64,000 nt of DNA. It comes from Obrimoposthia wandeli (taxonomy: Eukaryota). Under the pieces are notes generated by a model, which worked only from the letters and a program-made list of their open reading frames with translations, did no database searches and was not told where the DNA came from. This document shows, piece after piece, positions 1-64,000 of the stretch (position 1 is its first letter; every line of letters begins with the position of its first letter). The position numbers and the translations under genes are program-made. The stretch spans positions 1 through 64,000 of the forward strand of contig CDROCS010000506.1 in the NCBI GenBank assembly GCA_977020255.1. Reading direction: 5' to 3'.

Positions 1-158
1 TCATGTGCATGACCTCACTGCAATTAACCACTAAACAAAAACTTTATCGACAGTATAGAAGTAGTGCTTTGTCTTATGCAAAGAATAAACCCATAATTAA
101 TACATAAAGCTAACTCTTATCTAATGCAGACACGAGATGCATTTACCCACTCCCTATA

Positions 159-848
159 ATGAAACAGTGGAATAACAAGATGAACATTAATAGCGATCTA
201 ACCAAAGCTGCGAAGGTATTCTTTAATGTATCAACGTGGACACCCTCTCCGCTTAAAGGTGTATCACGTAAAATGCTAGAACGTGACGGCGCTGAATTTG
301 CAGCAACGCCAACAACACTGGTTGTGTATGAACCTAACAGTGTTTTCACTAACCATGTGCATACTGGCGGCGAAGAGTTCTTGGTTTTAGAAGGTGTATT
401 TGGCGATGAGCACGGTGATTATCCAGTAGGCACGTATAAACGTAACCCTGTTGGTACTGAGCACGCGCCAATCGTCAAAGACGGCTGTATGATCATTGTA
501 AAACTTGGTCAATTTCAAAACGGTGACGACCAAGATGTAGAGATCAATTCTGCTAATCAAGCCTTTATCCAAGATGAAAAACGCGATGCGGTGCAATACC
601 AATCACTGCATGCTTTCAAACAAGAAGTCGTGCGTTTAGAACGCTGGACGCGTAACTCACATATCACCCTAGACAACCCCGGCGGCATTGAAGTGCTGGT
701 GGTTCATGGTCAGTTGAATCATCGAGGTGAGGTTTATAACAAGTTTGACTGGTTACGATTACCGGTTGGTGAAGCGCTAGATATCACCACAGCTGCTGAC
801 GACTGCACCGTTTGGATCAAAACGGGTCATCACAGCTATCGTTTATAA
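159..848 (+). CDS. ChrR-like double cupin domain protein
   Basis: ORF with cupin motif HVHTGGEEFLVLEGVFGDEHGDYPVGTY and a second degenerate cupin (GGIEVLVVHG). An alternative ATG lies at 180. Confidence 0.8.
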   Translation: MKQWNNKMNINSDLTKAAKVFFNVSTWTPSPLKGVSRKMLERDGAEFAATPTTLVVYEPNSVFTNHVHTGGEEFLVLEGVFGDEHGDYPVGTYKRNPVGTEHAPIVKDGCMIIVKLGQFQNGDDQDVEINSANQAFIQDEKRDAVQYQSLHAFKQEVVRLERWTRNSHITLDNPGGIEVLVVHGQLNHRGEVYNKFDWLRLPVGEALDITTAADDCTVWIKTGHHSYRL

Positions 849-934
849 AATAGCGTTTATAAGAGTCGTTTATAAGAAAGCATATACAAGAAGTCGGTTA
901 TACGACATCGGGTATAAAAAATGCTTATAAGACG
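840..934 (+). repeat. Degenerate 13-15 nt tandem repeat (about 6-7 units, CGTTTATAAGA-like)
   Basis: Units CGTTTATAAAATAG / CGTTTATAAGAGT / CGTTTATAAGAAAG / CATATACAAGAAGT / CGGTTATACGACAT / CGGGTATAAAAAATG. The first unit contains the last codons and stop of the cupin gene. Confidence 0.75.
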
Positions 935-996
935 CTGTTACTTAACATTTATAAACGATCATTTCGATATTTACATCTAACAAGGTCTAGTTAAAG

Positions 997-2112
997 ATGA
1001 AAACAGAATTTGTCATTATTGGCGGTGGATTAAGCGGTTTATATACGGCTTACTTATTAGAGCAGCTAGGTAAAGAGTATATTTTACTCGAAGGTCGAAA
1101 TAGACTTGGTGGTCGTATTTATACCGAAGACCAGTTTGATATGGGGCCATCTTGGTTTTGGCCAGATATGCACCCGCGCATTACTCAGTTGATTGATGAA
1201 CTGCATTTGCCTGTATTCCCACAACATGATAAAGGCGCATTCTTGTTTGATAAATACGAGAACAAAGCCCCACTACGTTATGAATCGGGTTATGCCGGTT
1301 CACCACAATCAATGCGGGTTGCTGGCGGCATGCAAACCGTTATCGATGGTATCAAGACTAAGCTAACCGATGAGCATATTATTTGTAATGCCAAGGCAAC
1401 TCACGTCGAGCACTATGCAGAACACCGTGCCGAGCATCAAGATCGTTATTCTATCGTTACCGCAGAAATAAACGGTGCAACACAAACAATCCAAACGCGC
1501 CAGGTTATCTTTGCAATGCCATTACGCTTACTTGAAAATAGTATTACCTTTACGCCAGCGTTACCGGTGAAAGTGCAGAAAAAATTTGCGTCGACAGCGA
1601 CATGGATGGCCGCACATGCCAAGTTCTTTGCCATCTACGAAACACCGTTTTGGCGTAAAACAGGTTTGTCCGGTTCTGCCAGCAGCCAAGTCGGTCCATT
1701 AGCAGAAATACATGATGCCAGTACAATTGATAGTGATAGTAGTAATAACGGCGCAGGCGCACTATTTGGTTTTGTTGGCATTGATGCGCATACACGTCAA
1801 TCGGTAGGCAATGAATTAATTAAATCGTTAGCCGTAAAACAGCTTGTGCGTATTTATGGTGAGCAAGCCGCTAATCCGATTGATGTGAAGTTAATCGACT
1901 GGAGCCAAGAATCCATGACCGCGACGGATGCAGATAAAAACGCCCCCAATACCCATCCACATTATGGCTTACGTGATATTCAATCAACCTTGGTGCCAGT
2001 TTATCAACAAGGTTGGTACTTCGCAGGTACTGAAACTGCAGAAGAAAATGGCGGTTATATTGAAGGTGCGCTAGAGGCGGCTGAAGCTGTTATTACGTGC
2101 ATACCATCGTGA
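997..2112 (+). CDS. Flavin monoamine oxidase family FAD-dependent oxidoreductase
   Basis: GGGLSG dinucleotide-binding motif, LEGRNRLGGR, and C-terminal FAGTETA...GGYIEGALEAA. Confidence 0.85.
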   Translation: MKTEFVIIGGGLSGLYTAYLLEQLGKEYILLEGRNRLGGRIYTEDQFDMGPSWFWPDMHPRITQLIDELHLPVFPQHDKGAFLFDKYENKAPLRYESGYAGSPQSMRVAGGMQTVIDGIKTKLTDEHIICNAKATHVEHYAEHRAEHQDRYSIVTAEINGATQTIQTRQVIFAMPLRLLENSITFTPALPVKVQKKFASTATWMAAHAKFFAIYETPFWRKTGLSGSASSQVGPLAEIHDASTIDSDSSNNGAGALFGFVGIDAHTRQSVGNELIKSLAVKQLVRIYGEQAANPIDVKLIDWSQESMTATDADKNAPNTHPHYGLRDIQSTLVPVYQQGWYFAGTETAEENGGYIEGALEAAEAVITCIPS

Positions 2113-2481
2113 AAACACGATCAATTATTCAACTGATTACGTAATTGGTCGTGATAATAAAAAAACCGTGTCATATCTTTCGGATACCAAGATATATTCT
2201 CCAGTAAGATCATACTTGTATCCGATGCTGGCTAATAACTTAATGCTGACGGATCCCCTCGAATTAATCATAAATGATCCACAGATATAGCCAGCTAACT
2301 TAGTTGGCTATAAATGTAATTAAATAAAGGCTCATCAGTTGGTTACTTAACCTTATACATATGAAAATGGATTTTAGTTTCATTTATTTACACGTTAAAT
2401 CATTTTAAATGACAAGCCCCCAACTCTCCTTTGTAAACCTTGCGGATGACCAATTACTTTTCTGTACTAAACCTTTGTATA

Positions 2482-2497
2482 TGTGAAAAGAATCACA
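2482..2497. promoter_or_regulatory. CRP-type binding site
   Basis: TGTGA-AAAGAA-TCACA is a perfect TGTGA-N6-TCACA core about 100 nt upstream of metY. Confidence 0.6.
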
Positions 2498-2536
2498 CAG
2501 CTGCGACGAGAGTGACACAGTTTTCAAAATAGTTTT

Positions 2537-2552
2537 AGACATTTAGATGGCC
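2537..2552. promoter_or_regulatory. Tandem MetJ (Met) boxes
   Basis: AGACATTT-AGATGGCC match AGACGTCT at 6/8 and 5/8, are adjacent, and lie upstream of a methionine biosynthesis gene. Confidence 0.6.
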
Positions 2553-2599
2553 GTTTGATATGTTTATATTTCATTCAAAAGGAATTAGGATTAATCGAT

Positions 2600-3889
2600 A
2601 TGAAACTTGAATCATTGGCACTTCATCACGGATATGAATCTGAAGCAACGACGAAAGCAGCTGCTGTACCTATCTATCAAACAACCTCATATACTTTCGA
2701 TAATACCCAACATGGTGCTGATTTGTTTGATTTAAAAGTGCCAGGCAATATTTATACTCGTATTATGAATCCTACTACCGATGTATTAGAACAACGCTTA
2801 GCCGCGATCGAAGGTGGTATTGGTGCATTAGCCGTGGCATCCGGTATGGCGGCAATTACTTATGCTATTCAAGCACTAACACAAGTGGGCGATAACATTG
2901 TCAGTACCAGCCAACTTTACGGTGGCACATACAACTTATTTGCCCACACGTTACCGCGTCAAGGTGTCGATGTTCGCATGGCGGCATTTGACGATTTTGC
3001 AGGCTTGGAAGCACTTATTGATGAGAATACCAAAGCGCTATTTTGTGAATCAATTGGTAACCCTGCCGGCAACATTGTCGATTTGCAGCGATTAGCAGAA
3101 ATTGCGCATAAACATGGCGTACCATTAATGGTTGATAATACAGTCGCGACACCTGTGTTATGCCGACCGTTTGAACATGGTGCCGACGTTGTGATCCACT
3201 CTTTAACCAAATATATCGGTGGCCACGGTACAACCATTGGCGGCGTGATTATTGATTCAGGTAAATTTGATTGGGCTGCACAGCCTAAGCGTTTCGCATT
3301 ACTCAATGAACCTGACGTGTCTTACCATGGTGTTGTTTATACCGAAGCATTTGGTCCAGCCGCCTTTATTGGTCGCTGTCGTGTCGGTCCACTGCGTAAT
3401 ACCGGCGCAGCGCTTGCCCCACAAAGTGCATTTTTGTTAATGCAAGGACTCGAAACTCTGGCGCTTAGAATGGAACGCCACTGCAGTAACGCATTAACCT
3501 TAGCTAAATATCTTGAGCAGCACCCGAAAGTAAATTGGGTGAATTATGCGGCTCTCGAGAATAGCCCTTACCAAGATAACTGCCATAAGATCACCGGTGG
3601 TAAAGCGTCCGGTATTATCAGTTTTGGTATTAAGTCAGCATTAGCGGGCGGCGGTAAAGAAGCCGGCGGACATTTCATTGATGCGCTGCAAATGATTTTA
3701 CGATTAGTTAATATTGGTGATGCGAAATCATTAGCTTGCCACCCGGCGTCAACCACGCACAGACAGCTTGATGCGGCAGAACTAGCCAAAGCAGGAGTGT
3801 CAGAAGACCTAATCCGTATTTCGGTAGGTATTGAACATATAGACGATATTATTGCTGATGTGAGCCAAGCATTAGATCAAGTCGGTTAA
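2600..3889 (+). CDS. metY: O-acetylhomoserine aminocarboxypropyltransferase (sulfhydrylase), Cys/Met metabolism PLP enzyme
   Basis: PIYQTTSY, YTRIMNPT, PLP-lysine motif HSLTKYIGGHG, LVNIGDAKSL, RISVGIE. Start moved to ATG 2600, which has AGGA upstream. Confidence 0.85.
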   Translation: MKLESLALHHGYESEATTKAAAVPIYQTTSYTFDNTQHGADLFDLKVPGNIYTRIMNPTTDVLEQRLAAIEGGIGALAVASGMAAITYAIQALTQVGDNIVSTSQLYGGTYNLFAHTLPRQGVDVRMAAFDDFAGLEALIDENTKALFCESIGNPAGNIVDLQRLAEIAHKHGVPLMVDNTVATPVLCRPFEHGADVVIHSLTKYIGGHGTTIGGVIIDSGKFDWAAQPKRFALLNEPDVSYHGVVYTEAFGPAAFIGRCRVGPLRNTGAALAPQSAFLLMQGLETLALRMERHCSNALTLAKYLEQHPKVNWVNYAALENSPYQDNCHKITGGKASGIISFGIKSALAGGGKEAGGHFIDALQMILRLVNIGDAKSLACHPASTTHRQLDAAELAKAGVSEDLIRISVGIEHIDDIIADVSQALDQVG

Positions 3890-4142
3890 TAGCACTTAAG
3901 GAAGGAAGCGTTAAACCTGAACTGGTATGCCAACCACTTTATTCGAAACTGCATTATCCATCCAATGTCTTATATTCATATCATGATATTCACCAGACGG
4001 ATAATGCAGTGTGCAATGTGGTTCTTTCGAGATAATGTTTTTTGTTTTTTTATTTATTTATATGAAAAAGAAACAGAAAGAATAAAATAGACAAAGCCGA
4101 CAGTGACATCGGCAATATTGATAATGGAGCGTCATGATAAGT

Positions 4143-4574
4143 TTATGACGCTGTAAAGGCTTGTAATCGTTCCATCGAGGTTTCGCTAACAACAACACCG
4201 TCGATATAATACGTCATTAACAGCCCTTGTTTAACGCCTGTTAATACCGCTTTATCCCCATTACGGTAGGTGATGTCCATCTGTAAAGTATTATCGTCCA
4301 CTTGCGACATCACGCCTGTTTCAATAATACGTAGATTAGCGGTCGGTTTGATTGGCGCGTCTTTCAATGATGGGTTTAAGTCGTCATTTATTTTAAATGT
4401 AGCTTCTACTTTAGTATCAAATATGTGTGGTATATCATTAAGCGGGTTTGTACCAGTCCAAAACCCAAGTGAGTTAAAGACTAGGTAATCGACTGCAATT
4501 GAAGAAAAGAATAAGCAGATATCGATGCTTAGCCTTGAGTTAGCTGACTTAGAATAGAATAGCGATTTTAATAT
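4143..4574 (-). pseudogene. Start-less open frame of 143 codons, probable truncated hypothetical gene
   Basis: The frame of the 74-aa track ORF stays open upstream to 4574 with no ATG/GTG/TTG before 4367 and abuts the MCP terminator. Confidence 0.35.
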
Positions 4575-4579
4575 CTAAC

Positions 4580-4609
4580 AAGGTGCCCTAAATCAATTTA
4601 GGGCACCTT
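4580..4609. terminator. Intrinsic terminator hairpin downstream of the MCP gene
   Basis: Perfect 14-bp inverted repeat AAGGTGCCCTAAAT-ca-ATTTAGGGCACCTT. Confidence 0.75.
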
Positions 4610-4652
4610 TAATGTCAACTCAATATCAATTCCATATCAGTTCATAACTAAG

Positions 4653-6212
4653 CTATATTTTAAAAGAACCTACGTGTTGATCTAAAGTGTATGCAAGTTC
4701 GGTTAAATTTCGACTCGTCACTTCTAATTCCTTACTCGCCGCAGCCCCTTCAACGATTGAGTTATTCACAGTATCCATATTGATATTAATTTCATTTGAG
4801 ACACTAGACTGCTCTTCGGTCGCCGTGGCAACCTGCGTATTTAAATCAAGAATAGCGATAACCTGATTTGAGATCCTAGTCAGTGCTTCTTGCGCTTCTT
4901 CGGTAGCCTTTGAACCTTCAACCGTTAAAGACTTACTACAACTCATCGCGTCCACTGCGCTTTTTGATTCACGCTGCAGTTGATCAATCATATTCTGAAT
5001 TTCACCTGTAGATTGAGCGGTTTTAGTCGCCAAATTTCTCACTTCATCAGCGACAACTGCAAAACCTCTTCCAGCTTCACCAGCACGGGCAGCTTCAATG
5101 GCCGCATTTAAAGCAAGCAGGTTAGTTTGTTCTGAAATACCGTTAATCACTTCAAGTATCGAGCCTATCGATTGCGTTCTTTCAGCTAAAGAAGTAATGA
5201 CGAGAGAGGTACTGTTTATTTCTTCAGATAGATTACGGATTGTGCCAGCAGCCTCTTGTAATACATTATTACCCTCTTGAGTTTCATCATTCACATTTTT
5301 AGCCGCGTCAGCTGCGCCCGATGCATTTGAAGATATCTCATTAATGGTTGCGATCATTTCATTCATCGAGGTGACAACCAATAAAGATTGTTCACTTTGC
5401 ATTTCACCTCGAGATAAAGACCGTAATGCTTGGTTTCTAACGTCTGTTGCTGAATGACCTAACTCCAAGCCAGTTTTAACGACTTGTGTGATGATTTCAT
5501 TAATGTTGCCAGCAAAGGCATTAAAAGCTTTAGAGATATGAGCAATTTCATCATCCCCTTTTATCGGCAGTCTTACGGTTAAATCGCCATCACCTTTAGA
5601 TATATCTTCCAACGCCAGCTGTAGGCTTGAAAGCGGTTTGAAAAGACGATCCATTAACCAAATAAGCACACATATACAAATAAGGAATATACCTGAGATG
5701 GCAATTAGCTGAGTGATGAGAATATCTGATGCCGCTTCACTTACTTCAGTAATCGGAATACCAATATCGACAGTACCGTATAGCTCACCATTAACGTAGA
5801 TCGGCGACATAATGTCGTAAACCCATACTTTTTGTATATCGGCATACCATTTTGAATGTTGTGAAACACCTTGGCTTGCGCCTGCTACGCTATAACTGTC
5901 GTCATAAACTTTATTGATTTTTTCTTTATCACTGTGCGCAACCGCTTTAACGTCTTTATTAATAACAATCGCATAGGAAATATCTGGACGCACTTTCAGA
6001 GCGGTAACTAATTCTTGTAGATCGATGATAGGTTGTGATGATTTCTCGAGCACATATTCAACATTTGTAGCAAGTAAAGAAGCTTGTTCTTGAGATTTTT
6101 TTAGAATGATTTTATCTATTTCTTTATGAGAAATATATGAAGTTGACACTATGCTCGTTATCGCAGCAATGACAAACATTGCGAATACGACTATTAGTAT
6201 GATTTTTTTCAT
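4653..6212 (-). CDS. Methyl-accepting chemotaxis protein (TM, periplasmic sensor, HAMP, signalling domain)
   Basis: Two hydrophobic segments, [13 protein letters not shown], and signalling hairpin [34 protein letters not shown]. Confidence 0.95.
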
Positions 6213-6386
6213 TATGTACGTCCTTGATGTTATTAATAATCCCTTTAACTAATGAAGGCATTAATTAAAAATAGTATAACGGTCACGCCTGTATTCGAAC
6301 AGACACTAGCGTTCAATTTAAGATCTGCGATGCTATTATTTTATTTAATCAATTCTAAGCGCAACGGTAAAGCGCTTTTACTTTTG

Positions 6387-7058
6387 CTATCCAACCAGCT
6401 CCAAGTCTATCCAGGTATAATGCCCTTCACTATTCAACTCACCGGTTTTAATATCAATAACGTCTGAAAACAGTGGACTATCAAATACAAAGGTATGGAA
6501 CTCACCATTCTCACCACAAGGATCAATGCCTTCAGGTAGACTGGCAATAAAAGCCTCATCAAAGACTTTACCGACATAATCCGTAGATAAACGGCGAGGA
6601 TCGACACAAGTCACTATCGCTTTCTGACCGCCAACCAGCATATCATTGGCCAGCTGTTGCGTATCCAACTCCCATAGCGGGAAAATTGCGTTAATACCAG
6701 TGCCAACCAGATTATTAACACGGTAGTTTTTGATATCCGCTAAAAACAGATCGCCATACGCAAAGTTCACTACCTCACGCTGTTTCGCCTGTCCAACAAA
6801 CGCATCCATTATCGCTTCATATTCAATGTTGCTACACGGATACGGAATTTCGATAATATCCAAGGGTAAGTTCATGGCAGCAGCTTGGCGCTGTAACAAC
6901 TCAATACGCACAGAGTGAACCGCGGTACGTTGATACTGCGCATTCACCGAGCAAAAGATACCGACGATCTCGATGCTTGGATCTTGCGCCAATTGCAGAC
7001 ACGTCCAGGCCGCGTCTTTACCGGTACTCCATGAAACTAATGTTTTTTGCTTTTTCAT
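6387..7058 (-). CDS. DUF71/COG2102 (Dph6-like) PP-loop ATP pyrophosphatase
   Basis: SWSTGKDA PP-loop, YGDLFLADI, and IDPCGENGEFHTFVFD signature. Confidence 0.85.
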   Translation of the reverse strand: MKKQKTLVSWSTGKDAAWTCLQLAQDPSIEIVGIFCSVNAQYQRTAVHSVRIELLQRQAAAMNLPLDIIEIPYPCSNIEYEAIMDAFVGQAKQREVVNFAYGDLFLADIKNYRVNNLVGTGINAIFPLWELDTQQLANDMLVGGQKAIVTCVDPRRLSTDYVGKVFDEAFIASLPEGIDPCGENGEFHTFVFDSPLFSDVIDIKTGELNSEGHYTWIDLELVG

Positions 7059-7083
7059 ATTTTAAGTATCCAGTACTTCACGC

Positions 7084-7524
7084 TTATTTATAAGCACAAT
7101 GACGACAACCATTACCACAACAGCGCGCACGCTTTAAATGATACCACTCGCTAAAAACATAACGGCCATTTTCGATAGTAAAATCGATGTTCTCGACTAA
7201 CTCGGTTTGATGACGATACGGTTCAGCCAATGCAAGGCGCGCTTTAGGCGAACCTGCAGCATTAAGCTGAGTCATAATTTCAGCACCAATAGCCTTGGCT
7301 AAACACGCTTTACACAAACAATCACTTAAAGTGCCCAATGGCATGATCGCGGGTAAATCTTGACACCAACAGCCGCCCTGCTCGCTTGCTTCAGCCACAC
7401 CACAACCAAACTCGGCTTGGCATTCTGAACATTGCTTCGCCACTGGCGCAGTGATGTTTAATGTAACTGGTTCTGCATTTTCTTCGATGTTTACAATTTT
7501 GTCATCAACGCCTGATTTCGTCAT
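7084..7524 (-). CDS. Cys-rich CWC domain fused to DUF5522-type Cys motif protein
   Basis: CSECQAEFGC...GCWCQDLP...CLCKACL plus C-terminal YVFSEWYHLKRARCCGNGCRHCAY. Start is probably ATG 7524 or 7548. Confidence 0.7.
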   Translation of the reverse strand: MTKSGVDDKIVNIEENAEPVTLNITAPVAKQCSECQAEFGCGVAEASEQGGCWCQDLPAIMPLGTLSDCLCKACLAKAIGAEIMTQLNAAGSPKARLALAEPYRHQTELVENIDFTIENGRYVFSEWYHLKRARCCGNGCRHCAYK

Positions 7525-7540
7525 ACTTTCAATTTCCAAG

Positions 7541-8362
7541 TTATACATGCTCATTTTCGTTTGCGAACTGCTGTTGCCATGCTTCAATAATAGCAACAAG
7601 TTGATCTAAACCGTCAGTTAAGGCAGCGGGACCCGGTTGTAATATATTTGCTGATTTAACTTCAAATAATTGCTTGTTTTGTACTGCGCTGATCGCATCC
7701 CACCCATCTCGGGCTGCAACCTGTTCAGACTTAAACTTTCGTCCACACCAAGAACCAATGATGATGTCAGGATTCGCATCGACCACGATAGTGGGATCGG
7801 CAATAATGCGGTTCTTCGCTAATGACTCTTTAGCCAAGTCAGGGAAACACTCGTCACCCCCTGCGATCTCAATCAGTTCTGATACCCATTGAATGCCCGA
7901 CATTAATGGATCGTTCCACAATTCAAAATAGACTTTAGGACGTTTATTATATTTTGCGGCATTGAGCTTGATGCGCGTTATCTTGCTTTCAATATCAGCT
8001 AACCAAATAGCGGCTTTATCACTCGCGCCAACCAGACTTGCTAACATCATGATCATGTTAAATACTTCATCAACAGAACGCTGATTAAAGATATGCACAG
8101 CAATACCCTGCTTGATTAATGCACCAGCGATATCCGCTTGAATATCAGAGAATCCCAGCACAAGATCAGGTTTTAAATCGAGGATCTTATCTATCTTGGC
8201 TGACGTAAATGCTGACACTTTAGGATGCGCTTGTCGCGCGTGCGGAGGACGAACAGTAAAACCTGAAATACCAGCGATACGAGACTCTTCACCCAGTATA
8301 TACAGCATTTCGGTGGTTTCTTCTGTTAAACAAATAATCCGTTTAGGGTAATAGTCCTTCAT
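7541..8362 (-). CDS. BtuF-like cobalamin/corrinoid-binding protein
   Basis: PKRIICLTEETTE, ILDLKPDLVLGFSD, WVSELIEIAGG, LQPGP: type III helical-backbone binding protein fold. No obvious signal peptide. Confidence 0.75.
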   Translation of the reverse strand: MKDYYPKRIICLTEETTEMLYILGEESRIAGISGFTVRPPHARQAHPKVSAFTSAKIDKILDLKPDLVLGFSDIQADIAGALIKQGIAVHIFNQRSVDEVFNMIMMLASLVGASDKAAIWLADIESKITRIKLNAAKYNKRPKVYFELWNDPLMSGIQWVSELIEIAGGDECFPDLAKESLAKNRIIADPTIVVDANPDIIIGSWCGRKFKSEQVAARDGWDAISAVQNKQLFEVKSANILQPGPAALTDGLDQLVAIIEAWQQQFANENEHV

Positions 8363-8538
8363 TTTATTAAATCCGCAATTTGATTCGATTTACGAAAGTA
8401 TATCTTGTTTATAACAAACTAAATACCCAGCAATTATAAGGTTATACTATTTATAACAGTCACTATAACAATAGCTTTAATAGACCTTACATTACTGGGT
8501 CGCTTTATATCGACAAACTTTATATGCCGAACACAGTG

Positions 8539-9694
8539 TTACAGACCCATCACATAACCAAAAGCGATAAAGCCAGCAACCACAGCCATAATCGGTAATT
8601 TCAATGTCCTTAGCGCAAAGAAACCAACAATCACTGCTGCCATATCAATCGGTTCCACAATCGCAGAAGTAAATACCGGACTGTAAAGTGCTGACATAAG
8701 CAAACCAACAACAGCAGCATTAATGCCCCATACTGCACCAGCCACTTTTGGCTTAGCCGCTAACGACTCCCACGCACCATGGAAACCTAATACCAGTAAA
8801 AAACCCGGTAAGAAGATAGCAACGGTGGCAATCAATGCCCCCATTAACGGTGAGTTAACTAATAAATCAGCGCCTAAGAATGCAGACAGCGAGAACATCG
8901 GACCTGGAACAGCCTGCGCCGCAGCATAACCCATTAAGAATCGGTCAGTATCAATCGCGTCACCTAAGGCTTGTTGCAACATAGGTAATACCACATGACC
9001 GCCACCAAACACTAAACTACCCGACTGGAAGAAGTCAGCGAAAATAGTTAACCACGCCGGTGAATTTGTTAATAACGGCAGACCCGCAAACAACACCGCG
9101 AAAATAACTAACGGTAAGTAATTCACACCACCTTTTGTTGCTGGCACTGACGTTGTTTCACTTGGTTTTTTAAGCTGCATACCAATGATTGCGGCTGCGA
9201 CAAGCACCAGCATCTGGGTTAACAGACTTGGCATCATTAACAATACCGCCGCCGTCGCGACACAAATAGTCACGGTGGTGCGCTCTTTGCAGAAACCTTT
9301 GTACATATTGAGCGTTGCATCTGCAACAACCACAACCGCTAATAATTTTAATCCATGGGTAATACTCACTAACCAGGCCGCATCTTGTGTCGCGTTGGTC
9401 GTTGCTAAAATATACAGCAATAACACCGAAGGAAATGTGAATGCGATAAAGGCTGTGAAACCACCAATAACACCGGCGCGACGTAAACCGATTGCAAAAC
9501 CGATCTGACTTGAACCTGGACCAGGTAAAAACTGGCTTAATGAAATTAACCTTGCATAGCTTTCGCTATCTATCCATTTTAGTTTTTGAAACAACGTTTT
9601 TCTCGAAATAACATGGGATGTGGGCAGTAGGGCCACCAAAACTGATCCACCCCAATGTAAAAAACTGCCAAAATACTTCTAAAACTTGCTTCAT
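8539..9694 (-). pseudogene. chrA: Chromate efflux transporter, frameshifted near codon 30 (possible sequence error)
   Basis: The N-terminus MKQVLEVFWQFFTLGWISFGGPTAH from ATG 9694 is in a different frame from SQFLPGPGSSQ...FGGGHVVLP...AQAVPGPMF. Confidence 0.8.
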
Positions 9695-9849
9695 TACTTT
9701 GCCTTTTATAGCTGTTATGCGATACCAATTTCGCGTCATTATTGTATTTCAGTTTTATGACAGTTATATGACAAAGACGATGGTTTGCAGCAAGTTATAC
9801 TACAAAAATAGAATTTATTAGTTACTTTAAAAACAAGTAGCAGAACAAC

Positions 9850-9931
9850 TATACCCAAGACACTTGAAGGTGCATGTAGGCGGCAAGAGAACGCTGCCAA
9901 CACCCATACGGCTTCAAAGGCGATGGGTATA
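9850..9931. repeat. Internally deleted ERIC/IRU-like miniature inverted-repeat element (82 bp)
   Basis: Termini TATACCC...GGGTATA with internal GGCGGCAAG and GAACG-GCCAAC blocks as in the ERIC consensus (recalled, not aligned). A related copy lies at 55264-55423. Confidence 0.75.
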
Positions 9932-9991
9932 GATAATAATCTTGATAAAAGAGGGTTTTAGCGGTGTTATTACCAGTACCTTAAGTGAAAA

Positions 9992-10438
9992 TTAACTGGG
10001 AACATAACTGCTTTCATCTGGATAAGGTTCATAACTCAGCGCCATCCTAGCGACAATATCAACAGGTACATTATGCGTGCTAGTGAACTTACCACGGCAA
10101 TGAATAATGTGTGGCGTGGCGCCATAACAAGCGGCAATATTTAACAGCGGGGTTAGTTCCCACAACTTAATAGTGGTGTTGCTGACAATCACTGATTTAC
10201 CTTGGCTTAATGCGTTACGTATATTGCGCTGGCAGAATACGTGAGCCTGTTTGATTTTACGTCCGTCATAGCAATACTGACCCTGCTTGTTAATGAAATA
10301 ATGATCCGCTTCACAGTGAACAGCATCCGGTATTGATTGCATGTAATGTGTAGCGAGCGTCGATTTCCCCGAACCTGGGATCCCGCGGATGATAAGCAAA
10401 CAAGGTAAAGAAGGGATGAGTGGTAATGATGCTGGCAT
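9992..10438 (-). CDS. AAA_33-type P-loop kinase/ATPase
   Basis: IIRGIPGSGKST Walker A, CEADHYF, VIVSNT, STHNVP. Confidence 0.8.
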   Translation of the reverse strand: MPASLPLIPSLPCLLIIRGIPGSGKSTLATHYMQSIPDAVHCEADHYFINKQGQYCYDGRKIKQAHVFCQRNIRNALSQGKSVIVSNTTIKLWELTPLLNIAACYGATPHIIHCRGKFTSTHNVPVDIVARMALSYEPYPDESSYVPS

Positions 10439-10667
10439 AAGAGAGGCTGCTGCATAACGACTAAGAAAGAGTAGAAGCGTTGGGCATGAGGATTCATACT
10501 TGTGTATGCCAAATATAATTAGTACTTAACGGGTTAAAACGTCAATTCAGTGATAAACATTGGTTTTTTTATTTAATATTTGTCTAAATTCCGCTGAACT
10601 ATTTCAATCCTTTGATATCCAATACATAATTAGATCTAATAGTCCATCTCAACAAATAAGTGACATC

Positions 10668-11567
10668 ATGAACATTAAATTAATATCAGGCGTTGTAATC
10701 GCCGGTCTTGCAGCAAGCTATGCTGGCGGCAAAATCTACATGACAGATAAAGTAGCAACTCAACTTGATGCCAAGATCATCGAAATGCAGCCAATGGTTA
10801 ATGTTAAATATGGCGATCTGAGTGTTGAACCGATCACTCAAAAAATTCAATTGCATGATGTCGTACTCAGCCCTACCGATGGTAGTGCAAAGCCAATTAC
10901 AATTAATGAAATTACAGTTAATGACTTTGATAGCGAATCAGAATTTCCTGCAGCGTTAGACCTCGCATTAAACGGTATCTCGATCAGTATTGATGATATC
11001 GAACCAGAAACCGCTGCACAGCTAAAAGTACTTGGTTACACCGATGACATGCTCATCAGCTTAGCGACTAAATATACTTACGTTGATAACGTGATGGATT
11101 GGCAGTTTAACCTGAGCGCACAAGACATGGGTAAAATGGCATACTCATTGAATATTGCCAATTTTGAGTTTGATCCAAAACAACCCGTTTCACTGTTATT
11201 TGCTTACCCTAACTTCCAACTTAATGCGGCTGAATTTACCTACACAGATGCATCATTTGTGGAACGTTTATTTAAGCAAGAAGCACAATCGTCAGATATG
11301 ACGGTAGAAGAATTGAAGCAAGATATGTCTGATAAGATTAGCGCGTTACTCGCTGCAGATATTGAAAATAAAAATAATGAATTAAGTGATGAGCAAATCA
11401 AAGTTGCAAGCAGTGCCACTGAAGCATTCATTAAGTTCATTAACGACCCGCAAAGTCTTACGATTTCAGTTAACCCAGAAAAAGCGGTCACATTGGGTGA
11501 GATTACTCAAACACAAAATGATCCAGCTAAGTTAATCGCGTTACTGAACATGACGTTTAAAGCTTAG
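10668..11567 (+). CDS. Hypothetical exported or membrane-anchored protein
   Basis: Long ORF with an N-terminal hydrophobic anchor (MNIKLISGVVIAGLAASYAGG). Start moved to ATG 10668. Confidence 0.65.
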   Translation: MNIKLISGVVIAGLAASYAGGKIYMTDKVATQLDAKIIEMQPMVNVKYGDLSVEPITQKIQLHDVVLSPTDGSAKPITINEITVNDFDSESEFPAALDLALNGISISIDDIEPETAAQLKVLGYTDDMLISLATKYTYVDNVMDWQFNLSAQDMGKMAYSLNIANFEFDPKQPVSLLFAYPNFQLNAAEFTYTDASFVERLFKQEAQSSDMTVEELKQDMSDKISALLAADIENKNNELSDEQIKVASSATEAFIKFINDPQSLTISVNPEKAVTLGEITQTQNDPAKLIALLNMTFKA

Positions 11568-11753
11568 TCTTTAAAATGCTGATATTTGAATGCGTATGTT
11601 AAATAGCTTGTGTCCTTGAGTACTCAACAGTCAACTATACTCCGCTAGCTGACATTACTCTACTCACACATTTACACATTTGATGGTACAATAGGTGATA
11701 GGCTTCAAAATTAAAATCTTCTTTACCACGTCACTCGCACACAAAGTTGCTCT

Positions 11754-12569
11754 TCACTTGATCTTCAGCCCATTACTGAATGATTTGTCGATTTCAAGGT
11801 TTCCTCGCTCGCGCGAAATATCCATCAATTGGGCAATGGCTTCTAAGCTCATTGGATCTTGGCCTTTAAAACCAAAGCGTAAGCGAATGATATTCTGGCT
11901 GCGTACGGGTAAGTATTCTAATAACGCATCCATGTATTCGTAATAATCACATTTTTCATAACGAATATCCGGCTGACAATTAACCTCTGCGGCAACCAAG
12001 TCTTTTAAACTCGCTAATAAATTGTCACCACTGATGATCTCTTTATCCAGCGAACCTTCATTGAAATAATGACCTAATATATTCAATACTTTACGCGGCG
12101 AAATCTTTAACTCTTGCGAGATCTTGGTAATACCTTCATTAGTATCAAGATCAAGTCCTAGTTCAGAAGACGCCTTCAGGATCTGTTTATAAACACGCGT
12201 AACATGAATGGGGATCCGGATCGTGCGGCCGTGATTCATAATATACTGCTCGATGTTATTTCTTATCCACCAAACTGCATACGTTGAGAATCGACAACCT
12301 CTCTCGGGATCAAATTTATCGACAGCATGCATCAAACCAGTATTGCCTTCTTGAATGATCTCGTCCCAATCAAGTGAGTAATTCTGGTATTTCTTTGCCA
12401 CCATAAGCACCAATCTCAAATTAGATTGGATCATCGTATCTCGTGCAGCTTTATCTCCATTAGCTGCAGCAACCGCTGTATCGTATTCTTCCTGCTTAGA
12501 CAATAACTGGCTAAACCGCTGTAATTCATCAAAATACACGTCAAGTGCGTTACTTGTAATGTTACTCAT
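11754..12569 (-). CDS. Short divergent RpoS-like sigma-70 factor; region 4.2 end appears garbled
   Basis: Region 1.2 (ALDVYFDEL), region 2 (SNLRLV...QEGNTGLMHAVDKFDPERGCRFSTYAVWWIR), RTIRIPIHV, and region 4 IIRLRFG...SLEAIA...ISRER. The expected RQI follows in another frame. Confidence 0.85.
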   Translation of the reverse strand: MSNITSNALDVYFDELQRFSQLLSKQEEYDTAVAAANGDKAARDTMIQSNLRLVLMVAKKYQNYSLDWDEIIQEGNTGLMHAVDKFDPERGCRFSTYAVWWIRNNIEQYIMNHGRTIRIPIHVTRVYKQILKASSELGLDLDTNEGITKISQELKISPRKVLNILGHYFNEGSLDKEIISGDNLLASLKDLVAAEVNCQPDIRYEKCDYYEYMDALLEYLPVRSQNIIRLRFGFKGQDPMSLEAIAQLMDISRERGNLEIDKSFSNGLKIK

Positions 12570-12758
12570 TAATCATCCCTGTTTATGAACTACCTTCATA
12601 GTAGCACAACAAGGTGACAGGTTGTTTCGTTTTATTGTAGTTAATATCACTAAATAAAAACACAATACGAAACAAAAGCTTAGTCAACAATACCATTTAT
12701 CGAAACAATGAATAAGTATAACAATAACGACCAATCAGACGGGCAGAATAAGGCACCA

Positions 12759-13107
12759 TTAGTTACAGGTTACTGGACGGTTATTCATCTCGGTGAGACG
12801 TACAAGCTCGTTAGCAATACAATCGAGGCTATTTTCTAAGGTAAGCACTAAAACTTGATGTGCCCAATCCGGCATCTCAGGATTGATTTTATAATGCACC
12901 CACTGACCTTTACGTCTGTCGATAACAATATTTTGTTGACGGAGTAAGGCTAAATGACGTGATACTTTAGGTTGGCTTTGATCAAGTGCGTGTGTTAATT
13001 CACACACGCACAGTTCGTGCTCGTGTTGTATTAGTAATAAACTTTTAAGTCTAGTTTCATCCGCTAAGCACTTGTAAAAACCCAGCGCGGCCCCGAAGTA
13101 ATTCCAT
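12759..13107 (-). CDS. ArsR/SmtB family transcriptional regulator; 5' end out of frame or garbled
   Basis: FYKCLADETRL...ELCVCEL...QSQPKVSRHLALLR...RRKGQWVHY. The probable ATG at 13107 is one base out of frame. Confidence 0.8.
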
Positions 13108-13177
13108 AAACCGTTCATTTTGGGGCAACATGCCGCCACTCTATATAGCAAACCCTGATTCTCTGTCAAAACGGTGC

Positions 13178-14383
13178 CTAACCTCGGTCGGTCAGTATTG
13201 CACGCGCTTTAAACAGCATTGGCGCATAATAATAAACGAACAATCCAAACGCAATAACCCAGAATGCAATACTCACGTTAATAAAGGTAATATAATGCTG
13301 CATCCAGAAAATTGGACCGATTACCCGGATCGTCGCGGCAATAAATATACTCAAAAATCCCAAAAACATGGCTTTAGGTTGTTGTAGCATACGGCCAGTA
13401 TGGCCCAATGAGACTCGAGATATCATGGCTAGAATTAATCCGCCCATGCCACCAACCGTAATTAAATGCCATAAATGACTGACAAAGGGTACTGCAATAA
13501 AGTAACTCATGCCGACGGTGAATAGTCCTACCCAGATAAAGAACAGCGAGCCGTGGATTGACCATAACAGCGGTACACCAAAAGTGATCCAAGGTTTCCA
13601 ACGACACCAGCGAATCGCTTGGCATACACCAGAGAGCATAAACAAAGTACCAAACACAAAGGCTGGTACTGTAAATAACGGCTGTAGTAATAGCAATGCG
13701 GTAATAATCGCCAGGCTACCAGTCGCCATTTTTTCTAACCAAGGTAAAGGTAATACTTTTGCAGTTTTAGTGCCGTTCGCCGTAAACATTGGCACAACAC
13801 GACCCGCCATCACTGACATTAACACCGCCATCAAAGTAACAGATGCATAAGCAGCTTGGTTAAGTGTCATGTTCGCTAAGCCTAATTTAGCTAAATGCAT
13901 TTCAATATTAGCGACCGTAAATAACACTAATATCGGTACAAAAAACAAATTACGATACTGTTTTATTTTCAGCAAAGGTTTAGCCAAAATATACGCAACA
14001 GCCGGTAAGAAGCTCAAATCAATCAGTATAATGACATAGTCATTCAGCAGCATTGGTAACAACAGCGCGACCCTGCCCGCTAGCCAAAGCATGAACAGTC
14101 CCAGCAAAGGTAACCCTGAAATACCACGCAAGCCCGTCCAATTTTGAATCGCCGTTAACAAAAATCCGGCAACAATTGCACAACCAAAACCAAATAGCAT
14201 TTCATGGATATGCCACCACAGTCCACCACCATAAGGTTGGAACGTAATATGACCAGATAACATTGCGCCCCATAGCAATAATGCGATGACACTAAATAAC
14301 GCGCCAGCTAAGAAGAATGGGCGGAAGCCAAGACGTAACACAGGGAGGATTTTTTGTTCCTCAGCTAAGTCAGTAATTTGCAT
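13178..14383 (-). CDS. nnrS: NnrS family membrane protein (nitrosative stress)
   Basis: LRLGFRPFFLAG, WWHIHEMLFGF, GFLLTAIQNWTG, GRVVPMFT, RVSLGHTGR. Confidence 0.9.
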   Translation of the reverse strand: MQITDLAEEQKILPVLRLGFRPFFLAGALFSVIALLLWGAMLSGHITFQPYGGGLWWHIHEMLFGFGCAIVAGFLLTAIQNWTGLRGISGLPLLGLFMLWLAGRVALLLPMLLNDYVIILIDLSFLPAVAYILAKPLLKIKQYRNLFFVPILVLFTVANIEMHLAKLGLANMTLNQAAYASVTLMAVLMSVMAGRVVPMFTANGTKTAKVLPLPWLEKMATGSLAIITALLLLQPLFTVPAFVFGTLFMLSGVCQAIRWCRWKPWITFGVPLLWSIHGSLFFIWVGLFTVGMSYFIAVPFVSHLWHLITVGGMGGLILAMISRVSLGHTGRMLQQPKAMFLGFLSIFIAATIRVIGPIFWMQHYITFINVSIAFWVIAFGLFVYYYAPMLFKARAILTDRG

Positions 14384-14448
14384 TGATTTGACCTTTAAAA
14401 TAAGAATTAACTAAAGTATATGAGTAAAAACAGGGGCTGTAATTGACT

Positions 14449-14489
14449 AAAGGCAAATACCCGACTTAAATAGTCAAGTATTTGCCTTT
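14449..14489. terminator. Terminator hairpin downstream of feoC
   Basis: Inverted repeat AAAGGCAAATAC ... GTATTTGCCTTT. Confidence 0.6.
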
Positions 14490-14558
14490 TTATTGATGTT
14501 ATTAAAACTTACTGATAATAATGTTTACTACTAATAATAAAGCTTACTAATAAAAAAC

Positions 14559-14795
14559 TCAGTTCAACACTGTAATAGCCAGTTCATTGTCATCATTCCA
14601 ACGGTACCAAACATCCTTGTTTGATTGTCCGAGTCGAGGACGCTCACTGATGCTTGTCGATATTTTACCTTTGGCTATCCACAATGCTAGCATTGCATCA
14701 ATACCATCTTCGCTAATGCCAAACTTTTTTGCTAATTCAGTTCTGCCGGTTTTTCCGTTAGCAACAAGATGATCTTTCAGGCGCGTTAAAATCAT
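14559..14795 (-). CDS. feoC: FeoC-like winged-helix protein
   Basis: MILTRLKDHL...ELAKKF...IDAMLALWIAKGKI, located downstream of feoB. Confidence 0.8.
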   Translation of the reverse strand: MILTRLKDHLVANGKTGRTELAKKFGISEDGIDAMLALWIAKGKISTSISERPRLGQSNKDVWYRWNDDNELAITVLN

Positions 14796-17070
14796 ATTGG
14801 CCCTTCTCCTCTTGTAGTTTTACTTTGTTACCTTGTTTTTTCAACAGCGCCACAACAATCAGCATTAGCACACTGAAGAAACTTATCCAGCCGATGCTTG
14901 ATGCCGGATGCGCTGCGAACTCAGCGATTTGATAGTACATAGTCGCAACAAAGTAGCCTAAAAACATAGTCCAGCTAGCAATGAATACGGCAAACGGACG
15001 ACCAAATTCACGTACATAAGCGCCCATTGCCGCCGCACAAGGCGTGTATAATAGAATAAACAATAAGAAAGCAAAGGCTGCTGCGTCAGAACCAAAGCTG
15101 TCTTTTAAGTTACCAAACAGCGTCACATCAACTTCTTGATCGTCAGCAACTGCACCCATGTCGGTCAAATCACCCACATCAACGCCCAGTGGATCTGAAT
15201 AACTTAAGTCGGCTAAGTTGGCAGGGATTGATAATACCGCTTCTTCTAAACTCGCGAGTAAATCAAATTCGGCATCGTCACCTTCTGCGCTTGAGTACAA
15301 GCTATTCAAGGTACCAATCACCGCTTCTTTGGCAAAAATACCGGTAATAATACCCACAGTTGCTTGCCAGTTATCAGCTTGAATACCAATGGGGGCAAGT
15401 AATGGTGTTGCCACTTGTGAGACTTGCGACAATATCGAACTTTCACTCTCTTCGTTGCCAAAGCTACCATCGGTACCCAGTGAGTTAAAGAAGCTTAAAA
15501 ACGCCACCACTAAGACAATCGTTTTACCGGCACCAAAAACAAAACGTTTTAGTTTTTGCCAAGTAATAATCAGCATGTTTTGCATAGTTGGTAATTCGTA
15601 ATCAGGCATTTCCATGATAAAGCTATCACTGCGACCTGGATATAGGCTCCAGCGTAATAACATCCCCGTGAATACCGCCACCAAAATACCAATAATGTAT
15701 AAGGCAAAGACAATATTCTGACCATGTTCAGGGAAGAAGGCCGCTGAAAATAAGGCATAAACAGGTAATCGCGCACCACATGACATAAACGGAGCCATTG
15801 CTGCGGCTAATCGACGTTCACGCTCATGCTCTAATGTACGTGTCGCCATAATCGCGGGTACGTTACAACCAAAACCAAGCACCAAGGGTACAAATGCTTT
15901 ACCTGGTAGGCCGATTTTTTGCATTACTTTATCAAGTACAAACGCAGCACGCGCCATGTAGCCTGAGCTTTCAAGTAATGACAAGAATAAATACAAGCAA
16001 CCAATCACCGGAATGAAAGTCGCAACCGTTTGAATACCACCACCAATACCATTGGCAATAATAGTCACTAACCACACGGGTAACAGGCCGTCGAGCAGAT
16101 AATGGCCGCCATCAACAAGGACACTGCCAAAGCTGATATCGAAGAAATCGATAAATGCGCCACCAATGTTTATCGAGAACATAAACATCAAATACATCAC
16201 CGCAAAGAAGAACGGGATGCCAATGTATTTATTCAATACGACTTGGTCGACTTTATCACTGAATGAACGGCTTAACTTACCTTCCTGACGACGTACTTTA
16301 TTACATAACTGGTGTAAGAAGGTGTAACGGACATTAGCAATATGGAAATCGGTTTCAACTGACTCGGCAACTTTATTCTTTACTTCTGACACCTGCATCA
16401 GGATATCTAAACTGAGTAAGTCACTCACTAAACTGTCATTCTCTAATGCGCGAACAGCCAGCGAACGAGGCGCTACATTATGCTCATAAAAGTGAATATC
16501 TAATTCGCTGATCGCCGCTTCTATTTCTGGACCATAGTTCATCGCCAGCGGTGTTGTTGTTACACCTTTTTGTACTAATGAATGCAGATTTTGTTTAAAT
16601 TCGCTGACTTCACTTTTAGCATTGGCAGACAAGGCTAATACTGGGCAACCAAGGGCTTTCTCTAACTTTTTAATATCTAATACTTGGCGTTGACGCGCCA
16701 GCACATCCATCTTGTTTAAGACCACAACCATAGGTCGGCCTAACTCTCGCAGTTGTAACGTCATGTACAAGCTACGTTCTAGGCATGACGCATCAACGAC
16801 GTTAATGATCAAGTCCGCAGCATGATTTAATGCCGCTTTCGATGCGATCATTTCATCGACACTGTTCACTTCATTACTGCTGTCTAAAGCATAGATGCCG
16901 GGTAAGTCCGTTAATAAAAACTCATCACCAGCGTGACCATAACGCCCTGTTTTTTTATCAACAGTCACACCAGCCCAGTTACCAACACGTTGGTTAGCAC
17001 CCGTTAATGCATTAAATAAAGTGGTTTTACCGCTATTTGGGTTACCAATAGTAAGGATTTGATACAACAT
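14758..17070 (-). CDS. feoB: Ferrous iron transporter B
   Basis: GNPNSGKTT, VGNWAGVTV, DLPGIY, NKMD G-domain motifs, and PLVLGFGCNVP and PFMSCGARLP gate motifs. Confidence 0.97.
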   Translation of the reverse strand: MLYQILTIGNPNSGKTTLFNALTGANQRVGNWAGVTVDKKTGRYGHAGDEFLLTDLPGIYALDSSNEVNSVDEMIASKAALNHAADLIINVVDASCLERSLYMTLQLRELGRPMVVVLNKMDVLARQRQVLDIKKLEKALGCPVLALSANAKSEVSEFKQNLHSLVQKGVTTTPLAMNYGPEIEAAISELDIHFYEHNVAPRSLAVRALENDSLVSDLLSLDILMQVSEVKNKVAESVETDFHIANVRYTFLHQLCNKVRRQEGKLSRSFSDKVDQVVLNKYIGIPFFFAVMYLMFMFSINIGGAFIDFFDISFGSVLVDGGHYLLDGLLPVWLVTIIANGIGGGIQTVATFIPVIGCLYLFLSLLESSGYMARAAFVLDKVMQKIGLPGKAFVPLVLGFGCNVPAIMATRTLEHERERRLAAAMAPFMSCGARLPVYALFSAAFFPEHGQNIVFALYIIGILVAVFTGMLLRWSLYPGRSDSFIMEMPDYELPTMQNMLIITWQKLKRFVFGAGKTIVLVVAFLSFFNSLGTDGSFGNEESESSILSQVSQVATPLLAPIGIQADNWQATVGIITGIFAKEAVIGTLNSLYSSAEGDDAEFDLLASLEEAVLSIPANLADLSYSDPLGVDVGDLTDMGAVADDQEVDVTLFGNLKDSFGSDAAAFAFLLFILLYTPCAAAMGAYVREFGRPFAVFIASWTMFLGYFVATMYYQIAEFAAHPASSIGWISFFSVLMLIVVALLKKQGNKVKLQEEKGQYDFNAPERSSCC

Positions 17071-17297
17071 TAAACGACCTCGACTTCAATTTGTTGCGCG
17101 AGTTGCTTACGAATTGCAACAGACATACCGCGAACAGATATTTGTAAAGGATCTCCCATAGGGGCACGACGCATCAGCGTTACTTCGGTCTGTGGCAATA
17201 CGCCCATCACCATTAACTTCTTGCGTGTGTCAGCAGGTAAAGCTGACATATCGGTAATTGTAGCGACAACACCATCGTTTAATAACGCTAACTTCAT
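17070..17297 (-). CDS. feoA: Ferrous iron transport protein A
   Basis: KLMVMGVLP...RRAPMGDP, directly upstream of feoB. Confidence 0.95.
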   Translation of the reverse strand: MKLALLNDGVVATITDMSALPADTRKKLMVMGVLPQTEVTLMRRAPMGDPLQISVRGMSVAIRKQLAQQIEVEVV

Positions 17298-17310
17298 ATC
17301 TACACCTAAT

Positions 17311-17329
17311 CCTAATGATAACTATTATT
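17311..17329. promoter_or_regulatory. Fur box
   Basis: CCTAATGATAACTATTATT matches GATAATGATAATCATTATC at 14/19 and lies just upstream of feoA. Confidence 0.75.
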
Positions 17330-17335
17330 ATTAAC

Positions 17336-17376
17336 ATTCTACGCAGGCAGTATAAATTACTCTTGATATGAATCAA
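17336..17376 (-). promoter_or_regulatory. FNR-dependent class II promoter of feoABC
   Basis: Perfect TTGAT-ATGA-ATCAA at 17363-17376 and -10 TAGAAT at 17341-17336 on the minus strand. Confidence 0.75.
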
Positions 17377-17472
17377 TACAGTATAAATGAAATCGTCAAA
17401 ATGGCTTAAAAATAGTCATAAAGTAGTATTTTTATATAACGGGTGGATTTATTTATAGGTGGGGTATAAAAC

Positions 17473-17527
17473 AAAAAAATATATGCAGCTCACCACTATG
17501 GCTATTTTGTGAGCTGCATATTTTTCA
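17473..17527. terminator. Terminator downstream of the ABC transporter
   Basis: 13-bp inverted repeat ATATGCAGCTCAC...GTGAGCTGCATAT flanked by A and T runs. Confidence 0.7.
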
Positions 17528-17591
17528 GGGCTATTTTACGATCTCTTTATAAGCATTCTTTTTAAGATTAATGTTTGAGACCTATTTTTCA

Positions 17592-19427
17592 CTATGAAGC
17601 GCTTTCACCGATAAAACCACCGGTTTGATGTGCCCAAAGTTGCGCATAAATACCTTTTTTAGCAATCAACTCTTGATGAGTACCCTGCTCTATCACACGC
17701 CCTTGATCTAAAATAATCAAACGGTCCATCGCCGCAATGGTTGATAAACGGTGAGCAATCGCTATCACCGTTTTGCCCTCCATCAATTCATTTAAGCTAT
17801 CTTGAATGGCTGATTCAACTTCAGAATCTAACGCCGATGTCGCTTCATCTAATACCAGAATGGGTGCATCCTTTAATAAGACGCGAGAAATAGCGATACG
17901 CTGGCGTTGACCACCCGAGAGTTTAACCCCACGCTCACCAACTTGCGCATCATAACCCTTGTTACCAAAGGTATCCGTCAGGGTACTAATAAACTCATGG
18001 GCACAAGCTTGCTCTGTTGCTTTAAGCAGTTGTGCTTCGCTGGCATCTGGATCGCCATACATAATATTGTCACGAATAGTACGGTGTAATAACGAGGTAT
18101 CTTGTGTCACCATACCGATTTGACCGCGTAAACTGTCTTGCTGAACATCACTGATATTTTGGCCATCAATTTTTATCGCGCCAGACTCAACATCATGAAA
18201 TCGCATTAACAAGTTAACTAAGGTCGATTTACCGGCACCAGAACGCCCCACTAGTCCGACTTTTTCACCCGCTTTTATCGTCAGGTTTAATTTCTCAATC
18301 ACCCCAGCCGATTCACCGTAATGAAAACTGATGTTATCAAATTCGATTTCACCTGCCGATACCGTTAACGGTTTAGCATTTGGTTTGTCTTCAATCTCAA
18401 TCGGTTTAGCCAAGGTATTCATGCCGTCAATCACTGTGCCCATGTTTTCAAATAGACCACCAATTTCCCACATGATCCATTTCGACATACTGTTTAGACG
18501 AAGCGCTAAACTGATCGCAACAGCAATGATACCGACACTTAAACTCGAGTCTAACCACAACATGATCGAAATTGCACCGACGCCGAACAATAATAAGTAA
18601 TTCAATAATTCAACGCAGAAAGTAAAACCGGTTACTAAACGCATCTGTTTATGCACAGTGACAAGGAATTCGTCCATGCCTTCTTCGGCATACACCATTT
18701 CGCGGGAGTTATGCGAGAACAGTTTCACCGTGGTGATGTTGGTATAACTATCAACTAATCGGCCAGTCATCATCGAACGCGCATTGGCTTGCTCTGTCGA
18801 GATCTTCTTAAGCTTAGGTACAAAATATAACTGAATAGCAATAAAGCCAACAAACCACGCCAGCATCGGCAACATCAGGCGCATGTCTGCTTGGCCGATC
18901 ATCACCAGCATCGCTAGGAAGTACACCGAGATATAAACCAATACATCCAGCAGTTTCATCACAGTTTCACGCACGGATAAGGCTGTTTGCATTACCTTGG
19001 TCGCAATACGTCCGGCAAAGTCACTTTGGAAAAAAGACACACTTTGACGTAATAAATAACGGTGAGCTAACCAACGAATAGACATAGGGTAATTACCCAG
19101 CAATGTCTGATGCATGATTAACGAGTGCAGCAATACCAATAATGGCATCCCCACCAGTATCAATACACTTAAGCCAATCAGGTTGGTACTTTCTTCATTA
19201 AGAAAGTTTTGCGGTTCATGGTTTGATAACCAATCCACCAACTGTCCCATAAAGCCAAATAACGACACTTCTAATATCGCGATCATCGCACTTAATATTG
19301 CCATCGCTAATAACGGCGACTCAAAACCACGCGTATAGTAACGGCAAAAAGCCACGAGATCTTGCGGCGGCTGTTCTGGCTGATGCTTAGGGAACGCCGA
19401 GGACATTTTTTCAAAAAACTTAAACAT
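17592..19427 (-). CDS. ABC exporter, fused permease/ATPase (MsbA/multidrug-like)
   Basis: TM domain, then GRSGAGKST, LSGGQRQR, LVLDEATSALD, IAHRLST. Confidence 0.93.
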   Translation of the reverse strand: MFKFFEKMSSAFPKHQPEQPPQDLVAFCRYYTRGFESPLLAMAILSAMIAILEVSLFGFMGQLVDWLSNHEPQNFLNEESTNLIGLSVLILVGMPLLVLLHSLIMHQTLLGNYPMSIRWLAHRYLLRQSVSFFQSDFAGRIATKVMQTALSVRETVMKLLDVLVYISVYFLAMLVMIGQADMRLMLPMLAWFVGFIAIQLYFVPKLKKISTEQANARSMMTGRLVDSYTNITTVKLFSHNSREMVYAEEGMDEFLVTVHKQMRLVTGFTFCVELLNYLLLFGVGAISIMLWLDSSLSVGIIAVAISLALRLNSMSKWIMWEIGGLFENMGTVIDGMNTLAKPIEIEDKPNAKPLTVSAGEIEFDNISFHYGESAGVIEKLNLTIKAGEKVGLVGRSGAGKSTLVNLLMRFHDVESGAIKIDGQNISDVQQDSLRGQIGMVTQDTSLLHRTIRDNIMYGDPDASEAQLLKATEQACAHEFISTLTDTFGNKGYDAQVGERGVKLSGGQRQRIAISRVLLKDAPILVLDEATSALDSEVESAIQDSLNELMEGKTVIAIAHRLSTIAAMDRLIILDQGRVIEQGTHQELIAKKGIYAQLWAHQTGGFIGESAS

Positions 19428-19557
19428 AGAGGTTCATTATCGAGCAATTTAAAGACCCGGCTATGGTACTACGTAATTGAGTCAGAGCGTAGTCTACATA
19501 AGCAGATTGGCAAGCTGTCCGCGGTAATTTATATGGATTCATGATTAAAACCAAACG

Positions 19558-19575
19558 TGTAAACAATATATTACA
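19558..19575. promoter_or_regulatory. TyrR box (upstream copy)
   Basis: TGTAAA-CAATAT-ATTACA matches TGTAAA-N6-TTTACA at 11/12. Confidence 0.65.
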
Positions 19576-19675
19576 CTTTAATTTACACATTTTACACCAA
19601 AACTATTGCACCAAGCCCTATAAAATAAGTAAACTCGCTCAACCTTAGCGATTTATAGATGTTTAAGGCATTTGG

Positions 19676-19693
19676 TGTAAATTTAAGTTTACA
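19676..19693. promoter_or_regulatory. TyrR box (strong)
   Basis: Perfect TGTAAA-TTTAAG-TTTACA, 31 nt before the likely ATG of tyrP. Confidence 0.8.
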
Positions 19694-19724
19694 TCCTTAT
19701 CGATTATCCGTAATGGAATGTTTT

Positions 19725-20963
19725 ATGACTTCGAATAAGATAGTAGGCAGTACCCTTATTGTTGCTGGCACCGCACTTGGTGGTGGTATGTTAGCGTTAC
19801 CCCTTGCATCAGCCGGTTTAGGTTTCTATACCGCGGCTTTTTTGATCATCCTAAACTGGGGTTTAATGACGTATACCGCCTTGTTGATGTTAGAAATTCA
19901 TCAACACGCTGAACAAGATGCAACGCTTAATTCCCTTGCCAAAAATTTACTCGGTAAACCGGGTCAATACCTCGCGACATTTGCTTCTTTCTTCTTATTC
20001 TATGCACTTTGTGCGGCTTACATCGCCGGTGGCGGTTCGCAGTTAACGCACAAGATCAATGATTTACTGAGTTTAGAACTGACGCCACAGTTTGGCGCGA
20101 TACTGCTGACAATCATCGTCGCGACGGTCGTCTCTATCGGTACGCATTCAGTGGATATGGTCAACCGTGTATTGTTTAGTGTTAAAATTATTGTGTTAGC
20201 CCTCACGCTAAGTCTGCTATTTCCACACGTTGAATCGATTAATTTATTAGAAATGCCTGTACAGCAAGGGTTGTTATTGTCTGCGTTACCAGTGATTTTT
20301 ACGTCGTTTGGTTTCCACGGCAGCATCCCGTCAATCGTACGTTATGTTGGTATTGATATTAAAACGCTGAAAAAAGTGATGATTTGTGGCGCATCCGCCC
20401 CGCTTGTTATTTACCTGTTATGGCAAGTTGCTACACAAGGTGTGTTAAGCCAAGCTACGTTAATGGAAAATAACTCGCTAACCAGTTTCATTGCTTCACT
20501 TAGTTCAGTATTACAACAACCACAAGTCAGCCAATCTGTCTCGGTGTTTGCAGATCTTGCTTTGGCAACATCATTCTTAGGCGTGAGTTTAGGCTTGTTT
20601 GATTTGTTATCTGGGATGATGAAACGCACCAATACTACGATTAATAGCAGTGACGCTAGCGCTGGCACTGATGGTAAGTTACATCGCGTGAAAACAGCAC
20701 TCGTGACATTTTTACCACCACTGGCTTTTGCCCTGTTTTATCCACAAGGTTTCATTACGGCGTTAGGTTATGCCGCAATCGCGCTGGTTATTCTCGCAAT
20801 CTTCTTACCTGTTGCTATGGTATCGAAACAACGTAAAGCCCAAGCAAGTGGTTACCGCGTTATCGGTGGTAATAGCACACTGGTACTGGCTAGCTTAATG
20901 GGTTGTTTAATTATTGCATCGCAGTTTTTACAAATGGCAGACGTGATACCTGCCGTAGGTTAA
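19725..20963 (+). CDS. tyrP: Aromatic amino acid permease (ArAAP, TyrP/Mtr family)
   Basis: GSTLIVAGTALGGGMLALP, FTSFGFHGSIPS, ALATSFLGVSLGL. TyrR boxes upstream support TyrP. Confidence 0.85.
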   Translation: MTSNKIVGSTLIVAGTALGGGMLALPLASAGLGFYTAAFLIILNWGLMTYTALLMLEIHQHAEQDATLNSLAKNLLGKPGQYLATFASFFLFYALCAAYIAGGGSQLTHKINDLLSLELTPQFGAILLTIIVATVVSIGTHSVDMVNRVLFSVKIIVLALTLSLLFPHVESINLLEMPVQQGLLLSALPVIFTSFGFHGSIPSIVRYVGIDIKTLKKVMICGASAPLVIYLLWQVATQGVLSQATLMENNSLTSFIASLSSVLQQPQVSQSVSVFADLALATSFLGVSLGLFDLLSGMMKRTNTTINSSDASAGTDGKLHRVKTALVTFLPPLAFALFYPQGFITALGYAAIALVILAIFLPVAMVSKQRKAQASGYRVIGGNSTLVLASLMGCLIIASQFLQMADVIPAVG

Positions 20964-20976
20964 TGTCATTACTTTG

Positions 20977-21022
20977 ATAAATCCCAACTGAGAGCTCACC
21001 TTTGCTCTCAGTTGGGATTTAT
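20977..21022. terminator. Bidirectional terminator between convergent genes
   Basis: Perfect 19-bp inverted repeat ATAAATCCCAACTGAGAGC...GCTCTCAGTTGGGATTTAT. Confidence 0.8.
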
Positions 21023-21025
21023 CCG

Positions 21026-21637
21026 TTAAAATGTGTAATGCAATCGCAGCCCCATATTATCCATGCCGCTATTTCGGTCACTGCAGAGTTCACCATGCGA
21101 TACGTGATCCCAAAGCACAGCAATTGACACCTGCTTGTCCAATTTATAGCCAAATTCAAGAGACTCCCTGAACAACCACCAGCACCCAAGCGTTGTCAGC
21201 CCATCGCCTTCCTCTACCACACCACTGTTACCGTTATGTACTGCCATACCCAGACCAAGACTAGCAAAGAAGGACTCTGTTATATCAAAGTCCCACATGA
21301 AACCGGTATAAAGAAAACTGGTATCACCCTCAGTATTAATTGTCGTGCCTACAAAAGGCTTAGGCTCGCCGAGTGCACTGAGAAATTTGGGTGATTGAAA
21401 ATGTAATTCCATATTAACATCAACACCGTGTTCTTCATCAGGGGCGATCGGTCCAATATTATGCACTAATATACCACCACGGAACTGAGCGATTAATGGC
21501 AGATCGGTTCCAGCCTCATCAACCTTTGATGCAGCATTCACCGAATTAATAACGATGAGTAATATCAAACATACTAAGCATCTAGATATTAAAATTGCGT
21601 TTGTTATCAAAGCCTTAGCTACCACGTGGTGTATCAC
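21026..21637 (-). CDS. PagL-like lipid A 3-O-deacylase / acyloxyacyl hydrolase beta-barrel
   Basis: Signal-like N-terminus, FRESLEFGY...WDHVSHG...NSGMD (HxS-type catalytic motif) and C-terminal Phe. Confidence 0.65.
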   Translation of the reverse strand: MIHHVVAKALITNAILISRCLVCLILLIVINSVNAASKVDEAGTDLPLIAQFRGGILVHNIGPIAPDEEHGVDVNMELHFQSPKFLSALGEPKPFVGTTINTEGDTSFLYTGFMWDFDITESFFASLGLGMAVHNGNSGVVEEGDGLTTLGCWWLFRESLEFGYKLDKQVSIAVLWDHVSHGELCSDRNSGMDNMGLRLHYTF

Positions 21638-22583
21638 GATTCACATCACTGGCGAATAGCGCGAGACTTTGATTAATCGGTTCCACTAAAATATCACTCA
21701 GATCTAGCATGTTAGAAGCATGTGGGATTGAATTCGTAGTGATTAACTGACTCACCCCTTTTTCTAGCAATACCTTATCAACACCATCAACAAAAATACC
21801 ATGCACCGAAGCACAAAAAATGTGTTTAACGCCCTGCTTATGTAACGCGTCGATGCATTTTACGACTGTCTGGCCACTGGCAATTACGTCATCGATGATC
21901 ACCGCAGTATAGTCTTTAAAATTACTTAAATCTGGCAAGGAAACAATGACATTTGTATCGCCGAGACGCTGCTTGCTGCCGACAACATAAGGATGATGAC
22001 AAATACTTGCAACCTGTGAAACCCATTGCTCACTTTCAGCATCAGGGCCAACTAATAACATTGCCTTTTGACTGAGTAACCATTGTGATAATAACGGCGC
22101 GGCATGCACAACCTGACTGGGAATAGTGTAAATTTCATCAAGAGAATGGTAGCGGTGTAAATGCGGATCAACGGTGACTAACCAGTCTATTTGCTGTGAT
22201 AACTGACTAGCAAAAATACGCGATGTCACCGCTTCACCCGCAGAAAAACGTTTATCCTGACGCATGTAACACAGATAAGGGGCAACGAGTCCTACAGAGG
22301 CTGCGCCCAGTTCATGCAATGTAGCCACTAAAAATATCAGCGAGAGAAATTTGTCATCCGGATAAGCAAGGTCAGCCAACACAATGCAATGCCGATCTTG
22401 CACTGCCGTATCAATACGCAAATAAGACTCGCCATCAGGAAACCGTCTTGTGCTGTGCTGTCCATTCACTGCAGGTAATCGCTGACATAATTGACTCTGT
22501 AGGGGATGCTCATTTAGCGCGAATAAAATAGCCGGTGTCAATTCCACATCCATTGTACTATTCATAACAGTGGCCATACTCAT
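21615..22583 (-). CDS. Ribose-phosphate diphosphokinase (Prs) paralog
   Basis: RRFPDGESY, APYLCYMRQDKRF, VDPHLH, GPDAES, PRPP-binding IIDDVIASGQT. Confidence 0.85.
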   Translation of the reverse strand: MSMATVMNSTMDVELTPAILFALNEHPLQSQLCQRLPAVNGQHSTRRFPDGESYLRIDTAVQDRHCIVLADLAYPDDKFLSLIFLVATLHELGAASVGLVAPYLCYMRQDKRFSAGEAVTSRIFASQLSQQIDWLVTVDPHLHRYHSLDEIYTIPSQVVHAAPLLSQWLLSQKAMLLVGPDAESEQWVSQVASICHHPYVVGSKQRLGDTNVIVSLPDLSNFKDYTAVIIDDVIASGQTVVKCIDALHKQGVKHIFCASVHGIFVDGVDKVLLEKGVSQLITTNSIPHASNMLDLSDILVEPINQSLALFASDVNRDTPRGS

Positions 22584-24085
22584 TCTCCTATCTCAAACAA
22601 ATCACGATTATCGTTAAAGTAACCTAATGCGTAATCACGCTGCCCTAAAGTATCGGAAAATAAAGTAAACAACGGCATACCTTTTACTACCTGATCACCG
22701 ACATCAACATGCAACCGCATGCCCGCACCTTGTTCTTTCGGTGCTCCGGCCAATTTAGCCAATCGCGCAAGCCGGCGGTTATCAATACTACGAACCCGAC
22801 CATTACGTTTGGCATATTCGATACTGTGATGATTTGCTGTTGGTATTGCGTTAGCCTCACCTTGTGCATCAACAATACGTTGGAACTGTTGCCACGCTTG
22901 GCCACTATTCAAAATTTCGGTCGCTACCTGCAAAGCTAAATCAAGCCCATAACCATGCGCAAAGTTGAGTAATTCAGCAGATAATCTTAACGAACGTGAG
23001 CGTAGTTCTTGTGGTGCTTGGTCATCTAACTGCAGCACCGCGAGCACATCACGCGCTTCTTCTGCGGGGCCGATGCCACGACCAATCGGATGACTGCCAT
23101 CGCTAATAACACAACGTATTCCGAGTCCGAGTGTCGTGCCGACTTCAACAAATAAATCGGCTAAGCGCTCGCCATCAGCCTGAGTTCTAATTTTAGCGGT
23201 GTCACCAACCGGAATATCAATGAGCACATGAGTCGAGCCAGCGGCAATTTTCTTCGATAATACCGATGCAATTAACTGTCCCTCACCATCGAGATTTAAG
23301 GCGCTTTCAATACGTATTAAGATTTCATCAATTGGACTTAAACTCACCGCACCGCCCCACACCAGACAAGCCCCGGTGTGCTCAACAACCGCTTGGATCT
23401 GTTCAAGATCAAGATCCACCTTCATCAACACCTCCATGGTATCAGCGGTACCTGCTGGTGAAGTGATTGCGCGTGAAGACGTTTTAGGAATAATCAAACC
23501 AGCAGCACTGGCTATTGCCACCACTAAGGGTGTCGTTCTATTGCCAGGCAAACCACCCACACAGTGTTTATCATAGACATTGGTATGCAAGGGCCAACTT
23601 AATCGTTTACCACTATCGACCATCATGCGGGTCAAGGATACGATCTCGGCGGCACTCAAATTATTACCAGCACAAGCACATAAAAAACTGGTGATTTCAA
23701 TATCACTATAGCGATGGTCTCTGATATCTACCACGATAGAGCGAATATCAGCTTCGCTTAGTTCATGCCCATAGATCTTTTTCCGAACGGCGCTTGTTGA
23801 TAACACCACAGGTGCGTGTTTGACTTGTACTTTTTCGCCACTAACGACACCAAGCCGCTGTAAGGTGACCAAAGAGAAACCGATATGTTGGATAGGCAGG
23901 ACGTGTTGTTCAACGACGTTAAGTGTCGCGATGATATGCTCACCACCGGAGATGACCAGCACTCGGGAGCTTGCCATTAAGCCTTCTGCTAGGCATATAT
24001 GACAATCATTTCTCATGTATACAACTGGTTCTTGATGGGTATCTATGCCCATATCGTATACCGTCAGTTGTTGTTTTTTAGCCAT
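22580..24085 (-). CDS. AMP phosphorylase-type (long-form) thymidine phosphorylase family protein
   Basis: Extra N-terminal domain (MGIDTHQEPVVY) plus DKHCVGGLPGNRTT, PKTSSRAITSPAGTAD, SVLSKKIAAG, typical of the archaeal-type AMP phosphorylase clade. Confidence 0.85.
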   Translation of the reverse strand: MAKKQQLTVYDMGIDTHQEPVVYMRNDCHICLAEGLMASSRVLVISGGEHIIATLNVVEQHVLPIQHIGFSLVTLQRLGVVSGEKVQVKHAPVVLSTSAVRKKIYGHELSEADIRSIVVDIRDHRYSDIEITSFLCACAGNNLSAAEIVSLTRMMVDSGKRLSWPLHTNVYDKHCVGGLPGNRTTPLVVAIASAAGLIIPKTSSRAITSPAGTADTMEVLMKVDLDLEQIQAVVEHTGACLVWGGAVSLSPIDEILIRIESALNLDGEGQLIASVLSKKIAAGSTHVLIDIPVGDTAKIRTQADGERLADLFVEVGTTLGLGIRCVISDGSHPIGRGIGPAEEARDVLAVLQLDDQAPQELRSRSLRLSAELLNFAHGYGLDLALQVATEILNSGQAWQQFQRIVDAQGEANAIPTANHHSIEYAKRNGRVRSIDNRRLARLAKLAGAPKEQGAGMRLHVDVGDQVVKGMPLFTLFSDTLGQRDYALGYFNDNRDLFEIGE

Positions 24086-24256
24086 ATTCGCTCATTCTGC
24101 CAGTCTCTAATCTCCCACTAAGAATAGCCTTAAAATGAAGTTATGCCTTACTTAGAAACAAGACCTTATCCCACGGCAAAAATGAAAAAGCCCCACTATA
24201 ATGTTATTTATACATCACGGTAGGGCTTATTATTTTTAAACGTAATTATGTTGTCG

Positions 24257-24589
24257 CTATTTCTTCTTCCACTGCCCTGGAGCAGATTCAATAAACTGAC
24301 CTTTATCTGTCATCGACATCGCTTTTTTCGCTGCGCGTGCAGAGATAGCCTGAACGGTCACATTATGCTTAGTTGCTAGCTCTTGATATTTAGCTTTACG
24401 TTTATCATTCACTTCTTTAATTAACGCGTTGACTTCACTACTTGGCTTTACAGCACCAAGGTAGCCATTAACTTGCTCGCCAACTAACCCAGCTTGTTTT
24501 GCGGATTGTAAATCAATTGCTTGTACCGAAAAAGACATCGCAAATAAAATAATCAAGGTTGAAAAAATTCTTTTCATTGTAAGCTCCAT
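24257..24589 (-). CDS. ydbL: YdbL (DUF1318) family periplasmic protein
   Basis: AKQAGLVGEQVNGYLG...VNDKRKAKY, third gene after ydbH-ynbE. Confidence 0.85.
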   Translation of the reverse strand: MELTMKRIFSTLIILFAMSFSVQAIDLQSAKQAGLVGEQVNGYLGAVKPSSEVNALIKEVNDKRKAKYQELATKHNVTVQAISARAAKKAMSMTDKGQFIESAPGQWKKK

Positions 24590-24594
24590 TTTGG

Positions 24595-24777
24595 CTAGAA
24601 TAACTCGTCATCGCTAAATACATCATCTAGCTCTTTATCAACTTTTACTTTGATTTCATGATCAATTTTTACATTTAAATTAATCACTATCGGTTTATCG
24701 GGAACGGCAAGCTGTACTGTTGGGGTACAACCAGCAATAAGTACAAGTAAACTTGCACTAAATAACAGTGCTTTCAT
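24595..24777 (-). CDS. ynbE: YnbE family lipoprotein
   Basis: Lipobox IAGC, then TPTVQLAVPDKPIVINLNVKIDHEI. Confidence 0.9.
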   Translation of the reverse strand: MKALLFSASLLVLIAGCTPTVQLAVPDKPIVINLNVKIDHEIKVKVDKELDDVFSDDELF

Positions 24778-24786
24778 ATTATATCC

Positions 24787-27336
24787 TTATGGGTTATTCA
24801 TTTTATCCAGTGCATCATACATGGAATCGTTAATTCTTAAACTACGAAATAGCTGCAATATATTTTCTTCGTGGGAATAATTAAATTCAATGGGGCGCTC
24901 GACACTTGGGTTGCGACCTTTAATACTAATCAATAACTTAGTTTCACCGCTCGGTTTAAAGTCCACAGCACTGTATAAACGCTCATAATGCAAATTTTCC
25001 AACAGATCTAACGCATAACGTAATTGCGGTTGCGTCAGCTTTAACTGGTCGATAGTGACGTTATCTTTAATTTGAATGATACCGCCCTGACCTTGCCCTT
25101 CGATTACACCACCGGTAATCGATACCGCGGATCCTTGCAGTACAAACGGTAAATCAGCATTTAATAATCCGGTCACTTTCACACCCGGAACTTGATATAA
25201 TTCAACAGCCTCTGGTAAAGATAGATTGCGAACCTGTATCTGACCAACAATATGCTCAAAATCAGTAATTAACAAGGGTAAAACCGAGACCTGACCTGAA
25301 AAAATATCGGCCGAGGCATTATCAACAGCCACTTGAAATTGTCCATTCGTTAACGATACCAAGCCTGACACGGCTATATTTTCAACCACAGGCCCCATAT
25401 TTACGGCTGCTACATTACTATCAATTGTGCACTTAGCCATTAATGATGCCGAAATATCAGCGTTGGCACTCTCCATATTACAGCGCCAACTGGTTTTCAG
25501 TTGTGCGGCGCTAATGTCATTAAAATGCGCACTATCAGCCGTTAACTCACCGCTAATATTAGCCGCTAAGTAAGGTATTTGTGCAGCTAAATTTAGCGTA
25601 TAGTTAAGCTGATTTGTTATCTGCGCAGATAGCGTTAACCCTTTAGGTAAAGGATATACATCGGTCATTAATGACGGGATATTTTGTGTTGGTAACTGCC
25701 AGTAACCTTCGGCTTTAATGGGCTTGAGTTCCAACAAACTCACGGTGTTTTCACTTTTTAACAGCGCATCATCGAGTTGCCAATCAGAATTCAACACGAT
25801 GGTCTTCGTGCTAAAACTGGCGTGATGCTGCGCGGTTAGTGTATTTATTTTATAGGTTTGCTGATATTGGCTATTATGCAAGTTTGTGGCAAAAGCACTC
25901 GTAAAGGGTAATAGCTTATTGTCCTTGATAGTAACGCTTGTCGGTACCAATAATTTAACCGTCATATTGTCACTCGACATGTCAGTATAGTTAAACTGTT
26001 GCGCTGTTATGCTGGCTTGATTAACGAGTAACTTAGTTTGTAGCCCTGTACTTGTCGGGTTGAATTCCACAACCCCTTTCCCAGCCACTTGTACCGGCAT
26101 TGGTTCTAACCCATCAACCGCACTGAAAAATCGGCTGTTACCCGCTGCTGAAATAGCCCAACTGCCTTGCCAAGATCCTGGGGTAAGTAACAGTTGGTTC
26201 ACTTGTAGCGCAAATCTATTTTCCGCCATGTGTACCGTCGCACCGAGTTGTTTCGCTGCAACCTGCCAGGTATCTATATTTCGGTCTTGTATGCTCAACT
26301 GTAAAGATAACGGTAATTGTGGCGTTATGATGATTGGCGCTAGCGTTAATGAATCGCTCTGCTGAAAAGGTTGGCACACTGCGTTGGTCATTTTAAATAA
26401 CGAATCAAACAGAGCACAGTTATCGGCAGAAACGGTAATAGGATCTACATTAACCAAGTTTAAATCGGCGGCATCAGCTAACCAACCGTTATCATCTAAA
26501 GTTAACGCTGTCGTTAGGGTTAAATTGGTGTTGGTAATGACTGCTTGTTGTTGCTCATAAAGCCCTACATCGTGAAGCGAAATAGCCATTGCAATACGCT
26601 CAACCTTTTCTGGGTTGAGCGCGATTTCTACTTTAACCGAGCCGGACAGCAAACCATTAAGCTCAGGTAAGAACAGATCCATGATTGGCTTAGTTTTCGC
26701 TAAGTCAGTGTCCAATGTTCCGTTGAGTTGCTTATGACGGTCTCCGTCATTGCCTTTGTTAAGCTGGCTAGCGCTGTAATTAAACTCGGCAGTCAGTAAT
26801 TGCTGTTCTTGTTGCCACACAGAAAATCCAAATTCAGGGTCTGCATTGTTATAGCGATAAACAATATTTTTAACATCTAAGGTATTTAGCTTAAGACTTG
26901 ACCAAGACTGTAATTTATCCGCGGCGAAGTCAGGTAAATTATCACCCCGCACCGTGATATTTGTAATGTGGAGATCGGGTATCCAATCAGGTAATGTGGG
27001 AATAATCAGCGCCGTGGCGGTAATTTTCGAGTCGGTGTCTACAGTTTGAGCTTGAGTCGCTTGCTGAAACTGCAAATAATCAAGGCTTAAATCAAGGTTT
27101 GCTAATGCGATGCTGTCAATAAACCAAGGCTGCTGTAAATCAAATGTCATCACCAAGCCGGTTAACTGTTCGACTTTAATACCGTAGTTTTTAGCTAAAT
27201 GATTGCTCACTTTAATGATAATACGTTCACGGTAGATAAATGTAATGGCAACACTTAATATCATTAATATAGCTAGACCGAAGATCCAATGTCTTATATT
27301 GAAAGATGATTTGTTTGTTTTTTGCTGTGCCGACAT
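24787..27336 (-). CDS. ydbH: YdbH-like intermembrane bridge protein
   Basis: N-terminal TM anchor, long beta-rich body, and C-terminal LENLHY...IKGRNP...PIEFNYSHEENILQLFRSL. Start moved to ATG 27336. Confidence 0.8.
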   Translation of the reverse strand: MSAQQKTNKSSFNIRHWIFGLAILMILSVAITFIYRERIIIKVSNHLAKNYGIKVEQLTGLVMTFDLQQPWFIDSIALANLDLSLDYLQFQQATQAQTVDTDSKITATALIIPTLPDWIPDLHITNITVRGDNLPDFAADKLQSWSSLKLNTLDVKNIVYRYNNADPEFGFSVWQQEQQLLTAEFNYSASQLNKGNDGDRHKQLNGTLDTDLAKTKPIMDLFLPELNGLLSGSVKVEIALNPEKVERIAMAISLHDVGLYEQQQAVITNTNLTLTTALTLDDNGWLADAADLNLVNVDPITVSADNCALFDSLFKMTNAVCQPFQQSDSLTLAPIIITPQLPLSLQLSIQDRNIDTWQVAAKQLGATVHMAENRFALQVNQLLLTPGSWQGSWAISAAGNSRFFSAVDGLEPMPVQVAGKGVVEFNPTSTGLQTKLLVNQASITAQQFNYTDMSSDNMTVKLLVPTSVTIKDNKLLPFTSAFATNLHNSQYQQTYKINTLTAQHHASFSTKTIVLNSDWQLDDALLKSENTVSLLELKPIKAEGYWQLPTQNIPSLMTDVYPLPKGLTLSAQITNQLNYTLNLAAQIPYLAANISGELTADSAHFNDISAAQLKTSWRCNMESANADISASLMAKCTIDSNVAAVNMGPVVENIAVSGLVSLTNGQFQVAVDNASADIFSGQVSVLPLLITDFEHIVGQIQVRNLSLPEAVELYQVPGVKVTGLLNADLPFVLQGSAVSITGGVIEGQGQGGIIQIKDNVTIDQLKLTQPQLRYALDLLENLHYERLYSAVDFKPSGETKLLISIKGRNPSVERPIEFNYSHEENILQLFRSLRINDSMYDALDKMNNP

Positions 27337-27961
27337 TAAAAAATGATCCCTATAGATATGACTATCATTATAATTATGTGCTGATTTTACATCCTGAACT
27401 ACATGTGTAGTCAAATCAAGCATCTCACTCTTTGTATACCACTGTAAGCACGGTAAATACAATGGTTTATCTATGTTTATCTATCTATAGAGATTATTAT
27501 TGATCACTGCCAAACACACAATTGTTAGGTATAAGAATAACTCTAAAGTATTAGCATGAGCTTATCGCCAGTTTAATCATCAGGGTATCATTTACTCATC
27601 AATTACGAAATGATGCAGTCTTTACAGTCTGTGATTGAGCAAACATGAAAAGATCGTAATTTGTTTAACGAAAGAACCTAGTTCTCCTATTTAACATTAC
27701 TTTCATGTATTACATCTCAAATATTACATTTCCCAACTTCAACAGGTGAATGGACATTGGAAGGAGAGAAGAGCGTAATTAAACTAGTAGTGTCCACCTT
27801 ACAATACGCACAGAGTAATTCTCGATGCGTTGTGAATGAAGGCTGTTACGCAGGTAAGGAGAGAGAAGGTACTGAGAGAATTTTACATATTTACACAATA
27901 CACAGGTGATATAATACCTACTGCATGTGATATTTGATTCGTAACAGAGTAATCGTAAACA

Positions 27962-28213
27962 ATGGCAAAACCAAATAAGAAAGGTCCAACGCAAACTGTT
28001 GAGATATTTTGTAGTAAGTGCAAAGCACTGCTGTTTAAATACCGTAAAGGCGGTAAAGGAAGTTTAGTGAAGTGCTTTAAAGAGCGTATCGTCACAGACT
28101 ATTGCAACACGCCCTGCACTTGCCCTAAATGTGAGCAAGTGTTTGCCAGAGATACCTTGGTACGAGGCACACCGGCTTACAAAATGGTTGGTGGTAAAGT
28201 AACAATGAAATAA
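27962..28213 (+). CDS. Small Cys-rich (zinc-ribbon-like) hypothetical protein
   Basis: CSKC...C...CPKC pattern in a basic 83-aa ORF. Confidence 0.65.
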   Translation: MAKPNKKGPTQTVEIFCSKCKALLFKYRKGGKGSLVKCFKERIVTDYCNTPCTCPKCEQVFARDTLVRGTPAYKMVGGKVTMK

Positions 28214-28237
28214 TAACTGAGTAAGAATAAATCCCAC

Positions 28238-28789
28238 TTAGTTATAGATCTCACCTCTAAATTCCACCTGAGTTAAATACAAGCGCATTTCAAATTCGAA
28301 CTGGTGATAATCAGGCAACATATGCTCGCAAAGCTTGTAAAAAGCCTTGTCGTGATTTTTCTCCCGTACGTGAGCTAGCTCATGAACGGTGATCATTTGT
28401 AGAAAAACTTCAGGGCAACGTCTAAACAACTCACTGATGCGGATCTCGTTTTTACTCTTTAATTTATTACCCTGCACACGTGATACAAACGTATGTAACC
28501 CCAGCGCGTTATTCACCACATGAATTTTAGGATCATAAATGATCTTACTGATTGGTGATGATTTCTTTAAGTAATTATTTTTTAAATCCATCACAAATTC
28601 ACGTAGCTTTTTATCACTGGTAATATCGTGCGTATGCGGATATTTAGTTAATAAGAATTTACCGAGCGTGTCTTGCTCTAACATCAGTTTGACTTTGCTT
28701 TTAACTTGCTCTGAATAAGAAGACAGGTATTTAAGCGCAGTTGAATCTATTGTTGAAACTGGTTTTGAAACGGACTTTGAGACAGGCAT
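28238..28789 (-). CDS. ygjP: YgjP-like (DUF45) metal-dependent hydrolase
   Basis: HELAHVREKNHDKAFY zincin motif. Confidence 0.8.
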   Translation of the reverse strand: MPVSKSVSKPVSTIDSTALKYLSSYSEQVKSKVKLMLEQDTLGKFLLTKYPHTHDITSDKKLREFVMDLKNNYLKKSSPISKIIYDPKIHVVNNALGLHTFVSRVQGNKLKSKNEIRISELFRRCPEVFLQMITVHELAHVREKNHDKAFYKLCEHMLPDYHQFEFEMRLYLTQVEFRGEIYN

Positions 28790-28936
28790 AGTTAGCTAGA
28801 ATACTGGTAATTTGAATAGCGCACATTTTACCTCATCCACTTTTATTCTGATAGTCCAAGACAGGTTTAAATAAGCAGTTGATCAGTATCCGATATACTT
28901 TTACAATAACCTTTTTATCATTATGGATGAACCATC

Positions 28937-29281
28937 ATGTCATCAGATACTTTAGGCTCTAGCGCAACGTATAAGCGCATGGAACAAGGTTATCGCGAGA
29001 AAGCACTTAAGTTATTCCCCTGGATATGTGGCCGCTGCACACGCGAATTTGTTTATTCTAACTTAAGAGAGTTAACGGTTCACCACATGGACCATGACCA
29101 CAGTAACAACCCGAATGATGGTAGTAACTGGGAATTACTCTGCTTATATTGCCACGACAACGAGCATTCAAAATATACCGAGCAAGATCAGTACGCGACA
29201 GAAGTTGAAGCCGGTGATAACAACCAAGAGTCAGCGACTTACAACCCTTTCGCTGATTTAAAATCAATGTTCAAAAAGTAA
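28937..29281 (+). CDS. yajD: YajD family HNH nuclease
   Basis: YREKALKLFPWICGRC...LTVHHMDHDHSNN...NWELLCLYCHDNEH. Confidence 0.9.
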   Translation: MSSDTLGSSATYKRMEQGYREKALKLFPWICGRCTREFVYSNLRELTVHHMDHDHSNNPNDGSNWELLCLYCHDNEHSKYTEQDQYATEVEAGDNNQESATYNPFADLKSMFKK

Positions 29282-29309
29282 TAATTGATTTAGAGCTTAT
29301 TTAGAAACT

Positions 29310-29360
29310 AAAAAGCCGTCATTGTATACCCTTTAAATAGGTCACAATGACGGCTTTTTT
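29310..29360. terminator. Bidirectional terminator
   Basis: AAAAAGCCGTCATTGT...ACAATGACGGCTTTTT between convergent genes. Confidence 0.8.
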
Positions 29361-29384
29361 ATATCTTTAAAATGGCCGTTTCCG

Positions 29385-30680
29385 CTAGAATGGCTGATTA
29401 ACCATAAACCAAGTTTGGCCACCATTTTCACTTTTGGAAAAATCAATACGTACTAACACGCCTTCGACGTTAAACCGTAAGCCTAAACCAGCAGTCCATT
29501 TCAAATCATCGTGTAATTCCGCTAAATCAAAACTATCGTTAACCTGCCCTGTTTCAACAAAAGCTGACCATTGCCACCACGGAAAATCATAAAATGGTAA
29601 GTTATGTAATGGTTGCCAATGCGGTTTTACACGGTATTCTGCACTGTAAGATACTGCACTGCGACTATAAAACTGCCCTGAGGAATAACCACGTAGTCGA
29701 TTAAAACCACCCAATTTAATACCAGCGAAAGAAGGTGGACGATGCTTGTCTGCAACACCAGTGCCACTATCCCATGTCGGCGTATCAGCAAGATAGTAGT
29801 TAAATGCTAAAACTTGCTCTTTAAATATACTATTTCCATCAAATGGTATAAACGCACTTTGCTCTAGTTCCCAGGTCGTCCAACTATTACGCTCATCATT
29901 ACCAAAATCACGACGTACCGTAAATCGAGTTTGACTACCCGATTCTGTATCACCAATACTGTCGCGGTTATCCCAGTCAAACTTTAGTTCTAGCCCTTGT
30001 GCAATATCGGGTAAATTATCGTAGCCCGTCACATCACGCTGTTGTTGAAACGGCGTAACATTAATACTGGTAACACCAGATTCCAGTGGATTAAATTCTA
30101 CTTCACCACGTTGTTGCTTCAAACTACGCGCAGCACCATTGGCACCTAAACCCCAAGGTAATACATATTTCGCATTAACACGTAACGAAGATTCGGTACC
30201 CTCCGCAATAACTTCGTTAGTCGTTCGGGGTTCGCCAGGCGCTCGTGCCGCTGGTACATAATAGATACCGTTACTTAAATAACCACGATAATATTCCGTT
30301 GAGAATAACCATGATTTTAGACCCGGTAATGCGTAATTGTTGAATGAGATAAAGCTAATATTACTGTCATTCTCACTGTATAAGCCAAGTCCAAATATCG
30401 ACGCTTGTGGTTGGCCAGCATGTTTGATAATGCCCGACACGCCAACGGCTGTACCCAATTGTTCTGTTGATATAATAAAAGGCACGCCAGCGACTTCAGT
30501 ATCGAAGTGAGGCATTGTTGTTGCTTGTTCGGTATTACCGTTAGCAGTAGCATTACTACTTTCGGTACGACTTTCAGTCGTATTCTCAATGTTAGTTGCT
30601 GTCGTCTCTTCGGCATTAACCTGACTTGTTATCAGCAATGCACTACATAATAGCGAGAAAAAAATATTCTTATAAGACAC
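29385..30680 (-). CDS. BamA/TamA (Omp85 surface antigen) family outer-membrane beta-barrel without POTRA domains
   Basis: Signal peptide, LGGFNRLRGY lid-lock-like motif, AEYR, GLGLRF, and terminal QPF. Confidence 0.75.
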   Translation of the reverse strand: MSYKNIFFSLLCSALLITSQVNAEETTATNIENTTESRTESSNATANGNTEQATTMPHFDTEVAGVPFIISTEQLGTAVGVSGIIKHAGQPQASIFGLGLYSENDSNISFISFNNYALPGLKSWLFSTEYYRGYLSNGIYYVPAARAPGEPRTTNEVIAEGTESSLRVNAKYVLPWGLGANGAARSLKQQRGEVEFNPLESGVTSINVTPFQQQRDVTGYDNLPDIAQGLELKFDWDNRDSIGDTESGSQTRFTVRRDFGNDERNSWTTWELEQSAFIPFDGNSIFKEQVLAFNYYLADTPTWDSGTGVADKHRPPSFAGIKLGGFNRLRGYSSGQFYSRSAVSYSAEYRVKPHWQPLHNLPFYDFPWWQWSAFVETGQVNDSFDLAELHDDLKWTAGLGLRFNVEGVLVRIDFSKSENGGQTWFMVNQPF

Positions 30681-30968
30681 TTATACTCCAAAGGGGTAGT
30701 AAAAAAGGCACTAATTAATATAGGTTCGGAAGATAGCCCAAAACGTGCTATTTGTACACGCTACAAAGCCATAGAATGCCTACTTCAATCTAATTAATTA
30801 TTAAACATAATAAATTTCAGTAAACGGTGATTATTTTTCCAGCTTGTGTAAATAACTGTATCCTTCACACTATTAAACTATGATTAAAGATAATAGCTAA
30901 GACTCGTGTTATACAATAAATACAAGGGTATAGATAAATGAAGGTTTATTTTTCGTCAGGAAATAGGA

Positions 30969-31799
30969 TTGATCATGACAAAAGTTTTTTTTAGTTTATT
31001 CATTATATTAACGAGTAGTTTCTACTCGGCGGCGAGTATTGCTAAGCCGTTATCCTATTGGGATAAGCGTGGTCCAGCCATAGCGCAAGATGTTGATCAC
31101 AGCCAATGGCAACACATTCTAAATCGCTACTTAATTATCGGTGAAGACAGCACTGCTATTAACTTATTCAATTATCAAGGTGTAACGAATGCAGATAAAG
31201 GCATTCTTAAACAGTATCTCACGCAACTACAAAGCATAAACCCGTTACAACATACCAAGGCACAACAACAAGCCTACTGGATTAACTTGTACAACGCGCT
31301 GACAGTACAACTGATACTCGATAATTATCCAGTGAAATCGATTACTAAACTCGGTGAGCGCTTCTTTTCATTTGGTCCATGGGATGATGATGCTGCGGTC
31401 GTTAATGGCAAAACGCTAAGTTTAAATGATATTGAGCACAAAATACTGCGTCCTATTTGGCAAGATCCGCGCATTCATTATGCCGTGAACTGTGCCAGCT
31501 ATGGTTGCCCAAACTTAGCCACTAGGGCTTTTACAGCGAACAACCTAGAACAACTATTAACGGCAGGTGCTTATGCTTATGTGAATCACCCACGCGGCGT
31601 AACGGTTAAAGGTAATGATTTGGAAGTATCGAGTATTTATGATTGGTATGCAGAAGATTTTGGCGACAATGAGAAAACACTCATTGAGCATTTTAAACGT
31701 TATGCCAATCCAGAATTAAAGCAAGCTTTGCTGTTATTTCAACAAAGCCCCGGTGACATAGATTATGAGTATGATTGGCGTTTAAATAAGTCTGAATAA
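30969..31799 (+). CDS. DUF547 domain protein (exported)
   Basis: AYWINLYNALT, LSLNDIEHKILR, DPRIHYAVNCASYGCP, SSIYDWY. Confidence 0.85.
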   Translation: MIMTKVFFSLFIILTSSFYSAASIAKPLSYWDKRGPAIAQDVDHSQWQHILNRYLIIGEDSTAINLFNYQGVTNADKGILKQYLTQLQSINPLQHTKAQQQAYWINLYNALTVQLILDNYPVKSITKLGERFFSFGPWDDDAAVVNGKTLSLNDIEHKILRPIWQDPRIHYAVNCASYGCPNLATRAFTANNLEQLLTAGAYAYVNHPRGVTVKGNDLEVSSIYDWYAEDFGDNEKTLIEHFKRYANPELKQALLLFQQSPGDIDYEYDWRLNKSE

Positions 31800-31856
31800 T
31801 AAACTGAAAGGTTCAATCACCACGATTCATCAAGGCGAAGGATCGTGGTAGTAGTC

Positions 31857-32402
31857 TTAAGGATGAGTAGTCACGCTACCAGTATCAGAATCATAGCGAA
31901 TGTATAATGATGAGTTATTCGTTCGTTGATACTGACAAACCCCATTAGACTCAGGGGGCGTGTTAAAATAACCATAAACAGCCGTGAATTCATCACCTTT
32001 ACCATCTTTAGCAAGTTTACTACTACCAGTATTTAAAATGGTATTCCAAAGTGATGCACAATCGGCAACATTATTAGTGCTAATTTCAGTAGTATCAATA
32101 TCAGGATAGCTTTGTGCAGGCCAACCCTTCTTATTAAAATCAATTTGCCCTTCAGCACCAGAACCATAGAGTTGTATATTATCGTTTGAGGTAATATCGG
32201 TTGCAGACCCCATAATCACCCATTTACTGTGGGCGAGGTTAACGGCACTTTTCAACGCGCCAGCCGTGCCTTCGACAACTGCAATTTCAGCATCGTCTGA
32301 TAAGTTTAAAAATTTAGGTAATGCCGTCGCAGATAATACCCCAAGGACAATAATCACAATAACTAATTCAATAAGGGTAAAACCATGTTGACGCACTTTC
32401 AA
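31857..32402 (-). CDS. Type IV (MSHA-like) prepilin
   Basis: G|FTLIELVIVIIVLGVLSATALPKF prepilin cleavage/methylation motif of the MshA/MshB type. Confidence 0.9.
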   Translation of the reverse strand: MKVRQHGFTLIELVIVIIVLGVLSATALPKFLNLSDDAEIAVVEGTAGALKSAVNLAHSKWVIMGSATDITSNDNIQLYGSGAEGQIDFNKKGWPAQSYPDIDTTEISTNNVADCASLWNTILNTGSSKLAKDGKGDEFTAVYGYFNTPPESNGVCQYQRTNNSSLYIRYDSDTGSVTTHP

Positions 32403-32473
32403 AATTTAAACCTTTTTAATAAATAACTCGCAGCTCATTATAGTGCACAAGCTCTAATTGTATATATGCAATA

Positions 32474-33753
32474 TTATTTATCGCTTTTTGTATTTTCAAA
32501 ATAATAGCTAATACGACTTCTCGGATTAAGATATTCGTAAATCTGTTCCGGTAATTTATCAGGTTTGAGCACACCCGTAATCTTTAACTGGCGTTCTTCC
32601 AAATCGATAATCGGCGCTTCGGCGCGCGGTACTTCTGAATCATAAATCAGGATATTGGGAGATAATAGTCTTTCTGAATTAACAGACAGCACCATGCCTA
32701 TTTGATCATTCGATAATCGCACGACACTACCAGGAGGATAGATCCCCAATATCTTAACTAATAACTTCAAGTCACTCTGGTTATATTTATTTACACTATT
32801 TTTATACAACCAAGATAATGCAGTAGACGGTACTCGCGCTTTACTTATATCCAGTGGATGACAAAGGGTATCGTATTTATTAACGACACTAACCAATTGC
32901 ACCAGAGGATCAATATCATCGCCCGCTAAACCTTTCGGATAGCCGCTACCATCCAATAATTCATGATGCTGAGAGATAATCGCTTTCGCGTCTTCCGGAA
33001 AAGTATCGACTAAATTAACAAAATCTAGCCCATACTTTGGATGCTGTTTTAAAAAATTAAGCTCGGCACTGGTAAGTGCGGTCTTTTTTCGCAGTATTTG
33101 CGGTGGAATTTTTAGCTTACCCATGTCATGGAATAAAGCGCCCATGCCAATGGTTTTAATTTCGTTTACATCTAAACCTTTCATTTTCGCCAGCAGCATA
33201 GACAATACTGACACATTCAAGGAGTGGTAATAAATGTTTTCGCTTTCTTTGGTTTCACTCATTAAATGTAAAACAATATGTTCTTCTTTTAATAGTGACT
33301 CGGCCATGTTGCTAACAAGTTGAGTGGCTTCGTCAATAGCATTAAGTGGACGACTCGCAAGTTTGGTCATCACAGAACGCACTTGAACAGCAGCTGATTG
33401 GAAGTTTTTCTCTGTCTTGATTATTTTACGGCGATGGCTTTTTAGTTTTTCAATATTCTCTTGCTTCGACTCCCACAACTCCCGTTGAATTATCTCTAGA
33501 TCAAGGTTAGATATATCAGAAGGAGGAACTGTTGAATCTGAGGTCGATGTTGGTGGTAACAAGCCATTATCACTACGCTGTGGGTACACAGATACGTGCG
33601 AAACGCCTAGTTTACGAATAAGTAAAAGCTGTTCTTCAGAATCAATTTTGAAATTGTTGAACATGAAAGATGGCTTCCACCAACAAGGGTACCTCAAATA
33701 TGGTTTTAGCTCAATGATCGATTTTTACCTTAATATACTCTTAAACAACTCAT
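32474..33753 (-). CDS. DUF3391/HD-GYP c-di-GMP phosphodiesterase; 5' end garbled
   Basis: YYHSLNV, FHDMGK, HHELLDGSGYPKGL. The expected N-terminus (EYIKVKID) is in another frame, with a probable ATG at 33753. Confidence 0.8.
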
Positions 33754-34007
33754 AATAAACCAACAAAACTGGAGGCATTTTAAAAACTAAGTGTATATTT
33801 TAAAGCTGTTTATATACTAAAATACATAATAACAACTATTATAATTTTGGATTTTTAATCTACAAATTTATAATAATCTTAACTTATAACTCAAGTACTA
33901 AAACAGATGTCAAGAAAACAAACCACGAAATAAACGACAGGTCATATCAACAATTAACGTGATAAAACCTGACATATTCATAAGCTTAGCAATTTTATTG
34001 ATTTAAC

Positions 34008-34775
34008 TTAATTCGCTTTATTCCAATCAATACATTGCTGTAAAGTGATACCAGAACCACCAAATATATCCAGTGCACTCCCGATCGTTAAATCAACTTT
34101 ACCATTGGATAAGCGGTCGACTAAACTCAATAAAAGTCGTCAATGTTTGCGCCACCTCAAAGCATTGTGGCTCACCGGTATGCTGGTGGGTGCTTGGCCT
34201 TAAAAACCAGTCTCTTCGATCACATCATTTTGTAGCCCTCTCATACCCGCAGCATGAATCAAAAATTCGGCGCAATGCTCTGAAAGTTGCTGCAATGTTT
34301 CAGCATTAATCACAGTACTTGTGACAGTTTGCCAACGATTCGTCGCTATATTCCAACCCTCTGTGGTTTTCCTACAACTCAAATCCAAAATTAAATGCGC
34401 TTTACCGATCAGTGCTTTTAACTGCGCTAATTTATCCCAGCTAAACTCGTCGCCATCAAATAAATATGATGTAACAATCACATGAGATGCACCAGCTTCT
34501 ATATACTTAGCTGCATTGGTTAAATTAACCCCACCACCAAACTGCAAGCCTTGTGGCCATGCCCTTAACGCCTTGACAACTTCCGCTTCATTATTGGGGC
34601 CTAACGCAATGACATGGCCACCACGCAGATCGTGTTGACGATAAATATTGGCGTAATAAGCAGCATCATATTGGCTAATAAAATTAGTAGCAGCGCCTTG
34701 ATCATTCAAGCTACCACCAACAATTTGTTTTACTTTACCTTGGTGTAAATCAATACAAGGACGAAACTGAGTCAA
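34008..34775 (-). pseudogene. hisA: Eukaryotic-type (His6-like) ProFAR isomerase, internally frameshifted
   Basis: FRPCIDLHQGKVKQIVGG...HVIVTS...LDLSCRK. The C-terminus [23 protein letters not shown] resumes after a garbled patch and ends at 34008, giving 768 nt, in frame overall. Confidence 0.8.
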
Positions 34776-35076
34776 AACAACACTCCTCTGTTAAAGACTA
34801 AACGATCAATTCCTGATCATAGACCGCATTACGTATAAACATGTGGTTTAACAGTATATACGTAATGCGCTCCTTTTCAGCATTTAAAATGGTTAATCGT
34901 TATGACACATAAAATGTTAAATTAGAGTTAAGTTTCAACCTAAAACATTTACGTTATATGCTACCCTGTTGTTGGTAATACATAAGCATGAGTAACCGTG
35001 ACACATCGTATTTATTTTTCATAATAATAGTATTAAATATCATAAAAAATGACATTTAATACTATCGGAGCTAGGT

Positions 35077-37996
35077 TTGAAAAAAATTAAGTTATCGCTG
35101 ACAAATTATACTGCAATGGCATTCTCAATATTTCTATTTATTACCATCAGTGCATTAATTTCAATCAGTTATAATCGAATGTCAGAAATGGCGCATGACG
35201 CGGTGTCACAACAGTTTCAACGTTATGTTGACGACATTTACACGTCAGTGAGTGATAAATACAAACCTATCACACAACTTTTTGGTTACCTTAGTACCAG
35301 CTCTGATTGGGACAATGAACAAGCCTCAGATGTCAGTTTAATCAAAGCAATGGATCTTACTCGCTACCTCGCGAAAGATACATTAACCAACTCGATTTAT
35401 ATGAGTTTTCCGAATGGTGATCTACTCGGCGCACACAAGCTAAGTTCTAAAACTCAACAGTACTATTATGACGCACCGGAACACGCTAAGTTTGTCATCG
35501 AAACACTGACATACAAACAAGCTAATTCAAATGAACTGACCCGAGTTTACCTCAGCAAAAGTTTTGACGTCATTGATACAACTGTAACTAAGAATGATTC
35601 GTTAAATGTCTTTGAACGCGATTGGTACAAAATTGGTATGCAGAGTCCTAATTTGGTGCCAACACCTATCTATAAAGATTTAAGAACCAATGAAGACTCA
35701 TTAACGCTGGTACAAAAACACAACTTTTCTGATGTTGTTATTGCCACCGACCTTAATATTAGAACCATAGTAGATAGCCTTAAAGCCTCCGATTTGAGTC
35801 ATGATGCGATACGCGTGTTATTTGGTGACAAAGGGCAGTTCGTTGTTTATCACGACAACGATAGCCGTTTCTCTAATGTCGACGATATATCAGTTAATAC
35901 AGCGATGGGAAACCTGCTACAAAAAGACAATTTTAAGACCATCATCCGTGATAATCTCAATAAAAATAATCTTTTCACTTTTAATTTCCAAGATAAACAA
36001 TGGCTCGCACAAACTCACAACATGAGCTTTATGCAGAATAACAACGCACGCCTTCTCATTGCTGTGCCAGAAGAGAGTATCTTAGGCCCAACAAAGAAAA
36101 TGCTCAGTGAAACCATGCTAATGTTAGTTTCAGTCGGGGTTTTATTCATTCCATTAAGTTGGTTATTTGCACGTGTATTAACACGACCATTACGTACCCT
36201 CTCAGAACAAATTAAACAAGTTACCGCGTTAGACGTTTCAGAAACCGAAACAGAGCTATCTCATATTGAAGAAATAGCAGAACTACAGCAATCGACTGCG
36301 AAAATGCGGAAAACACTGGATGACTTTTTACGCTTACTCACCATCCTCTCTAACGAACAAGATATTCATAGTTTATTAGAAAAAACCTGTGATAAAGCCA
36401 GTGTGATGCTTGAAGCCGACAGTGCGTTTGTATATTTAAAATCCGAAGAAGATGACAGCATATTAGAACCCTTTATTTTACATACTCAAAAAATAATGAA
36501 AGACAAAGGCGGATATTGCCTGAAAGTGCCCTAGTCTCAATAATAAATAATGCATGAAATTAAGAAACAATGTCAATGTTAAAGATATTCAATTTAACCT
36601 TATCCACCCAATGCTAAAAACAGCGTTAGTGAAAGCAGGCATTCACCCTGAAAATAGTAATGTTTATACGTTAACAATTCCCTTGGTCGATCGCAGCGGC
36701 CACATTCTAGGTCTACTTGGTTTTAGTTATGACGAATGCCTTGCTGGCGAAGACCTCACGCATGTCATGGGCGTGGCAAAAGCACTATCGGACTTTGTCT
36801 CGCTCTCTTTTGAAGGCCAAGATTTAATTGCCAAACAAAAAGAGCTGCTCAACTCGTTTATCAGATTGATTGCTGGTGCGATTGATACAAAATCGCCCTA
36901 CACTGGCGCTCACTGTCAACGCGTGCCCGAACTTGCCAGTATGCTCGCTGATGCGGCGTGTAAATCAACACAAACACAATTCCGTAAATTCAGTCTGGAT
37001 TCAGAGGGCTGGGAACAACTTAACATCGCAGCTTGGTTACATGACTGTGGCAAGGTGACCACACCCGAATATGTGATTGATAAAGCGACTAAATTAGAAA
37101 CAATTTATAACCGTATAAATGAAATTAGAATGCGATTTGAAGTGCTTATCCGAGATGCTCAAATCCAAGCCATCACGGCAATTTCACAAGGCGAATGTGC
37201 GAAGCAAACCAACAGCATATTGGCCGACAACATACAGCAAATCGAAGCTGACTTTGCATTTATCGCTCAGTGTAACCTCGGCGAAAATTTTATTGATGAT
37301 GATACGATTGCTAGAATAGAGTCTATCTCTCAGCAGACTTGGTTGCGTTTCCTAGATGATGAACTCGGGCTTTCACCTGCTGAACTTGCACAAAAAAACA
37401 GACCAAATCCAATTACCCTACCGATAATGGAACCCGTGTTATCAGATCGTACCGAACACATGATCCCACACATTGATAACTCATTAGAATTAGAAGCTCA
37501 CTTACGCTTTAACATGAAACGCCCGCTGCACCGTAATGACCTGGGTGAATTACATAATCTGATGATCCAACGAGGTACGATCAATGCTGAAGAACGCTAT
37601 ATCATTAACCACCATGTGATTCAAACAATTACCATGTTGGAACAGCTGCCATTACCGCCACATCTAAGCCGTGTACCCGAGATTGCAGGTGGTCATCACG
37701 AACAATTAAATGGTCGAGGTTACCCACGAGGCCATCAAGAAGAAGAAATATCGCTTGAAGCACGTATATTAGCGATTGCAGATGTATTTGAAGCGCTTAC
37801 TGCCAGCGATAGGCCTTATAAAACAGCGAAGTCGTTAAGCCAAAGTATTAAAATATTAAGCTTCATGAGTAAAGACCGACATATAGATAGCGATCTATTT
37901 AAACTGTTTTTAAGTTCGGGGATTTATCTTGAATATGCACATAAATACCTAAAACCAGCGCAAATTGATGAAGTCGATATCGCGGCGTATTTATAG
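35077..37996 (+). pseudogene. Cache/HAMP/GAF/HD-GYP phosphodiesterase split into two ORFs (35077-36534 and 36554-37996)
   Basis: ORF1 has TM, sensor, TM, HAMP and the start of GAF. ORF2 has the rest of GAF, DTKSPYTGAHCQRVP, WLHDCGK and HHEQLNGRGYP. Total length is one base off frame. Confidence 0.8.
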
Positions 37997-38070
37997 CAGT
38001 CACGCTCTCGTCAGCTCTAAATTGCAGATCCTAGCTTATGGCTTATGGGATGGCTGGTTATGAGTATGTG

Positions 38071-38150
38071 TTGTGAATTGTGAATTGTGAATTGTGAATT
38101 GTGAATTGTGAATTGTGAATTGTGAATTGTGAATTGTGAATTGTGAATTG
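38071..38150. repeat. Perfect heptanucleotide tandem repeat (TTGTGAA)x11
   Basis: Eleven exact units at 38071-38147 plus TTG. Confidence 0.97.
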
Positions 38151-38179
38151 CAGCGGTTTTCTATACACCAGAAACTAAA

Positions 38180-38203
38180 ATGCCATCTATAAATAGATGG
38201 CAT
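38180..38203 (-). terminator. Intrinsic terminator after the small ORF
   Basis: ATGCCATCTAT-aa-ATAGATGGCAT, followed by a T run on the minus strand. Confidence 0.7.
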
Positions 38204-38224
38204 CAAATTCTGAATTCTTAGAAA

Positions 38225-38308
38225 TTAGTAACCGAAATGTCTTGGGTAAGTGAATTTTGTGTTATATAAATCACCGAAAACAGGTGTTGCAGGTACTGAA
38301 TTTTTCAT
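38225..38308 (-). CDS. Candidate 27-aa small protein MKNSVPATPVFGDLYNTKFTYPRHFGY
   Basis: ATG preceded by AAGGTG at 6-nt spacing, TAA stop, terminator 21 nt downstream, and a CRP site upstream. It is below the ORF-track length cutoff. Confidence 0.5.
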   Translation of the reverse strand: MKNSVPATPVFGDLYNTKFTYPRHFGY

Positions 38309-38430
38309 AGAGGTCACCTTCTAAATCATTAATCAAAAATTGAACCACGTGGCTCAGTTGATCTCGGTTCCTTGGAGGCGGTTTAACGGACTCATCCTTT
38401 GAGCATTTTTCTATCTTCTTGTTCAGAAGA

Positions 38431-38446
38431 TGTGACCAATGTAACA
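38431..38446. promoter_or_regulatory. CRP-type binding site
   Basis: TGTGA-CCAATG-TAACA (9/10 core) with AT-rich flanks. Confidence 0.6.
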
Positions 38447-38559
38447 TAAAAAACTTATTACGCAAGCTTTCATTTGAAACCCATCACATAATCAAACAAA
38501 TAAACTAGACAGAGTTTCACGCATAAATGTGATCATCCTTCACTCTAATCCATTTCAGC

Positions 38560-41500
38560 CTACATATTGCGGCGATATTTACCACCAACTAAATACAATA
38601 CATCAGTCAATTGAGATAGGCTGGCAAATGGTGCAGCATCCATGAGCACTGTAAAACTATTGCTTTCAGTATCATGATTAGCTAATAGCGCCACCTTCAT
38701 CGCCGCCAATGACAACTCACCTTGCTGTTTATTTTGCTGCTTGAATCGTAGCACAGCATCAATTTGTTGCTGCTTCTTACTCTCGCTGCAGCGTACCAAC
38801 TGTTTATCACTCAGTGGCATCGCATCATGCTCTGGGACATCGCGAGACATACAATTAATCCCCACCATATCAAGCTTTCCGCTACCTTTTAATTTCTCGT
38901 AATACATACTTTGTTGCTGGATCTGCGTGCGTTGATAGCCGGTTTCAATTGCACCTAGTACCCCACCACGACGGGCTAAACGATTAAACTCGCCATATAC
39001 GGCTTCTTCGACAAGGTTGGTTAATAGTTCGATAACATAACTGCCCTGAAACGGATTTTGATTTTTATTCAGTCCAAACTCACGATTAATAATGGATTGA
39101 ATCGAAAGTGCCCGATAAACCGAGTTTTCCGTTGGTGTCGTAATCGTTTCATCATACGCATTGGTATGCAGGCTATTACAGTTATCACAAAGTGCATAAA
39201 TGGCTTGTAGACTGGTTCTAATATCATTTAAATCAATTTCTTGTGATTGTAAACTACGGCCAGATGTTTGAATGTGATACTTCAATTTTTGGCTACGATC
39301 ATTGGCGCTATATACTGACTTCAATGTTCGCGCCCATATCCGCCGTGCAACGCGCCCTATCACTGCATACTCAGGATCCATACCATTACTAAAGAAGAAG
39401 CTTAATCGTGGCGCAACATCGTCAATGTCTAATCCTTGCGCTAAATAATATTCTAATAACGTAAAACCGTTGGCGAGTGTAAAGGCCAGCTGAGTAACGG
39501 GATTAGCCCCCGCCTCACCAATGTGATAACCACTTACTGAAACAGGGTAAAATTTCGCAATCGCGTTGGCGCTAAAATAACCTTGCATATCGGCCATTAG
39601 CTTAAGCGCAAAGTCTAATGAGAAAATACACTCGTTCTGCGCAATCTCTTCTTTTAAAATGTCAGCTTGCAGCGTGCCTCTAACCTTATTGTAAGTTGCG
39701 GTTTTCAGCGCTGTGTATTCAGCCTCTAACCCCAGTAGCTTGGTCATTAACACCTGACCCGATATGCCGAGTAACTTAAGCTACCATCATGGTAAGCCCC
39801 ACGATACAAACCGACCGTGTTTAGTACTCCCGCAGAGGTCTTTACGAGTACTATTATTGTTGTTGGCTATTATTGCCACTAGTACTGCCACTACTGATGC
39901 AAGATGATAAATACGCTTTAATGAGTTTGTTGGCTTTAGGCCATAACTTGGTTTGGGTTAAATACAACTCAACTTGTTGGTCAATAGCTGTATGTAAAAA
40001 CCACGCCATGAGTATTGGTGCTGGGCCGTTAATCGTCATCGATACCGACGAACCTGAATCACACAGATCAATGCCGGAATACAATACTTTCATATCATCC
40101 AATGTGGCAATTGAGACACCCGACATACCAATACAGGCGAATACATCAGGGCTTATTTCAGGATCATGTCCATACAAGGTATTCGGATCAAATGCCGTTG
40201 ATAAACGAATCGACTTTTGGCCTTTAATTAAATAATGAAAGCGCTTATTGGTATCTTCCGGTAAGCCTTCTCCGGCAAACATCCGCGTAGGGTCTTCATC
40301 ATTGTGTCTTGTCGGAAAAACACCCGCAGTATAAGGGAACTGCCCAGGTCGATTTTCATTCAGTAAAAAAGCCGTAATGTTATCCCAATGGTCTTCGTTT
40401 GGTTTCGCCACATGAGGGATCACGGTGCCACTTAAACTAACAAAGTGGTCTTTGTGTTCACCATACGATTGCTGGCAATCGATGGTATCAACCCCCTCTT
40501 CAATGCGTTTTAACGCGAGATCTTCATCGTCTCTAAACCAAGCTAATAAAGCATGACGAAGTGGCACTGAAATCTTAGTTAAAAGCTTGTTATAACGTGT
40601 TCTTAACGGCGGTCACTTTTTAACGCCGCGGCGTGAGATAACTATGCTCACAGATTTTCTCTTATATTTGCCGCGAGTTTAACAGGTGAGAATGAGGATC
40701 TGCTAAAAACTATGCAGTTATGCAGTTCGCGTACTTGTTCTATTTGCTGTAAATGACTATCGGATAGCGCGGCATAATGGTTACAACGCGGTTTAAATAA
40801 TCACTGAGTATTTGATAGCATTGACGACGGTGAGCTGTAATCATAACGTAATGGCTACAAATAGCGGTTAAATAATCTGGATGTCAAAATCATAACGTGG
40901 GATGTCTGTGTTGTTGTTGGTAAGATTTTTTGACGTCAGCCTGAGCGGTAAAAGGTAACTTAGTCATCAAAAATGCAATAAAACGACCAAAGCCATGATC
41001 ATTATAATGGCTTGCTACCATCGGAAAAACGGGCAGTTCATTGCCAGCAATCACCTTTTCTTGCTGGTTAAAACGCCATTGCTGCTGCACATCATTAAAG
41101 GCATCTTCACTGCCTTGTTGGTCGGCTTTATTCAGCACCACAGCATCGGCATATTGTAACATCTCAATTTTTTCTAATTGGCTGCTGGCACCATAATCCT
41201 TAGTCATTAAGTAAAGACTAAAATCAACCATATCAACAATGGCACTGTCACTTTGACCAATACCTGCGGTCTCTACTAATACCAAATCAAAGCCTTGATT
41301 AATCAATATAGGTACACAGGTTTGTAACGATTGACTGACCGACACATTGGCTTGTCGTGTGGCAATCGAACGCATGAATAAACGATCGTGCGGCAAGGTA
41401 TTAATGCGGATACGATCACCCAGTAATGCCCCCCCTGTTTTTTGAGCGCTGGGATCAACGGCTAAATAAGCGATCTTAATATCAGGATAAAGCGCTAACA

Positions 41501-42146
41501 ACGCTGCTAGCAACTCATCACTAAAGGTACTTTTACCCGCGCCTCCCGTCCCTGTGATCCCCATGACCATGGTTTTCTTGGCTGGTAAGCTTGATGATAA
41601 TGTCGCTGACACACTCGCTAAGCGGTCTTGCTCAATCGCCGTGATTAATTGACCTAGATACAAATCAGTTGCAGGTTTAACGCCTACTTTTTTAACCTTG
41701 AATTTTGCTTTACCTTTAGGCTTTATCGCGACTAAACGGTTTAATAAGTCACTGATCATCTCGTCTAAACTTAACACATCGGCACTGGTATAAACGCTGT
41801 GCCTTGCTCCTCTAGTCTTCTGGCCTTCAGTTGACACGGAATGAGTGCACCGCCGCCACTTGAATATTGCTGGGCTTGCACCGACATCGGCGAGGCTAGA
41901 TAATAAGAAACCAAAATACGGATTATGCCCACCTTGGTAGGAACTCATGGCGATGGCATCAACATCTTCTTGCAGTGCCGTTGTCACCACATCGTGAACA
42001 GATCGGTTAATGCCTAAGTGTATGACTTCAACTCCCCGCGCTTGTAATAACCGCCGTACGATATTAATGGCAGCGTCGTGACCATCAAACAAACAGGTCG
42101 CTGTTAAAATGCGTAAGGGGAACTTGGTTGAAGTCGTTTTCATCAC
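38560..42146 (-). pseudogene. icmF: Fused isobutyryl-CoA mutase/MeaB-like GTPase in three fragments (40890-42146, 39854-40567, 38560-39753)
   Basis: B12-binding LFDGHDAAINI, P-loop GTGGAGKST, VETAGIGQSD, PTRMFAGEG (Phe as in ICM), SMTINGPAP, QADILKE, KLKYHIQTSGRSL, NSLHTNAYDE, GGKYRRNM. Confidence 0.88.
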
Positions 42147-42192
42147 TCTTCACTCCATAATTTTTATAAGACTAGCGAACACAGGTTTTGGT

Positions 42193-43368
42193 TTAACTAT
42201 CCAACGCCAGATCGGCCATTAACACGGCGAGGAATCTTGCAGCCTCACCACCCGTAATCGATCTATGGTCAAATGTTAACGATAGCGGTAATAAAGTATG
42301 TTCAACGATATCACCGCTATTATCACCGGATTTGTTACCGCCCGATTTAGCATAGCCCAATTGTTGAAATAAGCGCCCTGTTCCGAGTATTGCGACAGTC
42401 GGCGGCATCACAATCGGGTTGGCGTATTTACCGACCATACTGCCAAAATTAGATAAGGTGATGGTATTACCGCGTAAATCATCTGCGGCTATTTTTCGTT
42501 GTGATACCAGCTCTTTCAGGGTATTAATTTTATCGCGCATAGCCTCTGCAGTGTAACGTTGGGCATCGCGGATAACCGGAACGAATAAGCCATCTTGCGT
42601 ATCGACTGCTAAGCCTAAATGCATGGGTTTAATAATACGGCGACCAATGGCATGACTGTCATACCAAGCGTTTAACGTCGGTTCAGTTTCACAAGCCAGT
42701 GCCATCGCCCGGATAATTCGTACCGTAATATCACCTTGTGCAAACCAAGTCGTAATATCAGCATCATCATGCAGCGTAACAGGCACGACTTCAGCATGTG
42801 CTTGTGTCATGGCTTTTGCCATACTGCGGCGCACGCCTTTCAGTGGCACTAACTCTCCGACGTCAGCAAATATTTTAACCACTCGTTCTACATCAGAAGC
42901 AGTCACAGTACTGTGAGGACCGGAAGGGGTCACAATCGCTAAGTCGATATTATATCGATGGGCTAATGCGCGGACAGCTGGTGTTGCCTTCACCCCAATA
43001 CTATTGCCCGATACCGATTGCGCAGTTTCTTTTAATTTACCTTCAGTTGTATGCAACTCTCCGACGACAGATGTTGATGCTTTTACGGGTGCTGATTCGG
43101 GTTTTTCTTCAACCTTACTCGCGAATACAGCGCCCTCTTCCAAGAACTCAACCAGTGGGTCGCCAGTATGAATAATATCACCGCTTTCGCCATACAATTT
43201 CACCACTGTCGCGTTTTCAGGACACGGGATCTCGACAATGGCTTTTGCCGTTTCCATCGACACCATTAACTGATCGGCAGTCACGACATCACCAGGTTTA
43301 ATAAACCATTCAACAATTTCGGCTTCGGGTAAGCCTTCCCCTAAATCAGGTAATTTGAAAATATGCAT
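42193..43368 (-). CDS. 2-oxo-acid dehydrogenase E2 (dihydrolipoamide acyltransferase)
   Basis: FKLPDLGEGLPEAE, lipoyl site METAKA, E3-binding ATPAVRALA, catalytic FDHR. Confidence 0.92.
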   Translation of the reverse strand: MHIFKLPDLGEGLPEAEIVEWFIKPGDVVTADQLMVSMETAKAIVEIPCPENATVVKLYGESGDIIHTGDPLVEFLEEGAVFASKVEEKPESAPVKASTSVVGELHTTEGKLKETAQSVSGNSIGVKATPAVRALAHRYNIDLAIVTPSGPHSTVTASDVERVVKIFADVGELVPLKGVRRSMAKAMTQAHAEVVPVTLHDDADITTWFAQGDITVRIIRAMALACETEPTLNAWYDSHAIGRRIIKPMHLGLAVDTQDGLFVPVIRDAQRYTAEAMRDKINTLKELVSQRKIAADDLRGNTITLSNFGSMVGKYANPIVMPPTVAILGTGRLFQQLGYAKSGGNKSGDNSGDIVEHTLLPLSLTFDHRSITGGEAARFLAVLMADLALDS

Positions 43369-44345
43369 CAGAACTCCATGACGTTGTTAACGGCGGTAAT
43401 AATTTGTTCGACGCTTGGCATATAATATTTTTCCATTTTAGCCAAAGGCATAATAGTGTCATAACCCGTCACGCGCATGACGGGTGCCAATAATGTCATT
43501 AGCCCTTCTTCAGCAATAATGGCGGCAATCTCTGAGGCTACGCCACCACTGCGCGCGGCTTCTGAGATAATCACACAACGACCGGTTTTCGCTATCGAGC
43601 TTAAAATGGTGGTTTTATCAATCGGTTTAATTGATGCTAGATCGATAACTTCTGCCGATATATTCCGTTCTGCCAGTTGGTCCGCTGCTTGTAAGGTTTC
43701 ATACAACATAGCCCCCCAACTAATCAGGGTCACGTCAGACCCTTCTCGCAGGGTAAAGCACACATCTAACGGTAAAGCTTGGCCATTGTTGTCGACTGAT
43801 TCGGTTTGTAAGCGATAAATACGTTTCGGTTCAAGGAAAACGACAGGATCAGGATCGCGAATTGCGGCAAGTAATAAACCATAAGCACGGCCAGGTGAAG
43901 ACGGGATCACCACACGAATACCAGGAATGTGGGCAAAAATCGCCTCGGTACTTTCACTGTGGTGTTCAGGCGCATGAATACCACCACCATAGGGCGCACG
44001 CAATACCATGGGACAGGTTAAACGACCACGGGTACGATTACGCATTCGTCCTGCATGACATAAAAACTGATCGAATGCGGCATAGATAAAACCCATAAAT
44101 TGAATTTCGACCACTGGTTTCATGCCTTGCGCCGCTAAGCCAATTGCCATCCCGCTAATCAGCGATTCAGCTAACGGGGTATCAATGACGCGCTCCCGAC
44201 CATACTCAGCTTGCAAGCCTTCTGTGGCGCGGAAAACACCACCGTTAGCGCCAACATCCTCACCCAATACGATAATATCTTGATCTTCAGCCATTGCATC
44301 AAACAAGGCGTTATTGACTGCATCAATCAGTGTCATGTCCTTCAT
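43368..44345 (-). CDS. 2-oxo-acid dehydrogenase E1 beta subunit
   Basis: LGEDVGANGGVFRAT, DTPLAES, EIQFMGF, HAPEHHSES, DPVVFLEPK. Confidence 0.93.
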   Translation of the reverse strand: MKDMTLIDAVNNALFDAMAEDQDIIVLGEDVGANGGVFRATEGLQAEYGRERVIDTPLAESLISGMAIGLAAQGMKPVVEIQFMGFIYAAFDQFLCHAGRMRNRTRGRLTCPMVLRAPYGGGIHAPEHHSESTEAIFAHIPGIRVVIPSSPGRAYGLLLAAIRDPDPVVFLEPKRIYRLQTESVDNNGQALPLDVCFTLREGSDVTLISWGAMLYETLQAADQLAERNISAEVIDLASIKPIDKTTILSSIAKTGRCVIISEAARSGGVASEIAAIIAEEGLMTLLAPVMRVTGYDTIMPLAKMEKYYMPSVEQIITAVNNVMEF

Positions 44346-45451
44346 TTTTCACCCTCCTGTAAGATCTTTTTTTGTACCTGCTCTAACTGGTCTAGATAAT
44401 GATCGGGCAAGGTTTCATACAGATATTCAAACATGGTCGTTGGCGATGCGGGTGGAATAGCAAGATAACGTGCTACCGCTGCATCAATTTCATCACTACA
44501 CTGTTTTTCTAGTTGCTCGACGCCCGCTTTATCAATAATCAATTCATGTAGCAGTAAATTTCGCAGTCGCGTCATGGGTTCTTTTTGCCAAGCTTCCCCT
44601 ACGTTGTCATCGTCACGATAACGAGAAGCATCGTCGGCAGTGGTATGATCGGATAAACGATAAGAGATAGTTTCGATGAGATGCGGGCCTTGTCCCTGCC
44701 TTGCTCTGTCGATAGCCGCTTTAATTTTGATATAACAAGCGATAACATCGTTGCCATCTACTTGTTCACAACTAATGCCACCAGCAATGGCTTTTTGCGC
44801 TAATGTTTCACAACTCGATTGTTCATCGCGTGGCAAAGAAATAGCCCATTGGTTATTATTGATAATGAATACCAGTGGTAACTGCCAGACCCCAGCCGCA
44901 TTGACTGATTCATAAAAATCACCTTTAGATGTCGCGCCATCGCCGCAAACAACAACCGCAACACGCGGCTCTTTACGTATCTTCATGGCATAGCTAATGC
45001 CGACTGCATGACAACACTGGCTGGCAATTGGGATCGTACAAGGCATATCTTCTCGCGGCCCTTGAAAGTCCATGCCGCGTTCGTCGCCACCCCAATACAT
45101 TAAGATCTCTTCCGGTTTCACCCCACGAATAAGTACTGCTGCCGTTTCTCGGTAAGCTTGAATAAATACATCTTCTTCGCGCATCGCTTTACCAATCGCG
45201 GCGCCAACCGCTTCTTGACCAAGACAAGAAGCATAAGTACCAAGACGACCAGTACGCTGTAGCGCAATCGCTTTACAATCAAACGTCCGGGTAAATAACA
45301 TCCATCGATAAAACTCAACCAATAATTCGCTACTCACCCCCGCAACAGAGAGGTTCTTTAAGGATTCAAATAATCGCCCTTCCTCATTAAGATATTGGGT
45401 GTAACCAACGCGAAATATGTTTTCGGTTTTTTCAGTGTTGTGATTCATCAT
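44342..45451 (-). CDS. 2-oxo-acid dehydrogenase E1 alpha subunit (branched-chain/Gram-positive PDH type)
   Basis: LQRTGRLGTY, TPP motif GDGATSKGDFYE...NNQWAIS, YRLSDHTTADD. Confidence 0.93.
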   Translation of the reverse strand: MMNHNTEKTENIFRVGYTQYLNEEGRLFESLKNLSVAGVSSELLVEFYRWMLFTRTFDCKAIALQRTGRLGTYASCLGQEAVGAAIGKAMREEDVFIQAYRETAAVLIRGVKPEEILMYWGGDERGMDFQGPREDMPCTIPIASQCCHAVGISYAMKIRKEPRVAVVVCGDGATSKGDFYESVNAAGVWQLPLVFIINNNQWAISLPRDEQSSCETLAQKAIAGGISCEQVDGNDVIACYIKIKAAIDRARQGQGPHLIETISYRLSDHTTADDASRYRDDDNVGEAWQKEPMTRLRNLLLHELIIDKAGVEQLEKQCSDEIDAAVARYLAIPPASPTTMFEYLYETLPDHYLDQLEQVQKKILQEGEK

Positions 45452-46520
45452 TCGCTCCAGCTAGTATCTTTTCAGCCAAACCATTAGCGATATTCACTGT
45501 CGAGCTGTTTTGCTGCTCGGCTTGGGTAAATATAGCCAGTAAAGTGTCATACAAAGCGGCCAGTTTGTGCTGTACTACATCCGGTTTGTTAAGATAGGAG
45601 ATCTGTAATACACCTCCTGAATTTATTACGTAATCAGGTGCATACAAAATACCTCTAGCTGCCAACGCATCGGTCATATCGGGTGTTTGTAATTGGTTGT
45701 TAGCAGAACCAGCAATAATTGACGTATTGAATTGATCGATAGAATGGGCATTAATCACTTGCCCTAAAGCACACGGTGAAAAGACATCACAATTGATGCC
45801 ATAAATGTCATCACCCGCAACAACTTCCGCGCCAAATTCGTTAATAAGTCGTTGTGTGGCCAATGGATTTGGGTCGGCAACGGTTAACTTAGCACCGTCG
45901 TTGTGCAGTAGCTTCGCTAACGCATAACCCACATTACCCACCCCTTGAATCGCTATATGCAAACCGGAAAGTGACTCCTGTTGCAGCTTAAATTTCACCG
46001 CCGCTTTAATGCCGTAATAAACGCCTTTCGCGGTATGTGGTGAAGGATCTCCCGAAGCGAGTCCCGCGGTGGTGGTACACATCACATGGTTAGTTTGACT
46101 GGCAATTACATCCATATCTGCAATGCTGGTACCACTGTCCATCGCGGTAATATAGCGACCATTTAGGCTTTCAACAAAGCGTCCAAACGAGGCAAACAGC
46201 GCCCTGCGATCCGTTACATGTTTAGGTTTTAAGATAACGGCTTTACCACCACCAAAAGGTAGTCGATTAATGGCTGTTTTGTAGCTCATGCCAGCGGCTA
46301 AACAGCAGGCATCTTTAACAGCAGCCTGAGTCGAGGGGTAATCAATCATTCGACAGCCACCAATAGCAGGGCCTAACTTGGTACTGTGAATAGCGATAAT
46401 GGCTTGTAATTGTGTTTCTGGATCACGCCAGAAGTGCACATCGCTGAATGGATATTGTTCAGCCATGTCAAATAGATCGGTCGATGCTCCCGACTCTCTC
46501 GATTCAATGTAGCTTGCCAT
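45432..46520 (-). CDS. Leu/Val/Phe dehydrogenase (ELFV family)
   Basis: LGPAIGGCRM, GGGKAVI, GDPSPHTAKGV, QGVGNVG, AGSANNQL, YAPDYVINSGG. Start moved to ATG 46520, which has a GGAG RBS. Confidence 0.9.
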   Translation of the reverse strand: MASYIESRESGASTDLFDMAEQYPFSDVHFWRDPETQLQAIIAIHSTKLGPAIGGCRMIDYPSTQAAVKDACCLAAGMSYKTAINRLPFGGGKAVILKPKHVTDRRALFASFGRFVESLNGRYITAMDSGTSIADMDVIASQTNHVMCTTTAGLASGDPSPHTAKGVYYGIKAAVKFKLQQESLSGLHIAIQGVGNVGYALAKLLHNDGAKLTVADPNPLATQRLINEFGAEVVAGDDIYGINCDVFSPCALGQVINAHSIDQFNTSIIAGSANNQLQTPDMTDALAARGILYAPDYVINSGGVLQISYLNKPDVVQHKLAALYDTLLAIFTQAEQQNSSTVNIANGLAEKILAGANDESQH

Positions 46521-47069
46521 AAACGGTTCTCCAACCTTAGGTTGTGAATACCTTACAGACGCGCAGTTCATTACACTTTAAGTCGTTGGGTATGCAGGAG
46601 GTTACTCTATGAATAACTATAGACACGATACGCAACAGTGCCCATTCGCAAACCCGTTATAGTGACTAACAACGCTGTCAATGGTGGGAGTCTAGAACAT
46701 GAGATCAGTGCATCCCAAGCAGCTAGCGTGAAAAGTAGCTATTAATATTGAACACCCAAAATGTCGTTGTGTATTTCAAATTTAGACAGCGGAAGGTTTA
46801 TCTATTTTTGTAACTCACTTATGCCCCAAAGTGAGAGCAGTAGATTTCCTCTTAGGTTATGCTCATAACAACTGCTATTATCGCCATACATTTATGATCA
46901 AAAGAAACTTAAGTAATTAGTACAATGCATCTACAATGAGGCTGAATTAGACGATAAGGATAACTTATATTAGTGTGAATTTGTCTCTATTTGTCAAAAA
47001 CATAAATTGTTTGTGGGTAATTCAACAGCACTCATATATATAGTTTTGATAGATGATGATGATGAGACT

Positions 47070-47640
47070 AAATGTACCTTGGGACGTCGTATCCCCAGAA
47101 TTCTTATTATTGGGTTATCGTTTTAGCTGGTTCTTGTCTGTTTGGGCATCAACGTTAATTAGGTAGGTGTTTCTTTGGGGGTTTTTATAGCATTTTATCT
47201 CCACTTATTGTATAATGCTTCTGATCTATGTCAACAAAACTGTGATATTCAGAAAAAGCTATGAAGGTGACTGAGATACATCAATCGATAGTCAGGCTGA
47301 TAATTGAATGGGAAGTGGTTAAGAAATATATCCCAATGAAGGAGTTGCTTTGAGAAGGTATATTTATGCATGGAATAGACCAGATAGCTTCCTGCAGAAC
47401 ACAGCGAAACCAAATTATTTTTTGTTGTTATAGGGAAGTGAAGGGAGAGCAACTGAAAAGTTCATTAGGTTATGCCATGGAGAGTTTATGCAAACTATTT
47501 GAGATGTTTACAGCTTGAAGCTGAGCTCTGGAAGCTCGCTTTCTAGAAGCATAGACAACTTATGAAGCTGTTTCAAGATAGCAAAATCCCAATATTGAAA
47601 GCAAAACATAATACGAAATTAGCTAAGTCACGCTAGATTA
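47070..47640 (+). pseudogene. Probable decayed gene remnants of unknown family
   Basis: Plus-strand frames are nearly open but interrupted by isolated stops, e.g. RRIPRILIIGLSF*LVLVCLGINVN*VGVSLGVFIAF and KAMKVTEIHQSIVRLIIEWEVVKKYIPMKELL*EGIFMHG. Confidence 0.3.
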
Positions 47641-47957
47641 GAAAAATTGAAAGGTATTAATTCGGTTGGTTTTAATAAAAAATAAAAATTTTTCTTGAAA
47701 AATGTGAGATTGTGTTATTTGCTGCAGAGCCATTAAGAACTATTATCATTTATTTTGAGAGCTCGAACTGTTAAATATCTATAGTATAAGCGTTACATAC
47801 ACTATTCCAATACACTCGCATATTTATTCGCGGTTTGAGCGTGTATGAATTGGCAATATAGTAAGCAAAATCTAGAATCAGGTACTTTCTGCAGAGGTAA
47901 GAACCATATCCTTTGAAGCTAAAGCACTAAGCCATTTATGTCCATCAATGGCTTAGG

Positions 47958-47991
47958 GTGATCGCTCTAAGTCTGTGATCGCTCTAAGTCT
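47958..47991. repeat. Perfect 17-bp tandem duplication GTGATCGCTCTAAGTCT x2
   Basis: Two exact adjacent copies, next to an inverted repeat (CACTAAGCCATT...AATGGCTTAGGGTG). Confidence 0.9.
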
Positions 47992-48097
47992 ATTTTCCCC
48001 TTTTGAAGTTAGAATAAAAACTCCCTCGCGATCTGTTGAATTGATTATCCCATACATTTTCTTGTGTCTGCCAGCCCACTATTTGGGATAAGTCACT

Positions 48098-48133
48098 AAT
48101 GAATTATGGCACGGTTGCGTATCATAATTCATT
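48098..48133. promoter_or_regulatory. Candidate TetR-family operator
   Basis: Perfect 11-bp inverted repeat AATGAATTATG...CATAATTCATT about 46 nt upstream of the tetR-family gene. Confidence 0.55.
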
Positions 48134-48179
48134 GGTGTACATTTATGGTACGTTCTAATGATAAAAGGTCATGATGTAG

Positions 48180-48827
48180 ATGCCCGAAATCCATAAAAAA
48201 ACAGCAGGTCGCCCTGTAGATCACCAGAAAACACAAAGGGTGTTTGACGCAATAGACGATATTTTGGCGAACGAAGGTATTTCTGGACTATCTATAGAAA
48301 GAATTGCAAAAAATGCTGGGATATCTAAGGCAACTTTATACCGTCGTTTTGGCGATCTCAAAGGTGTATTGGGCGCATACGTCGAAACATTTACCCAAAA
48401 TGCACTTGATCAGGCTCTGCATAGTAAAAGTGTAAACTTAAAAAGTCCTTTTGAGCTCGAACCAGTGCTGATAAACATAGGGATAGCGCTCATGACATTA
48501 ATTAGTCAGCCTAGAGTCGTAGCCTTCGATAATGCGATACTCGCGGCAGGCCCGCGATTTATAGAATTTAAAGAAGAATTGTATCGAAATGGCCCACAGA
48601 AAGCGGTTTCTCAAATTAGCGAGTTACTTGAACAGGCAGGCATTAGCTCTCCCTTGTTCGATATAACGAGTTTAGGAGATATTCTATTTCATATCTGGCG
48701 CAGTGGCTTTTATGATCGGGTCAGAATTACAGGACAGATAGAGATGGATAGTAAGCAACTAGAGAGTCATATCGCTTCCGGTACTCGATTTTTCTTATCC
48801 AACATTCTTGCAGAGGAATACAAATGA
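48180..48827 (+). CDS. TetR/AcrR family transcriptional regulator
   Basis: N-terminal HTH GLSIERIAKNAGISKATLYRRF. Confidence 0.9.
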   Translation: MPEIHKKTAGRPVDHQKTQRVFDAIDDILANEGISGLSIERIAKNAGISKATLYRRFGDLKGVLGAYVETFTQNALDQALHSKSVNLKSPFELEPVLINIGIALMTLISQPRVVAFDNAILAAGPRFIEFKEELYRNGPQKAVSQISELLEQAGISSPLFDITSLGDILFHIWRSGFYDRVRITGQIEMDSKQLESHIASGTRFFLSNILAEEYK

Positions 48828-49699
48828 AGACAACAAATCTTCGGATCTTAGTCGCTGGAGCCACGGGCTACCTAGGGAGCCATCTGGTTAATGAGCTGCT
48901 CAAAAGGGACTCTGATTTTAAAGCATTGGGCAGAAATAAAAGCAAACTGATAGGCATGGGGTTGCTTAGTGAGCAAATTGAATTAGCCGAAGTAACCGAT
49001 GCACCTACTTTACTTGGCTGCTGTGAAGGCATTGACGTGGTCATTTCCTGCGTGGGAATCACTCGTCAAAAGGATGGACTAGGTTATATAGATGTTGATT
49101 TTCAGGCCAACCTAAACTTATTACATGAAGCTGAAAGAGCAGGTGTTAAAAAATTTATCTACATTTCTGCGTTTAATGCCTCAAAGTATCAGAACGTGAG
49201 ACTTCTTCAAGCAAAAGAGCGCTTTGCTGTAAAACTACTCGCATCGAAGAAATTAAAACCCTGTGTCGTGAGACCAAATGGTTTTTATTCCGATATTGAA
49301 GAGTTTTATTCAATGGCAAAATCTGGTCGAGTTTATCTTTTTGGTAAAGGCGATGTGAGACTAAATCCAATCCATGGAGAAGATCTGGCTCGATTCTGTC
49401 TAGATGTGATAAAAAGAGAGGAACGTGAGTTTGATGTGGGAGGTTCTGAAATTTTATCTGTTAACGAGATAGCAAAACTCGCCTTTGGCGCACAAGATAA
49501 AACGGTGCGGATTACATACTTACCTGACTGGATGAGAAAAATATCTTTGCTCTTTGCCTCTATGTTACCTGAGAAGTTAGGTGGCCCAGCTGAATTTTTT
49601 CTTACTGCTATGGCACAGGATATGATTGCTCCAACCTATGGAAACAGAAGCTTAGGTGGCTACTTCCAAGAAATTTTTCAGGTAGAGAATATAAAATAA
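48824..49699 (+). CDS. Atypical SDR / NAD(P)H-binding (NmrA/epimerase-like) oxidoreductase
   Basis: VAGATGYLG, VVISCVG, VDFQAN, VRPNGF. ATGA overlap with the tetR gene. Confidence 0.85.
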   Translation: MKTTNLRILVAGATGYLGSHLVNELLKRDSDFKALGRNKSKLIGMGLLSEQIELAEVTDAPTLLGCCEGIDVVISCVGITRQKDGLGYIDVDFQANLNLLHEAERAGVKKFIYISAFNASKYQNVRLLQAKERFAVKLLASKKLKPCVVRPNGFYSDIEEFYSMAKSGRVYLFGKGDVRLNPIHGEDLARFCLDVIKREEREFDVGGSEILSVNEIAKLAFGAQDKTVRITYLPDWMRKISLLFASMLPEKLGGPAEFFLTAMAQDMIAPTYGNRSLGGYFQEIFQVENIK

Positions 49700-49902
49700 G
49701 CCAAGCGAGGCTATTTCTCATAGTGAACTTCAAATCCCTCGTATACTGTAACAACCTCTGGTGATTTGCAATACCATAGGTTGTCCGAAGATTAAAAGTG
49801 GAGCTGATGTTCTATCCACTTATGTACAGCAACGTGTTACGTTCTTCACACATTTAAAGTTTCAACTCTAAGCCGTGTCCATCCATCATTCCCAATATAA
49901 TA

Positions 49903-50779
49903 CTAACCGCGTCGTTTATAACTATCGACAGCGATCAATACCAAGGCAAGCATAATCGCCCCATAGATTGGCCATTGGATTAGCTCAACACGCTCACCAA
50001 GTAATAAACCCACACAAAAAACCAATGTCGGCTCTAAATAAGTCAATAAGCCAAACAAGCTAAGCGGCAGCATTTGTGAGGCGTATAAAAATAATAACAT
50101 GGGTAGTGTGCCAGTGAGTCCGAGTCCTAGGTAATAAGCCCAAGACGATATTTCGATTTGTTGCCAATCACTAAAGGGTTGTAAATAGAGCATGGCAAGC
50201 AGTGCGAGCGGTAGTAAAAAAAGGTTGTCTAAGGTGAATACCAGATCACTCGCCATTGGATAACGTCGGCGATTCATAAAGTACAGCGGATACCCTAAAG
50301 CAACCAAAAATACAATCCAAGAGATGCCATCGGCAATGACATAGGCATACACAACACCACAAGCAGCAATGATGCATGCGATTAACTGTACACGCGTTAA
50401 TGTCTCACCATAGACAAAATAACCAACCGCAACCAGCGTCAGCGGTAGCGCAAAATAGCCTAATGCCACAGAAAGTATTTCACCCTGTAGCGGCGCCCAG
50501 ATAAATAGCCAAAACTGCGGTGCAATTAAACAGGCAGAGAGTAAAAATCGAGGCCACAATCGCCATTTTTTTAATTGTTCCCACAACATTGAGATCCGGC
50601 CAACGAGGGTTATCACTGGAGTAGCATAATAAGTGCAACTGGTTAGAGAATGAGAATAAGAGCTGAGATAATAACACGGCCCACAACTGCAGTTTTATAT
50701 ATTGAGTATAAAGATTTAAATACGTCAGATAAGCTGAATATTAACGAATAGATTAAATTATAAACTAACAAAGGGTCAT
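49903..50779 (-). pseudogene. rarD: RarD-type EamA/DMT transporter with a disrupted 5' part (start position uncertain)
   Basis: QFWLFIWAP, LGYFALP, GYPLYF, LFGLLTYLEP. The N-terminal helix fragments (GRVIISALIL) are scattered over other frames at 50616-50780. Confidence 0.65.
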
Positions 50780-50869
50780 AAAATAAAATATATGCCCTCC
50801 GGGCTTTTAATATTACGGTAAAACTGGTCTACTTGTCATCAATCTAATTGAAATCTAATTTTAACTAGG

Positions 50870-50887
50870 TGTATAGATATCTTTACA
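50870..50887. promoter_or_regulatory. TyrR box upstream of the NSS transporter
   Basis: TGTATA-GATATC-TTTACA matches at 11/12. Confidence 0.6.
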
Positions 50888-50959
50888 TGCAGTTGTAACG
50901 CTTCCATATACTGAAAAAAATAGTTCACTAACTCGGCAAGAAATACGTTGGAATAAATA

Positions 50960-52294
50960 ATGGCAACAGGTTCAAGAGCACAATTTTCGTCTCGTTTTGG
51001 CTTCATCATGGCCGCCGCAGGTTCTGCTGTAGGCGTCGGTAATATATGGGGTTTTCCAACGCAAGCAGCCAGTAATGGTGGCGCTGTATTTTTACTTGTT
51101 TATTTGTTAATGGTATTTGTTCTCGCGTATCCATTATTAGTAGCCGAGTTAACGATTGGCCGTCATGGTCAAGCAAACCCAATCAAATCAATCAAATCAA
51201 TCTGGCCTAAACAAAAAATGGCCGCAACAGGCCTCGGTATTGCAGGCATGATTGCGGTATCAATGATCTTAAGCTTCTACGCGATTGTAGCAGGTTGGTT
51301 GTTAGGTTCATTACTGTCACCCTTCTTTACGCTTGTTGGACTAGATGCGGCAGCTGAATGGGTGAATGCATTCACTACCGAACGTAACTTAGTCATGATG
51401 ATTATCTTTATGGTTATGACGGTTCGCGTGGTAAGAAGTGGTGTGACTGACGGTATCGAGCGCTGGTCTTCACGTTTAATGCCTATCCTGTTCATCTTAT
51501 TTGGTTTGATGACAGCGTATATCTTAACGTTAGACGGCGCGTCTGAAGGGCTTGAAATGTACCTTATCCCCGACTTTTCACACCTAAGTTCAGACTTAGT
51601 GATCAGTGCGATGGGACAAGCGTTCTTCTCATTATCATTGGGCGTGTGTGCCATGATGGTATACGGTTCATACTTAAGCAAAGAGACTAACATTCCACAA
51701 ACAGCGGCATACGTTGCCTTGCTTGATACTGGTGTTGCATTTGGTGCTGGTCTACTGATTTTACCAGCCATGTTTGTGGCACAGAAAAACGGTGTGGAAA
51801 TTTACGACGCAGCCGGTGCACTACTCAGTTCAGATACATTAGTGTTCACGGTACTGCCAGCAATGTTCGATAGCATGGGTGCTATGGGTATTGTTATCAG
51901 CATCCTATTCTTCTTGTTAATGCTTATTGCTGCCCTAACATCATCAATTGCCATGTTAGAAGTACCGGTATCATGTGCAACCGAAGAATTGAATAAAGAC
52001 CGTAGTACCGTAGTTTGGTGGATTGGCGGTATTATCACGCTCGTTTCAACAATTATTATCTTCAACTTCGCGGATCTATTCGGCTTAGTGATCACAGCAA
52101 CAACAGTGTATGCACAGCCGATTCTTTCGCTACTGTTTGCATTACTTGTGGGTTGGGTATGGCGTCGTGATCAACTGCTTACCGAGATCAAACAAGGTAA
52201 CCCTGAACTAGAAGATGGTTTATTCTGGAAAATATGGCCTTGGTATGTACGTGTTGTATGCCCGGTGCTGATCATCCTAGTACTTGCATCTTAG
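50960..52294 (+). CDS. Sodium-dependent transporter (NSS/SNF, LeuT-like)
   Basis: AAAGSAVGVGNIWGFP, QAFFSLSLG, AALTSSIAMLE. Confidence 0.93.
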   Translation: MATGSRAQFSSRFGFIMAAAGSAVGVGNIWGFPTQAASNGGAVFLLVYLLMVFVLAYPLLVAELTIGRHGQANPIKSIKSIWPKQKMAATGLGIAGMIAVSMILSFYAIVAGWLLGSLLSPFFTLVGLDAAAEWVNAFTTERNLVMMIIFMVMTVRVVRSGVTDGIERWSSRLMPILFILFGLMTAYILTLDGASEGLEMYLIPDFSHLSSDLVISAMGQAFFSLSLGVCAMMVYGSYLSKETNIPQTAAYVALLDTGVAFGAGLLILPAMFVAQKNGVEIYDAAGALLSSDTLVFTVLPAMFDSMGAMGIVISILFFLLMLIAALTSSIAMLEVPVSCATEELNKDRSTVVWWIGGIITLVSTIIIFNFADLFGLVITATTVYAQPILSLLFALLVGWVWRRDQLLTEIKQGNPELEDGLFWKIWPWYVRVVCPVLIILVLAS

Positions 52295-52322
52295 TACTAG
52301 CATCTTAGCGCTTGTACCTGAG
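52281..52322 (+). repeat. 14-nt tandem duplication of a gene's last codons and stop
   Basis: TACTTGCATCTTAG / TACTAGCATCTTAG / CGCTTGTACCTGAG. The first unit ends with the NSS gene stop. Confidence 0.7.
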
Positions 52323-52368
52323 CAACAGCAGAACAAATATTGCTAGAATTTAAACCGGTAATTAAATA

Positions 52369-52423
52369 ACAAAATGGCGGCTACGTCTCTATTATTACAA
52401 TAGAACATAGCCGCCATTTTTGT
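52369..52423. terminator. Bidirectional terminator
   Basis: ACAAAATGGCGGCTA...TAGCCGCCATTTTTGT between convergent genes. Confidence 0.8.
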
Positions 52424-52478
52424 ATCTGACATAAATATTAAAATAGCTTATCTCGCTATTACTTACGTCCCTCTTTAT

Positions 52479-52874
52479 CTACTTATCTAATTCGTGTAAA
52501 ACCAATTCTTTATAACCAATCAGACCTAGAATATCTTCATTTTCAATCACTGGTGCATTAGATAAACCAAAGCGCTCAAATAAACGGGCACAATAACGAA
52601 TATCCATTTCTGGCGGTACTGACACAATTGGCTTTGCCATGACTTCATAAATGTTAACGCGATCGGGTGAACGATCTTTGGCTAAGACTTGCTTGGCAAT
52701 ATCGGATAATACCAAAATACCGTAAGCATCATGTTGATCACGCTTATTCACAATGATCACTTTAGAATCATGCTTTTTCATGGCATCAATCGCTTCACGA
52801 ATGGTCTGCATACCGTCCATACAAATATAATTTTGGGTCATAACAGCATTGGCTTTAATTGGATTTTTGGTCAC
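52479..52874 (-). CDS. Stand-alone CBS-pair protein
   Basis: Tandem CBS motifs: VMTQNY...AYGILVLSDI...VMAKP...APVIENEDILGLI. Confidence 0.85.
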   Translation of the reverse strand: MTKNPIKANAVMTQNYICMDGMQTIREAIDAMKKHDSKVIIVNKRDQHDAYGILVLSDIAKQVLAKDRSPDRVNIYEVMAKPIVSVPPEMDIRYCARLFERFGLSNAPVIENEDILGLIGYKELVLHELDK

Positions 52875-53221
52875 AGTTCATTCTCCACAGTTTTGCTTAA
52901 TTGACTAATTTGATGATTCACACCGACCGCATCTTCAACGTCGATTTGTACCGCAATACCTGAACCTGGTTTTCCATCAAACTCACCGACTTTATTGATT
53001 TCTTCTAAAATATGTCGACTTAAATGTTCTTCAACAATAAACAATAAAACATCGCGCTGTGTTTCTAGCGTTAAACCAAAGAAGGTTTTCGATTGCTTAA
53101 GGCCTTCACCTCTGGCGTTATTAATAATAGTGGCGCCTGTTGCACCCGCACTACGTGCAGCATCCATGATCCCGTCAGTAAGACCAGCATCTACAAATGC
53201 GACGATTAATTTAAAATGCAT
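52871..53221 (-). CDS. PII-like signalling protein
   Basis: FKLIVAFV...AGATGATI..ARGEG...PGSGIA ferredoxin-like PII pattern. True start is ATG 53221 after GGAG. Confidence 0.85.
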   Translation of the reverse strand: MHFKLIVAFVDAGLTDGIMDAARSAGATGATIINNARGEGLKQSKTFFGLTLETQRDVLLFIVEEHLSRHILEEINKVGEFDGKPGSGIAVQIDVEDAVGVNHQISQLSKTVENEL

Positions 53222-53263
53222 TTTATTCTCCAACAATTCATAATTTTGACTGTGCTTTTTCTT

Positions 53264-53335
53264 GAAATAGAAACGGTTCTTGTAACAGAAACTGATTTTG
53301 TAATAGAAACGGTTCTTATAAAAATAACTGCGCTT
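53264..53335. repeat. 18-bp period tandem repeat, four units in A-B-A-B order
   Basis: GAAATAGAAACGGTTCTT / GTAACAGAAACTGATTTT / GTAATAGAAACGGTTCTT / ATAAAAATAACTGCGCTT. Confidence 0.75.
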
Positions 53336-53371
53336 GTAAAGCAACAGTAATAACACGTAAATATCCGCGAA

Positions 53372-54181
53372 CTAACTTGTCGCGGCTTTCTTGTCACGCG
53401 TACTGATCCACTGCGATATTTGTGCATACGCCATCACCGACATGATCGGGAACAAGCTTGCAAAGGCAATAAGACCAAAGCCATCGATGATCGGGTTACG
53501 TCCCGGCACCGTTTCCGCTAAACCTAATCCGAGCGCGGCCACTAACGGTACTGTTACCGTCGATGTTGTAACACCGCCCGAGTCATACGCTAACGGGATA
53601 ATTAATTTTGGTGCGACTAATGTTTGCGCAACCACGACCACATAACCGGCCATGATGTACCAATGGATCGGGTCGCCAACAACAATACGGTAGCAACCAA
53701 GCGAGATACCTATCGCCACACCCAAGGCAACAGATAAACGTAAACCCCAAACACCAATCGCGCCACCTGAAACTTCATTGGCTTTAATCGCCACTGCAAT
53801 CAAAGACGGTTCCGCAATCGTAGTAGCAAAACCAATAAAGAATGCGAATAAATAAACCCAGTAATAATCAGTCCAAACCAGTTCGCGAATGCCTTCAGTA
53901 ACAACGTCAACATTGTTCACACTGGCCAGAAAAGCCGGATCTGTGAGTTGTTGCGCCATCAAGCGTCCAAGTGGAAATAACGCCCACTCTAGACCAATCA
54001 AAAACAGCGACAAACCAATCAATACCCATAAGAAACCCATGAGCACACGGCCTAGATTCGGCAGGGGTTTACGAATAACAGCAAACTGAAAACCAAATAA
54101 TATCGCCGCAATCGGCAACACATCATGAAACGTGGTCGCAATCGTCGAACCAATCTGACTTAACATTTCGATAAAGGTCAT
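53372..54181 (-). CDS. DUF1538 family membrane protein (copy 2)
   Basis: [12 protein letters not shown] and [17 protein letters not shown] motifs in a multi-TM protein. Confidence 0.85.
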
Positions 54182-54918
54182 AGCATCACCATGCCATAAG
54201 CCATTACAAAGATCATCGGATTAAGCGACGCTAACGCGATAAGACCAAAGCCATCAATCATCGGATTTCTACCTTTAATAGACGAAGCAAGACCAACACC
54301 CAATGCTGTTACCAGTGGTACTGTTATCGTCGATGTTGTGACACCGCCGGAATCATAAGCAATACCAATAATTTCAGGCGGCGCAAACATAGTCATTATC
54401 ATCACCAGCACATAACCGCCAATAATGAACCACTGTAGTGGCCAGCCTTTAATAATACGCAGTACACCCACAGCAATCGCAATACCGACACTCAAGGCCA
54501 CACTCATTCTTAAGCCTTGGGCATAATCATCCATAGCAACTTGGGTTGTACCGATAAGATCACCACTGGCAGCCACTCTCGCCGCTTCCGCAGCAACGGC
54601 GATTAATGCCGGTTCAGCAACTGTAGTCCCAAAACCAAGACAGAATGCAAAAATCAATAACCAGCCAACGCTGCCTTTACGCGCAAACGCATGCGCCATT
54701 GATTCGCCAATAGGAAATAAGCCCTGTTCAAGGCCATGGATAAAGAAGGTGAGTCCTAACAATACAAACAGTACGCCAATAAGCAGTTGGCCGACGTTCG
54801 GTAGCGGTTGTTGAATAACCACTAACTGAAAGAATAAGATCACAACAATGATGGGAGCAAGATCCCTGATACTGCCCAACATAAATTTAAGTAGGGTTTT
54901 AAACGTGTTAACCAACAT
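54178..54918 (-). CDS. DUF1538 family membrane protein (copy 1)
   Basis: [12 protein letters not shown] and [17 protein letters not shown]. Start is ATG 54918 after AAGGAGG. Confidence 0.85.
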
Positions 54919-54946
54919 AGCCTCCTTGATTAGATTAATCACGCGG

Positions 54947-54987
54947 ATATTAGCGTATTGGAAAACTAAAAAATTGATCTAAATCAA
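54947..54987 (-). promoter_or_regulatory. FNR-dependent class II promoter of the DUF1538 operon
   Basis: Perfect TTGAT-CTAA-ATCAA at 54974-54987 and -10 TAATAT at 54952-54947. The 21-nt spacing is identical to that at feoA. Confidence 0.7.
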
Positions 54988-55084
54988 CGTTTCAAAAAAT
55001 AACCCCATAGAGGTGCACTTAACGACAAATAAACCTTGATTTAACCTAGGTGCAACAATAATGAACAATAAAATGGTTTATACG

Positions 55085-55234
55085 GTGATTCATTAACCCA
55101 ACGTGTCATAGCACTAAGCGATACACCTAAACTATCAGCAGCAGCTTGCCTGGTATATCCTTGCTCTGTAACGAGTTTACTGCACCTAGTTTGAATTCAG
55201 TTGTAAATATCGGACGTTTAAAATTTGTATTCAT
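55085..55234 (-). mobile_element. IS3-family transposase OrfA remnant
   Basis: RBS GAGGTG and ATG 55234: MNTNFKRPIFTTEFKLGAV, then after a one-base shift KLVTEQGYTRQAAADSLGVSLSAMTRWV (IS3 OrfA HTH). No OrfB or terminal repeats seen. Confidence 0.75.
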
Positions 55235-55263
55235 AATCACCTCTAATTAACATTATACTTGAC

Positions 55264-55423
55264 TAAGCCCATCGCCTTTGAAACTGTCATGGGTGTTGAA
55301 GCTTCTAAGAGTTCAGGAGTTTCACCAATCACACAGTTGCGATTCATGCTCAGGGGCTTCGTTCGCTTGCCGCCTACATGCCGAGAGTAACTAAAAGACT
55401 ATACAAGTGTCTTGGGTTGCATA
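55264..55423 (-). repeat. Degenerate ERIC/IRU-like element
   Basis: Shares CCCAAGACACTTG, GCATGTAGGCGGCAAG, CAACACCCAT and TTCAAAGGCGATGGG blocks with 9850-9931, and retains the central CCCCTGAGCAT...GTGATTGG part. Confidence 0.7.
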
Positions 55424-55683
55424 GAAGTCATCCGTATGAGTATCAATAAACGATAGAATTAAACCACACCACTACTTTTCATGGCAATGCCATCAAGTCG
55501 AACGCCATTATGCAGGTAGCTGAGTATTGTGTCAAAATAAGGGCTTATAACAACCCTACTTTCTGGAATACAATTATATGCCAAAATCTAAAAAACAGCC
55601 AAGATATTAGCTTATTAATCTATTTAAGATTTCTATTTTAGATTAATATAATAAATAACAACTCAATGTAAGTCGTAGCAAAA

Positions 55684-56343
55684 CTAAGTCTGCTTGGTTA
55701 ATGCTAACTTGATACCAAACAACAGGAACAACCCACCAGTGAATTTAGTGAGGTAGGTGGTTAAGCGCTGGTTATGTTTAAGCTTGCCGCCAATAGAAGA
55801 CGATGACCAAGCCAAGATATGACACCAAATCATCGCGTTAATATTAAAAATAACACCAAGAAAAATAAAGGACATGGCTTTATGCGGGTAATCCATTGCA
55901 ATAAATTGTGGCACAAATGCCAGGAAGAACAAGGCTACTTTGGGGTTTAACACATTAGTTAAAAAACCTTGGAAGAAGATATGTGACAATGAAGTGTTTT
56001 TACTATCCACACTATCTGCACTCGCTACAGCACCCGTATTTATACTAGGCTTTTTAGTCTTTGCAAACAGCATACTAAAACCTATGTATAGTAGATAAAT
56101 ACAGCCTATCACCTTCACCACGGTAAAAGCCATTGCAGATGTAGCTAAGATAGCAGACAAGCCGAATGCAGCAGCAAATACATGTACCAATGTACCGGCA
56201 CCAATACCAAAGGCACCAACAGAACCAGCACGAAAGCCTTGCCCCGCACTGCGTCCAATAACATATAAAGAATCAGGACCAGGGATCAAATTGAGCATGA
56301 TGCCTGATACCACAAATAACCACAGTTCTGTTACTCCGAACAT
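55684..56343 (-). CDS. LysE/RhtB family efflux translocator
   Basis: PGPDSLYV, GCIYLLYIG, FFQGFLTNVLNPKVALFF. Confidence 0.9.
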   Translation of the reverse strand: MFGVTELWLFVVSGIMLNLIPGPDSLYVIGRSAGQGFRAGSVGAFGIGAGTLVHVFAAAFGLSAILATSAMAFTVVKVIGCIYLLYIGFSMLFAKTKKPSINTGAVASADSVDSKNTSLSHIFFQGFLTNVLNPKVALFFLAFVPQFIAMDYPHKAMSFIFLGVIFNINAMIWCHILAWSSSSIGGKLKHNQRLTTYLTKFTGGLFLLFGIKLALTKQT

Positions 56344-56492
56344 ATTTAAACTCCTTATAATACTATGTTTATATATTGTTATATTTACTTAATAGTAATT
56401 TATCTTAGCGGTCAGTTTCAATGTCCACATTCAAATACGCATTATGGACATTGACGCCCGACATTTCTATACATATATTTATAACTCAAGTG

Positions 56493-56894
56493 TTACTCGC
56501 TTAATTTACATTCCACCTTAAGCTCTTTGCAAATTCTAAATACACCGTCAAGAACGCGACTAGCGCCATCATTTTCACGGGCATCTGCACTGATTGTTAA
56601 TTGTGATACTTGTCGATTAATTTGTGAAATTTTAATCGTTGCCGCAGTATCGTCTTGATTAATATCTAACAACATTAACGTATCGTCTTGCTGGATAATG
56701 TCTATTTCAGGATTATTACTGACAATATCTACCGCTTTGTTATAAACCTTATTCGCTGGCGCTTTGATATCGACAGTAGCAACTTCGTGGCTTTGACTTT
56801 TGTAATACATCACCGCGCCAACCGTTGCCATACCAAGGCCTGCACAGCCGGACAGTAATGCCGTAAATAATAAAACGATAAGACTTCTTTTCAT
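56493..56894 (-). CDS. DUF3568-like lipoprotein
   Basis: Lipobox LSGC after the signal peptide from ATG 56894. Family assignment is from overall resemblance. Confidence 0.65.
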   Translation of the reverse strand: MKRSLIVLLFTALLSGCAGLGMATVGAVMYYKSQSHEVATVDIKAPANKVYNKAVDIVSNNPEIDIIQQDDTLMLLDINQDDTAATIKISQINRQVSQLTISADARENDGASRVLDGVFRICKELKVECKLSE

Positions 56895-56966
56895 ATTTGA
56901 TCCCTTCAATCCACTAAAAAATATCACAACATAATAAATTATATATTACTTTATCGATATATAAAA

Positions 56967-57010
56967 ATGTCACATTACCGTAACAAAAGTAGAGCGTAAC
57001 TGTCATCATC
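56967..57010 (+). promoter_or_regulatory. Pho box (PhoB site)
   Basis: 11-nt periodic ATGTCACATTA / CCGTAACAAAA / (spacer) / CTGTCATCATC upstream of ugpB. Confidence 0.65.
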
Positions 57011-57071
57011 AGTCCCTAGAATGAGCATCAAATATAGCTATTAATTAACTAAATAATCATTAGGGATTAAG

Positions 57072-58364
57072 ATGAAAAAACAATTGATGACAGGTGTTCT
57101 TGCTACATTACTATCAAGCACAACGATGGCTGCAACAGATATTACTTGGTGGCACGCGATGAGTGGTCAACTCGGTGAAACCGTCAATACAATTGCGCGC
57201 GACTTTAATGCTTCGCAGGATGAATACAACATCAAACCGGTATTTAAAGGTTCATATGTAGAAACACTTACTGCCGGTATTGCCGCTTATCGTGCAGACC
57301 AAGCGCCAAATATTCTACAAGTGGCCGATGTCGGTGCTGCAACAATCATCAATGCGCGCGGCGTGGCGAAACCAGTAGAAGATATTCTGGTTGAATCAGG
57401 TTATGGATTTAACAATCAAGACTATATTGCGGGTGTGCGTAACTTTTACGCTGACAGCAATGGCAAAATGATTGGTATGCCGTTCAACAGCTCGACACCT
57501 GTGCTTTATTACAACAAAGATATTCTTGCTAAAGTGGGTGTTGATGCACCTAAGACTTATGAAGAAATGGAGCAAGTCGCCAGCAAGCTAAAAGAACAAG
57601 GTTACGCGACCTTCTCACAATCACTAACGCCTTGGATCATGTTCGAAAACTTCAAGTCTCGTCATAACTTACCTGTTGCCAATAAGAACAACGGTTTTGA
57701 TGCACCAGCCACTAAAATCATGATCAATACACCCGATATGGCGATGCACTTCAACAAGTTAAAAGACTGGTCTGATAAAGGTTACTACAAGTATTACGGT
57801 TCTGATTGGGATGCTAACCAAACACCATTCGAAAAACAACAAGTCGCAATGTGGATGGGTTCATCAGGTTCATTTGGTGGCTTGCGTAATCGCGTTGATT
57901 TTGATTTGGGCACAACCTACCTCCCGTACTGGAAATCGATTAATGCAGAGGCTGGTCGTACCTTTATTGGTGGTGCAGCACTATTCGCGATTGATGGTAA
58001 ACCCAAAAAAGAACAGCAAGCCGTTGCCGCATTCTTTAGCTTCTTAACCAGTCCTGAAACACAAATGTTCTGGCACAAATCAACTGGTTACGTGACAGTC
58101 ACTAAAGCCGCTTATACACTCACTAAAAAATCAGGTTACTACCAAAAACACCCGGATGCGGAAGTCGGAGTTAAACAGTTAAGCTTACCCGGTGGTGAAT
58201 GGACTAATGGCTATCGTTTAGGTTTCTACTCACAAATCCAAGAAATCATGCATCGTGAATTTGATAATGTTTTTGCTAACCGAATTTCGGTAGAAAAAGC
58301 ACTCAGCAATATCGATAAAGAAAGTCAGGTTATCTTAAGTCGTTTTGCACGTACTGTCCGATAA
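57072..58364 (+). CDS. ugpB: sn-glycerol-3-phosphate ABC transporter substrate-binding protein
   Basis: Signal peptide, ITWWHAM, MPFNSSTPVLYYNKD, IGGAALF, first gene of a ugp-type operon. Confidence 0.8.
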   Translation: MKKQLMTGVLATLLSSTTMAATDITWWHAMSGQLGETVNTIARDFNASQDEYNIKPVFKGSYVETLTAGIAAYRADQAPNILQVADVGAATIINARGVAKPVEDILVESGYGFNNQDYIAGVRNFYADSNGKMIGMPFNSSTPVLYYNKDILAKVGVDAPKTYEEMEQVASKLKEQGYATFSQSLTPWIMFENFKSRHNLPVANKNNGFDAPATKIMINTPDMAMHFNKLKDWSDKGYYKYYGSDWDANQTPFEKQQVAMWMGSSGSFGGLRNRVDFDLGTTYLPYWKSINAEAGRTFIGGAALFAIDGKPKKEQQAVAAFFSFLTSPETQMFWHKSTGYVTVTKAAYTLTKKSGYYQKHPDAEVGVKQLSLPGGEWTNGYRLGFYSQIQEIMHREFDNVFANRISVEKALSNIDKESQVILSRFARTVR

Positions 58365-58435
58365 TCCATTACGACTGTGGTGCACATTACGTGCGCCACT
58401 GTTACCTTTCCCTTTCAATTCATTAGGTTTTTATT

Positions 58436-59317
58436 GTGGAACAACGCCAACAATTTACCCATTCGGCATTGCCTTATATTCTATTAGTGCCCCAAATTGC
58501 AATTATCGCGGTATTTTTCTTCTACCCCGCCGCTGAAGCGGTTTATCTATCATTTATGTTAGAGGACCCATGGGGTCAATCATCACTATTTGTCGGTTTA
58601 GAAAACTACACCATCCTATTCAACTCGACTGAATATCTAAAATCTGTGGTGTTTACGCTGGGCTTTGCTTTAGTCGTTTCGTTTTTATCTTTATCTATTG
58701 CCCTGCTACTGGCCGTGAAAGCCAATAATATCTTGCATGGCAAAGGCGCTTACAAGATCACTTTGACCTGGGTATATGCAGTCGCGCCTGCCGTGGCCGG
58801 TATTATGGGTGGTTTTATCTTTAACCCCCACATCGGTGTTTTCACCGAGATATTTGCTAGCTTAGGTTGGGACTTCAGCTTATACACCAATCCTTTTGAC
58901 GCCACGTTTGTCTTGGTTTTAGTCTCGGTATGGAAACAAGTATCCGTCAACTTTATCTACTTTCTAGCTGGTTTACAGTCCATTTCATACGCTGTGAATG
59001 AAGCCGCTATGTTGGACTGTGAGAGTGACAGCCGCCGATTCTGGACTATCACCTTCCCACTACTCGCACCAACGGGCTTCTTCTTATTGGTAATCAACTT
59101 AACGTATGCCTTCTTTGAAACCTTCGGGGTGATCGATACCTTAACATCAGGTGGTCCAGGCGGCGGTACAACATCATTAGTGTATAAAATTTACCGTGAT
59201 GGTTTCATTGGTACAGACCTCGGTGGCAGTGCAGCTCAATCAGTCGTGCTATTGGTTTTAGTACTGGCGCTAACTTGGGTGCAATTCAAGTTTGTCGAAA
59301 AACGTGTGCACTATTAA
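58436..59317 (+). CDS. ugpA: G3P ABC transporter permease
   Basis: CUT1 permease with EAAMLD loop, and GGPGGGTTSLVYKIYRDGF. Confidence 0.8.
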   Translation: MEQRQQFTHSALPYILLVPQIAIIAVFFFYPAAEAVYLSFMLEDPWGQSSLFVGLENYTILFNSTEYLKSVVFTLGFALVVSFLSLSIALLLAVKANNILHGKGAYKITLTWVYAVAPAVAGIMGGFIFNPHIGVFTEIFASLGWDFSLYTNPFDATFVLVLVSVWKQVSVNFIYFLAGLQSISYAVNEAAMLDCESDSRRFWTITFPLLAPTGFFLLVINLTYAFFETFGVIDTLTSGGPGGGTTSLVYKIYRDGFIGTDLGGSAAQSVVLLVLVLALTWVQFKFVEKRVHY

Positions 59318-59388
59318 CTTCAGACCGATTAATCGCAAATAGACGAGCAATAACTAATCGCAGACAAGCTAACAACGAGAGTTTTATT

Positions 59389-60231
59389 ATGAAAAAAAAT
59401 CAATGGTTAGATCATGTGATCCTGATTATCGGCGCACTGTTTATGATTATTCCGATTTGGCTAATTTTCGCCAGTTCGACGCACAATCCAAATACCATTA
59501 TCAGCGATGGCTTACAGTGGTTACCCGGTGGTAATTTCACTAGCGTTTACACTGAAGTATGGAATAAAAGTATCGGCTTTAGCAGTGACGTTAACGCTAA
59601 ATCCATGATCATCAACTCTATGATCATGGGGCTAGGTTTTGCTATCGGCAAGATCATTATTTCAATGATGGCCGCTTACGCATTGGTTTACTTCCGTATG
59701 CCATTTGCATCACTGTGGTTTTGGCTTATTTTTGTGACACTACTGCTGCCGCTTGAGGTACGTATCATCCCTTCGTACGAAGTGGTTGCTAGCTTGGGCA
59801 TGTTAAACAGTTTCTCAGGGTTGATCTTGCCACTCATTGCATCGGCAACAGCCACTTTCTTCTTTCGCCAGTTCTTTCGCACTATTCCGAATGAATTGCT
59901 CGAAGCGGCGCAACTTGATAACGCCGGACCAATCAGCTTCTTTTTAGATATTTTACTGCCGCTATCGAAAACCATGATTGCCGCCATTTTCATTATTATG
60001 TTTGTGGTCGGCTGGAATCAGTATTTATGGCCAATCATGATGACCACAGATGAAAGCTACAACACTATTGTCATGGGGATTAAGCAAACACTTAGTGACA
60101 TTAGCCAAAGCAGTCAGCCGCGTTATGACCAAGCATTTGCCTTAGTTATCTTCGCCATGTTACCGCCCATCTTAGTCGTCATCATTTTCCAACGCTGGTT
60201 TGTGAAAGGCCTCGTTGAAACAGAAAAATAG
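59389..60231 (+). CDS. ugpE: G3P ABC transporter permease
   Basis: PLIASATATFFFRQFF...ELLEAAQLD...WNQYLWP...FVKGLVETEK. Start is ATG 59389. Confidence 0.85.
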   Translation: MKKNQWLDHVILIIGALFMIIPIWLIFASSTHNPNTIISDGLQWLPGGNFTSVYTEVWNKSIGFSSDVNAKSMIINSMIMGLGFAIGKIIISMMAAYALVYFRMPFASLWFWLIFVTLLLPLEVRIIPSYEVVASLGMLNSFSGLILPLIASATATFFFRQFFRTIPNELLEAAQLDNAGPISFFLDILLPLSKTMIAAIFIIMFVVGWNQYLWPIMMTTDESYNTIVMGIKQTLSDISQSSQPRYDQAFALVIFAMLPPILVVIIFQRWFVKGLVETEK

Positions 60232-60295
60232 TCCTTGTTGTGATTGTGCTAATAATCACAACATCGCCAGCACCTAATTTGTAAAGAGATAAAAT

Positions 60296-61378
60296 ATGTT
60301 AGCACTTAAAAACTTAGTTAAAACTTACGACAATGGCCACCAAGCAGTTAAAGGTGTTTCAGTTGATATTAAACAAGGCGAATTCATTGTTTTAGTCGGC
60401 CCATCAGGCTGTGGTAAATCATCTATCCTACGCTCTATCGCTGGTTTAGAATCAATCACAGACGGTGAGATACAATTGAATAATCGTCGTATTGATACTG
60501 AAAAACCCGCCAGTCGTGATATTGCTATGGTATTTCAAAACTATGCGTTATACCCACATATGACCGTATATCAAAACTTAGCCTATGGCTTAAAAAACCG
60601 TGGCGTAGATAAACAAACGATCGCATCAAAGATTGAAAAAGTCGCCGCGACCTTAAAGATTGCCGATTATTTAGATCGAAAACCAGCAAAGTTATCTGGC
60701 GGCCAACGTCAACGAATAGCCATGGGACGCGCAATTGTACGTGATCCACAGTTGTTCTTATTTGATGAACCATTGTCTAACTTAGATGCATCATTACGTG
60801 CGCACATGCGCCTTGAAATTAAGAAACTGCAGCGAGAATTAGCGGTGACGAGTGTCTATGTTACTCATGACCAAGTAGAAGCTATGACTCTAGCTGACCG
60901 TATTATTGTCTTGAATCAGGGTGAAATAGAACAAGTTGGTACGCCCGCTGAAGTTTATCACCAGCCTGCAAGTACCTTTGTTGCGAGCTTTATTGGTAGT
61001 CCAGCGATGAACTTTCATCAAGCAGAAATTGCCGATGGCGTGATCAACTTTGAGCATCAAAGTATATTTATCGCTGAATATGCGCATTTACCCGCGCAGA
61101 AAATCCAATTAGGTATTCGACCTGAGCATGCTGTCTTAGAGCCTTCAAAGTCAGGATTAAGTTTTTCACTTACCGTGCAAGCGGTTGAACCATTAGGACC
61201 AAATCAGCTGGTACACGGTTTAGTGAATGACAAAGTCTTTACTGCATTAACATCCGAACTGCACTTTGCAAGCAAACAAGTGTTAACTCTGCATGTTGCA
61301 AAGCAGCATTTACACCTATTTGATAAAAACGGTCAACGCTTACAGGCATTAGCCCAAGAAGTAGCACAAGCAAGTTAA
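60296..61378 (+). CDS. ugpC: G3P ABC transporter ATPase
   Basis: GPSGCGKS, VFQNYALYPHM, LSGGQRQR, FDEPLSNLDA. Confidence 0.88.
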   Translation: MLALKNLVKTYDNGHQAVKGVSVDIKQGEFIVLVGPSGCGKSSILRSIAGLESITDGEIQLNNRRIDTEKPASRDIAMVFQNYALYPHMTVYQNLAYGLKNRGVDKQTIASKIEKVAATLKIADYLDRKPAKLSGGQRQRIAMGRAIVRDPQLFLFDEPLSNLDASLRAHMRLEIKKLQRELAVTSVYVTHDQVEAMTLADRIIVLNQGEIEQVGTPAEVYHQPASTFVASFIGSPAMNFHQAEIADGVINFEHQSIFIAEYAHLPAQKIQLGIRPEHAVLEPSKSGLSFSLTVQAVEPLGPNQLVHGLVNDKVFTALTSELHFASKQVLTLHVAKQHLHLFDKNGQRLQALAQEVAQAS

Positions 61379-61418
61379 CAACTCCCGGATAAATAGGTAA
61401 TGTTTAAGTCGTAATAAC

Positions 61419-61456
61419 AAAAAGGCCCACTTCAATTTAACGTTAAAGTGGGCCTA
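61419..61456. terminator. Terminator between convergent ugpC and the nucleoside transporter
   Basis: AGGCCCACTT...AAGTGGGCCT. Confidence 0.65.
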
Positions 61457-61510
61457 TCAGTTTAATTATGTTTACTGCGTTTATATTTACCGAGTAATAC
61501 TAACAAGCCA

Positions 61511-62719
61511 TTATAAGCTAATGAAAATACCCGCTAATGCTGCACTCATTAAGTTAGCCAATGTTGCCGCTAATACCGCTTTAAAGCCTAAGCTTGCCAC
61601 ATCTGAACGACGCTCTGGCGCCATCACACCGATAGAACCGATTTGAATAGCGATAGAGCCAATGTTAGCAAAACCACACAATGCAAAAGTAATAATTATT
61701 TGACTGTGCTCAGAGATAGTGTCTTTAATCGATGCAAAATCCATGAACGCCACAAATTCATTTAGGATCATTTTTTGACCGATGAACGAACCTGCTACCA
61801 GCATTTCATTTTCAGGTATACCAATCATAAAGGCCAGTGGTGCGAAGATGTAACCCAGTACACTTTGTAATGTTAGGTTTTCAATGCTTATCCAGTTACC
61901 AAGTACTTCTAAACCTGCATTGGCCATGGCAATTACACTCACAAAGGCGATTAGCATAGTACCAATTGCCACAGCAACCTTCATGCCATTCATCGCACCG
62001 CCAGCTAATGCATCAATTGCATTACTGTGCTCGCTTTTTGCCATTTCAACATTAGCGCCTTCAGTGACCGTTTCTTGCTCTGGCACTAATAACTTCGCCA
62101 TCAACAAACTGCCCGGCGCCGCCATGAAACTTGCGGCGATCAGGTATTTAATTTCAACGCCTAAACCTGCGTAGCCACCCAGTACACTACCTGCTACCGA
62201 TGCCATACCACCCGTCATCACAGCGAACAATTCTGAACGTGTCATTGTTGGTAAGAAAGGCTTCACTAATAACGGTGATTCACCTTGCGATAGGAAGATG
62301 TTACCTGTTGCTGCTAATGATTCCACACGACTGGTACCAAGAAACTTCTGGATACCACCGCCAATCACTTTAATCACCCACTGCATAACACCGATGTAAT
62401 ACAGTAAGGAGATGAGCGCACTAATAAAGATAACTAACGGTAATACGCGGATCGCAAAGACAAAGCCTTCCGTCGCTAAATCACCAAATAAGAATTGGAT
62501 ACCCACATCAGCAAATCCAAGCAGACCGGCAACACCGCTGCTCATCGCGCCTAACATTGATTGACCAATAGAAGAATAAAGCACAATGGCAGCAAAACTC
62601 GCTTGCAGGAACAATGCCCCACCCACGGTACGCCAATTGATCGCTTTACGGTTTTCAGAAAGTGCGCATGCACATAAAATAAGTACTAAAATACCAACTA
62701 AACTAATTAACAACTGCAT
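61511..62719 (-). CDS. nupC: Concentrative nucleoside transporter (CNT, NupC/NupX family)
   Basis: SENRKAINWRTV, GNIFLSQGESP, GQKMILNEFVAF, FALCGFANIGS. Confidence 0.9.
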   Translation of the reverse strand: MQLLISLVGILVLILCACALSENRKAINWRTVGGALFLQASFAAIVLYSSIGQSMLGAMSSGVAGLLGFADVGIQFLFGDLATEGFVFAIRVLPLVIFISALISLLYYIGVMQWVIKVIGGGIQKFLGTSRVESLAATGNIFLSQGESPLLVKPFLPTMTRSELFAVMTGGMASVAGSVLGGYAGLGVEIKYLIAASFMAAPGSLLMAKLLVPEQETVTEGANVEMAKSEHSNAIDALAGGAMNGMKVAVAIGTMLIAFVSVIAMANAGLEVLGNWISIENLTLQSVLGYIFAPLAFMIGIPENEMLVAGSFIGQKMILNEFVAFMDFASIKDTISEHSQIIITFALCGFANIGSIAIQIGSIGVMAPERRSDVASLGFKAVLAATLANLMSAALAGIFISL

Positions 62720-63080
62720 TATTTCATCCTGGTCTTAAAAATAAATGTATAAGAATGAAGGTGTGATACCAATTGGAATAAAATTTAGATGGCAGTAAAC
62801 GCAGGAAAAATTAACACCCAGTGGGATTAACTTAGACCTGATTCGATGATCATGATTTTATTGCAATGGGTATTACGTGCATTGGTATATGAGGTGAGGA
62901 AAAACAGCATTTTTGGATAAAAATAATCTAGTCAGTCCGCCCAATAACAACATACGAGTCACCTTGATAGCAAGCTACAGTCACGCTGGTCCAAAATCCT
63001 TGGGTCGTTCACATTTCCTTGGTGACGGCTTGTAACTAAGGTGGCTAAACTCGATGGTTCTGGCCGGATGAGAATTGTAT

Positions 63081-63096
63081 AGAGATCTAGTTCACA
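63081..63096. promoter_or_regulatory. CRP-type site between divergent nupC and ivd
   Basis: AGAGA-TCTAGT-TCACA: one perfect half-site and a near-consensus spacer. Confidence 0.55.
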
Positions 63097-63351
63097 TTAA
63101 CAACACTTTCCGCACTTTTACTTTAAATATTAAATTAATGCTTAACAATTAAACTAAGTCCGTAGTTATTAAACTAAATGTACAACTGAAAATGAAGCAA
63201 ATATCTCCAGCTCCAAATTGGCAACCCCCTCGTTAACGACCATACTCAAACTAATGAAAGACAAGATTAATTCGCCAGTTCAGTAAGACTCTTGACTAAC
63301 TCTAACTCTAACTGTAGTCGTTCGTCATAGAGTCCCGAATAAGGAAAGTAG

Positions 63352-64000
63352 ATGCCTAATTCCTATACCTCACTTAACTTCGCCCTCGGTGAAACAATCG
63401 ATCTACTGCGCGACAGTGTCGCGGCGTTTGCCGAAGATGAAATAGCACCTCGCGCAGCGCAAATCGATAAAGACAATTTGTTTCCAGCAGATATGTGGCG
63501 CAAGTTTGGTGATATGGGGTTATTGGGCATTACCATCAGCGAAGAATATGGCGGCGTTAACATGAGTTACCTCGCCCACGTTGTTGCGATGCAGGAAATA
63601 AGTCGCGCTTCAGCCTCGGTCGGGCTCAGTTACGGTGCCCATTCAAACCTCTGCGTAAATCAAATTTACCGACATGGCAATGAACAACAAAAACAACAAT
63701 ACCTACCCAAACTCATCAGCGGCGAACACGTGGGTGCACTTGCCATGACCGAGCCTAACGCTGGTTCTGACGTGGTATCAATGAAGCTAAGTGCGCAATT
63801 AGACGGCGATGACTATGTGCTAAATGGCAATAAAATGTGGATCACCAATGGTCCCGAAGCCAGTACTTATATTGTTTACGCCAAAACAGCCCCTGAATTA
63901 AACAGCCACGGTATTACTGCTTTTATCGTTGAACGCGGCTTTGTCGGATTTAGCCAAGCACAAAAACTCGATAAGCTCGGCATGCGTGGTTCCAATACTT
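63352..64000 (+). CDS. ivd: Isovaleryl-CoA dehydrogenase (partial, runs off the window)
   Basis: Not in the ORF track. My translation from ATG 63352 (AAGGA RBS): [39 protein letters not shown]...[13 protein letters not shown]...[14 protein letters not shown]...GNKMWITNG...[10 protein letters not shown]. Confidence 0.9.

Follow-up and report, generated by a model that had tools for sequence, protein, structure and literature searches.

A conserved gene cassette combines a DUF1538 membrane pair with PII-like and CBS proteins and lies behind a putative FNR-dependent promoter in Moritella

A four-gene operon on the minus strand of a Moritella sequence (52479-54918), with a perfect FNR palindrome upstream at 54974-54987, encodes two DUF1538 membrane proteins related to the antiporter UmpAB, a PII-like protein and a CBS protein. 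Positions are those of the window, the whole stretch of 64,000 nucleotides that was analysed (contig CDROCS010000506.1 of assembly GCA_977020255.1). We lean towards reading the operon as encoding an anoxia-induced cation/proton antiporter, UmpAB, that may be gated by two adenylate sensors, one PII-like and one of the CBS type. The initial annotation had regarded the system as uncharacterised and its substrate as unknown. For the two membrane proteins this is incorrect, since DUF1538 pairs have been known since 2017 as UmpAB, a Na+(Li+,K+)/H+ antiporter (PMC5484666). A search of the literature for an already assigned function thus found one for the membrane pair, and no paper linking DUF1538 (PF07556) to PII or CBS proteins. 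The partnership of the DUF1538 pair with these two proteins, their fusions and the opposite charge bias of the two membrane subunits are new here, as are the UmpA model without a solved counterpart, the match of the CBS protein to CBS-CP12 and the feoA-like promoter shared with several related genera.

All four co-oriented genes were found where they had been annotated (Table 1). The genes had been described as two overlapping pairs, and both overlaps exist, between the umpA stop and the umpB ATG (ATGA, 54181-54178) and between the PII stop and the GTG start of the CBS gene (GTGA), but a 150-nt spacer containing repeats separates the second gene from the third. This spacer varies among Moritella strains (locus L088 carries (TTGTTGAA)n), is nearly missing in other genera, and probably has no regulatory role. 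The possibility that it harbours a riboswitch or attenuator was considered and rejected, with no Rfam match and no stable fold (z +0.86). At its full extent the umpA open reading frame spans 54178-54942 and begins with a GTG at 54942. Because this GTG coincides with the predicted transcription start, the start was set 3' of an AAGGAGG at 54927-54921, and the true start codon is likely the ATG at 54918 or the TTG at 54915. The terminator is common to the operon and a convergent SNF-family gene, and none of 200 shuffled sequences reached the fold stability of its hairpin. Just upstream of the promoter region lies the remnant of an IS3-type transposase, which points to local rearrangement.

Table 1. 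Features of the umpAB-PII-CBS operon and its flanking signals in the window.
Feature	Position	Strand	Evidence or remark
FNR-type palindrome TTGATTTAGATCAA	54974..54987	-	perfect TTGAT-N4-ATCAA
-10-like hexamer TAATAT	54947..54952	-	21 nt downstream of FNR box; no -35 hexamer
umpA-like gene (DUF1538 subunit A, ~246 aa)	54178..54918	-	PF07556 E 3.6e-70
umpB-like gene (DUF1538 subunit B, 269 aa)	53372..54181	-	PF07556 E 1.2e-65
umpB-PII intergenic spacer, 150 nt	53222..53371	-	18-nt tandem repeat at 53259-53321, ~3.5 copies (TRF)
PII-like gene, 116 aa, divergent subfamily	52871..53221	-	PF00543 32.7 bits vs cut-off 25
CBS-pair gene, 131 aa	52479..52874	-	PF00571, two stretches, E 1.4e-16, 61 bits
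Intrinsic terminator, bidirectional (long perfect hairpin and U-tract)	52364..52421	-	RNA fold -47.4 kcal/mol, z -6.86

The promoter resembles that of feoA. Two perfect TTGAT-N4-ATCAA sites are present in the 64 kb where 0.17 would be expected, and the other site precedes feoA. The distance from box to -10-like hexamer had been annotated as exactly equal at the two promoters and proved to be so, with 21 nt both here and at feoA, where the hexamer reads TAGAAT. In E. coli, FNR activates feo operons. The operon shares with FNR class II promoters such as that of feoA the box, the 21-nt spacer, the -10 and the missing -35 hexamer, but its box is lineage-restricted. The centre of the box would fall near -41.5, which is the geometry of a class II activator. 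In the Moritella locus L088 the box is identical and its spacing is kept although the DNA further upstream differs, and loci L002, L006 and L017 carry a box with at most one mismatch at the same position. The 21-nt distance to a -10-like hexamer recurs in these three loci and in L029, and box and spacing together are kept in Thalassotalea, Psychrosphaera and other loci. Overall, a box with at most one mismatch is present in 14 of 78 orthologous promoters against 4.4 expected (P ~2e-4, a conservative estimate), and in 6 of the 14 a -10-like hexamer follows at 21-22 nt. The expectation of FNR sites in front of orthologous genes thus held for several related genera, with significant enrichment, but not for most promoters, since such a box is missing from the other 64 of the 78, including those of all Vibrio and of one Moritella MAG. 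A Moritella-type FNR gene is encoded in the same assembly, on contig C1101 (457 bits; cut-off 228), and clusters with the FNR of M. viscosa and M. dasanensis. Among the candidates scored, the FNR gene did not lie on the operon's own contig. Two further genomes whose promoters carry the box likewise encode FNR.

The palindrome could instead match by chance or as a relic, or serve another regulator of the CRP/FNR family, in which case FNR would not activate the operon in vivo and its expression would be independent of oxygen. We consider this unlikely, though it deserves serious attention. The many orthologous promoters without a box, one of them in Moritella itself, speak for it, as does the rearrangement indicated by the transposase remnant. 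Such a coincidence would nevertheless have to account for a match at 10 of 10 half-site positions that is rare in a stretch of this size, for a spacing to the -10 that is the same as at feoA in the same 64 kb, and for the retention of box and spacing in a second Moritella strain with different upstream DNA and in other genera. The lack of a -35 hexamer is also what an activator-dependent promoter should show. FNR dependence and induction by anoxia thus appear to be the better reading for Moritella and some related genera. To our knowledge, an alkali-cation/proton antiporter is not a recognised member of any FNR regulon.

The two membrane proteins are DUF1538 paralogs that are 50% identical and match PF07556 over their full length (236 bits for the UmpA-like and 221 bits for the UmpB-like protein; gathering threshold 22.6 bits). 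NCBIfam holds equivalog models for both Ump subunits. Each protein scores ~175 bits better on the model of its own subunit than on that of the other, but both remain below the equivalog cut-offs (378 against 490 bits for UmpA, NF041627; 354 against 500 bits for UmpB, NF041628). The characterised relative, UmpAB of Halomonas zhaodongensis, is a paired DUF1538 heterodimer whose pH-dependent antiport was measured in everted vesicles (Meng 2017, PMC5484666), and the suggestion that the two paralogs form a heteromeric channel or transporter agrees with this one example. In both organisms the paralogs are adjacent and overlapping, A then B, with similar lengths (254/271 aa in Halomonas, ~246/269 aa in Moritella) and seven predicted helices per subunit. 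Besides their lower scores, the Moritella proteins differ in features that go without mention in the Halomonas study, namely opposite topology, fusions and FNR control. By homology, albeit below the equivalog cut-offs, the Moritella UmpAB would exchange Na+ (also Li+ and K+) for H+. All functional data on the family stem from a single heterologous screen, carried out in E. coli KNabc with neither the PII nor the CBS gene; the published H. zhaodongensis clone stopped directly after umpB, which left both genes outside the study (PMC5484666). No Halomonas-type equivalog scoring above the cut-off was present in any of 421 genomes sampled from the related order or family, the best match reaching 444 bits. 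The matches closest to the equivalog (419-444 bits) do carry PII and CBS genes. Two of the loci, L119 and L120, have the order PII-umpA-umpB-PII-CBS, after which comes another copy, this one fused, that has PII and CBS genes of its own.

The AEP motif and a second motif noted as common to the two paralogs are indeed present in both, and they are invariant across 81 UmpA and UmpB sequences. The two subunits differ in the distribution of positive charge. The Lys+Arg bias is +3 to +9 in all 58 UmpA sequences and -2 to -8 in all 23 UmpB sequences, which indicates that UmpA is N-in/C-out and UmpB N-out/C-in, pointing to an antiparallel 7+7-helix heterodimer. Adjacent homologous genes, an opposite positive-inside bias and fused forms are also seen in antiparallel small transporters (SMR pairs of the EmrE/EbrAB type and Fluc/CrcB pairs), but the UmpA and UmpB subunits are far larger, with seven helices of which two are broken, and belong to an unrelated family. 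As in SMR and Fluc, paralog pairs of opposite topology and their fusion are a classic path to inverted-repeat transporters. The AlphaFold2 model of UmpA is confident (pLDDT 90) and found no match among solved structures (best Foldseek E 0.39; best VIA Z 6.2, for a 65-residue hairpin only), and a search of the ESM Atlas returned DUF1538 clusters alone. The idea that DUF1538 adopts the fold of SbtA, NhaA or another known transporter gained no support from these structure searches, which do not thereby prove a new fold.

The order umpA-umpB-PII-CBS was unchanged at all 78 informative loci found through the PII gene, and at 31 of 32 two-gene loci found through the UmpA or DUF1538 models. Fusions of UmpA with UmpB exist, followed by PII and CBS genes downstream. 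In a triple fusion, UmpA, UmpB and PII form one 656-aa protein with domains confirmed by Pfam, in which PII is joined to the C-terminus of the B half. Such triple fusions make up at least 120 clusters, mostly in Campylobacterota. Fused proteins were aligned only with one another, as a mixed alignment with separate UmpA and UmpB rows placed UmpB on the first half and was discarded. The flanks hold no fifth conserved gene beyond lineage synteny (e.g. toxRS in Vibrio). The cassette is widespread in marine Gammaproteobacteria, many Vibrio included, in heterotrophic hosts, and was found in none of 14 control genomes searched, E. coli and B. subtilis among them; absence from these and the other controls may explain why it has been overlooked. 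Synteny and fusions support the PII-like and CBS genes as genuine, obligate partners of umpAB, and would be consistent with direct contact of both proteins with the transporter.

The PII-like protein has relatives that are 66-100% identical throughout marine Gammaproteobacteria. Its motifs are as annotated, with RGxG kept as RGEG, GxG as GSG, and no uridylylation Tyr in the T-loop. The loop reads GEGLKQSKTFFGLTLETQR and lacks the Tyr51 site, as it does in all 16 aligned relatives. The canonical B-loop T-x3-G-D-G-K-I-F and the C-terminal R-x-R, which contact the nucleotide phosphates, are also missing, and the protein reads KPGSGIAVQI and VGVNHQ instead. Conservation is uniform along the protein (~0.8), and the idea that the T-loop is its most conserved part was dropped. 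A search of PDB sequences gave no significant match, and hhalign to E. coli GlnK covered residues 4-34 only, a limit that led us to reject a residue-level transfer of GlnK ligand contacts. The PII domain of the fused protein scores 36.8 bits on PF00543, and in the model of the fusion, where linker and T-loop are of low confidence, it matches SbtB (Foldseek E 9e-4; VIA Z 11.2, rmsd 3.0, 92 aligned), GlnK1 (Foldseek E 1.4e-3) and CPII (Z 10.0-10.7 for GlnK/CPII). The PII-like gene is a member of the PII superfamily, with a fold predicted from the model of this homologous fused domain.

The nearest functional parallels are two known PII-controlled transporters. As in SbtA-SbtB, a Na+-linked secondary transporter would share its transcript with a PII-like gene, and the DUF1538-fused PII domain matches SbtB best among solved structures, with an adenine-nucleotide-sensing plug as the working model. 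The systems differ in that the UmpA model has no similarity to the SbtA fold, the neighbours of the PII gene are DUF1538 proteins rather than members of the SbtA family, the Moritella cassette adds a second sensor, identity is ~20%, and the hosts are heterotrophs while SbtAB is cyanobacterial. GlnK-AmtB shares the PII fold, and an operon-encoded PII trimer would be expected to put its T-loops into the membrane partner; the Moritella protein, however, lacks Tyr51, the canonical B-loop and the C-terminal ATP motif, and its partner is unrelated to Amt.

Well-studied PII proteins mainly gate nitrogen and inorganic-carbon transporters (AmtB, SbtA, NrtBCD). This background, together with the top structural match to SbtB, would fit a cassette that carries something other than an alkali cation, such as bicarbonate or another anion, ammonium or an organic ion, with PII and CBS tying transport to carbon or nitrogen status and not to energy; the Na+/H+ antiport seen in Halomonas would then be a side activity from a permissive complementation screen. 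The Moritella proteins do score below the UmpA and UmpB cut-offs, and the function of the family rests on a single study. We nevertheless regard this alternative as rather improbable. The UmpA model is unlike SbtA, Amt or any other solved transporter, and the match to SbtB is not clearly above those to GlnK/CPII (Z 11.2 against 10.0-10.7). The hosts are marine heterotrophs, and the flanks of the cassette show no association with carboxysome or nitrogen-assimilation genes, while the invariant, membrane-embedded Glu/Asp and Thr/Ser motifs fit cation/proton coupling. Independent correlations also connect the family with salinity and pH: UmpAB homologs track saltwater cable bacteria (PMC10030654), and DUF1538 belongs to a set of features that predict growth pH (PMC13255231).

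For the CBS protein, the closest solved relative over residues 6-125 is the CBS pair of Microcystis CBS-CP12 (5nmu, E 3.5e-23). On its own that CBS pair is a dimer with one AMP bound, and ITC on full-length CBS-CP12 showed binding of AMP and none of ADP, ATP or cAMP (PMC6142219). Stand-alone CBS pairs of the CBSX type are, like CBS-CP12, AMP sensors and count among the closest known systems. The Moritella protein aligns with this AMP-specific pair, and we propose from the homology that it senses an adenosyl ligand of the AMP type. It differs in having a membrane transporter as partner and in lacking the CP12 domain; hexamerisation and PRK control are therefore not expected.

We suggest the following mechanism for the antiporter reading. 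UmpA and UmpB would insert oppositely and pair as an antiparallel 7+7-helix heterodimer, in which the invariant acidic and hydroxyl motifs at helix breaks presumably form the ion site, and the pair would exchange Na+ (also Li+ and K+) for H+ as its Halomonas homolog does. The PII-like and CBS proteins would act as cytoplasmic regulatory subunits that signal the adenylate or energy status of the cell and switch the antiporter between open and plugged, in the manner of GlnK on AmtB and SbtB on SbtA. We infer such energy gating from these parallels. The class II FNR-dependent promoter would lead to synthesis of the system under low oxygen. A possible rationale is that without oxygen the respiratory Na+ pump stops extruding Na+ and the proton-motive force needs careful spending. 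The reverse arrangement, a 'transceptor' in which UmpAB is the sensor or anchor in the membrane and controls PII-like and CBS proteins as downstream signalling outputs, would accord with the numerous soluble targets of PII proteins and with synteny and fusion, which show association and not direction, but seems very unlikely given that the neighbourhood has no conserved third partner or target gene, that PII is the regulator in all solved PII-transporter complexes (e.g. 7egk, 8wm7) and that UmpAB alone is active in transport (PMC5484666).

More broadly, and tentatively, the DUF1538 cassette may represent a kind of PII-controlled transporter that has so far gone unrecognised. Its antiparallel 7+7-helix cation/proton antiporter, whose membrane fold the PDB lacks, would be gated jointly by a divergent PII-like trimer and an AMP-type CBS dimer, and in Moritella-like bacteria would also be wired to anoxia through FNR. 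If this is true, the transporter was assayed without its regulators in the one functional study of the family. UmpA and UmpB are an attractive structural target, as their fold is predicted with confidence and has no solved relative and their heterodimer appears to be of inverted topology; the triple fusion found in nature could serve directly as a construct. The control of transporters by PII as a 'valve plug' would then extend from nitrogen and carbon uptake to Na+, K+ and pH homeostasis.

The four-gene unit occupies the minus strand of a contig from Moritella, part of a multi-organism assembly (1.35 Gb, 6912 contigs), and its PII-like product shares 96-97% identity with proteins assigned to Moritella species. 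Two overlapping gene pairs, with ATGA at genes 1/2 and GTGA at genes 3/4, are co-oriented and separated by a 150-nt spacer. The AEP motif and a second, ten-residue motif are found in both DUF1538 paralogs, UmpA and UmpB, and are invariant across 81 UmpA/UmpB sequences. Tyrosine is absent from the T-loop of the PII-like protein. Together with the terminator, these features confirm the gene arrangement described in the initial annotation.

Features of the ump cassette and its surroundings in the window
Feature	Position	Strand	Evidence or remark
FNR-type box TTGATTTAGATCAA	54987-54974	minus	perfect TTGAT-N4-ATCAA
DUF1538 #1 (umpA-like) ORF	54178-54942	minus	ORF listing and Pfam
DUF1538 #2 (umpB-like)	53372-54181	minus	ORF listing and Pfam
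18-nt tandem repeat	53259-53339		umpB-PII spacer
PII-like gene	52871-53221	minus	PF00543, 32.7 bits (cut-off 25)
CBS-pair gene	52479-52874	minus	ORF listing and Pfam
Terminator	52364-52421		strong hairpin and U-tract, fold z -6.9; ends operon
SNF-family symporter gene	50960-52294	plus	Na+-dependent; convergent
IS3-family OrfA (HTH) remnant	55090-55238	minus	frameshifted and truncated transposase
LysE-family exporter gene	55684-56343	minus	other flank of cassette
Second FNR-type box	17363-17376		perfect
75-aa gene	17070-17297		downstream of second box
770-aa gene	14758-17070		downstream of second box

The umpB-PII spacer is filled by ~3.5 copies of a CCGTTTCTATTACAAGAA-like repeat, and by (TTGTTGAA)x6 instead in the other Moritella strain; this VNTR-like insert, lying between genes within an operon, varies from strain to strain. 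The symporter gene uses the same bidirectional terminator as the cassette, and neither it nor the LysE-family gene is kept beside the cassette in other genera. The IS3 remnant, with MNTNFKRPIFTTEFKLGAV... in one frame and ...GYTRQAAADSLGVSLSAMTRWVN in the other, separates the LysE-family gene from the ump promoter. Other DNA takes its place in L088, the locus of a second Moritella strain in the assembly.

Perfect TTGAT-N4-ATCAA sites occur twice in the 64-kb window, against 0.17 expected. The second precedes two genes that we take to be feoA-feoB from their sizes and the label in the initial annotation, and this promoter gave us a yardstick, from within the genome, for the layout of FNR promoters. 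The feoA box stands 21 nt from a -10-like TAGAAT, and the ump palindrome has exactly the same spacing, as first claimed. A -35 element is absent at both promoters, and the spacing is consistent with class II activation from a site near -41.5. This geometry puts the predicted transcription start at ~54940, within the GTG opening the long ORF, so the real umpA start would be ATG 54918 or TTG 54915, both preceded by AAGGAGG; a Moritella MAG has the TTG only. Box and spacing are identical in L088 despite the different upstream DNA. Among homologous loci from genome scans, one-mismatch boxes with the 21-nt spacing were found in L002, Thalassotalea algicola (L006), Psychrosphaera (L017), and L029, and perfect boxes in L084, L085, L021, L042, and L048. 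Boxes with at most one mismatch are present in 14 of 78 orthologous upstream regions, against 4.4 expected (P ~2e-4, which is conservative because the background estimate itself contains these sites), and are absent from Vibrio promoters and from one Moritella MAG. A Moritella-type FNR gene is present on a different contig of the assembly, and two other genomes with boxed promoters also encode FNR. We consider it rather unlikely that the box is non-functional or serves a regulator other than FNR; the geometry, partial conservation, and FNR genes make lineage-specific FNR control of the ump operon plausible.

The membrane pair had been described as uncharacterised, which proved incorrect. Gene 1 matches the NCBIfam UmpA model NF041627 (378 bits) and gene 2 the UmpB model NF041628 (354 bits), each scoring ~175 bits higher with its own-subunit model than with the other. 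These models derive from UmpAB, the Na+(Li+,K+)/H+ antiporter of Halomonas zhaodongensis, encoded by two overlapping DUF1538 genes (254 and 271 aa) (PMC5484666). Rescue of E. coli KNabc requires umpA and umpB together, the subunits co-immunoprecipitate as a membrane heterodimer, and everted vesicles display pH-dependent antiport (PMC5484666). The proposal of a heteromeric transporter is supported by this homology. These matches place the window pair, as a new member, in a known family that has been characterised once. Since both proteins fall under the equivalog cut-offs (490 for UmpA, 500 for UmpB), they are assigned as family members and the substrate is inferred. A different physiological substrate is quite unlikely in our estimate; UmpAB homologs in genomes of saltwater cable bacteria, and DUF1538 as one of the features that predict optimal growth pH, are two independent hints consistent with a cation/pH role.

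The AlphaFold2 model of window UmpA (pLDDT 90.1, pTM 0.84) has nine helices, two being helix-break-helix elements at AEP and GGVTTST. Foldseek comparison with solved structures gave nothing significant (best E 0.39), the best VIA-align hit (Z 6.2) spans a 65-residue hairpin, and neither method revealed an SbtA-, NhaA- or Amt-like relationship. Only DUF1538 clusters were matched in the ESM Atlas. The missing structural match does not prove a new fold. Lys+Arg counts in the loops of the UmpA/UmpB alignment gave a strictly opposite positive-inside bias: 8.3 in odd and 2.4 in even loops for UmpA (per-sequence bias +3 to +9 in 58/58), and 4.35 and 8.6 for UmpB (-2 to -8 in 23/23). Read most simply, the two subunits would form an antiparallel heterodimer in which UmpA lies N-in/C-out and UmpB N-out/C-in. 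Fused proteins agree with this reading, as their linker is short, acidic, and helix-free, fitting the periplasmic side, and the B half carries the PII domain at its C-terminus. The 2017 UmpAB paper does not discuss topology (PMC5484666).

The DUF1538 pair has obligate partners in the PII and CBS genes. A PII-like alignment scan of species genomes yielded 80 loci. They come from many genera of Gammaproteobacteria, Vibrio, Thalassotalea, Photobacterium, Hahella, and Halioglobus among them, and the order umpA-umpB-PII-CBS on one strand was kept in 78/78 loci with sufficient flank. In the reverse search, which applied the UmpA model to 301 genomes from a related order and the DUF1538 model to the assembly that contains the window, 31 of 32 two-gene loci matched the cassette, counting L084 and L085, where the sequence stops just past the PII gene; the sole exception, L092, has the PII gene and no CBS in the ~350 nt left. 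Apart from lineage synteny, no additional flanking gene is conserved across loci. No sampled genome exceeded the UmpA/UmpB equivalog cut-offs, and the nearest-scoring loci (419-444 bits) do have PII and CBS genes. The Halomonas clone stops directly after umpB (PMC5484666), so the regulators were outside that assay.

In L082, L119-L121, and L123, UmpA and UmpB are fused into ~500 aa, and divergent PII and CBS genes come after the fusion. A triple fusion with PII forms one 656-aa protein, confirmed with Pfam (two DUF1538 domains, and P-II at 36.8 bits) and found in at least 120 clusters at 90% identity, most of them from Campylobacterota; one ESM Atlas cluster has P-II in 75% of members. The triple fusion argues strongly for a PII domain that works on the membrane unit at the cytoplasmic side, and PII and CBS proteins acting as outputs instead of regulators are very improbable. 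Other arrangements were also seen. L119 and L120 (G053, G214) encode PII-umpA-umpB-PII-CBS and, directly after it, a fused umpAB-PII-CBS, totalling three PII-like and two CBS genes within ~5 kb. In the Campylobacterota locus L081 (G000:C2751), a TrkA_N/TrkA_C (RCK) gene (3022-3615, cut by the locus end) precedes the triple fusion on the same strand, which may point to a role in K+ handling. The fused DUF1538-DUF1538 gene of L137 (G000:C6367:2297-3697), on a 25%-GC contig, contains 19 in-frame TGA codons, so TGA is a sense codon there (code 4 or 25); phmmer found neither PII nor CBS gene adjoining it. A third DUF1538 class is represented by a 684-aa protein in L122 (G195:C1), with similar ORFs of 600-680 aa; it has two DUF1538 domains, a ~86-aa N-terminal extension, and a ~120-aa inter-domain insert, and Pfam detected no P-II or CBS domain.

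The window PII-like sequence is distant from all solved PII proteins; it aligns with E. coli GlnK over residues 4-34 only and, unlike GlnB/GlnK, has neither the GDGK B-loop nor the C-terminal RxR motif. Conservation is high throughout the protein, and the T-loop is no exception. In the fused-protein model (mean pLDDT 77), the PII domain resembles SbtB (Foldseek E 9e-4; VIA Z 11.2, rmsd 3.0 Å, 92 residues), CPII (Z 10.6), the PII protein of the NrtBCD complex (Z 10.0), and GlnK1 (Foldseek E 1.4e-3). Residues 6-125 of the CBS protein align with the CBS pair of Microcystis CBS-CP12 (E 3.5e-23). That isolated pair is a dimer with one AMP bound, and full-length CBS-CP12 binds AMP and not ADP, ATP or cAMP (PMC6142219). 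From this homology, the window protein may reasonably be proposed to read an AMP-type energy signal.

By homology, an antiparallel UmpA/UmpB heterodimer would exchange Na+ (also Li+, K+) for H+ through invariant residues at the two helix breaks, namely Glu (AEP), Asp (YDSGG), and a Thr/Ser cluster. On the cytoplasmic face, a PII-like oligomer and a CBS dimer may dock and tune activity to adenylate status, as suggested by the invariant synteny, the fusions, and analogy with GlnK-AmtB and SbtB-SbtA. The promoter architecture suggests that FNR boosts expression in Moritella when oxygen is limited. We speculate that marine bacteria under anoxia lose respiratory Na+ extrusion and fund Na+ export from a scarce proton-motive force, so that energy gating would be useful. 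In the literature, a function is already assigned to Halomonas UmpAB, the characterised member of the family. We found no paper describing the conserved PII-like and CBS genes that accompany the DUF1538 pair, the fusions or the predicted inverted topology, and taken together these would represent a form of PII-controlled transport.
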